From Cystobasidiomycetes sp. EMM_F5 (lineage: Eukaryota): a stretch of 64,000 nucleotides of DNA. Below, one piece after another: positions 1 through 64,000 of this stretch. Within the stretch, counting starts at the first letter, position 1, and each line of letters starts with the position of its first letter. The position numbers and the translations under genes were made by a program. The stretch spans positions 1 through 64,000 of the forward strand of contig JBPGPT010000019.1 in NCBI GenBank assembly GCA_051047955.1, read 5' to 3'. The notes below the pieces were generated by a model. It worked only from the letters and a program-made list of their open reading frames with translations. It was not told where the DNA came from and searched no databases.

Positions 1-39
1 CCCTATAATATGAGACGCTGTCACCGGTCCTCGTAGACC

Positions 40-1977
40 TCACGCTACCCCGAATTGTCTCTCCTCCGCTACACGCTTCGTAATGTTCCAAGTAACCATA
101 TGGGTCGAATACACTTGACGCCGCTATGTGGGATGCCGTCGTCGGATGAAAGACTGTTGACGGCGTATGCGTCGTGCTGATGACTGACACATGATGTCGA
201 TCGTGATCGTAAATAAATGCTTCTGCACTATCTCTGGTCGCGCTCGGATGATACGAGGGATTCGCAGAATCCATTCCAATTGTCTCTGTGACAGGCAGAG
301 GGGCGGACAAAGCTGTATAATATAGCCGGCTTGCATTATGCACGGATTCTTCGGGCTGTAGCGCTATAAGGCGATAGAATAGTGTCAGTAGGACGTCGAT
401 TTTGACCAGCCAACATGCCCTTACTGGCATTGGCGAAGCAAGATGCTGGTCTTTTGCCATCAAAACCTGAGAATTGCTGTGAAGTATGTCCAGACATATC
501 CCTTAGCTGATCCTCTTTATTCCAGACGCTTGCTGTGGTACAGCTATCCATGCTATGCGGTCGCGCTGATTGCATCCGACGCTTGCGGCGTAGACGCCAG
601 ATGAGTGCACTCAACAGCAACATGCCCGAAACTAGTGCTATAACTGCAAGAATGACAGCTGTGTGTGCGGAAGGATGTGCTGCAAAGGTGTCTCCAGCTG
701 CTTGTGCCTGAGTGTCGAGACCTGCGCTCGTAGCGGGATCACTTGGAATAGCAGAATCCATCGTGACTTGCGAGATCGTCGTAGCTTGTACGGTCATAAG
801 CGAGCCAGAGGCAATTTGTAACGGCATCGAGCTCGACGGAACTGACGCCGCTTCAATGATGTCCGTACTCGGAGATCTAGAACAGCTGTCGTGTACACAT
901 ACAGAAGGCGAAATACTTGTGTCGTTGAATTGACCAGATGCTGTTGTCGACCGCACTTCAGTCGAGTGCTGGAGACTAGTTTGCGAGGCTGTCATGCTGG
1001 TTATATGCGTAGTCGACAATCGAGAGTTGACCGGTGCTGAAGGTTCAACGCGGGTATCCTGTACTGAGGATGGCGTAGCTATCATGATTGAGGAGACAGT
1101 GGACGTTACAATAGAAGCAATACTCGACGAGGCAGAGCTCAATTCCGTCGGCTCCCTAGAAATTGTTGTAGGCGGGACCAATTTGGGCGACGTTGACAAA
1201 GAGACCATTTGATCAGAGGCCGAAGCTGGTGCTAAGACTGGGGTGTACCTGTAACATTGAGTGAGTTCATCTATGACTACTGTTTGGGTCAAGTAATACA
1301 ATACACACAGCAGGTCCCTGCACAGTATCACACTTCAACTGACGGCGCCAAGCTGGTTTCAGATAGAGTACTCACCACACCACCATCTGTTTGTCTTCTG
1401 GCGAAGTCTTCAATATTTTAAGTACGTGCTGGACAGGTGCCAGACCATCTTGACTCCAAACTACGACATCTTGACCGCTCACAGTTCGGTCCGGCCAGGT
1501 GCAATCGACCTTGAATTCACGGCCGTCTAGAATAGCAGTCTCTACTCCATGTGTCGCACTCCGAGTAGATCTAAAGGCTATCGACGTGCCCTATGTGATT
1601 TTCGTAAATCCTAGAGTGAAGCTGAGCGAAGAGTGAAACCCACGGTGAAGGTTATAGTTGCAAAAGCGTGAGAATCGTGGGTACCATGCCAATTTTCCCT
1701 GGTTGACGTTGCTTTACACAACCCTCAGTTCAATAGGTACGACGAGGTAGTCCTGCCACGAAACTCACTCCAATCACCACTGTAGACAATTTGCGGACTA
1801 TTCGTATCGATGGTAATGCTGTTCACTGCTCTAGGATTAATTATACCCGCGCAACACAAGCGCTGCCAAATTACAATGCTTGAGAAAGAGCGGATCAGTA
1901 GCGCATGACTTAACAGTGTGGATATAGCCGACTTACATAAGGCAGGCGAACTGAGCGCCTTTTCGACCGCGCGCCAT
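40..1977 (-). CDS. Single-pass Ser/Thr-rich cell-surface membrane protein (Mid2/WSC-sensor-like architecture), multi-exon
   Basis: ATG at 1977 (MARGRKGAQFACLI) followed by a GTAAGT intron, then ITIDTNSPQIVYSGDW, a motif typical of basidiomycete single-pass proteins. ORF 336..1331 holds a long S/T stalk, the TM segment AVILAVIALVSGMLLLSALIW and a basic stop-transfer RLRRKRR. A probable last exon ends at TGA 42-40. Internal exon boundaries are approximate. Confidence 0.65.
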
Positions 1978-2365
1978 CACAGCTAGACAGATGCCTCAGG
2001 CATGCATAGGTACAGTTGGTATGATGACAAACGTCTGCGATGCTGGGTGCTGCACAAATGGTCAGCTGGCTGACAGCCGATTTGCGATTTTGGTCACACT
2101 AGCAAAGGTAGCAATTTCGGGCGAATGCCGGATGATATGGGGACTTTCGCAACGTGGCTTGGCCAGCTGACAGGTGTGATGCCCGTGTCTTTGTCTTGCT
2201 CTCTGCTCTTTCATGCTAATTCAGATACTGATTAGTCCATTCGAGTTAAATAAGCCAGCTAAGCTCGCATCACGGGAGAATAGTACAGGATAGTTAGGCG
2301 AATACACTAGGGAGTACTGTGAGCATAATACGACAGGGAATATCATTGTTCGCTCTAGAGAACAT

Positions 2366-3086
2366 TCATGCAGAAGGGTCAGACAAGCCCTCGAGCGCGA
2401 CCAGATACTTTGTCATGTCGATCCACTCGTCGGGTCTGATGCTTATTGCGCAAGAGACCAGAGCGCTGTTGACGTATGGGTTTGACCATCGCTCGTGACC
2501 ATCTGAGCACTTGGACGAAGTAGAAACGGCTCCCTTGATAGTGCTGCACTCCAAAGCCCAATCGAGGCAGAAATCACCAAGCTTGGTGGCAGTGTTGAAC
2601 GCAACCAGCTGACGATCATCGTCGCGCTTATCGAAAAGTACCAAGGACTCAGAGGCCTGATCGACGTGCCGTCGTGACCAGCCAAGCGACTCGACGACAT
2701 CGCCGGCGATATCGTTGCCATTCGCCAAGCATTCAACCGTAAGCGTATTCTGTCAACATTTCGTTTCAGCCACAGGTCTCAGTCTAGCGGTACAATACCA
2801 CCTACGGCATCGTGTGCGCTCTGTGTGCATAATTGCTCCTGTGCGATGCCAGACATTCTGTAACAGGAAGGTTGTTGAGTAGGTGGCAAGCTGGTAGCTC
2901 CGAGGTTGCAACTCACTCTGAGCATCGACGATCCCATGTTATACAGGCTTGTTCAGCATGCAGACACGTCGGCAGATTGATGTCTGTCGAGGCAGCTGCA
3001 CTCCGCTTCATTGCAATTGGACCAGCCAAGGCAGTGGCGACCAGGCCTGCACCAACAATGGAAGCGAAGAAAGTGTTGCGAACCAT
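2366..3086 (-). CDS. Secreted two-domain Cys-containing pre-pro-protein (gene D; diverged paralog of the 50.7-55.4 kb cluster)
   Basis: Exons 3086-2917, 2857-2806, 2749-2366 with GTGAGT..CAG and GTAGGT..CAG introns. Translation: MVRNTFFASIVGAGLVATALAGPIAMKR-SAAASTDINLPTCLHAEQACITWDRRCSEMSGIAQEQLCTQSAHDANTLTVECLANGNDIAGDVVESLGWSRR...LFDKR-DDDRQLVAFNTATKLGDFCLDWALECSTIKG...CSDG...NSALVSCAIS... Signal peptide and two KR sites. Confidence 0.85.
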
Positions 3087-3993
3087 CGTATCAACAGCAG
3101 AGGTGAGTGAAGTGGATGTGTAAAGAAATGGATCGATGGAGTGTTGTGATGTAGCGCTGATGATGAAGGAGAAGAACGAGATTTCGCAAATCGCGCCTCT
3201 ATTTGAACACTTTGCGGAGACGCGTTGGTCTCCATGCTGTGCTGTTTACCTCTTGGCGTTTCCGTACACTGTAGTCCGGAAGCAGACCACAAATAGAACA
3301 GCTATCGGTTTCAGCGTTACAACACCGCAAGGCCTGCCTAATTGGGTCTTGCTGGAAAGTCCAGCGATGCGATATACAAACAATGCTTAGGTATATGGAG
3401 TCAGCGTGAGATTATCAATCTATGGCGGTGCTTTCAGTTGCTACATCCGGCTTCTGTCAGTCTGTGGACAAACGGGGAACGAGGAGGTCTGTTGTTGCTG
3501 GAGGCTGTGTGGCCACGAGCGCAAAGGGCGGAATCTTGAGTATATGGAGCTCCATGCTGATTCACGTTGCTGAAAGTACTTCCGCTGTGGTTGGACGATC
3601 AAGCAATCGCCGTGCTTTGCTATTTGCTCGGCTACTGGGCATGCTGCCATGCCATTACTCTCAAGGGTCAATGAGCGGCCCTGTACGAGATGGGGTATTG
3701 CTCAGACCTGCTAATACTTTCGTGCGCCTTGTCTGGGATATGGAGACTGAACACCTTGCCCTTCTCGTCGTTTACATGTATTGGTCTTGAAAGCGTCCAT
3801 TAAGGAAGCGGGCGGCGAGGTCGATATGCACGGCGTATTAGACGAAGCTGCCATTAACGTCAACATAAAAAACAGCTCTTCATTTGCAGCTCATATTGGC
3901 ATTATTTGCCAAGTTGGCTGAAAGCTGACCTGCCCATCGACAACGCGACTGCTCTTTGACTCTGCCCAATATTGACCTGGTAAATTACTGCCA

Positions 3994-5494
3994 ATGGCCT
4001 CAGTAGCTGCTCACGCTATGCCAGCTAGAACGAGAGAAGTAGCTGCAATCAGCGAGGCCAACCCCAGCCAGGCCAGACATGGTAGCACCAAAACAGCAAA
4101 ACAATCCGATAACCCGGGCATTCCAGCCACGGTAAAGGCGCAGTACATGGACAACTACGACCTAGAGAGTGAGTGTGGAGGGCTGCGAGGCGATATATGC
4201 TGACGGTGTTGTTTTGTTGCGCGTTCTCAGCTAGCGAACGAACGCGGATGCTCGAACAGAGTCTGGCAAACGCGCTCGCACAGCTCAAGCGCACTCTGCA
4301 AGCGAGATGTGACAGCGTAGCGCAGCCCTGGGCCCGCATTCTCACGGCCGGCGAGTATGTGACAAAGTTTGGGGCAGATCCCCAGCGGGCTGCTCAGGCT
4401 GTCGCCGCAAGAGAGAGCCAGTCTGCTAGAGTCGCAGTATTGGATCACGTAGAGGAGCTCATGACGGCAAAGAAGAGGTGGGAAGGGTCCCATTGACCGT
4501 GCGTGAAGCGCTCGTCAATGTTACTGACGTGCCACTAAATCAAAATAGGAAACGCGTACCGACCGATGGCACGGCAGTCTCGCAAGAGACGGAAGCTTCA
4601 CCCACAAAGCCAGCCAAGTTTCAGCGAACACTTCAACTGGGTCGGACGCCGTCTCGCCAGCCTCAATCTTCGACACTTCCAAACGCAACAGCATCGCGGC
4701 CAGGACCACCTGGAAGTACAAACGCGGGCCGTGTTCCCTCCGGACGCCACACTGCATCCTCTAAGCGAATCTCCACTGTCACAGCCTCTGCCTCGAATTT
4801 CGTGTACCGCGCCCGGCCGTCGATACAATTCAATGCGCGACTTCCTCAGACACCTCAAGTCAAATCAAACTCGGTCTTTGGCAACCAAAACACCGTCAAG
4901 AAGGTGTCAACTACCACTGCTCGGAGAGTACCGAGGCGCAACGAGAGCATTCAAGCCTACTCTATGAATGGTAGTCCGCTTGGTATTCTGGATTTGGCTG
5001 TCGAATCGGACGACGGGACCAGTAACGGAGAAGCAGCTACTACACCCGCCTTGGATGTTCCACCCGAAGAAGCGGACGAAGAATGGGATATGCTACACAG
5101 CTACGTGCATCACGACACCGGCAGTGTTCCCGCAAGGCATGAATCTCCCAACAAGCGTCTCCTCAGAAAAGGTTCGGCTTCGAGCATATCTTCTGCCGCG
5201 TCGAAGCATTCTGCCACTTCCGCAGGAGGTGCAGTGTCAACAACTTCGGCTTTCAAGACAGCCATCCTCGCGGGTGCGTCACGCGTGTCAGGAGCAGTGT
5301 CATCGCGGTCTACGTCCTCTCAAGCACCATCTCAGGACCAATTCACCTTTGCTCCAGCGGGCCTCCCGCAGCACGATCACGAGGCATGGCTAAGTGGGCT
5401 CAGAAAAGACATGGAAACCATGACCATGAGTGAGAATGACAAGCGAATGCTAGAGCGTCGTATGATGGAGGTGCTTCGCGGGGCAGGAAAGTAA
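3994..5494 (+). CDS. Borealin/Nbl1-like chromosomal passenger complex subunit
   Basis: Introns 4169-4230 and about 4478-4548. The N-terminal helix YMDNYDLETSERTRMLEQSLANALAQLKRTLQARCDSV...LTAGEY resembles the Nbl1/Borealin N-terminal domain. RRVPRRNESIQAYSMNGSPL matches the Borealin S-x-NGSPL motif. Confidence 0.7.
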
Positions 5495-5622
5495 TTGCGG
5501 TATAGTGCAGCAGAAGCGCGCTGTTGGTTCGACAACAACAATACATTTCGGAGACTGCCTATGCTGCTGAAAGTGACTTCTTGGGATGATGCTTGTTGTA
5601 CTGCACCGCATTGCAAAAACGA

Positions 5623-8600
5623 TTAGGTCAGCAGCTCCAGCCTCGCCGCCCGTACCGTAGTACTAGAAGGATTGCGGAAGAGCACCAAGAGCGGGGCATC
5701 AGCCGATTTTAGGCTGCAAAGGTCATTGACAAGCACGATCAGCGGTCTCTTCGTTATCGTTGGTCCGTCCATAAAGCTCACTTGAGCTGCTGTTCAGCAA
5801 CGAGTATCGCGACAAGACTAGACAGGGAAATGCATCCTATCCCCATGCCTTGGCCTCTGGCTAAAGACTGATGGCCGGTAGTAAGGTATCCAATCATACT
5901 GGAATTCGGTGGCACTGGTATATGCTGCAGAGGAAATGTCCTTAGTGGCGCCGGCCTTCTGATCTGCGACTGTACTCACGTGTATAGCGTCTTCGGACCC
6001 ATCGTCACCGTCCTCGTCTTCATCTTTGTCAAAGTCGTCATCGGGATCGACGTCGTTGTTCTGCGTTTCCGTATCCAAATGTCCTTCTCCATCATCCATT
6101 AGCATACTGGCAGTCGTTCTGCGGGCACCTTTCGCATTCATAGGCACGGTCACGGTAGCAGCATTCTTGGCAGACACAGAAGACTGTCCATTCTCGATCC
6201 TCCTCTCCACATGACCCTGAGATGTGCTTCGTATTGAATGTCGCACTCTCTCTGCTTGCTCCGCCTCCATTGAGTAAATCATGGCGTTGTCTTTGGGGCT
6301 GCCCCTGCCAAGTGGATGCATTGCGACGCGGACTAATGGAAAGGAGGCGTCCCAATTGCCATTGAAGGGGGCCGCTACAAGCTCGCGCTTTTCCCGCGCA
6401 TGCTGTACAACCTGACGAACGCTGCTTCGCAGGAGCTGCGGTTGCGCTTCTCGGGCTGAATTACGTTTGATCTGCTGGAGTACTGTGTCCAAGACCTTCT
6501 TTATCATTGAACCCGGTAAACACCACAAGATAAGTGGGCGTTCGATACCGGCGTCTAGCATAATACCGGAATATCAGTCATCGTTACCAGACCAGTTCGC
6601 GCACGCACCAGCTGTTTGCTCCGCAATTTGCAGGAAGTCAGGCTTCCAAGGGCTCAGAGTTTGCAATTTCTGATAGTTTACTCTTTTGGCCGGTGGAGTG
6701 CGTTCCCATTTTTCCTGGCGTACTTTGGCTTTTGCATCAACTTCGCGTTGAGCGGCTGGATTCGGCAGCCAATCGCAAGGGAAAGACAGAGCTGCTGCTT
6801 CGAAGTACTGCTGAGCTCGCTCCTGGAGCCCTCCTACGCGAGTATCGGCATACACCAATGAATGCCAGAATGCAGCACCCCAGCCTGCCGGTACAATCAG
6901 AGTCCAGCCGTAGATGGAGGATTTTTCGCGGGACACTGTTGGACTACCACCAGCTGAAATGACAGTCTCACAGCCCAGAGTCCTCTGAACAAGCATGATA
7001 GGAATGCGATCATCTTTCGTCTGAGCTGGCAGATTGCTACCTGGGATAAGGAGCTGCACATAACAAGACCCAGATGAGCGTAGTTCCAATACTCGTCACA
7101 AGCTAAGTACCTGTGCGCGGCGTTCATCGAGCTGAAACTTGCTATATCTGGGCGCCACCAAGCTCTTTCGGATTGTGGATGACCAGAAGCGGTCGTTGAT
7201 GGCCAAGGGTACACTGGGCCAAAGTGTGGAAGGCTTGCCCAAACTCTGTTGAAGAGCGGACAGCTTGGGTGGAAAACTATGTGAAGCAAACTTCAGCATC
7301 ACATTTTACGCCCTTATAGGGTAGATGCATACGTCAAGCGAGGATCGTAGACATCGAATGACAAGACGGTCCCTTCTGGGACAGACGATGGACACGGAAT
7401 GTCGTCCCAAGAAAATTTGACCATCGCTGCTAGCGGTCGCGGGCCAAAAGAAGTTGAGCCTTGCTTGCCGAATTTTCCGCCTAGGGTCGGTCTGAAACAT
7501 GCTTTGATCGTATCGGTTGCCATGGGCCCAGTCAGCTCGAAAGTACAGAAGTTGCGAAAGTACATTTTTGGAGGAACGACCGGCGTTGAGGGCGGGCTGG
7601 GCGACACATAGTCGAGGGAGCGTACTTGAAGTGATGCCGTCACGGCCGTAGTTACCGCTCTGAGGATGCTAGGATGAAAGCGTATGACAACAATACGTGG
7701 CATCAGCGGAATATCGTCGACTTCCACAGCATTCCAAATAATTGAAGCCGGGCCAATCTGTTCGTATGGGAATTGTTCGCATCCATACAAGATTGTCCGG
7801 CATTCTCGCACTCCTGACGTGAAGCGCTTCGAAGACGCTGGAACAGCTGTCGCATCGCAAATTCTGGCGAGGACATGAGTCAGGGCGCCAACCGTGCCCC
7901 GTAGCTCGATAGTCTGATAGTACGAAGCATCGTGTACGATAACTCCATGCATTGCCGCACGGTAAGATGGTCGAAAAGACTTGGCTGTCGGTGTCTCCGC
8001 CTGTGACGAATCCGCTCAGCTTGAGCATCAGACCGTCAACGACATCACATACAAGCCTGTAGCCCCATGTATCGACCATCTTCATCCGCTTTGCGTGCCA
8101 AATGTGCGTTTCTAACCAAGCCTTGTTTCCTGCCGTGCAATGCATTAGACGCGTGCTTGACCAACAAGGCGCTGTACAAGTACTTTGGCGATGGTGGAGT
8201 ATTTGCATTCGTCCGAACTTGAGGAGCTTACGCCTCTTGGCTATTGGTAGCTGACGAAACTTGCGCTTCTTTAGACTCCTTGTCTGTTCATGCATGACTT
8301 CAAACTTTGCTTTTGCACGCAAACGCTTTGGCAGACGTCTGATGTTGTGCGATGCTGCTCGTCGTCGTAGATGTCTCGGCAATGATTGAAAAGCTCGTTT
8401 GGCTCCAGAGTCTCTATGGACGTCAGCGTTAGCGTTGATATTCGCAGGATTTGCTAGACGAGTCCACCTTGACGTCTTGATGGCAGTCTCCATTGCCGTA
8501 ATTTCAGCTCTCCGGGTCTAGCAAGCAGTCATTCAACACATCAGAATATCAGCACTTCAGCACCAGGCCAAACGCAGCGCCGTACATTCGCAAAGCGTTC

Positions 8601-8787
8601 CACATCTATCCCGGCTGGTACACCCGACATCGTCGCTGCAAACAGTCAGCCAATACCAGGAATGTTGCGTCAGAATCAGCACCCCCATCAGCCGCTACGG
8701 TCACTGCTAACCTGGAGCATCAGCATTTGGACCAAACCGCGCTCGTTTCGGCGGCGGCCTCAATGATCCAGCATCATCAGCGACCAT
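5623..8787 (-). CDS. POP1: RNase P/MRP subunit Pop1, multi-exon
   Basis: Motifs AKRAFQSLPRHLRRRAASHNIRRLP, WLETHIWHAKRM, HDASYY, GWTLIVPAGWGAAFWHSLVY, FPCDW, WERTPPAKRVNY and C-terminal LVLFRNPSSTTVRAARLELL*. The gaps between ORFs are bounded by GT..AG introns. Confidence 0.93.
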
Positions 8788-8899
8788 AGCTCCAGCTTGC
8801 GCCAGTCTTTGCAGTGAACCCGCAAAACGCAAGTCAGTCTGATAGCTTGAAGCCATTCAAGACCATTGATCGGGCAGCTGCTGGCTCAAACGCGATATC

Positions 8900-10384
8900 A
8901 TGGTCGACGACGATGTCAAGGATGCGCGTCCAACTGGAGGGCTGTCCCGCTCTGATCCTGGCTTGCTGGGCTTCGTGCTGGCCTCTCTGGACAGCCAAGT
9001 GCACGGCCGACGCGACTTTGAGATAAACAGGCTGCAATCCCAGCCAAAGCGGGCATACGCACTGTTTCCCTGGGCTTCTGATCCTTCCGTCAAGGTGTAC
9101 CAGGAGCATGTCCTGCTTCTGCTCGCCGAGCGGCCCATCGAGGCCAACTCTTCCGATTCACCAGCAGACGCGAATAGCCCGAACAAACATGTACCGATTT
9201 GCGGTATCGAATTGGCAATATACACGGTTCCAGCAACATCTACAGCACTCATCTATATCGCAAAGGTCGACACTACCGGATTGTGCTCCGCCCCCGCACC
9301 AGCTCGGATCTTGACGACAGCTCTTTTGCGATACTACATGCTGTATCCTCCGCACTCCGTAAACAGTCTGCGAATACACATCTTCGCACGGGCTCAAGAT
9401 CAATACCTCTTTCCCGGCAGTATCGACAACAAGAAGAAACGCGTCTTGGACGACAAAGGTTTGTGCAAATGGTGGAGACAAACAGTAGGCAATGCGGTAG
9501 CTCAAGCCAAGCTTCAAGACGAAGACAAAAACGAAGCGAGCGTACAGTTGTACTACCTGCTAGCGGGCTACGACTATGCAGAGAGCCTGCTTCTGCTGTC
9601 TGCAGCACCTCCCGATGAACCGGCATGGACTTACGGGCACCCTTATAGAACGACACCATCTCCGCTGACGAGTGGCGTTAAAGAACGTCTAGCAATTTCA
9701 GATCTAATACCGGCTTTCCAAGACGACCCAAAATCCCGCTACCTAACGTCGCTTACTTCCTCACCAGTCCCTGCAGCGGGTGAAGAAGGCGATTACGACG
9801 AAGTCGCAGAGCAGCTGAACCGTGTCAGCACACTCAGTCCAACACTTCAGGCACTACGCAACAGCGAGATGGCAAAGCAGCTGGCCATAGAGCGTTCCAG
9901 ATTAGCGGAGAGGGATATCGATGAGTTTTGGGAATGTATGGGAGGCCGACAGGAATGCTGTTCAGGACACGTCGCTGGCTTCTTTGTGGCAGTGTGCGAT
10001 AGGAAAACCGAAGCGTCAGCTGGGAAAGACGCTGTGGATGGACTACATGACAGCCAGAAGAAACATGCGCACAGTCCTCAGGCAGTCAGAGGAGCGTTAG
10101 TGCATGGCGACTACATCAGACTATGGTCCGCAATACACAATGTTGACTATTCGTCGCTAGACAAAGCGGGTCGAGCCTACACACAATGGACGGCAGACGT
10201 AATTTCAGCTGCATCCAGAAATCAAGATACTGCTAAAGATCTGACTTCGCATGTCAAGCGCTGCTTATCAGTCAATAACGCCATGCCTGAAGCAAAGATA
10301 GCATCGACAAAGCGCATGGACCCGCCAAAAGCAGTCACCACACTGCAACCCAGGAAGAAGAAGAAATTGGATGCCGCCGCATGA
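8900..10384 (+). CDS. RTT109: Histone H3K56 acetyltransferase Rtt109 (KAT11)
   Basis: Intronless 494-aa ORF with IYIAKVDTTG, HIFARAQDQYLFPGS, KRVLDDKGLCKWW, IPAFQDDPKSRYL, FWECMGGRQEC and a C-terminal TLQPRKKKK. Confidence 0.93.
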   Translation: MVDDDVKDARPTGGLSRSDPGLLGFVLASLDSQVHGRRDFEINRLQSQPKRAYALFPWASDPSVKVYQEHVLLLLAERPIEANSSDSPADANSPNKHVPICGIELAIYTVPATSTALIYIAKVDTTGLCSAPAPARILTTALLRYYMLYPPHSVNSLRIHIFARAQDQYLFPGSIDNKKKRVLDDKGLCKWWRQTVGNAVAQAKLQDEDKNEASVQLYYLLAGYDYAESLLLLSAAPPDEPAWTYGHPYRTTPSPLTSGVKERLAISDLIPAFQDDPKSRYLTSLTSSPVPAAGEEGDYDEVAEQLNRVSTLSPTLQALRNSEMAKQLAIERSRLAERDIDEFWECMGGRQECCSGHVAGFFVAVCDRKTEASAGKDAVDGLHDSQKKHAHSPQAVRGALVHGDYIRLWSAIHNVDYSSLDKAGRAYTQWTADVISAASRNQDTAKDLTSHVKRCLSVNNAMPEAKIASTKRMDPPKAVTTLQPRKKKKLDAAA

Positions 10385-10460
10385 AGGCGTTTGAATGGAT
10401 GTTTAGGTTATGTTGTGACATTGTGCCTCAAGTAATGTACAATGTGGATGGTATGCGATA

Positions 10461-13400
10461 CTACTGTACTTCTACTACAGACTCTGACTTATAATGAGGC
10501 TTCATGAAGCCGAAGGAAGCCTGCGCCAGTTGCCTTGCACGCGGGACGGTCTGTGCGCGATTTTGCGATTTGTTACTTCTGCCAAGGGTATAATGGGTAT
10601 GCGCGAGATTGTAGCGGGCGCTGACGCCCTGTTGTTCATATTGTTTCCGCACAGTGCGGAATACATACCAGACATAAGTAAAGATGAAGCTTGCTACGAC
10701 CACTACTATGCCAATCACTCCCGGGAACCAGTGGTGAGGATCCAGCGTCTCCCCGTCACTTTCGTACGGTGACTTGAATACATCGCCGTCATGCGGCACG
10801 ACCGTATTCAAGGAGAAAGTACCTAGAAGCACTATCAGCACTAGCCCACTTTGGATGCGAGTCGTCCTTGCTCACCTGTCGTGATTGTCATGGCGAGGAA
10901 TGTCAAGGCTACGATGTAAAGCCGCGCCAGCGCCTTGTCATTAGCACGACGCGCTGCATTGTATGTCAAGCGCAAGAGGGAGAGGTAGACTGGATGATTA
11001 TGCGATAAAGTGATTTCGAAGAAGTTTAAACTCTGCTGCATCGTCAAAATATGGTCTGTTGACCGTCAAAGGCGGTAAATATCATTAGCTCCAGCTCGAT
11101 GCGCCAGTCCTGGATTGAAGCAGGCCTCACCTTGCAGATCTCCCAAGTATATATTGATGTCGTGGCGCATGCCGGGTTCGCCTCCGCCGGTCACAACGTG
11201 TTCTTGTTGCACCCGCTTGCGCAAGCCCCTGACGACTTCCGTCTTGCTATGGAGCAGCCTTGACAGGGCCGTAATGAGCTTGCGTGTATCAGCGATCCGC
11301 TTCAACATGCCAGCCCGGTCGAAGAGCCTGTCGTCGACATGCTTCAATGCCTTTTTCGAGATAGTGCGGGGCTTGATGACTTTCGCTTGTCGAGCAAACA
11401 TTTCGAATTGTTCGGTATGACTGCGAACTAGTTCTCGTTCCAGCCTTAGCTGCTTGCGCAGCCTGAGAGGTAAGCGATCCTCAAACCACGTTGGCACGCG
11501 CAAACGAAGGAGTACGGATGGCTTGAGTCTTGCCGTCTCGCTGACGCTCTTGATGTTATCAACCTTCTTGCCTTTTTTCCCGGTGACACTCTGCGTGCTT
11601 TGTAGGGGGTCTGCCAAGAAAGCATCGACAGCATTGGACTCGGATTCAATAAAGTCGATGAGAGGGAAGAAAGTGTCGACGATGGAGTCCATTAGTCCAT
11701 ATGCGATCCAGTCTATCAGTGTAACACAGTGAGACAGCTTGTAATGCAGCAAGTGGAGAATGCTACCTACGGGAGGAAATGCTCTTTGCCCTTCCATACT
11801 GTTCCACTCTGTTGCGTGCCCTATTGACATGCTTACTGATGTCCTCGAAATGGAACTGGTAGAGTACTCTTCAGCATACAAGCAGCGAGCCGCGCACCGA
11901 CGTGACTGACCGATATGAGACCATCACCAAACACGACCAGATACACGTTGACCGCGCCGACGCCTACACCCTCGACACCTTCTTTCGGACCTTCGACTAT
12001 CTCCACTTTCCCGCGTCTGGGATTATCGCGATTAGCAACACTCTCTGGCTGGCTGCCCTTTTCATCCATTTCGTCGCGCACAGACGCCGCACGAACGTCA
12101 CGGACGTTCTCTGTTGTCTTGACAGCGATCCGGCTCAGAGTGCGCTTTAAGCCCGATTCCGTCTGAGAATGACAGCGGCACATTCCGCCCTTCGCCTCAC
12201 TTTCGCACGTGCAAGTGGATCCCTCATCACCATTAGTGGCGGTTGGATGAGACGCATCTTCCGAATACCGAAAATACGTCTCGTCAACAGCACGAAAGGC
12301 GAGGAAGTAATATCCGAGGACATCGTGCACCTCGATCTTTTCGCGCTGATCTTGGGACAGGATATCTTCCATGGTGAGTGGGTGGATGGGTATCTGCCTC
12401 CTTAGTTGACGCATATCAGCTGGAGATGGGCATTGCACATCCAGCCACCAAGCTGGTCCAGCATTCCGCGTCTTCCGTGTAGCTCCCGTATTGATGCGAG
12501 GTAGTGCAGGCCGCTGCGAAGGATGTAGGGACGTACGAGGACCTTTCCCTTCCAAGCCGAAGGTTTTGGCATGTCCAGCAAACATTGCCTTTATGTAGTC
12601 ACAAGGCTGTGCTTCTGTGGGAGTAGCGGTCGCAGACTTTGGCAAGCTACTTACGCCAATGTCGCCGGCGGAAGAGTCTGTTTGATCTCGATCCGTCCAG
12701 AACGCCTGCAATTTTGACAAACAGGGGGCTAGTTCTTTGCTCGATAGAATATCAAATACCGGAGGCATCGCAGCAGCAGCCGTATTTAGACCTTCGGCGC
12801 GTTGTGATGACTTCGAGGTATATGGATGTGGTATATGACTCCTGTCATGCAACTTTTGAAAGTTTGATTCAGACGGATGAGCAGACAGGTCGTCATCTAG
12901 AGGGGTAGCAAGTTTGGGCGTGTAGAGCGTAAAGGTTGGTTCAGGAGGAATGTAGCTAGACTCCGATACTGTCGAGGCGGAGGAGTCTCTCCAGAATCGC
13001 CAGCGTATGCCCGTGCTGGAAGAGCCGGATGAGGAGCCGGATGAAGACGATGAGCTCGAAGATGACGAAGAGGAGCCGCGACGAGCGCGATCTCGGATCT
13101 TCTTGATGGCTTCTCCCGCTCTCCGCCGCACGCCGCGCTTTGTCCTGCCAGATTCTACAGACATGGTCCTTGTATGCCTTCGACGACCGATTGACCGCTC
13201 TGACTGCGGGCCAGCTCGGCGCCTCCGCTGTCTGTCGATGACGGAGGAGTTGGCCATATCTGCCGCAGACAGCGGTTCGAGAGCAGTGTCTGCGAGATCG
13301 AGTTCGAGGACGGATTGCGGGCCATGCGAGGTGACCCGCTGGAGAGGCAAAGAGTCAGCACTCAACGGGCGGCCATCCCCGTTGGCGTATAGTCGTTTCC

Positions 13401-13761
13401 GGACGGGTGTGGCTAGCTTGTGCGCAGTATGCTCTTGGTCCGTAATGACTCTTGGAGTGCTATTTCTCATCGAATTGCTTTGGACCTCGCTGCACAAATT
13501 TCGCTCAAAGAGCTCCTTTTGCTCGGGAGTGCCGACTGCGTGGACAGTGGCATGATTGTGAACGCTGCCAGTAGTGGCAGTCTGCGCTACACTTTGATAT
13601 CTGGAATCCTGCGAATTTCTTTCGTTTGCTTGCAACGATGACGGCTCTTCGCAGCAAGGACAGCCAGGTGGGGATACTTCAGCATGAGCCTCTCGAGCGT
13701 GTCCAGCGTCGTGCAGCAGCTCCAGCTCGACAGGCTCATCGCCCGCCAGCTGGCTGCTCAT
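10461..13761 (-). CDS. CorA-family (Alr1/Mnr2-like) divalent cation transporter, multi-exon
   Basis: WWLDVQCPS, IHPLTMEDIL..DQREKIE, YYFLAF, DWIAYGLMDSIVDTFFP, IYLGDLQ and two C-terminal TM helices. The spliced signature reads ITTGTFSLNTVVP. Confidence 0.9.
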
Positions 13762-14155
13762 GCCTGCTCACGAACGTGGGCCTCCCAGAGCAGCTGGCAT
13801 CAATGCGCCAGACGTTGATGAGCTATGGCTGCAGCCTTGTGAGCAGAGCAGCGCTGATCCAGCAGATGATGGGTCTCGCCATCCGGGTGCTTTCAGTGTT
13901 GACGCAGCTGGTGTCGGACAGTTTTATACTGAGGTGCAGCGGGGGACCATGGCAGTGCGAAATATTCTGAGAAAATGCTACAGGCATTCTAACGACGACT
14001 AACGTGATAGTAGCGGCTGAATAACGACGCAACATGCTTGCGGCTGGAGCTGATGGTTTCCAGCGAGGTTTTCAGGACATGTTAGCGATACCCTCGAGGT
14101 TATAATAATTAAATCACAGTACCAAAGAAGCGCGATATGCTAATCATGACAGGAG

Positions 14156-15298
14156 ATGTCCAAGGGTTCCCTCCACTCCGTCGACGCTTCCTATTCAACC
14201 CCCTCCCGCATAATGCCTCTCCTCAAGCTTCTCGAAAATGTGCAGTCAAAGTATGGATACATTGTGTCGGTCATTTCACTGACAGATTCCGTCCGTGTAG
14301 GAGATCATACGTGTACTGATACTCGAACATACCGATGGCCTCTCACTCGCCCGTCTCAGCTTGACGTGCCGCTGTAGTCGGAAGCTTGTTGAGAATTACT
14401 ATTCGCATACTCTGCAGTGTACTCTGGCACGCTACTTTCCCGATGTCAGCGGGATTCTCTCCGCTCTTCGACAAACGCAAGGATGTATTACAGGCTCGCA
14501 AGCTTTGCAAGTCATCATGAATGATATTGCAGCTACTTGGAAGGTGCGCGCTCACGCGAAGCGAATATACACAGCTGACCAGAAGAGCATTACTCGCATC
14601 TCACAGGCAAAAGATCTTGATGTGTCTGTTCCGATGGGCAGTGCCGAAGCCATGTGTGAACATCTCGAGACGCATCAGGGCTATATCCGTGCGCATGACT
14701 GTCACTGGTCTTCAGAGAGGCTCGGCTACCATACGCTATTGAAGAGGCAATGCCTGAAGAGCGTCACAAAGCTCTATAAAGGTTCGGATCGCAGCATCGA
14801 TGTTCTAGAGAGTGCGACAGACGTGAGTCACGTACTAACGTACTGGCGGAATGAAAGCTAAGAATGACTAATGACTACATTTCCCAGAACTGCATAGCGC
14901 CCCTGTGCGACTTTCACTCGACTGCTGTAGTCAATGCAATCTTTGCTGACAGTATTACATGGTACGGCCTAGTTGTTTCTCAGAAGAATCTGATGCACTA
15001 ACTTAGAACTCAGCTATTATCCCCGCGAGACTCTCCGCTATCGCACAATACGCAACCTGGCGTTTCAGGATAAACGGGATCGGAAGGCGGTTGCAAAGTA
15101 CCAGGGCAGAGGTTAGTTGTTTAGTCGTCCGCCAGCAATGGACCGTTACTGAGTAGCGCAGGCTGGCAGCCGTTTCCGAGGACGCAGATCATCATCGACG
15201 AGGACGCCCTACAGAGTGCAAGCACCTGGACTATAGATGTGTCCGGTGTGGACGGTGTCAATGCGGAGAGGAGGCAATCACGAACGCAGACGCCGTGA
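14156..15298 (+). CDS. Hypothetical protein with a nucleotidyltransferase-like (GS..DLD) domain, multi-exon
   Basis: Spliced motifs QGCITGSQALQVI..W..KDLDVSVP, IDVLES, APLCDFHSTAVVN and KYQGRG, which I recall from a widespread uncharacterised basidiomycete family. The start could be 14156 or 14213 and the 3' end is uncertain. Confidence 0.55.
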
Positions 15299-15457
15299 TC
15301 ACGACGAGACGAAATGCTATTGCACATTCCGTTGTTGACGGCAGGCAAATCGTGAATAATGAGGCATGACTCCATTCCATTTTCCGGGGAGGGAGCTTGT
15401 CGAAAAGAAGGCATCTCGCACACCCTTTGTGCTCCTGTATGCATCCGAGAGTCCGCT

Positions 15458-15697
15458 TCAATCACTGTTCGTGCAGCCACAACGCGCGTCAGACCGAACT
15501 CGCCGGCGACTTTTCGCAAGCACAGCAGGGATTGTAGATGTCCTTGTCACGGATTCCACACCGATTCCACACCGAGGAACGCGATCGGCGCAAGTACAAT
15601 CTTGATGATGGAAGGCAGCATGCCTGCGTCTGCTATGGAGCAGGCAAAATACGAAACCACCTCCCGTGCAGAGGATGCTGCAGGCTTCGCAGATCAT
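15458..15697 (-). pseudogene. Frameshifted copy of the small Cys-rich TM protein gene
   Basis: MICEACSILCTGGGFVF, then a frameshift to ACSIADAGMLPSIIKIVLAPIAFLGV. This is homologous to 16416..16598. An 11-bp tandem duplication lies at 15552-15573, and the upstream CAGAAAGTGAGGTAT is shared with the intact copy. Confidence 0.7.
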
Positions 15698-16415
15698 CTC
15701 TGAAAAATGCAGAGGTCCACCCCCAGTGTAAGGACGAGTGTGCCGTATATTGCAACAATAATACCTCACTTTCTGCTCCAAGTCTGCGAATCAATTCTGC
15801 TTCTGCGAAGGCAGAAAGCAGTATTGTTTGCAAGCATCTTTCGAGTATAACTCAGTGATTTTGCAGCACGCCTCCTAGCCCGTCGAAACCCACTAAGTCA
15901 TGCCTCACAATCAGTCTAATGGCGTGACTAACGTCAAGTCCGGTAAAGCATGTCACGACAAGTTCTGTCAGTTGTGTCAGGGAAGTCACGACCTCGGCAC
16001 TTCACAATTCGCAAGAACTTCGTTCTAACCCGCTTGTCAGGCATGGTCGAAACAGAAACAAGATGGACCCCTCTTAATAAATATGCACAGCTCTATCCCG
16101 CCTTCGCAGGGTGCTTCGTCCAATTCTGAGATTCTACACTTTCATTGGCGATGAGATCGTGAAGCAAAAATGCGGACTGGACTAGCAGTAGCGTGTACGC
16201 TGGCGCAGGGCGTCGATCAGGGAGTGGGTCTAAGAAATAGACGACACATCGTGTATTGCGATGACACAACGCCGGAATTGTATTTTACCCAATACTGACG
16301 CCACATTCAGCAATGAGAGCTGCCTCAGGCGCCCTTCTTGGTTCTGTAAGATTCGGAAGGTTCACATTAGCTGAGGCAAATTTCAGTACAATGACCATGA
16401 GGTAGAACTTAGTGG

Positions 16416-16598
16416 TCACGATTCACAACCGCAAACGATGCAGCAGAGTTTGCCAATCTCATTGCACAAAAACGTAATTCCGATCCCGAGTGCTGTGAGT
16501 GGTAGTAACACGATGTTGACAATGGCTGGCAATGGTCCTTCCGTCGTGCAGGCGCGACCGCCTCCCGTGCAGGTGATACTGCAACTTTCGCAAAACAT
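16416..16598 (-). CDS. 60-aa cysteine-rich single-TM microprotein
   Basis: MFCESCSITCTGGGRACTTEGPLPAIVNIVLLPLTALGIGITFLCNEIGKLCCIVCGCES* with 9 Cys. The ATG is immediately preceded by a 5'UTR intron acceptor (CTGAC...CGCAG). Two neighbouring paralogs support it. Confidence 0.7.
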   Translation of the reverse strand: MFCESCSITCTGGGRACTTEGPLPAIVNIVLLPLTALGIGITFLCNEIGKLCCIVCGCES

Positions 16599-17201
16599 CT
16601 GCGAAACATTCGGGGTCCGCGATGACGCAGTCAGTATTGCAAGGATGCATTCGTATCTGCGTATTGCATCACTATACCTCACTTTCTGTCCAATTGCGAC
16701 TGTTATGGCTTATAGACTTGTATCGCTAAAGGAGAGTGAAGAAGAGAGAGGCAGTTCGAATAACCCTAATGTGACTGACAACTTTGCGCTCCAGCAAGCG
16801 TTACCACACTCACATAATTTCACCGTTGAACTTTGCCCTCTCGTGCCCTGTGTACCGTCTGACGCTGGACAGTGACCTATCTACTAAAGGAACGTCAGTC
16901 GTCAGGTCGATCAGATATTCCTCGTCTTTCAGATGTAATCCTGTTTTGCCTGCTGCTTCATGGCGGTAGTGCACTGACAGCAATGCTTCGTTCACCAGGG
17001 ACATTAAATGCTCAAAAGCGGGACAGAATTAATCGGTCATGACTGAAGCACATGCGCTGCTCATTCACAACTTGCTCAATCATCGCGAGGGAGTCCTGCA
17101 GAATGCGAATATAGATCAAGTATAGCCTGATTCCACGCTGATGTATGCGGAAAGATGCGCCTCGAGCGTTCACATCTCAACAATACACATGACTTCAGCT
17201 T

Positions 17202-17411
17202 CTATACTTGAGCAATTACACATATACTCACCCGTCTTTTACGACGAATGCCGCAGAGCGCGCATACTGGCGCGCATACGCAAGCTATACCGGTTGCCAG
17301 TAGAACAAACGGGAAGAGTACTATATTGCATAACACTGCGGGTATGCCGCGAATACTGCATCGATGCGAACCGCAGTTGCAGTTTGTGTAACAAGCGTCA
17401 CAGGGTGCCAT
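17202..17411 (-). CDS. Small cysteine-rich single-TM microprotein (diverged paralog)
   Basis: MAPCDACYTNCNCGSHRCSIRGIPAVLCNIVLFPFVLLATGIACVCAPVCALCGIRRKRR. It has the same CxxCxxxC..C..G..NIVLxP..GI pattern and a probable 5'UTR intron. A GTGAGT donor at 17231 makes the 3' end uncertain. Confidence 0.65.
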   Translation of the reverse strand: MAPCDACYTNCNCGSHRCSIRGIPAVLCNIVLFPFVLLATGIACVCAPVCALCGIRRKRRVSICVIAQV

Positions 17412-17997
17412 TACAGAATGGCGGATCTTTGATGACTACTGCCATTGCGATCGTCAGATATGATGTGTGGTGACGCGAGCACCACCTCACCTACCTATAG
17501 CTACTGCCGACCAAGTTCGCAGGTAGGCAATATAATTTTTGGGCGGCCTTTCCCTCCCTGCAAAGTGAAGCTTCGCAAAATTAGGAAGGTGAGAGAAGTT
17601 GTAGTCGATGTCCAATCCGTGTCTTCTCAATCGTGAGCGACTCTCGCTGTACCGTAGCAGACTGACCGGCTGTCGAACAGTAGCTGTTAGTTGTCATGAG
17701 TGACGGTGCTAATGCTCAACTATTAGCCTCTCCATGACCGTGTGACGTGCTTTGAACTTATATGGACAGCTTTTGCGGGGCATAGTTACTCTACGTACGG
17801 CCCTACAAGCGATCCAACGTTCTTCGAAAATCATTCTGCCAGTCTTCCAGAACCGTTGGGATACGACTCGAACCCCTGCGGCACCCCGTGGGAAGGGAGC
17901 ATGCCAGACCTGGAGCACCGTCTCTTGTCTATCCGACAACGATATCAGTACTTTAGTAAAGCCTCTTTGAACACCCAGCCATCAGCAGTCAGCAGCC

Positions 17998-18597
17998 ATG
18001 TCAGCTCGTAAGCACTTTTATGGCCCGGAGTGCCCGTGAGCGACACTGACTGACGGTGTCGAACGCGCACCGCAGTCGCTTTCCTCAAAGCAAATCCGGT
18101 CCTCATTCCTCTGGTAGCAGTTGTCGGAGCTGGGGTGAGCGTCGGTGTTGACTGATGCAGCGGACGCCCTCTGACCAGATGGACTGTCAGATTGGCGGCG
18201 GCCTGGTGTTTGGGTCGCATTACCTCAAGAACAACCAGGATGTAGTGATTAAGAGGAAATCAAACAGTACTCCATGGAATAACGGTAAGCTCAAAATCAG
18301 TACATCGACTGGACCTTATCTGACGGGAGACGTTGGAGGCAGTCCGCCAAGATCAGAACTCGAAGCTCTTCTCGTGGAACAAAGACTTCTGGCATGGCCG
18401 CGCGGGCCTACCTGATCCTGTACGTTAGCGTATCGGCCAGAAGTGAAGCGTTAATCTTCGCTGCTAATTTATGGTATTGTCAGCGTCGCTCCCTCCGTGC
18501 AGATTACGAAGCCACTCCAGGAGATCATCATGCGGCGAAAGCGTACATCCAGCGAGCCCGTCAGCAGGCTTCGAAAGAAGGGATGACTGAAGCATGA
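17998..18597 (+). CDS. NDUFA4: NDUFA4/B12D (MLRQ) family respiratory-chain small subunit, five exons
   Basis: Spliced: MSALAFLKANPVLIPLVAVVGAGIGGGLVFGSHYLKNNQDVVIKRKSNSTPWNNVRQDQNSKLFSWNKDFW...EA*. The PxLIPL-TM-DV-PW-KL pattern fits the family, and all four introns are GT..AG. Confidence 0.8.
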
Positions 18598-19061
18598 GCT
18601 GAAGCGGGGCAAGTTCGGTTGGATTTCGACAAGATCGAATACAACGTGAAAGGCAAATCATCGCAATACTTCGATGACTGTCACGTCATGTCATCAAGTA
18701 CCTTTGCATTGCGTCTCTGTATCGTAATTGCCTCTACAAACAAGAGCGCAACGTCTTCACTGGCACTGCGCACAACAGCTCTTGCTTGTGCACCCCTTGA
18801 TGATGACAGTCCTGATGTTTCGGAGCCCGCTGCGTTACCCAACCCCTGCTCCAACCGTTCTCATGCAGCCCCGCACGAGTTCCCATTTCACCACACTATG
18901 CATGTATCGCGTTTTCAAATCCTTTAGTCCCAGCCGATAGCTTGCGTGACCGACGGCTTCTTTGGTGCATCATAAAGATGAGCCGCTTCCACTGGCTTTT
19001 CAGTCATGACACTCTGTGTTTGACAGACGCCGTCAGCATTATTTAACGCTATCACGATCAG

Positions 19062-21016
19062 CTAATGACTCACGCTCAGCAATCTGTCAGACCATGTCCT
19101 GTCAAATTCCTTCTTCATGGGTATTCCCAGGCTCTTGCAAACATCTTCGCCCCGTCTCTTCCACGAGTATTGAACGTCACCCTTTCCGAGCCCGCTAAAA
19201 GTGCCAGACTTGATGGCCGAAGACACGTTGGTGTGCAGCTTCAGCTCAGCGAGCATACCAATCAACTGGATCAGACAATGGTCAGATTCGGAACTATTGA
19301 AGCTCTTGAAGTTGTTTGCGTTGAAAGGTGGTATGATGATGTGATTGTACGGCTGCAGACATGCTTTGCCTGGAGAGTCATCGACGAGAATCGTATCCAT
19401 CTGTGACCACTTTTCAAGTACTGGCAGTTGAGCCTCTCCGGCTTCGTTGATGTCTGATCCAGGTACCGTCCACCTCTGGGCTTGCCAGATCTTGGCTAGA
19501 TTCTTGATTGTATCGGGTACCTTGCTCAAGTACTCGTCGTGAGAGAGGTCGAGGCTGTCTCTTGCCCACATGTCGAGCAGCAGTGGCGCTTGCGAGCCAG
19601 TCTCAGATGTCAGACCCATACTACCGCACATGACTTGTACATTCTCCGGCTTGGCAGACGACCAGACCTTTTGTATGATATCGAACAATCAGTAAGTCTC
19701 CCTTAACGATGAAACCCAGTGTCATGTCATACCATCACATTGAATCGCCTTTGCAGGACACCGCCGACCTCTTCTGTTCCGCACAGATATTCGAGAAATG
19801 CACCCAGGTAAGGTCTCATCGTAGCATTTCGGGCAGCTTTACTGGTAGCGGTACGGCGAGACAGTAGGGTATTGTTGAGATCAAGGACTATCAATTTCGG
19901 CCTCTTGCCAGCAAAAGCAATTGGAGATATGGATTTCGTAGGAATGGACGCAAACTCGAGGTACTTGTCGGAAGGGTATCGCAGCTCGCTGGGATCTACC
20001 CGCGCTCCCGGTTCTACCACTACCGACTTTTTGAATGTCCAGGCGCCAGTCTGTGTGGGCGACGGCAGGGTCGGATCTACCCTGAGCGCCTTTAGATCTC
20101 GAACCATATTGTCGAGTTCTGCATCACCAGTGTTTCCGCTGAGCACATCCACTTGACGATGAGTGGAGGATCCACCAGCAGTATTGGCGCTCGTGCTTGC
20201 AGTCATCAGGGCAGTCCAACCTGAAGTGTCAACCTGCACGACTGGATCGTTGATACTACCAATCTGAGGCTGTTGAGTATGAGCTGCTTGGAAAGCGGTC
20301 GAATGGTCTGATGTCTCAGAAGGGGACGTTGAGCGTTGCGTGTGCGAATCAGAGCGGTAATTGGAGCGCGTATTTGTGCGCGAGCCGTACGAGACCGTCT
20401 TGAAACCAGACTCGGTATCAGCAGACGAAGGGGCAACTGTTCGGGGCACTGAACGGTGTGTTGACCCTCCCATCGAAGCAGTAGACCTGGCCATAGACAT
20501 GGCTGGTGATGTAGCTCGTGAAGTTGGCAGGGGTCTTTCGTGTGGCTGTACGGAGGGTCTGTGCGGTTCAAGCTACCATCAGTGTGCAACCAGAAGGGGA
20601 AAGCATGATTCTGCGCACGCAGGACTATTCCATCGTGCGATGTTTGCTGCACCTTGCCAGCCTAGATGTCGATAAGCTGGGTTTGGTGCGTCTGGTACGG
20701 GACTGCTGATCATGCCGCTAAGTCATGCATATGTGCGCGTAAAGTACACGATTTACCGAGTTGGCATGGATGAGTCACTCTCGCGAGTACTTGATGGAGG
20801 TAGAGGTTTGATTGAAGCTGCGTTTGCATAGCTAAAGACGGGCTTTGGCTTGTTGTATACAGCGTCAGGGGATGGATTGGAGACTGAGGATTGTGGAGAC
20901 ATCTTCTGAGACGCGGAAGTCGAGGAGACTGCAGAAGCGATACTGCTCTTTGGGGACATGACTGCAGAGTTTGGCGTCATCACCCTCCATACGTTTGTAT
21001 CGGAAGCCGGCGCCAT
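19062..21016 (-). CDS. FCP1/NIF-homology (HAD-fold) domain protein with a long disordered N-terminus
   Basis: KLIVLDLNNTLL, RPYLGAFLEYL, FNVMVWSSAKPENV, MWARDSL, KNLAKIW, WSQMDTILVDDSPGKACLQPYNHI. The start at MAPASD (21016) is inferred. Confidence 0.82.
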
Positions 21017-21227
21017 GTTGTCTGGCAGATGTTGGTGTTGGTACTGCCTCGCTGCCAGACGAGCTGTGCGCATCCAAGAGCGCAGTTGGCGCGTCCAGCT
21101 GCCCACCTTGGTCGAGCAGAGCCAAGTTGGACCTCTGAAGCAGCTTTGAGGATATTGGATACTCGATCAATGAATGCAAGACTACTTGATAATTACTCTT
21201 CAAACAAACTGTCGAATATACTCTACA

Positions 21228-22320
21228 ATGGCACTTCCTGCGCTCCTCAAAAGATCAACTCTGCCCAGAATATCCTCACCGCTGGCAACGCACTCGAGCT
21301 CGTACAGCTTGAGCAACGAGTCGGACACCAGCTCGGGCAGCGACGACGACGACGAAGGCTCCGACAGCGAGAGTGCCGGAGGGAGCGATTCAGACGACGA
21401 CGACGACGAGCAAGTCGGCAGGCTGAAAAGTCTGCTTCAAAAGGCAAAGGATGCCGCAAGAGCCAGAGAGCAGCCTGCAGAGGCTAGCGAAGTCGTATTT
21501 GACAGTGACGCGCTGAAAGAGTCCGGGAGGCTCAATCAATCACTCCCACGACAACAAAAGCTGACTTTTTGAATGTCTGCAACAGTACAGACACTCTGCC
21601 CGCCGTTTACACCAGACACGCAGACCCCGAGCAAGTTTTTCACAACGCCACTGCTTCGACTAGTGCAAGCATCATTGCATCAGCATCAGGAAGCGCAGTA
21701 TCAACCAACGGCAAAGGAAAGGGACGGGCGACAGAAAAGGACGAGAATGACGGGTCTGACATTCTACCTGGCGTACTTTCGAAATGGGGAGAATTGCCAC
21801 GGCCAAAGCAGTCCAAGGCAGCCAAAGCCAAACAACGCGAACGTAGTGCCGGCAAAGGATGGTTTGATATGCCACGCAGATCAGCTACGTCCCTGTCAAA
21901 TGACGAAAAGCGGGAAATTCAGGCTTTACGCCTGAGTAACGTCATGGATCCGAAACGATTCATGCGAGGCGAATCAAAGCGGGACAACAAGAAGCTGCCA
22001 GAGTTCTTCCAGGTGAGTGTTTGCCTTGTTGTCTCTGCCGACGCTACGATCGCCGGCTGACTGTTAAAATATAGATGGGCCATGTCGTTGAAGATGCATC
22101 GGGTCCTCGTGCTGGACTGGCAGCACCGAGTAGTAAATTGAAGAAGCAGAGCTTCATTTCGACAGTGCTCGAAGACAGCAAAGGCCTTGCATGGACCAAG
22201 AGGCGGTATGCTGACTTGCAAGAGAAGGCATCCTCGGGCGGAAAGAACCATTACAAGCGGAAAATGCATGATAGGAAGAGCAGTCACGCAGGCGGTGGGA
22301 AGCGAAAGACGAGACATTGA
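21228..22320 (+). CDS. FCF2: rRNA-processing protein Fcf2 (DNTTIP2 family)
   Basis: Acidic N-terminus, then SAGKGWFDMP, EIQALRLSNVMDPKRFMR, LPEFFQ|MGHVVE, WTKRRYADLQ..SGGKNHYK. Confidence 0.88.
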
Positions 22321-23202
22321 TCTGACAACGAACGAGGGCAAGTTATGCGAGTACGTTGTGTCCAGGCCATCCTGTCGTTTGCAAGAATATGCGAGCACAT
22401 TCGCGCTCGACTGGTGTCTCATCTAACACTTTCTTCGTTGCTAAGTCTGTTGACAAGTACTGACGACAGCACAGCCCGGTCCATCTCATGACTTGCAGGC
22501 GAGCGCGCTTAAGCGCATCGTGTTGTGAGACGGACTGATGAGAATAGCTGCACCGCACCGCCTATCCTTCCTAAGTGCGCGGTATCGAATTGAATGGAGG
22601 GCCTTCAGGTTTGAGTGATTTTGAAATCTGCAGGCTATACACGTTGGGTACTGCGGGACGGAGCATGTTCCTGGGGTCGCGGCAAGATCGCCGCCACTAA
22701 TGGCGCGAACCCGAACCTGGAAAGTGGTGAGAGCAGTCGAGCAAGCTTCCAAGCAAGGGGCATTTGGAAGTCGGTAGCCCATATTCCAATGGCTGATTCC
22801 GCCTCCTACAGACTACGTTAATTGCTGGCAGGCTTTCGGATTTGCGATTGCATGAAAAATTTTGCACGCGGTGGATTTACGGTCCGCGATTTTTCGCGCG
22901 TAAACATGGCGGAGCCCCTCGGAAAGTACCGGAAAAACTGCAAAACTTGGGCCAGCTCCAGGTCTCCCGTACCGATGGGGCGAGTGCAAGCCAGAAAAGC
23001 AGGGTCCTCGCGCATTATATAGTCCAGGCCAGTCGGTGCCGGTAAATTTTTAAATAGTTGTTCCTGCACAACGTTGCTTCGTCGGAGGCTCTGGGTGCCT
23101 GCCGTGCTTCTCTCTTCCTTTCGCTTCGCCTGTGCACACTCCACACATCTGCCCTTCCCGGTGGGCGACAACGCTTTCGTCCTTCTACTCCTGGTCTTCA
23201 AC

Positions 23203-24552
23203 ATGATGCGCTCTGCAACGTTTCTTGCTGCTATTCTTGCTGTTCCTACCGTCTTGGCGGCCCCAATTATCGACCTCCAAGCTGCTGCCTCTCAAGTCCC
23301 GTCGGCTTTCGCTTCGACATCGTCGCAGACATCAAACTCGACCGTCAGCTCTGCTGCTGCTTCCACGTCTCGTCGCTACAGCACGGTTATCGTTTTTGGT
23401 GAGCTGCCCATTTTCCCACTTTACACGCCGGTGGCAAATTCGCACTTCTTCGGAAGCCACAACCGTGCAAACTCCGCTCAAACATATCTAACACACAATA
23501 TTCTCGACAGGCGCATCATACCAAGATAACGGACACTCTAGGTCGTCTCAGTACAGCTCGTCGTTGACTTCGTATCCTTATGTTGGCGGTCGGTACGTCA
23601 GCTCGGCCTCTCCCGAGCGGACAATTCTGGAACTGACGGTGACGCCTTCCCGATTCGTTTCATCTTTCTGGCATCGGTACGCTGCCATGTGTGACTATAC
23701 AGACACAGCAATGGACCAGTAATGGTCGAACAGCTGTCCTCGCTGTTGGGAGCTTCCAACTTTTACGATTATGCGTACTCGGGAGCGACGGTAGATAACA
23801 ACCTCATGGGAGCTGGTGTCCCGGACACAAAATCGCAAATATCGACCTTCATGTCAGCTGCAAGCTCACTTACCTACGGTAGCGATAGAAGATTATACGT
23901 GTACTGGGTAAGTGTGGCCACAGCTTTCTTCGATAAACCAAAGCTCATGCGTCTGAAACTGCAGACCGGCATAAATTCGATTCTTGGAATCTGGAGCGGC
24001 GTCCGATACAATAATGACCTGTCTAGTGGTCTGTCATCCGTAACGGCCAATGTGAATGCTTTACAAACCCAAATCAATTCCCTCGTCGGGTTCTCATCAG
24101 GAGGCGTTCGCAACGATCTGTTACTATTACCGTATGTCTGAGTTTATGCACTGTCTCTGTTTCCCATGCTGACCCGAGTCTCCTCCTAAAGCATCCCTCC
24201 GGTGGAGACTTTGCCGATCGCGACACAGTCCGCCTCGGCGAAGGAGCTTAACCTACTATCACGCCTGTCAAGCGCCTACAACGCTGGTATCGCACAGATC
24301 GTGGCCAATGCACAGGCTTCCGTCTCGGGCACTACTCAGAGGATATACACGTACGACGTCGAGTCTTTCTGGCGCGGAGTCATCTCCTCCCCTTCAAGGT
24401 ACTCTCTGAGCGATGTCTCCAGCCCCTGCCTCGGCTACTCAGCTTGTGGGAACCCAGCTTCTTACCTGTACTGGGATGCGGTTCATCCAACCACTACCTT
24501 CGATGGTACCGTCGCCAGACAGATTTACTCTTCTATGAACGTTGCCTCATAG
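23203..24552 (+). CDS. Secreted GDSL/SGNH esterase (CE16-like)
   Basis: Signal peptide MMRSATFLAAILAVPTVLA and an S/T linker. Spliced blocks VIVFGASYQDNG, GGR.SNGPVMVEQL, DYAYSGAT, WTGIN and YLYWDAVHPT. Confidence 0.87.
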
Positions 24553-24908
24553 AGCTGCGCGCCGATGGATCTCCGGCCCCCACAAGTAACAAACACACAA
24601 AAGCGAGAAAATTTCAAGCTTCTCGCAATGCCATTTGGCAATTATTACCCGCATCGGCATACCTTTCGGCACTTCTCAGCATAGGGTTTATGATTAGAAG
24701 GGGTGCAAGACAGTGCAAGATATAGAATGTAGCAGAGCCATTGCGATGGCGGAAAACATGTTGTTGTAAGGATTAACGATTAAGGAAGTGGGTAGTATGT
24801 CTAGGTTGCGTTTTTTAGATGCTTCTAGCAGTCAGACGGACACTTTAAGTAATTTAACGCAATTCATACGATGTCCTCTGCTTTCCTGTGCTCGATTGAC
24901 CGCGTCTG

Positions 24909-26388
24909 TCACTGACTCTTCCGGCCGAAATCGCGTCGAGCGCGATCGCACATCTCCAACAAAACGTCGGCTGCCCATTCGAAGTCTTCTAATTCAAGAT
25001 ACGTCTGTGCACTCAGACGAGTGTAGAGTTGGCCTTTGTACGAAAAGATGAAGAGGAATGTATTCTTCTCATGCATGGCCGTCTCCTGTATGAACTGCAA
25101 TACCTCTCCAAGCTTGTCCTGAGCTATTTCGTCAGGACCGTCGCCAAACGTAAGGGGTAAGCGGACGTTGACCAATGCGCACTTCCGGACTTCTTCGCCA
25201 GGATCCGTCAAAACTTTAGTGTTGAGTTTCGCCGCAACGAGGTTCCCTCCGTCGTATGCCAGCTTTTCCAGATACTTGTAGATGGCTTCTTCGCTACCAA
25301 ACATCTTGCGTCGCCATTCAAGTGCTGCAGGAGAGCAATAGTATGGCGCGTTGTCCTGTGTGGCTACAAATTGAAACAGGGTTTGGAAGGCCGAAGCGGT
25401 CGAAGATGGCAGCGGATTGTACACGCTGGAAGAGCCGTCCTTGGGCGGTGGAACAAAGCCGTGACCTGGGTGTCACGTCCTTTTAGTACACTTGCAAACA
25501 ATAAATAAGCAAACGCACTAGTCGGGTACGTAGTCCTAATGAGGGAATGATTCCGCTCAGCTACATACAGTGCTGCACTTCCTCGAGGCGTGTACATCCA
25601 TCTGTTTGCACAGTCATGAGATGGATGTCTCGTGTCGGAGCTGCTAGCGGACTTACTTGTGACAATTCGTGACAAAGAAGTCCGGATCCAGCTTCTTGAT
25701 GTTGATCTGGATCATGCCTATCGCATGGGCTGCATCGACGCAGCTCAGTATTTGATGTTTCTTGCATTCAGCTGTGAGGGCTTCAAAGGGGAATCGGATG
25801 CCTGGTACCGAGCACACGGTGTCGAATAGCAGTACTTTTGGCGTCATGCCGTTCTCTCGGATTTTGGCGATCGTATCGGTAAAGAGCTTGACGATGTCTT
25901 CGAAAGAACAGGGCATCTGGTACTCCATCCTTTCGAGAGTCATGTTGGGCACCGTCTCTGCAATGGAGAGGACAGTTTTCTCGCAGGCGCCATATACGGT
26001 ATCAAAGTAGAGGACGACGTCCTGTGGCTGATACACGAGGTTGCGTAGTACGGTATTCACCCCAGAAGTAGCATTGTTGACGAACACGAGACTGTTAACA
26101 TCGGCATTCAAAAGCTCTGCAACGCTGTTGCGTGCATCCTCTAGGTACTTCTTGTATGAGAATCGCTGATACAGATCTGGACGACCTTCCGCTTCATCCT
26201 GGAACTTGCGTAGCGCGTCGCGTATGGCTTGTGGATATGTTCCAAAGGAGCCTGTTGGATGACAATGTCAGATGATGTATCGATCAACGCGTTGACTGCA
26301 TACCATGATTCAAGGAACGATAGCCTTCTGCAAAGCAAAAGTGGGGCAGGACGGCATGGCCGAAGGGGCTGTGCTTGGTGTTGGACAT
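24909..26388 (-). CDS. EGT2: PLP-dependent C-S lyase (hercynylcysteine sulfoxide lyase Egt2 / cysteine desulfhydrase-like, aminotransferase class V)
   Basis: MSNTKHSPFGH..LNHGSFGTYP, VFVNNATSGVNTVLRNL, FDTVCSVPG, VDAAHAIG, LDPDFFVTNCHK|WMYTPRG (PLP lysine) and RLSAQTYLELEDF. Confidence 0.85.
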
Positions 26389-26717
26389 TGTCAGTGAGTG
26401 CGAGTGTGACATGCTACAAAAGCAACAGCGGGAATTGTCAAGTCAAGCGGAAGTCGTCGACGTTAACTCGGACAACAAAAACGCGTGCGTTGACTCGGGA
26501 AGAGATCGGGCAGCGGATTCAGCGAGTGGTTTCTGGCATGGAAAGTGATAAGACCGCAGAAGTGTGGAGAAAGCAGAGTACGTGGGAGCAGAGTGAGTCA
26601 GAGCTTGTTTAAACTGCAACCCTGTAGACAAATGATCGCTTCGATGTATAAAGAGTTCTCTCATGTCCTGCTTTTGACGACATCTGATATCGATACTGCG
26701 CTGCCTCGTTGGTCAAC

Positions 26718-27707
26718 ATGAACCGCCGTGTTGGGTCGCTGGCGCAGAGTGCGCGTCACTTTGCTTCATCGTCATCGATTGGGAGTGCCAGCCAGGATAT
26801 CAGGTATGGTCATTTCGACGGATGTGCCGCTGTAACATCTAATCTTGCATACGCTAGAGCCCAGCTCCTCACAGCAGCACTCGAGCATATCCCTCGTTAC
26901 GGCTTCAGCTTGAAGGCCATTCAGACTGCTGCAAACGCCGATCCATCATTCAAGAGCTTTGCAAGCAGTCCCGTCTCCATCGAACAGCTATTCCCATCTG
27001 CGCCTCCTCGAGTATGGCCAAGTCTCCCTTCGTTCCTGAGCAAGTCTCCCAGACGCATGTCGCAGGAAGATGATGAGTCCCCGGCGGAAATCGAGCGGCT
27101 AGGACCTATTCGAGCACTATTTGATGCTTGGACTGAGCAGCAGCGAGAAGTACTACAAGGTCTGAGCATCTTATCTGGCCCGAACTCCGTCAACGATGCT
27201 CTCATAAAACGTCTAGAGATGAATGTTCCAGTTCTGCCGTACCTGCCAAGGGTGAGCCGTTGTCCTTATCGTATGTATTTTGCTGTCCATGTCTCAGTGA
27301 TGTCGGTCACAGGCTCTAGCTACCCTTTCCGTCAACCAGACGTCATCTCTATCCTTACCCACACTCAAGCACTACCTCTGGCATGTCGGAGCGATCGCCA
27401 ATGATATCCGAATTCTCACCAAGACCAATGCAAGCTTATTCCTATCCAATGCACGGTCTAAGGCTACACTAACTTGTACCATATCTGATAAATCTAGATT
27501 TCCGAATCCCGAATAGCGACGACCTACTCGCTATCTGAGCTATACCAGACGGGTCCTACTAGTCCGACAATCGAGCAAACGCAAGAGTTTGTAGACAGAA
27601 CGCTAAAGGCTACAGCAAAGTACGATGGTCTGTACCGCGACACTGCTGAATTTGGAGGTTATGTCGTGCAAAGCTGGAAGAATATCCTAAAGTCCCGAGG
27701 GCTCTAG
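26718..27707 (+). CDS. COQ9: Ubiquinone biosynthesis protein Coq9-like
   Basis: Mitochondrial-type N-terminus MNRRVGSLAQSARHFASS, then QLLTAALEHIPRYGFS..AI, LFP, ALIKRLEMNVPVLPYLP and C-terminal SWKNILKSRGL*. Confidence 0.75.
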
Positions 27708-27995
27708 ACGACGAGTTACAACCTGCATTTGGCTGGAAGGATAAGGACCGGAGGCGCTTCGCCAAGACAGCACTAAAGACGAGTTTGGCCGGCTTGCGCT
27801 GTACGTGTCGGATGCTGCGGCGTTGCTGAGACACTAGAGGTCTGCACACGCAATAACGTGGAACATACGGCTGGCAATTCCATCCTGCGTAACATCTGGA
27901 ATAACAGACTCGGCAAACGACCTCTTGGGCAGCCGTCACACAGAATCACGGCATCTGTTCGAGCTGTTCTCCATGCCCTTGCAAGTGCGATGGAG

Positions 27996-30373
27996 TCAGA
28001 AGTAGGGAGCCGTAGTGAGAAAGAGGTTTGTCTCGTTGCGCTTGACAAAGTTAGCGAGGGCGGTTGCTGCATCGGTCGCCACTCTTTTAGGTACCAGAGG
28101 TGGTAGAGTAATATAGAGTTCGTGGGACGTCGTGGACTGCAGAAACACAAGTCAGAACGAGTACGCAATGTCAAATCTGTTTATCGAGATCGACGGTGCT
28201 GTGACTTACCATGCCCAAGATGGCCTCGTGGTCGGTGACGATGTGAACAAGTCTAGCTGGAGCGATGGGTCCCTCGTATACCTTGCTTCGTGAGGGATGC
28301 AGAGCCTCACGTATCGTCTGGTACAGCGTGACTAGTCGTTTCTTGTCGTCCGTCGCTGCATCTGCATACACGCCTTCGAAGGCAGGTGGTTGTAACAGCT
28401 GGACGTACGTTTTTGAGCGGTATAGATAGTGTCGTACGCCTGGAACGGTTGGATAGAGTTTCAAACGAGCGGAATAGGCGGACGAGAGACGGGTCATGAG
28501 TGAGGCACCTCCTCCGCTTGCGGGTTTACGGAGTTTCTAGTCGGTGATAAAAACGTGATGCGTGTCAGTGCATCGTGGGCAAAACTTGGGGGGATGATTG
28601 AGCGGACAGCTTACTTGAAGGACATGATCTTTCCACGCCTTCATATCAAAGAACCCTTCCTTGTCTGCAGTGATCAGGACCAAGCCAAGCCTTACGTCGT
28701 CGTCTTCAACTCCGTCCTCGCTATCCTCCTCTTCGTTCCCACTCCCGAAATAGCTGACGAAAGCATACACGAAACCCCTGTTATCGAAGCGGGGTAGGCA
28801 GATAGGCAGCCACGATTCGGAGTGTCGTGTCTGGAGGGATGTCGACGAGTCTATCGTATTGAGGAGGATGTGCAGATCTTGTGGATGCACTGTATGTGTC
28901 TTTGGCCGCATCAGAGTGATTATTGTAGTACGCGACACGAGGATTGCATAGAGTGCTTCCTAGACATTGACATTGACAATCAGCGCAAAGATGGACATGA
29001 CACGCGATTATACGAAGCACCGACCTGCTGCTTTATCGGGGGTTTGAGTATCGCCGCGCAATCCTCTCTCAACTGCGCACTCATGGGCAGCACAGAGAGC
29101 GCTAGCATCTGTCCTTCGAAGTCATACTGCATACGGTGTACTATACCATGCAAGAAGGAGTCTGCGCCATCCAGCAGTCGACGCAAGTCGTAGTTGTTGC
29201 GTCGTGAAAAGATGTTTTGGAGTTGGGAGAGGGTGACGACGGAGATTGTCTGTAGGAAGAGGTAGTCGAGATGCGTTCGAAGGACAGATTCAGGCTCGCC
29301 CCAGTCTGAGACGGCGACGAGGTAGAGTGGTGATTTGAGGAGAAAGGCGATCCGCAAGCGACCGGCGTCGATGTATCTGACAGAGACGCATACATGAGTC
29401 GATGCGCTCGCGTGCGCACGGGACAGTTATTAAGACAGAATACTCACCGTATCTTGTCATCGTCAATAGCATACAGGGAAATGATAGCTTGGATGACGCC
29501 GACGATTGAGTTTAGTGATTCTTCAGACTCTACTTGGTGTGTTTCGTCTCCTTGCTCTCCTCTACTTTTCCACCCAGACCTGCTTGAGAATACAGGTTTT
29601 CCAGCTGAAGAAAGGATATAGTACCGCCTTGTTGAGTATGTGTGCGTGTTCTTGCTGTGCGTAAGGGTCTGATTTGATTGGATTGTAGTTGATTGACGAA
29701 TGGGCGACGGAGGGGTGTTGTATTCTTGATTGAGATGGCTTCGTGTACTATCGTTGCGTACGACATGCTGGCGAGTGGGAGAGTGAATGACACCCTCCCC
29801 ACTCACGCCCCGCACACTCTCGTTGCGCTTCAGTTGCTCACGAAGCAGAGTACGGGGATCGATGTCTGACTCGAGGGGTCTCTGCATGCTTGAAGCAGAG
29901 TGCGTGGACGATGATGCAGATGAAGCTGTGGATGGATTAGACGATGTGTGCGATATGACTGATGCGGGTGGAGAGTGCGTCGACGATGACGAGGGGAGGG
30001 GAGGATGCGATGTTGGGGTATGCAGAGTCTGAGCATTACTCTTTGTCAAGGATGTCGACCCCTTTGGTTGTAATGACTGCCCTTGCTCATCGTCGCCGTC
30101 CATCCTCCCCTTTCCTTTCCCTCTATCCACCGAATTCGCTTCGACATTATTTACATTTACAACTCCCCCGACACCCACACTGCTCCTCGTCGACAGCGAC
30201 AGTGACGGACTCGACGGGAGACCCTTGCTCGACGCTCGCCGTAGGCTGCCCAGCAGAGATGGGCGCGGTATTGGGTGTACTCTTGGCGAGCAAGTGGGAG
30301 GAGAAAGACTGGCATCGTCATGGCGAGGAGTGGGAGTGGGATCAGTAATATCAATATCCTCCGTCATGGTCAA
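27996..30373 (-). CDS. MON1: Vacuolar fusion protein Mon1 (Mon1-Ccz1 Rab7 GEF subunit)
   Basis: YYILSSAGKPVFS, GVIQAIISLY, SPLYLVAVSDWGE, NYDLRRLLDG, VHPQDLHILLN, SESWLPICLPRF, VRHYLYRSK, and a last exon ELYITLPPL...LFLTTAPYF*. Confidence 0.92.
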
Positions 30374-30859
30374 GTAGTGGTCACATTGTCAGATGGTGAT
30401 TTACAACAAGATTCAACAACAAGGTATTGAACGAGTATTTAATTATTAATTGGTGCATACTAGGATTAGCACTTGTTACAAGCTGTCTTTTATCGTTGTC
30501 ATCTGCAATACGACTATCCAATTGAATATCAATCCTATCCACGTCAATCCAACTCGCATTTCAGCCTCTCTTCGTCTTCAACTCCCATCCAACACTCACC
30601 CAACCTGCCCACGTCTGTTGCCTACGCTGTCTGCCCCCATCGACGCTCTCCCATCCTGCATCCCCTTGGACGCGCACCTTGTTTGTGGCCAGCACAAAGT
30701 GACAAAGACGACGAGGAGAGCAGGACCATCGGAGAGGACTACAGAGCTGCAGAGGAAAAGAGAGAGGGACAGCAAGGAGGAGGATAACAACGACTGGACA
30801 CTCCTCGTCAGTCAGCCAGCCATTCACTGATACTCCCTGGCGGCTTCCCGTAAAGGCAA

Positions 30860-33800
30860 ATGGTGAGGAGGTCGTCGAGAAGTAGACGACGAATGCAAAG
30901 GCTGATGGATGGCTGCAATGGCATTCGTTGCATGTTGTATCACTACTCCAGGCCGCCGCAGGGAATGATGAGAGCGCCTACGATCCTGCGCTCATGGGAG
31001 TAGTCGCAGGAACGTCGACGAGCAGCAGCGGCAGCACAAGTGCAAGTCCAGCCAAGAGTGGTAGGAGTGGAGGAAAAGGAAAGGGAAGGGGAAGAGAAAG
31101 AGCGGGTGGGAGGGATGGTGTGGCCTCGCCGAGCACCACAGGAACAGCAACGGCCAATCCTGGAGACGGAGACGCTGCTATGGACGGAGATTATGATGAG
31201 GAGAACGTCACACCTCACGAGAGAGGAAGCGATATCGACACAAGCACAACTCACCCCAACAACGCCCACGACCAGTCATCCGATCCGATAGACTCGAGCA
31301 TCGAGCAGGATGTACACAACGCAACCGATAACAACGACCAAGACGATATTGATGTCCAAGATACGTCGGCTTCTTCAATAAACGCACCCAATACCTCTGC
31401 TTCGTCGACATCGCCCGCAAAGAATAGTACGCTAAATAGTAGCGGTGGGGGTAGCCCGACCGTCTTTGCGGTGTGTTTGCATGAGATTATACCATTCTAT
31501 TCACCACTCACTAACCTACTCGTACCTTCATCCAGGCCGTCTATTCCAACGTCCCCGTCTACGAATTCATGGCTCGAGGAATCGGAGTGATGCGACGGCG
31601 ATCAGATTCATGGATCAATGCAACTCAGCTGCTCAAGGTAGCAGGTGTGAATAAAGGGCAGCGGACAAAGATACTCGACAAGGATATAGCAGCAGCAGGA
31701 AAGATTCCGTACGAGAAGATTCAGGGTGGGTATGGCAGGTATCAAGGAACCTGGATCCCCTTTCACGAAGCCATCAAGCTGGCAGAACAGTATAATATCC
31801 TCTCGCTCATTCAGCCGTTGATGGACTATCAGCCCGCTCCGCCTCTTCCTCCTCTGGCCGGCCTGGGTCAGAAGAGTCCGAGGGCCGTTCAACCCGCTGT
31901 TCCACTCGCTGTTCCACCCGCCCAGTCTACACCAACAAATACCCTCCCACCACTCCCACCCCAGTCCACTTCAAATCCTTCACAACCCACCCAATCTATA
32001 CTCACACCGCGTGCAAACGGGATAGCTGCTCCATCTCAACCACCCAAAGACGATCAACCAATACCATCTCCTCGAAAACGATCAAGAGCGTCTACTTCAA
32101 CGCCAAATGGCAAGAGTAGTGCAAATGCAGACTCTGCCGACGACAGTCGGCCAACGACAAACGGGAAACGACCGCGACGAGCGGCAGCGCAGTCAAATTC
32201 GTCATCACGATCAGAAGTAACTCAAGAAATTCCTTCTTCCTCTCTGCAACCGGACGCTTCAGCTAGTACTTCCTCCTCTTCCTCCATACCCGCACCACCC
32301 TCTGCCGACCCTTCCATTCCACTCGATATACCGCTCCCTACCCGCATGCAGCGTAGCAAGAAGATGACACCGCCGATAACCATCAACAACGAGCACCGCA
32401 ATCTTTTAATGACTCTTTTCGTGACTCCTGATCACGATGCTCCTCCTGCTTCACCTTCCGCTCAACAGCAATCACACCAGGACGACTCGGCGACTACCAC
32501 ACTCGACAAATTCCCACCTGATCTCGACCCAAACTCACCCATCGACGAACAGCAGCATACGGCACTCCATTGGGCAGCTGCTCTCGCTCGCGTGCCCGTC
32601 GTGCAGAGCCTGATAGGTCTCGGTGCAGATGTGCACCGTGGAAACGCAGCTGGAGAAACGCCTCTAATGCGAGCGGTACTCGTTACCAACAATGCCGATT
32701 CCGAGACGTTTGCTCCCCCTGGCTTACTCTCTCCGCTACTTCCGAGTCTGAGAACAGTAGACGATGCGGACAGGACGGTCCTTCATCATATCGCTACTGT
32801 TGCAGGCATCAAAGGCCGAGCAGCGAGCGCAAGGCACTATATGGAATGTATACTGCACGTCCTTGCGGAGCGGGAGACGTCGCCCAATGAATCGGGCAAC
32901 CTCCGACCGGAATATAGAGAGTTCCTGGACGCCCAGGACGTCAATGGCGATACGGCACTCAATATTGCAGCGCGCGTCGGATCGAGATTCATTGTTCGCA
33001 TGTTGGTTGAAAGTGGAGCAAATACGAAACTGCCAAACAAGCTTGGTCTGAGACCAGGCGACTTTGGGATGCGAGAAGAGGGACTCGCTCTACCTACCCC
33101 AGAAGAACTGGCAGTGGAAGAGCTTGCGAGAACATCGTCGTCGACGGCAGTAACATCTATGAAATTGTCAAAATCTTCAAGCTCACAACCGCACTCCCAC
33201 CAGACGGGCGATGGTGCAGGACAGTCCAAACCGTCGTCATCAGCGCAGCTCTCGGCAGATATCGTGGCATTCCTGCAGACTACGCTGGCCACGCTGGCAG
33301 AAGACTTTGCAGCAGAGTTGCAAGCTCGAAGCGAGTCTCTGGCGCGGACGCGGCAGCAGTTACGAGCTGCCTCCAAGGATCTGGCAGATCAGAGGCTGGT
33401 CGTCGCAAATCTCCGCGACAAAGTCCGTCAGGTGGAGTTGAGCAAATGGCGGATACGAAATCTCGAAAGAGCTCTTGTTGAGGAGGATTCCTTCGATTGG
33501 ACGGGTCGATCGACAGTGGACGGGACACCCGCTTTCGAGTCTCCTTCATCGTCGTCGGCTGCGCAAACAGATCAACAAGATGCGATACGGCAAGCGGCTT
33601 TCGAATGGCGTGGTCCTGCGTGCTCGATGCTCAGCCTGAACGTCAACGATATGCCAAAGGAAATCGAAGCGGATGCGCCCATTCTCAATTCGTCAAAGGA
33701 CGCAGATGGAAAAATCAAGCTTGTCAGTTCGACAGTGACGCTGGCTGAGCTGCGACGGTTATGTCTGTGGTACGAAAGAGTGCTCGACCTCCTTCGCACT

Positions 33801-34028
33801 CGCACAGAACGAATACAGCAGTCGAGTGGAGGCGAGATTGAACTGGATGCGAGAAGAGTCGTCAAGCTGTGCATTGGCCTCGAGAGTCTGGAGCAGGTTG
33901 ACGAGATGGTTGACCAGCTCATTACCGCTCTCGAGAGTGATGGCCAGGATGGACCGGGAGGCGGTGGCCTCGATCTCCAACGTGTCTCCAACTTTATGGC
34001 GCGCGTGAGAACACAAGAAGTCGCATGA
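30860..34028 (+). CDS. APSES + ankyrin-repeat G1/S transcription factor (Mbp1/Swi4/Swi6/Res/Cdc10 family)
   Basis: The ATG at 30860 is followed directly by a GTGAGG..CAG intron. APSES domain AVYSNVPVYEF..VMRRRSDSWINATQLLKVAG..EKIQGGYGRYQGTWIP. Ankyrin repeats DEQQHTALHWAAALA, GETPLMRAV and QDVNGDTALNIAARVG. C-terminal coiled coil. Confidence 0.92.
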
Positions 34029-34307
34029 CAGCTCCCACAATTTCGTTGAACGTCAAGCTGCTTTAGAATTGGTGCACCTCTTTACCTCAATATTTCGATA
34101 AGTCATAAAGTACAGCCTGAGCAGATTAGTTTATAATAAGAGAGTCGTTGTAGCATTAACCGTCAGTCTAGCTGCTGCTCTTGCAGAAGAAATGCAATAT
34201 GCCAGGAAATCCGCCCATGTATTGAAACCGGCCCGAGGATTCGCGACTGATTTTATCGTACCCCGGTACTGAAGCAGAGCACTTTATGATTTTACGAGGA
34301 CCAAACC

Positions 34308-36188
34308 ATGCCAGAGAAGCCGCGCATTGCCATCATTGGCAGTGGGTTGGCAGGGCTCTCCACTGCCTTCTTCCTGTCAAGTCCTACGGATCTCGAAGAC
34401 GTTGCCGTCCCGGAACAACTTGACGTGCATGTCTTTGAGCGGTGTTCTCGGTCTGGGCTGGACGCTGCCAGTACAGACGTAGTGGGCAGAGATGGAAAGA
34501 AGCATAGGATAGACATGCCCATGCGGGCCGTGCAAGGTGGTGAGTGATCTGAGACAACTTGAATGGCCACATCGTGTCAATACGTCAAAACACGTTGCAA
34601 CGGTCAAGACGAACAATAACGGCCTGACGCAACGTGGACGAAGAGCGCGCCGAGACTAACGCTTTTACTGCTTTTGTTTTGTCTCCCTCCTACTCACCAG
34701 GATACTATGCGAAATGCATCCGCTTGTACGAGCGTCTCGGGATACCGCTTGAAGAAGTACCTTTCGACTACTCTTTCTCCAAATTCTGCAGTACGAAAGC
34801 TACTCGGCAAAGACAATCACGTCCTCCACAACGACGCTCTCGCTCTGAGGGGACAAGCAGCGTAACTTCCTTCATATACAACGGCGGCAATGGACTCTCA
34901 TTCCGACCATTCAGCTTCCCGGCAAATCTACCTTTTCCGAAGCGGTCATCCGATATCTCCACTCCAGACTACGCGTTGGTGTATGCCTACGCGCTTCTGG
35001 GTCTCTTTGTCGACCGACTTCAGCATCTGTCCAAAGTCATCTTTTTCGCTAGCTCATATTTGTCCCTCGTCGCAATTGCAACATATCATTTCTGCCGTGG
35101 ACACCTGTCGTACAAGTCTCAGCACTGGGTTGCCCAAAGTACCTTGAAGCAGTTCCTCCAGTCGTACCGAATACCAACATCATTTTCTACCGACATTCTC
35201 ATACCCCTCTTCGCTTGCGTTGCGACATGTTCCCTCGAGGAACTGGATAATTACCCTGTCGCTGAGCTCCTCGAGTACATAGTGCTCACATTTGGTAGTA
35301 AACACTACGTGGTCAGCAACGGAGTGCAGTCCGCCGTCTATAAACTGCTTCAACACATTCCCTCGGAAAATCTACATTTTGGTTGTCAGCTCGCGTCAAT
35401 CAAGCCTTCTCCTTCCAGGAAAGAAAGTATCATTCTGGAGGATAGGGATGGGAGCAGTTGGGAGTTTGATCATGTAATATTTGCGACTCAGGCAAATCAA
35501 GCTCGCTCACTTCTTGCGACATACTATAAAGCACTGCAGGATACGCCAGATGCGAGTGTGGCTCGGTTGGTCAGGCAGCAAGCTCGAATGGACGCACTCG
35601 GAAAGTTTCGCTACACGTCTAGTGTCGTAGTCAACCACTACGATAATCACGGAGGGTGCATACCAGAGGACAGAGTCGACCGGCGGATATTGAACATCGT
35701 CATACAACTAAAGCGAGCTGCAGCGACAGCAGAAGAAAAGCTTGACTCAAACAAGCAATTGCCGGCAGATTACATCATGGCGACTCACGACCTGTCGGCC
35801 CGCAAGCCTCAATTGCGGTCAGCGCGCGGGGAAGCTTTGCTGCAGACGACAAATCCGACGATCCACATTGACGAGAGCAAAATACTGAATCGCCAACACT
35901 TCGACAGGGCAGTACTCACGCTGGAGGGCAAAAGCGTCCTGAAGAGGTTTGTAGAGTATGACAGTGAATCGTCGCTTCAAGGAGTTGTGGACGGTATCTG
36001 GTTTGTAGGAGCTTGGGCAGCCGAGGTGGGTTTTCACTCGCCATATAGGCATCATTCAACCTGACGCATGCAACCAGGGTATACCTCTTCTGGAAGGGTG
36101 TGTAAGTTCAGCCGAGCGGGTCAGTCGGGGCATCAGAGGCGCTATTTCAGCGGGGAGAAGACGGAAAGACGATTCAGCCGAGCATTAG
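34308..36188 (+). CDS. FAD/NAD(P)-binding oxidoreductase (amine-oxidase-like fold)
   Basis: RIAIIGSGLAGLSTA dinucleotide-binding motif, VHVFE, IDMPMR, FDHVIFATQANQA, LLQTTNP and GIWFVGAWAAE|GIPLLEGCVSSA. Confidence 0.8.
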
Positions 36189-36413
36189 CCATTGTAATCG
36201 CATCGCATTCCAAGCATTAGCATCGCCAATATCAGCATCGTTATTCCCGCGTGGTTGCCGTCATGGCTGTGATCGAAACGGGCCATGCGGGAGCCAATAC
36301 ATGAACCAGGCTTGCTGCTTGCATACTGATACTGGACAAGTATTGCAACTCGTAGAGATTGAAAGGTGCTCGGTTTCCGACTGGTCTGCCCAAAAGACTG
36401 CGCTTTCCCAGCA

Positions 36414-39400
36414 ATGTCGCAGCCTTACTTATCGGTGGTCAAGGTAGGTTGGAGCCGTAGAGAGCATGCAAGTCGCGGACGATGGGTCTGACTGCTCATT
36501 TAAAAGGCCGAATATGACTATGCTGCGACCAACGACGAAGAGCTGTCCATCAGCGAAGACCAGGTGCTATACGTCCTCGAAGATGACGATCCCGAGTGCG
36601 TTGAAGCAAACGGCAGCGCTGCAGGCTGGACCAACCGGGACATACTGACTCTTGTACTATTTGACTCTCAATACTGACAACTATACAATCCGCCGTAAAC
36701 CTCCAGCTGGTGGAAGGTCCGGGTCAAGCAGTCGCCGTCGTCGGGAGCGTCACCTGCCGATGCACCCACGGGACTCGTTCCAGCGACATATATAGTGCCC
36801 TTGCCTGCTATCAAGACCGTCACGGCGATGTACGACTACTCTGCCACCGCCGACGAGGAATTATCCATCATCGAGAATGCTACTTATGATCTGTACGAGG
36901 ATGACGGCGAGTGGTCATTGGTCGGCGCGCACGGTAAAAAGGAAGTCGGCTATTGCCCAACTGCTTATCTGGAGGTGAGCGCCTATGCATTGTTCTGCTG
37001 GATCGGACACAGACCGCTGACCTGTAGAGACTATACCTAGGCTGGAGGTAGCGGTGGACATGTCAGTAGAAACCGAAAGTGACAAGGTCACAGCCTTCAC
37101 AACGTGCTGACTATCTTTCTGCAGCACGACAATGAAGCTGCTCCTGCAGCAGCAGCCATCCCTGCTCCGCCTCCCCCTCCGCCTGCTCCACCTGCTCCTC
37201 CAATGGCTCCACCTCCACCAGGCGCCGCATCTCCTGTAGCAAAGTCATTCGGTGCATTTGGCAGTATGCCAGCACCTCCGCGCAAAATGGCTGCTCAAGA
37301 CTCTGACGAGGAGGATAGCGATGACGACGAAAGTAGACCAGCAGCTAGAGCGGCTGCCGCTGCCGCTATGGCAGGCTTCATTCCCCAGGCACCCGCTCCT
37401 CCTCCCGCTCCTCCCGCTCCTGCGCCCGTTGCACCTCCTCCTCCCGCATTCACGCCGATCGCTCCCCGCGCACCACCAGCTCCCTTTGCACCGCCAGCTC
37501 CTGCTGCTTCATCGTCTTCAGATGGCAAGAAAGCGACGGCTGCGTATGACTTTACCGCTGCCGGTGCCGATGAGATAAGCATGGTGGAAGGAGAGGATTT
37601 GTGGGTGCTAGATGACTCTAGCGATGACTGGTGGCGAGTACGTAACGCTCGAGGTGAAGAGGGCGAGGTTCCAGCTACATATGTGGAGCTGGCGGAAGGC
37701 GGTCATACAGATACAAATGGAGATGCCGACTTGGCGAAACGTACTGCCGACGATGAAAAGGCAGAAGCACGCAAAGAGCGTGAGCGCAAAAGACTCAAAG
37801 CCCTAGAGGACGAAGCTCGAGGCTTGCCGCCTTCTCTTTCCATACAGCCACCGCCACGCCGCAATCAGCCAGCGGCCGCTTCGCCTGCATCAGCCACCCC
37901 GCGTACTGCCTCTCCGGCGATCGTCACGCCTGCACCTCCAAAAGCTCCTTCTCCACCTCCCGTGCAGCGCAGCGAATCGCCAGTTGCAGTTCAGCCTCCG
38001 CCCAGAAGAGAGGACTCGGAGACTGATTCGGCTGCAAGGCGCGAACAGAGGCACCGTGAGCGTGCGAGGGAGCGAGAACGAGAACGAGAAAGGGAGAAGC
38101 GAGCCGAGCGTGACCAGGACAGAGACCGTGAGCGCGATAGGGATCGAGACTACGATGATCGCGACCGCCGTGACCGGAACAGAGACGATCGTCAGCGTGG
38201 AGACCGACGTGACCGTGACCGCGGCGATGGTCGAGATGGTCGTGAGAGGGGTGAGAATGGTCATGCCGCTCCGGTGGAAAAGAGCAAGCCGTCTCGTGAC
38301 CGTGTCCGGACGTGGAAAGACAGGACTGGAGCATTCAAGGTTGAAGCTGAGTTTGTCGGCCTGTCTGGCCAAAATAATGACAAGATCCGTCTCCACAAAC
38401 TCAACGGCGTCGTCATTGAGGTACCCGTAGAGAAAATGTCCCCAGAAGATATTAGGGTGCTTGAACATATTACTCGGCGCAGACTAGGACCCAAAGACAG
38501 GGAAAGAGACAGGGATCGCAGTGACCGACACAGAGGATCCGGAGATGACAGAGAGAGGGACTCTGGCCGAGATCGCGAACGAGACCGTGAGAAGGATCGT
38601 CCACGTGAAAGCGAACGAGAGCGTGAGAAGGACAGCAGTCGCTCCAAAAGTTCTGGTCAAAGAAGTGGCGGTGGCAGGAAAAGCGAGACTGACTGGTTCG
38701 AATGGTTCCTCAATGCGGGATGCGATATGGACGATTGTTCAAGGTATGCCAGTAATTTCGAAAAGGACCGCATCGATGAGGCCATTCTACCCGATCTCGA
38801 AAGTGGTACTCTACGCTCACTGGGTCTGCGCGAGGGGGACATCATTCGCGTAGCAAAGCATATTAAACAGCGGTACGGCAGTACGGCTGCAGGTCCTGGT
38901 GCAGGCTCAAGCAGTGGAGGACCGCCTGCTCCTCCAAAAGACGAGCGGTCTTCTAGTCGAAACGCTGGCAGAAGTAACAAGCAGCAACAACAGATGCAGG
39001 ATGACGAGGAACTCGCGAGAAAACTGCAAGAAGATCTGAATGCTGGTCGCGATGGGTCTGGATTGTTCACTAATGCCTCTGGAGGTGTGAAGAATACACG
39101 GCGTGGACGTCCAATCAACAAATCATCTGCGCCCTCGCAAGCTTCGATGGATGCCATTACTTCCTCGCTGACTGGAGACAGGGATCGCGATCGCGACTCT
39201 TCGTCTCCCGACATTCCTAGAGCATCATCACCAGCAAAGCAATCTAAGTCTCGGGCAGAGGCCAAGTCTAGCGGCTTCGACGACGACGCTTGGACTCCAA
39301 AGCCCACTTCCAAGCCTTCAACACCAGCACCTCCTCCTCTCGTCGACACGGGTGACCAAACTAAAGCGGGCGCGGCCTCAATGCCTTCTAGCTCGAAGGA

Positions 39401-40334
39401 AGCTTCGAACGCACAGGCCCTAACGGATGCCTACCTTGAGTCAATTGGGCTTGGCAAGCGTACTGTAAATGCTGCTCCCCCCGTACAGGCAGCACCTGCG
39501 CCTCAACAGCAGCAGCCACAACAGACTGGCTACTATGCGCAAGCCGCCAGTCCTGTCAATGGCCCACGAGCGCCGCCACAACCCATCCCATTGAATCAGC
39601 AGCTGCTAAATCCGCTTATACCAACACAGACCGGGCTTATGGGATATATACCGACTCGCAGCCAACCGAGTCCACAAGCGGTCATGATGCCTCAACCGAC
39701 AGGATATGTGCAGGTTCAACAGCCTGGCCAACCGACTCAGATTGGTTATGCTGCACCTCACCAGGTACTGCAACCCCAGCCTACGATGGCCTCTGTGCCA
39801 TATCCAGGCATGGGCATGCAGCCACAGCAGACTGGGTTCCCGCTTGTACAGCAAATGGGCCAGATGACTATCCAGCCAACGGGTTCGCCATTCCAAGCTA
39901 TGCCTCAGCAAATGATGCCTCAACAGGTTGTTCCGCAAGCTCCGCCCCCTCCTCCGATGCAGATGCAGCCTCAGCCTCAGCCGGTACAACCACAGCAGAC
40001 TGCCCCACAGAACATCAATCCAGCCAATGTATTTGCGCAAATGAAGGCAGGACAGTTTGCAAAGTCTACGTCTGGCCAACCACAACCGGCAGGTACATAC
40101 GATGCTCTTCGGCCGCAAATGACTGGCTTTGCTCCTGGAGGATACCTGCAGCAGCAGCCTCAGCAGCAGATGCCCCAGCAGACTGGATTTGGCAATCCTA
40201 TGGGGATGCAGCCCCTGCAGGCGCAGATGACGGGGTTCGCACCGGGTGGATACGTCAATCCTCAGCAGACTGGCATGATGTATGGCATGCCGCAGCAACA
40301 GCAAGGCACTGGCTACCCGTACAGACAGTATTGA
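36414..40334 (+). CDS. SLA1: Actin cytoskeleton/endocytic adaptor Sla1
   Basis: Three SH3 domains (AEYDY..DEELSI..WWKVR; AMYDY..DEELSI; AAYDF..DEISM..DWWRVR..GEVPATYV), SHD1 (RTWKDRTGAFKVEAEF..IRLHKLNGVVIEVP), SAM-like TDWFEWFLNAG..LRSLGLREGDIIRV, and C-terminal QxTG repeats. Probable 21-nt microexon at 37041-37061. Confidence 0.93.
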
Positions 40335-40628
40335 ACGGCATGAATTTGAGGGTGAGGGATGCATCTTATTGAAGCTATCTTCGAATCGGTATCGCCTGAT
40401 ATCCCGCTTATTGGCTTGTTGTCATGTACGTATCTAGAACGAGAGAAGCATCGCGTTGTAATCTGGACTGAAAGAAGTACGAAAGATGAAGCCTACATTG
40501 AGTCCAACAATTCGATGCCTGACTAGCTGAGGATTAAGATATTTCGACGTCAACGGCCAAATGCCGACGCGAATGTCACAGCGTACAAAGAAGCTTTGCG
40601 CTGTTGACAAGAACAGCAAAAGCCGATG

Positions 40629-41427
40629 TCATGACTGAACTGCATCATGTGCTACCTGCTTTGGGGTCTCGCTCATCTCTGGGACCGTACACCCTACTTC
40701 GCTCAAGCGGTCTTCGACAATGCACAGCTTCAGACGGCTGTAAGCCTTGTCGAGATTGTCGTTGACGACCACTGCGTCGTATGAGCCAGACTGCCTGGCG
40801 TACTCGATCTCTGCTGTTGACGCGGCCAACCTGTTGGTTAGACTAGCTTCAGATTCGGTACCTCGCCCGGTCAGACGGTCTTTGAGAGCAGAGAGGGACG
40901 GAGGTGACAGAAAGATGAAGACGGGATTGAGAGATGGATGATTTGCTTTGATGAGCTTGACGCCTTGAGAGTCGATGTCGAGAATACATTGACGTCCCTG
41001 CGTTGCGACATCTTTGACTGCTTGGATAGAGGTGCCATAGAGATTCTTGCTGAATTCGGCGTGTTCGATGAAGGCGTTCTGAGAGCGAGATACAGCATCA
41101 AAGACGGTCCTTATAGGCCAAAAGACGTTTCCCCACCTGCTTGACGAGATCCAGAAATTCCTCTCTGGTGACAAAGTGGTACTGCTTTCCATTCTCCTCG
41201 CCAGGCCTTGGTTGTCGTGTAGTGTCTGCGCGAGTTTTGGCATGACATGTGCGTCGTTGTTTGTCAGTTCTTTCATTCATTTGACTGGCCTTTGCCAACT
41301 ACGCACGGGAAACGCTAAAGCCGTACGCGTCTGGGTACTCGTCAAAGAGCTTCTTGAGGAGCGTAGACTTGCCAGTCCCCGATGGCCCCGATATTACGAT
41401 AGGTCTCAGCGAGCTTGACTGCGACAT
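40629..41427 (-). CDS. GUK1: Guanylate kinase
   Basis: [30 protein letters not shown]-like [42 protein letters not shown] and [10 protein letters not shown]. Confidence 0.95.
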
Positions 41428-41722
41428 TGTGTTTACGTTTCGGAGTCGAAGACTGCAGAATCTGCCCAGCGACGAGCTGAAAGACGTGCGGGCTGCCAGG
41501 ATTGAGATGGCAGGGTGTGGACGGTGCAGAGCCAACGTTGTGCGCTGCTCGGATGCGCCAAAAAAGAATGCAAAGTTTTGGTCGCGGATGTTGTCGCGAA
41601 AATATTGCCAAAGTCGGACAACCAGCCGCGTACAGGGCTGAAAGTGGCAGCAAAGTGCGGTCGCAGCGCATACTGGGAGCCAGAGTGGACACTGGAACAT
41701 CGTACACGTCAAGATATAAGAT

Positions 41723-42756
41723 ATGGCCCTGCAACTGCCTGCTCAGCCAGCGCCGCCGTCAAGCTGGGCCACGTCGGATGGTGCTCGTCATGCAGAATCA
41801 AAGCCCGACAAGAAGAAACGGGCTCCATTGCTCAAAAATGGCAGTAGTATTCCATCCGCAAAGCAATCCGTATCCCAGTCTGTCCCGTCCTCACGGTCTC
41901 CAGTCCTGATGAAACGCCTGCCCAAGGTGGCGAATGGGATATCCAACCCCGTCGTCACCGATATCGCAGAAATACGTGACATACGCAGGCTCGAAGATAT
42001 GATTGATCACTCGCAGACACTGCTGGACAATCCGTAAGCCATGTTCCGCCATCATATTCCCCTATCAACTGTTTTGGCTAATGTGACATTCTCCGCATAC
42101 TCAATTGGATGTGTCCCTACCTGCCCGCAGCGCACTCTGCAGCCAGCTGAGCGGCGGACGAGAACAGGTTCTGGCTCGTCACTTTGCACTAGAGGCCAGA
42201 CTAGAGCATTTGTACTCCATCAGAACTCAGGAAAACGACGACAACGAGGCCCGCTATGCCGCTCAGCTGTCTCGTATACACAAAGAGTCACCTCACGCTT
42301 CTCTAAAGCTGTCGAGCAGTCCGCAGTCCCATACTGTCGAAAGCTTGGCCGGCATTGACGACCTGATGCGACAAAGCACACTTGCGAGCAGTCCGCCAAG
42401 TAATGGCTTTCACAGAGGCTGGAGTAAAGCTCTCGTAAGTACACTCTTTGTATAGTGGTCAAAGGGAAATCTTAATTTTTCCCGTTACCGCACAGTCATC
42501 GTCCACGCGAATGCACGGCAAGACAAACCTTCTATCATTGGAAGAGTCGCTGGCACTACAGGCAAGAGAGAGTCAGCGCATCTTATCACAGCAGACACTA
42601 GCCTCAGGACGAGAAGGAATCATGCATGAGGTGCAGGCGGGTATGTCTGCCGATGCATATCGCAATCCCAGCAACAACGGATCGTCAGCCGAACACGATG
42701 AGCAAGAAGAAGACGATTGGCCTCTCCCAGATGAATTTGATCAAGACGAATCTTAG
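41723..42756 (+). CDS. Probable Gdown1/POLR2M (GRINL1A)-like protein, three exons
   Basis: Introns 42034-42130 and 42435-42495. Spliced [43 protein letters not shown], and C-terminal [16 protein letters not shown]...YRNP...[11 protein letters not shown]. These resemble Gdown1 motifs as I recall them. Confidence 0.6.
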
Positions 42757-43412
42757 CCGCACATTTGCTTGATGCATCACCATATCGACATGCAGCTTCC
42801 ATCGGGTGCACATTCTGTCCATAAGCAGTGCACTTGTCTCTTACAAGTACCGATGCCGTCCCTGACACCTGTACAGGCCTTTACCGCAAGCGGCAGTCGT
42901 GCACTACCGTCTGTCTTGACTCCTCTTGGATGCTCCGAGACGGGACGATTTCAAGCTTTGTGACAACACGCCTCGAAACGCTCGCAAGCGCGAACCGTCA
43001 TTACGCTATGCGTACTGGGAAGCCATATCTGCCTGCGAGTGCGGACATCGGCACGTTGGCGACCCGAAGACAGGCAATCATACCTTCGTGCCCTATACAA
43101 TCTTGCGCAACGGCGGTCAACACCGACTTGACCAGGAGATGGATATTATCCGCGTTCTTCTGTGCGGCAAAGCTCATTCCAGAACTTACACCTGGCTATC
43201 GGCCGTACTTCCAACATCTTTCCGCCGTTATCGGCTAAAAATGTTCCACGCGATCCTGCGGGTCGTACTTGCGTCGTGTAGTGCGGAGAATGTCTATAAT
43301 GAAACAAAAGTGAAAAGGAACCTCAGGTGGCATATTGCTCTTTGGAATGTCTTTTTGCGACGTTTGCCGTTCATATTGTTTGCTTTGTATGCTCCGCACC
43401 AATGCCTGAAGA

Positions 43413-43849
43413 ATGGAGGATGATGCGTGGAAGTCGACGCCGTCTAAGCACAATGACCTAGAATCGGCACTGGAGAAGGAAAAGACGATAAAGTAAGGTT
43501 GCGCTTTTGCTTCGTTGGCCAGCAGTACAGCCGATGTTTGCTACGCAGGGACATTATGTCTGTTCAGGAAGGCCTGAAAGGTGAGCCTACGGAACAGCGA
43601 GCATCCCTACGATATATCTCTGATGTATACCCGCTGTTGATCAACATCATCCAGCTCTTTTGAGCCGTATCGAAGATGTCACCGAGGAGAATCAGCGGCT
43701 CACAGACGAGAACGCGACGTTGCAGCTATACGTGGAAAACATGACTCGCAATACGTATGCTAGTACAGATGTTGGCAACTCATTGCGTAGCTAATGCTTG
43801 TCGTTTCTTACACAGCGCGATGCTCGGTCCCAAAGACGGCAAGCGATAA
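43413..43849 (+). CDS. Short coiled-coil protein (SCOC/Slo1, DUF2205 family), four exons
   Basis: Spliced MEDDAWKSTPSKHNDLESALEKEKTIKDIMSVQEGLKALLSRIEDVTEENQRLTDENATLQLYVENMTRNTAMLGPKDGKR*. It matches the SCOC pattern EK..I..LQ..L..L..R.D.V.EEN..L..EN..L..Y.EN. Confidence 0.8.
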
Positions 43850-44177
43850 TCAGACAAAGGCTACAATCCAACTTTCTAGAATACTGGCATCTCTGCACAA
43901 GGAGAACAGCCATTCAAACGGGAGCCCTGCCAGCAACCCAGTAGTTATGCTGCCCGCGTCAGATATGAAGAGACCGCAAAGGGGTATACACGTATCTTGC
44001 ACTAGACTGGCAGCACTTGCGCAGTCGATGGGGAGCACAGTAATGTTACAACGACGATGTAGCAATCAAGTAGCTTCGTCTGCTCAGCGGAGGTGCCTGG
44101 CAAAACCTACGCGGTGCACGGACCGCTCGCAGCGCTAGTCTTGCAAACCATGTTGACGGCGGTGTAACGTAATCGCC

Positions 44178-46004
44178 TCACTTCGCCGCTCGTGGCTTCG
44201 ACTTCTCCTTGGTTTTGGCCTTCTTTGCGTCCTTCTTGGTATCTTCCGCCTGTTCAGCAGGGCGGGAGGGTCAGATAGTGAGAAACAGCTACACGCGTCT
44301 TCTGAATTGCATGCATACCTTTCGCTTCTTTGCGGGACTGGATGAGCCTTCCGCTTTTGGCATTGGCTTGAAGAAGCCATCGAGACGCCCTTGCTGCTTT
44401 TGTGACAAGGCCACACGAAGCTTGTCTGCACCTTTACGCACGCGATCCTCGTTGAAGCCCTTTTCATTGACGAGGAATTGCACGAGTGCATCCACATCGG
44501 GTGCCTCCCATTTGAAATCGACCTCCGAGGAGGGTGTCACATCAGGGTGTTTGAAGAGCTCTCGAGCCTCCTGCCATGGCCATTCGTCTGGAATCGTTTG
44601 AACTTTCTTGACTGGCTTGTCGTCGTCCTTGTCCTTCTTCTTTGCGGCTTTGGCGTCCTTTTCGCGAATAGCCTCGATTGCACCCGCCAGATCCCCGTTA
44701 TCTTTGATGAGCTTGTATGCTGTTTTGGCACCCACGCCCTTCAATGGTTCCAGGTAATCGCAGCCGCAGAGGATACAGAAGTCTATAAACTGTGTAATAA
44801 GTATACGCAATGTGAGTGAATCGCGTCTTTCGCTGCAGGCACATCACACAAACCTGATCCATGGTCAATTCGAGGCCAGCCAAAGCCTCATCTAGCTTGA
44901 TGACATCGATTGGCAACTTGCGCGCTTCAGAGAATGTGAGGTGACGAAGAATGATGGGTGAATTGAATGTGAGCGTGTCCATGTCTTCGGATCCTGTTCC
45001 ATAAACAAGGCCACCGCGGCAGAACTCCGCACATTGCGCTTCCGCTTCAGAGGGAGCCTGCAAGAGGGAGATGCCAGCGCAAGTCAGCGTGTATTATAAT
45101 GACCCGTCTTGAGCGACGTATATGTACGTGGTGAAATGGAATGCCCATTGCCTTGAGTAACCGCTCGCATTCTTCTTTGTGCTCCTTCGTAACGCGAACC
45201 TGTCGGCGAGCCTGTCGATCCACGTCCTCGGTCGTACCTGTCCGTGGTAGGAAACAAACACAATTTGAGTCCATCTATAACGGTACTGTACATTGACACA
45301 ACGTACCGACTTCTTTGGCCTCCTCGGCTTCCTCTTTGGCTTCATCACGCTTTTCGTACCGTTTCGCGAGCTAAAGGGTAGATGTATGTAAAGTTAGCTG
45401 CGTTGTAAGGCCCGTTCATGTGTGTTTGCGACCCACGACACCGCTCTTGAGCTGAGGTGGCTTTCCGTCAAAAACGTAAATGGGTTTGATGCCATTTTCG
45501 ACCATTCGAATCGTTCGGCTGTGAGACAGATAGGTGCTGCGTAAGCAGATGATACGTATATATCTTGAATGCTCACTAGAAGAAGCCCATTAGATGACTT
45601 CATACAAACGACAGGGGTAAGTGAGTTCGTCAGAACAATGAGTGGAGGAGGCTCATATAGCTTTGGGCAATTCGCACCTCGTTGTCTCTCCGGACTCTGT
45701 CTGGAGCTGTTGTCCATCCTGCTGCCGCACTGCGATGAGGAACTGGTACATGCTCATACTGGCATCGATCGCGACCTGGCGACAAGACACGACGTTGGAG
45801 CTGCCTGTCAGAGTGCCGCAATAAGTAATGTCAGCGATGTGATACCTACCTTTCGACCGAAAAGAGTCTTGATTTCCGTGTGCGATATCGCTTTTGGGGC
45901 ATGGTCGGCAATGATGCCCGTCAGGCCCTTGATGCCTGTAAGAACGGGGTGGAGTCAGCTGAGCAGTCTAGAGGTAGGCTGTTAGGCCATCTCGACGTGC
46001 CCAT
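44178..46004 (-). CDS. FEN1: Flap endonuclease 1, multi-exon
   Basis: [82 protein letters not shown] and PIP box QQGRLDGFF. Confidence 0.96.
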
Positions 46005-46309
46005 GGTATCGTGCGCGGTATCGACGATTTCCCCGTCAGCAAGTCCGGTATTGTCAGAGTTGCAAGGCTTTGTTTATCGAAATTGGTCAATTTACGCGCT
46101 CGAAAATACACAAGTCTAGCAAGAAACGCAGAAATCATGATTTTGAGCTGGCGATGTACAATGACTGTTGCTATGCTACTGTTATGGCTACAGGCGTACC
46201 GCGTACAAAATGGATGAAAGCTAGAGTCTAGATTGCGATGAAATGCAGAAGCAAAACAGCGAGAGGATGCTAGGAATGTAAAGGCGGTGCCGTGTAATGA
46301 CAATGACAT

Positions 46310-46761
46310 TCACTGTGCAGCTTGACCGGCGTGCTTCTCGATGGCCTCTGTCAGACCTTTGACGTCAGCGCCGCTATGATGCGTTATATCAGCGCGGGTT
46401 CCGAAACTCCATCAAAAGCGTCTGCTTACCGTATACTGCCGACCTTGTCACCATTGACCAGAAAGATAAATGTAGGCATCGCGGTGATGTTGTATCGCTG
46501 CGCAAGTTCCCTTTGATCGTCAACATCGACTTTAAGAAAGACTGCTTTCGGATGCGCCTTTGCAAGCTTTTCGAACACTGGACTGATGACTTTGCACGGG
46601 CCACACCCTGTGGAGAAACATTAGTGCAAGGTGAAGGAGCAGTATCACGCGCTCTCACATTCTGCGGAGAAGTCGATGAATACCGGTAGCGCCTTTGCCC
46701 TCGTCAGCAGGGTATCAAAGGCCTGCACTGAGCCGATATTGATGACTTGGCCATTAGACAT
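46310..46761 (-). CDS. Thioredoxin
   Basis: Spliced VFIDFSAEW|CGPCKVISPVFEKLA..FLKVDVDD...ITAMPTFIF. The WCGPC active site is split by an intron. Confidence 0.93.
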
Positions 46762-47047
46762 GTTTGCGATATGTTTGTGTGTGTCTGTGAATTGAAGCAA
46801 AGCAAGAAGCGATGTTGAAACATGTTGCCAATTTATACGTGGTTGTTAGTCAGCTTTCGCGCGTCGCTGAATCAGATATTGCCAGCAGCTTCGCGCAGGC
46901 TCGCAGAAGCTTGGGATGCTGCAAGTAATGGCCAGAAGTGCCAACTGAGGTGTGAGAGTAGAGTCAGCGTGAATCTACAGAGTTCAACAATTTACTGAAA
47001 AGGCCATATGTACGCTCAATCACTGCTTTCCTCCAGGCAATTTCAAT

Positions 47048-55743: not shown

Positions 55744-58383
55744 CTATAAATCGTGTCTAGCGTTCTTGGACCGCATGCGGATTTGCTTGCCATACTTGTA
55801 AAGGACGAAGGGGATGGGAATAAACAAGATCGAGATGCCGCCCAGAAGGAAGCAACCCCAGATGACCTTGTAGTCGGGTAGGACGCTGGTGTTGAGATTT
55901 TGAAAAATGTACGTTCTGTGGGAAGGAAAGAATCAGCCATTCAGTCGAATCGTTGAAGGGTGATTTGGACGAACGAGAAGAGGGGGAAGACTATCACACG
56001 GGAATATGACGCGTCATCAGCTTCCGTTCGAAATGAGGCTATGCCTCAAACTCACTACCGCCCATCATTGATCTGAAGAAATCATTTCCGGCAAGCACAG
56101 ACGCAGCTCGTTCCTGCAAATTCATGCTTGTCAGCATTTTGTCTGAAGATACGATACACTCAAACATACGGGATAGGCATCTTGGCTGTCAGTTGCGGAA
56201 GAAGCAGAAGGACGGGCATCAGAATTTACGTGGCTGATGAAAAGCAGCAGTACTCACAGGTAATTCAAGCAAGCCTGGAATAAGAGGAACGCCGCAATGG
56301 AGAACTAATTGCAGAGCTTGTCAGCCATTGCTTGCGCATCATCCAGCGAAGTGACGTCACGTACAAACGAACTGAAGATGATGGGAGCGATCCAGTGAAC
56401 GTGCTTAACAGATGTTGCGCCAAAACTGTTTGGTGGAGAGATGTCTATCAGAGTGTGCGACAGTGCATACATTCAATGACATACGTGAACAAGCAAATCG
56501 GCAGGAACCAGCACCCAACAAAGGCTGGCAAGAGACTGGAATAGCAACACGTCAGCAGGAACATCGACGCCTACTAATACAAACACATACCGTCTCTCAG
56601 GCGGGAGCTTGCCCTTGTAGCGGCGAATATCTGGGATCTGAGAGTAGTGATTCCAAATGCAGAAGCCGGCGTACGCGACGATTGCGCCAACAAACAGCTG
56701 CAGAGAATGCGTTAAGCAATGTATACATTGACTCCAGCCTCATGCTACTTACGCCAAGGTAGGAAAGACCGTTTTCGCCAAGGTTAAAGCCGTAAATCTG
56801 CACGAATACCAGCTGGAATGACTCGATGAAGCAGTAAAGTATAGCATATACCAAGCCCTGCTCAGAAGAGTAGTTTTAGTCTCTAAAGCGTGCTGTTGGA
56901 AAAGAAGTGTACGAACGATATAGACTGGAACGACGTGCTTGCAAGTCAGTAAGGCCAAAGAGAATAGGATTTCAATGACTCACGATTCAGGGCAAGGCAG
57001 ATGGGTTCAGTAAAGCTGTAGACGATTGGTAGCAGGAGAGTCATCTTGATAATTTCTTTACCAGTCATCTTGGAAGCGACAATCTCCGACTGACTTCTGA
57101 GGTTGTTGTTGCCAGTACGTTTGCGGAGACGAACTGCTCTTCTGTACAGAATGTTGTTTGTCGATGTCTCTGGGAAGAAGAAGAGAAGCATCGCCAGACA
57201 GAATCCATCAAGCCAAAGCAAGATCCAGAATGCCCAGCGCCAGCTCTCTGCTTGGATAGCAAAACCGCCCAACAGTGGCCCTAATACTGGTCCACAAACT
57301 GCCGACATGCCCCAGATACCGACAGCATACGGGCGTGTCTTGTCGGAGAACATGTCCTGCAGACTGGCACCGCCGGTTGCCAGCACAGGGGAACCGAAGA
57401 AACCGGCGATAAATCGCAGCGTCATCAGGCCTGCAAAGTTCTGTACTGTGGCGGAGAGAGCTTGCATGACGACGAAGATGGTGAGGGTAATAACGTAGGG
57501 AGGAGTTCTTCCGATCTGAGGGATCTCAGAGAGAGGAGCGAGGAAGAGTGGGCCTATACCATAACCAATGACGAAAAGGGTGAGACCTAGTGTGGCTACC
57601 GTACTCGAGACGCCGAAGTCCATATTGAGAGACTCATAACCAGGAGAATAGATCGCTGAACCGATATAAATGCTGAAAGTAAGCAAGCAAAGCTCGGCAG
57701 TGACGGCGCATTTCTTGAAGAGAGACCAGTTTTGCGGGTTGGCAGGATCGGTCTTGCTGTACCAGCTGCAGAATATGGTGAAGCGTCAGAAACGGCGGAT
57801 CACCAGCGAGGAGATATAACCTACGTGACAATGTTGGGATCAGAGTCTGGTGGAGGCCTATCTGGGTCTCTGTCCTCCGAGTTGTCGTTGTCGTCACCTT
57901 GCAAGGGTCGCCCACCCTCCTCTTCATCGCGACTGCGGTTCTGCTGCTCGTTCTTTGTGACCTTCTCCTGCTTGTTCTCCTTCTTGCTGGTTTGCGCAGA
58001 AGACTCCTGCTGATCCTGCTGAACGACGGTCCGATCCGATGACTGGGATGTGCGATCCGCATTTTCGTTTGTCCCCTCTCCTTGCTCCTGCTGCCAGCCT
58101 TCCATGTTCATGGATCGCATCTTCTTTGCACCGAGCTTCTTGCCCTTTGTCTCGTAGTACTTGTCTGGGACTTGCCAGTCATCGTGCTCCTCTGGATAGT
58201 ACCCTCTCGTCTTCTTGATAGCATGATAAACGAGCTGTCCGGCTGCAGAGGCAGATGCGAGTAACAGAGTCAGCGATGACGAAGGTGGGTATGCGTCCAT
58301 TAGCTCGCCAGCTTACCAAACGACTCTGCGATAAAGTCGGGAATGTTAGTATGACGGTGCGACTTTTTGTTTCGCTCGTGCAT
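55744..58383 (-). CDS. MFS multidrug transporter, DHA1 (Flu1/Mdr1/Caf5-like), many exons
   Basis: DPANPQNWS, TFSIYIGSAIYSPG, LGLTLFVIGYGIGPLFLAPLSEIPQIGRTPPY, LRFIAGFFGSPVLATGGASLQD, WRWAFW, FFPETS, ASVLAGNDFFRS and IPFVLYKYGKQIRMRSKNARHDL*. Confidence 0.92.
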
Positions 58384-58801
58384 GGTGGGCAAATTGGAGG
58401 AAGATAGTGTGGGAGTGTAGCGGGAAGGAGAGAGGTGTGTTCTCCTGTTGAAGTCAGCTCAACGACATCACGAATCCATCGCGATCCCTAAATCTTGGCT
58501 CGATATCTGCAAATTTGCGCGCTATTCGGGCAGGAATGACGTCGACGTCATTATGCTGAGAGGGGTAACACGTTGAAGTGCGCGTAATCTGCAAAGGTGA
58601 CAGGCGTGTCAGCAGATGAGTGGTTAGCGGTTGTCACCGAGCAGCACTGCAGCGTTGAGATCCTTGGGATCTGTTCATCTTGAACAAATCTGTGCATTTG
58701 TTGCCAGTGGTCACTTGAATATAACGATATCAATACTAATACCTTGTAATGCGCTCGTTTGTAATAACTACTGCACACTCTGCATTGACCTCTGCCATGG
58801 C

Positions 58802-60303
58802 ATGCTGGCAGACAGGATAGCTGCAGCCTGTCTGAGCGTGTACGATGCCCTGCCGCCAAAGGGCAAACCGAGGGTGCGCTCGAATGGCAAGCCGGAATGG
58901 ACAGTCCTGGCTGGAGTAGCGCTGGTGGACACCGAAGCAGACTATGTTATAGAAGTCATTTCACTGGGGTGGGTAGGCTGAGTGCTCATTACCGTCGCAG
59001 GCTGACCGCGTTTGGCATTGCAGAACTGGCGTAAAGTGCCTGCCAGGTGACAGGCTGCCGCTGCACGGTGATGTGCTCCACGACTCGCACGCAGAGATTG
59101 TCGCTCGTCGAGCATTTATTCTGTGGCTATACGGAGAGATTGCCAGGTGTCGAAATGATCCTTCGTCGACGTCCTCATCCACTCTCAAGCTCGAGAAAGT
59201 GCCTGGCGACACATCTCGCTTACGGCTGAAGACGAATCTCAAGCTCTACTTCTACATAAGCACCCTACCGTGTATGTGCTCGTGTTGTGGAGGCACAGTA
59301 CATTTGCTGATTTTATTGATATTTTATTCCAGGTGGAGACGCATCCACATTGCACCTCGCTACACGGCAAGCGCCTGATGCAGCTGCAGTATTTTCAAAA
59401 CATGACGCAACGGAAAGTTCTACTCGTCTGGCGAGAGGACGGCAAGGCTACCAACATCTCGGCGCACTTCGCACAAAACCCGGTAGGGGACGCCATCTGT
59501 ACACGACTTGACACGCTGACTCTTCTCCCGCGATTGACAGCCAGAGCAGATGCCATCACGACAAGATCACTGTCCTGCTCCGACAAGCTAGCCTCGTACT
59601 CGTATCTGGGCATCCAGGGTGCACTCCATTCACACTGGATAGACCCAATCTACGTCCAGGGATACATCTTTGGGGACATTCAGGAGACTACCAGGGCGCA
59701 TACATTGGTTGAATGTAAACGAGCTTTGTATGGGCGACTGTTGTCGCTGTGTCGTGAGTAGCCTCGTCTACGACATGCGAGATGCCTCAACAAGTGTAGC
59801 TCACTAGAGCGATCCTCCTTCTTCTCAGCATCTCAATCATATGCGCTGCATGAGCCAGAGATACTGTTTACGGACGTGCCGTTTCCATATTCGCAAGATC
59901 GGATGCAGGAGGCCTACAAAGATCAGGAGCTAGCAAGTGCTGCGGAATGTAAGACTTACTGTTACCCTGTGCGCTGTCTAAAAGCTGAGATTTGTGTCTC
60001 ACAGCTTTATCCTGGGTATCACCTAGCACGAGCCATGTGACCTCCGGCGGAGTCAAGCAAGGGTCTGCAGTACGCAAAGTTGGTCCGCAGGCAAGCCAAG
60101 CGAGATCTTCTCTGTGCAGAGCAAGTCTGCTCGAGCAGTTCTGCAGCTTAACATCTGAGGCTGCAGGGAAGTCGTATGCACAAGTAAAACAGGACTACTC
60201 ATCGGGATATCAGAGAGCGAAACATCAGCTTCGTGGAAATGAGGATAGTCCTTTTCGCGAATGGGTCCTCTCAGGAGACGAGTACATGCAATTCACGTGC
60301 TAG
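58802..60303 (+). CDS. TAD1: tRNA-specific adenosine deaminase 1 (ADAT1/Tad1)
   Basis: ADRIA..YDALPPKGKP..EWTVLAG, LG|TGVKCLP..GDVLHDSHAEIVARRAF, YISTLP|CGDAS, RTKP, SLSCSDKL..LGIQGAL. The start is ambiguous (a possible upstream mini-exon at 58616). Confidence 0.9.
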
Positions 60304-60392
60304 TAGAAGTGATACTAGATGCGGACTAATCACAAATTGTACGATCACAACAAGAAAGCTTGCTTGCCTGACTGACTGAATTAACTGCTGCA

Positions 60393-62063
60393 CTACGCTA
60401 CTTCTAGAATTCCTGTACGTGATTCGGGTTGACGGTAACTCCACGCCATCATCCGCTCCATTGCGTGTATCTCGAGGTTATACACCGGATGTGTGACTTC
60501 AGTTTCGTTCTCCTTGATGCCGACAACAATCTTCTTGCTCTCCGTTTCCTGCCACGCCAGGGCTGCCACGTAGATATCCTTCATCCGCTTGTTGGCTTGT
60601 GCTAGCGTCTCGGAAGCCATCACCATTCCGTTTTCCTCCACATCTACCCAGTCTGCCTCCAATCGCGCTTTCTGCTCGGGTTCTGCGTGGTACATGGCAT
60701 GTTGAGCGGCGCTGAGACCTGATAGATTATAGCACGAATGGTATGCGTCGGCATTTTTGCCTGGCTTGTCCCTCAATCCGCCATGTTGAGCCTGGGCCGC
60801 AACCAAGACGTACTCCTGTAACGCCGTGCGGTTGAAAAGATCTGGTTCATCTTCCGGCCAGCCGGTAGCAGACTGTGACGGAGGTATTGACGCGTTTATC
60901 ATTGCAAACAGTCCACCACACCACCATGAATAGCAACCATCCACGAGCTTGTTGGAACGACCTCGAAACCCGCCAGCTTCGATAGGAGAGCCTTGCATGG
61001 ATGATGCCCATCGCAGCAACAGCGGGATGTTGACGGCTTTTCCAGCCTTACTTGACGGTTGTCCTGAACCAGAGTGTCCGTTCGTTTGCCCGTTCGTGTG
61101 CGCCAGAATAGTATTCGAGAGGTGTAAGGAAGGCGACGCTTGCAAAGCGAAATACGATGCGAAAGCGCAGAAAGTGTATCCGCCGTGTGCTTCGCCTAGT
61201 GGGGCTGGGGACGCATTTGGAGTATAAGCAGGTGCAGGCTGAGAAGCGGCCGCCATGCCGCCTTCATACGTTTGACAGCTGGCGATGAAATCAGAAGTCC
61301 CTTTTGCCAGTTCCGGTGTCAAAATATTCAGAAGGACAGCAGTAGTTATTGCGCAATAACATCCTCTACCACGTAGCCAAAGACTCAGTCTGTGTAAACG
61401 AATAGATACTTCCTGCGGGACATACCGAACATCAACTTCGCCGCCTTTGTGCATGACGAACGACCCATCCGCTTGCTTCAGAGTCAGCATCCAACTGTGA
61501 ATAGCCTGTCTGTGTCGTGTATGTTAGGGTATCTTAGACTACTGACCATTTGACATCATGCCTGCACACCTGTCTATCCAGTCCCAATCCTCGCTACCAT
61601 CGCCGAGATAGCATAGTGCTGAGACAGTCGCATAAGTTGGTGCCAAATGAGCCATCTGTCCTGGCCCTCCTCCAAATCCACCCTCTGTGGCATTATAGAA
61701 GCTCTTGAGCGTTGCAATAGCCTTCTTCCTTGTCTCTGCATCCAAACGCGTCCCAAGCAGAGCCAACGAATGCGCAACCCAGTAAACGAGCCACGGTCTG
61801 GATGCATCCAGAGATGTATATGGCGCCGGGAGGGGACTCAGGATACCTTTCAGCCATCTTATGTGCGCCTTTCGATTCAAGGCGAGCTCGTCTGTCCGCA
61901 ACGGGACGGAGCTGGCTGGCTTTCCTGGCTGTGGGATGTACAGAGCCAATAGCTCTCGGATGACAGCCTCAGTCTGCGACTGCTCTTCTGTCGTCTCAGT
62001 CTCGACGCCATCTGTCGCCAGCGGTACCAGCGGAAACAGAAGCGACGAGGACGAGGAGACCAT
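60393..62063 (-). CDS. RAM1: Protein farnesyltransferase beta subunit
   Basis: LDASRPWLVYWVAHSL, GGFGGGPGQMAHLAPTYA, GGEVDVRG-CYCA, CQTYEGG, GEAHGGYTFC, FRGRSNKLVDGCYSWW and GGLRDKPGKNADAYHSCY. Confidence 0.93.
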
Positions 62064-62708
62064 GGAATGATGCGGACTGTAGCAAAGATATGCAATGTAG
62101 GACAGAAACGTCCAGCAGGGTCAAGGCAGCTCAAAACGCAGTCCTACGTGCCAACAAAGCCCGCTGATCGGCCGCAATGACCTTTTGTTCCACAAGAGCA
62201 AGTTGAAAGCGTGCACCGGGAGAAAGTCTTCAAGGTCGTCTTACAGCATAATTAGCACTGATAAATGGACTGGCTGTTGCAATAACAGAACTTGTCAAAT
62301 GTGACTGGAGTTGCGCGTTTCCTCGCCTAATCCTTGATACAATCTGACAAGGTCCACAAGCGCAACGAAGGCTGCCTTCTGGGCTAATGCCTTGTTCTTG
62401 CCCGTATAAGATTGTGACTTGCGAAACTAAAAGTCAGATGCAGCCGCGACTTACGATGTATGCTGCTTGTGTCGGTTGACTGCTCGAAATCATTAGACGT
62501 TCGTCCCATGTGATATATCTGGCACGTATGCAATAACATTCAAAGCTTCTGACTTTCTTGAAGGGTAGAGCGGACCCCGTTGACACCGTATTGTCGAAAG
62601 CCATCCCACCGTAACGAAGCCTGCGAGTTAAAATGCCACTCATCGTCGTTGTTAACGACCTCTCGTCCACATAATCTTACACGACATTGACAATGATTGA
62701 CAATGGAG

Positions 62709-64000
62709 TCAACCGGAATATCTAAAATACCTATTCTGCTTGTCTGTGAGGTCCTGGAGACCGGTCGCCATCAAAATTTCCGCAGTAGGTACGTCTTCTG
62801 CCAAAGTCGTAAGCTTATCGCGTCGGCGGTTTTCTGCAGCAGTCACGAAGTAGAAGGTAAGATATGTCGCTAGAAGTACCACTTGACATATGAGGACCGT
62901 GAGAATGCCAGTTTGGTATCGAGGAGCCTCCCGGGAGAGGAAAGCTTGTGGTAAGCAGATATTGGAAACGCAATCTGGTTGCCAAAACATAAGCAGACAG
63001 TCTGCTCGCTATGGATCTCACTCACAACCCAAGAATACCATGGATATGACAGTCTGCCTCTTCGTAGCCCCTGTTATGTTTTGCCCAATCAAGCCGAGAA
63101 TTTGTCCATCTAAGTAAAGTGTCAATGATTTAAACGTCGCTGGATGTTGAAGCCATCAAGGAACGCTTACAGCCACTTCCAACGGCGTTCAATAGCGTAA
63201 TAAATACTGTCAGAAGCACTCTGTTCTCGTTGACGCCAGTTGGGGTAGTGTACAATACCGCGCCGGATGCCACAACGACACAGGTAACGCCAGCTAACAG
63301 CCACTGCGATGCGACGATGTAAGCCGGATGTAAGCCGGAAATGCTCTTTGCATATTTACCGTCTTTCTGTTTCTCCAGAACCGAGTTCTACTGGCCAAAG
63401 ACCCTATTGTAATGACTGTGATAGTCGCAACTGCCCAGGCGGGAATTTGTAGCAGCAAAGCCTTCAACTGTGTATATCCGAAGCCCTTGATGACAAGACC
63501 AGAGAAGTTGCTGAACAAAGACACTCCTGTCTGTTGCGTCATCATCATAAGAACAATCCTGCAGCGGAACTCGTTCAGAAAGGTTGGCAACTATCAGGTA
63601 TACGTTAACTCACATCCAAGCCTTAGGATCGGTAATGGCTTCCCAGACCTGCTCTTTTTTGAAGTGGGTCTCTTTTGTCCCTACCTGTGACTTCGCAATG
63701 CGTGCGACGGCGATTGCGCGTTGCCGCTCATTGAGCCACCACGTCTGACCTGGCCTGTCCGGTAGGTATATGAAGAGGAATCCCCCAATGACGACAGTAC
63801 ACGCTCCCAGAAGCACGAAAATATAGCGCCAATTTTGGAGAGCCGGATTCGCAATCGTGCCGAATCCGTAGTAGATGAGCAGGAACGGGATAGGCAAAAT
63901 GGTGTTCGCCAAAGTCCAGAGAGCAAACCTCAAAGGTTGCTCTTTTTGTGTGTAAAACCTTGCAGTGGTCGTCGTAAAAGCCGGAGCCATAGGGGATTCA
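62709..64000 (-). CDS. MFS transporter, allantoate permease (Dal5/ACS) family; 5' part lies beyond the window
   Basis: FYTQKEQP.R, WRYIFVLLG, YLPDRP..WWLNERQR, FKKEQVWEAITDPK, FSGLVIKGFGYT..ALLLQIP, NITGATK, PQAF..EAPRY, ENRRRD and DLTDKQNRYFRY. Confidence 0.88.

What the first reader, a model, noticed from the sequence alone, without database searches (positions are those of the whole stretch)
2366..3086. Distant inverted paralog of the cluster ~48 kb away, supported by shared intron positions
Seen: gene D has the same leader (MVR..F..IVGAGLVA.ALAGP..KR) and the domain motifs ACITWDRRC...C...NTLTVECLANGNDIAGDVVESLGW. Its two introns fall at the homologous positions and phases (phase 2 two codons after the CxxWxxxC motif; phase 0 before N[AT]). 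Its second, KR-separated domain is intronless and much more diverged (FCLDWALEC...NSALVSC). Domain 1 has an extra fifth Cys (LPTCL). Inference: the family is old and was split by rearrangement. Two dissimilar KR-separated subunits resemble an alpha/beta two-component precursor, and the odd Cys could form an inter-chain bond.
Basis: partly seen in the sequence, partly recalled or inferred. Interest (0 to 1): 0.7.

Follow-up and report, generated by a model that had tools for sequence, protein, structure and literature searches.

The report
Secreted two-module fungal precursor gene
This gene of a yeast-like fungus makes a secreted protein that is probably cut into two small, related disulfide-bonded modules, one conserved across organisms and one fast-changing, and it belongs to a small unnamed family that may serve in competition with other microbes.

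Summary
Gene D is real and is a paralog of the A/B/C cluster 47.6 kb away. It shares the leader, the four-Cys domain, both intron sites and, newly found, a 13-bp upstream element (4 of its 6 genome copies lie before D, A, B, C). D2 is not degenerate: it is a conserved C-terminal subtype, 39-48% identical to the last domain of a fifth gene (E, another contig) and of two proteins from unnamed assemblies. D1 is the long branch. E2 keeps introns at both family sites (one shifted two codons), so D2 lost them precisely. AlphaFold models of D2 and B1 (pLDDT 90, 93) share a ferredoxin-like alpha/beta sandwich. The layout recalls KP6 killer toxin, but helix 2 has no Cys, so KP6's disulfide pattern is not met. 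A D1-D2 disulfide is unlikely: D2 has no spare Cys, and the fifth Cys occurs in 1 of 14 domains. Best guess (0.35): a Kex2-cut antimicrobial precursor with a conserved active module and a variable partner. Function, expression and binding are untested.

The parts
3229..3241 (-). Upstream element CACAGCATG[G/C/A]AGA, ending 143 nt before the ATG of D; shared with A, B, C
   Evidence: 4 matches in the window, 0.02 expected; 6 in the genome; pattern defined after seeing the four promoters
2917..3086 (-). D exon 1: signal peptide and pro-peptide ending in KR (3086-3003), then strand 1 and the CxxWxxxC helix of D1; fifth Cys C41 at 2966-2964
   Evidence: the signal peptide is inferred from the hydrophobic stretch, no predictor was run
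2858..2916 (-). D intron 1, 59 nt, phase 2, two codons after Cys2
2806..2857 (-). D exon 2 (17 codons, carries Cys3 of D1)
2750..2805 (-). D intron 2, 56 nt, phase 0, six codons before Cys4
2624..2749 (-). D exon 3, first part: end of D1 (type I), RR (2674-2669), 13-residue spacer, KR (2629-2624)
2366..2623 (-). D2: intronless 85-aa type II domain and stop codon
50544..50556 (+). Upstream element before gene A (141 nt before the ATG)
50697..51484 (+). Gene A: leader and two type I domains, 4 introns, no KR between the domains
   Evidence: public partial model P0021 uses the same first two introns
52327..52339 (+). Upstream element before gene B (141 nt before the ATG)
52480..53598 (+). Gene B: leader and three KR-separated type I domains, 5 introns (B2 lacks the phase-0 intron)
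   Evidence: public partial model P0003 uses the same first two introns
54502..54514 (+). Upstream element before gene C (148 nt before the ATG)
54662..55443 (+). Gene C: tandem copy of A, frameshifted early in domain 1 (near 54776) as assembled
   Evidence: 77% DNA identity with A over 1378 columns

Best explanation
D is an intact, dispersed member of a five-gene family (A, B, C, D here; E on contig C199) of secreted precursors built from 70-85-residue domains with four Cys and a ferredoxin-like beta-alpha-beta-beta-alpha-beta fold. SHOWN: homology, gene structure, two domain subtypes, predicted fold, shared upstream element. INFERRED: the signal peptide sends the precursor to the ER, each domain closes two internal disulfides, and Kex2 cuts after KR/RR, releasing D1 (type I) and D2 (type II). 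GUESSED: the products are competition toxins against other microbes, working like KP6, with the conserved C-terminal type II module as the active part and the fast-changing type I module as the recognition partner, held without a disulfide. History (inferred): D arose at DNA level with its promoter and 5' introns, and D2 lost two adjacent introns precisely, most simply by recombination with a cDNA. Rough odds: paralogy 0.98, conserved type II subtype 0.95, secreted and Kex2-cut 0.85, two-part antimicrobial 0.35.
For: Leader plus KR in D, A, B, E. Type II is last and follows KR-[ND]D in 4 of 4 precursors that have it: D, E, P0002, P0006. Type II domains are 36-48% identical to each other, D2 39-48%, while D1, E1 and P0002 domain b share only 26-27%. 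The tree splits type II from the rest at 98/95, with D1 on the longest branch (2.25) and D2 at 0.4; a D1+D2 clade is rejected, p-AU 0.002. D2 and B1 models have the same order of elements and match ferredoxin-like folds over their full length. KP6 alpha and beta are two same-fold domains cut from one pre-protein, alpha for recognition and beta for toxicity (PMC12382754, passages and section 2.1). Several yeast alpha/beta toxins are predicted to lack an inter-domain disulfide (PMC13211469, passages). Two 151-nt contigs from a phyllosphere metagenome match D with no differences, thin evidence for a competitive habitat.
Confidence: 0.35

Rival explanations
1. The same secreted domains act on a surface or a host rather than on rivals (adhesin, lectin, cell-wall coat or plant-directed effector), each domain working separately; type II is one conserved flavour.
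For: Acidic, non-amphipathic domains; domain number varies from 2 to 3 and KR linkers are optional; Kex2-cut repeat precursors include repellents and effectors such as Rep1, Hum3 and Rsp3 (PMC7329392 passages).
Against: A fixed last position of type II in 4 of 4 precursors suggests a role tied to its partner; no binding motif or family match.
Confidence: 0.3
2. The precursors are polyproteins of independent antimicrobial monomers, with no alpha/beta pairing.
For: A, B and C have only type I domains; Zt-KP6-1 is monomeric and toxic alone (PMC12382754); each domain folds confidently alone.
Against: Conserved order type I then type II in D, P0002 and P0006.
Confidence: 0.15
3. The domains are secreted protease inhibitors resembling subtilisin pro-domains (I9-like; family name recalled).
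Against: Those rows are tied with many unrelated ferredoxin-like folds; no Pfam match.
Confidence: 0.06
4. D is a decaying copy: D1's long branch and unpaired Cys reflect relaxed selection.
For: D1 has the longest branch; sister gene C is frameshifted as assembled.
Against: Open frame, intact splice sites, retained upstream element, all eight core Cys, and D2 48% identical to a relative in another assembly.
Confidence: 0.06
5. One reading: D1 and D2 are joined by a disulfide through the fifth Cys, as in K1.
For: C41 exists and has no partner in D1; K1 is a heterodimer joined by one disulfide (PMC13211469).
Against: D2 has exactly the four Cys found in all 14 domains; none of the other 13 domains has a fifth. 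C41 more likely stays free, links D1 to D1, or swaps with an internal Cys.
Confidence: 0.04

Closest known systems
UmV-KP6 killer toxin and fungal KP6-fold proteins (PMC12382754)
   Same: Secreted precursor cut into two small same-fold domains; two helices on a four-stranded antiparallel sheet with the same order of elements; two disulfides per domain.
   Different: No sequence match. Both helix Cys sit on helix 1 (CxxWxxxC) and helix 2 has none, whereas KP6 ties both helices to the sheet. Chromosomal, intron-bearing, two or three domains, some without a KR linker.
Yeast alpha/beta killer toxins K1, K28, K2, SMKT (PMC13211469)
   Same: Signal, pro-peptide, dibasic sites and a short spacer between two mature parts.
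   Different: Here the two parts are homologous to each other and each folds alone; no long gamma domain, no hydrophobic central helix, no spare Cys pair for a cross-link.
Kex2-processed repeat proteins, KEPs (PMC7329392)
   Same: Signal peptide and repeated units separated by Kex2 sites; gene B fits well.
   Different: The units are folded disulfide domains with their own introns. D's two units are only 19% identical, far below the 65% used there to group repeats.
Ferredoxin-like folds (HMA/Atx1, ACT, RRM, NusG-N)
   Different: Generic matches at 18% identity or less among the top rows; those proteins are not disulfide-closed secreted modules. No function can be carried over.

Membership tests
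A/B/C family of this window | Sequence homology of the domain with four invariant Cys | tested here: met
   D1 55.9 bits to a type I profile built without it; type I against type II hhalign probability 94.9, E 4.7e-8; shuffles
A/B/C family of this window | Phase-2 and phase-0 introns at the family sites | tested here: met
   D1 has the same offsets as A1, A2, B1; D2 has none, but its relative E2 has both, the second two codons upstream
A/B/C family of this window | Shared leader and upstream element | tested here: met
KP6 fold family | Two helices on a four-stranded antiparallel sheet, order beta-alpha-beta-beta-alpha-beta | tested here: met
   Secondary structure of both models and full-length matches to ferredoxin-like folds; strand order was not read from coordinates
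KP6 fold family | Two disulfides tying both helices to the sheet (beta1-H2 and H1-beta3 in Zt-KP6-1) | tested here: not met
   D2: Cys19 and 26 in H15-27, Cys39 in E34-41, Cys58 in E52-63, none in strand 1 or H71-77; B1 alike (definition)
KP6 fold family | Significant structural match to a solved KP6 chain | tested here: inconclusive
   only the top rows are shown
KP6 fold family | Alpha/beta heterodimer and antifungal activity | not testable with these tools
   needs a bench assay
K1/K28-type killer toxins | One Cys on each mature chain free for an inter-chain disulfide | tested here: not met
   D2 has only the four invariant Cys
Kex2-processed repeat proteins | Signal peptide and Kex2 sites between units | tested here: met
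   Leader and KR/RR sites in the sequence; cleavage itself not shown
Kex2-processed repeat proteins | Highly repeated units | tested here: not met
   D1 against D2 19% identity; B's units 39-53%

The most novel reading that the evidence does not exclude
A combinatorial secreted toxin or effector system with an undescribed disulfide-closed domain: co-regulated genes (shared upstream element) release one conserved type II subunit from D or E and a library of up to nine variable partner subunits from A, B, C, D and E, which pair in trans to change the target range.
Probability: 0.12. Interest if true: 0.7.

Novelty: new variant of a known kind. Interest (0 to 1): 0.4.

Why it matters
The family matched no Pfam model above cut-off and no solved structure by sequence, and the public gene models of D, A and B are truncated, so it would be missed in secretome surveys. 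If antimicrobial, it is a new small, disulfide-stabilised scaffold from a little-studied group of basidiomycete yeasts, and D points to the conserved module to test first. It is also a clean case of introns tracing domain duplication and loss within one gene family. Dispersed paralogs of small secreted proteins are ordinary in fungi, which limits the surprise.

Full report
Observation. The minus strand from 3086 to 2366 encodes a 201-residue protein once two short introns are removed (2916-2858, phase 2; 2805-2750, phase 0). It reads: leader with hydrophobic core, KR, domain 1, RR, a 13-residue spacer, KR, domain 2. I rebuilt genes A (50697-51484, two domains), B (52480-53598, three domains) and C (54662-55443, frameshifted early as assembled) the same way. 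D's introns sit at the same codon offsets as in A1, A2 and B1. Of 92 splice models that keep the frame open, mine scored highest against a profile built without D1. The public partial models of A and B use the same first two introns as mine (P0021, P0003). The public model of D differs: it uses the same outer splice sites but starts later and skips exon 2 (P0001). These records carry the class label Cystobasidiomycetes, basidiomycete fungi of the Pucciniomycotina. Homology of D1 to the cluster is clear (z 8.6-21.8 against 7 domains); that of D2 is weak pairwise (z 2.0-7.6).

A shared upstream element. A 13-base element, CACAGCATG[G/C/A]AGA, ends 141-148 nt before the ATG of D, A, B and C. It occurs 4 times in the window (0.02 expected) and 6 times in the 18.3-Mb genome; the other two lie in unrelated sequence. 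I defined the pattern after seeing the four promoters, so the count is not a blind test, but its constant spacing and rarity fit common descent and probably common regulation. D therefore arose at DNA level with its promoter, not as a retrocopy (inference).

D2 is a conserved subtype. Searching the genome with D exon 3 found a fifth gene, E, on contig C199 (609685-608818, minus). E encodes leader-KR-E1-KR-spacer-KR-E2, 210 residues, four introns. E2 is 44% identical to D2 and has a phase-2 intron at the family site and a phase-0 intron two codons upstream of the family site. D2's codons run across both sites without a gap, so D2 lost both introns precisely. Loss of adjacent introns fits the reverse-transcriptase model (PMC3652778, search listing only); a basidiomycete study attributes intron loss to recombination but finds many losses mid-gene (PMC2395259, abstract). 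A profile search of 1.84 billion representatives gave 11 hits: 4 pieces of the window's genes, 3 outside relatives, 4 repeat proteins that I dropped. P0002 and P0006, from unnamed ENA and Logan assemblies, end in a KR-preceded domain 48% and 39% identical to D2, after type I domains. They are not in this genome (best matches 48% and 38%). In a tree of 14 domains, D2, E2 and these two form one side of a 98/95 branch; D1 falls with A/B/C (86/91, not firm) on the longest branch, and E1 lies between. A D1+D2 clade is rejected (p-AU 0.002). Type I and type II profiles with no shared rows align at probability 94.9.

Mechanism. Most likely the precursor is secreted, folded and cut by Kex2 into a type I and a type II module (inference from the leader and the dibasic sites). 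I favour, at 0.35, a role in competition with other microbes, working like KP6: two same-fold parts from one precursor, one for recognition and one for killing (PMC12382754, passages and section 2.1). The fixed last position and conservation of type II, against the divergence of D1 and E1, fit this. Against it: the domains are acidic and not hydrophobic; A, B and C have no type II; A and C have no internal KR; B1 is as conserved as type II; and there is no activity evidence. A surface or host role (0.3) and independent monomers (0.15) remain close rivals. Habitat evidence is thin: two 151-nt contigs from one phyllosphere metagenome match D exactly.

Rearrangement. D is inverted and 47.6 kb from A, with ordinary genes between (Pfam matches to POP1, HAT_KAT11, KilA-N/ankyrin, SLA1-type and, below cut-off, CorA-like and Clr2). 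A randomly placed paralog would land within 50 kb in about 0.5% of cases (my arithmetic, 100 kb of 18.3 Mb), so a local origin is likely. Whether a cluster was split, or a copy moved a short way, needs related genomes.

Comparison and novelty. It works like a KP6-type precursor at best by analogy. It should not be filed as KP6, because the disulfide layout differs, nor as K1/K28-type. It fits the broad class of Kex2-cut secreted precursors (PMC7329392, passages), but with folded, intron-marked domains of two subtypes. No Pfam, PDB-sequence or Atlas match was found, and the paper searches listed under Tried and rejected showed no description. Papers seen: PMC12382754 (passages and section 2.1), PMC13211469, PMC7329392 and PMC13442484 (passages), PMC2395259 (outline and abstract); all others as listings only. 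Verdict: observation confirmed, interpretation partly supported, a new variant of a known kind, interest 0.4.

Noticed in passing
G000:C199:608818-609685 minus (L007 1220-2087): Gene E, a fifth family member with four introns; E1 is intermediate between the subtypes (44 bits to type II, 24 to type I) and E lacks the full upstream element.
   Followed up: yes
window 54662-55443: Gene C is a tandem copy of A (77% DNA identity including about 500 nt upstream) with an early frameshift as assembled; pseudogene or assembly error not decided.
   Followed up: partly
window 53057-53326: Domain B2 lacks the phase-0 intron found in its neighbours: a second, internal intron loss in the family.
   Followed up: partly
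window 51110-51145 and 55075-55110: A and C have no KR between their two domains, so they may be secreted as tandem two-domain proteins.
   Followed up: no
P0002, P0006, P0013: These relatives run through their type II domains in one open frame, and the N-termini of P0006 and P0013 look like translated intron; their genes may also keep only 5' introns (inferred from protein only).
   Followed up: partly
P0017 and P0019: Both have a longest contig of 3756 nt and may be pieces of one multi-domain gene or cluster in another organism.
   Followed up: no
window 51830-51990 and 55790-55990: By eye, similar stretches follow A and C, as if the A/C duplication included part of a neighbouring gene; the self-BLAST did not list them.
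   Followed up: no
window 2366-3086, 50697-53598: Public gene models for D, A and B (P0001, P0021, P0003, P0004) are truncated or mis-spliced relative to the homology-based models.
   Followed up: partly
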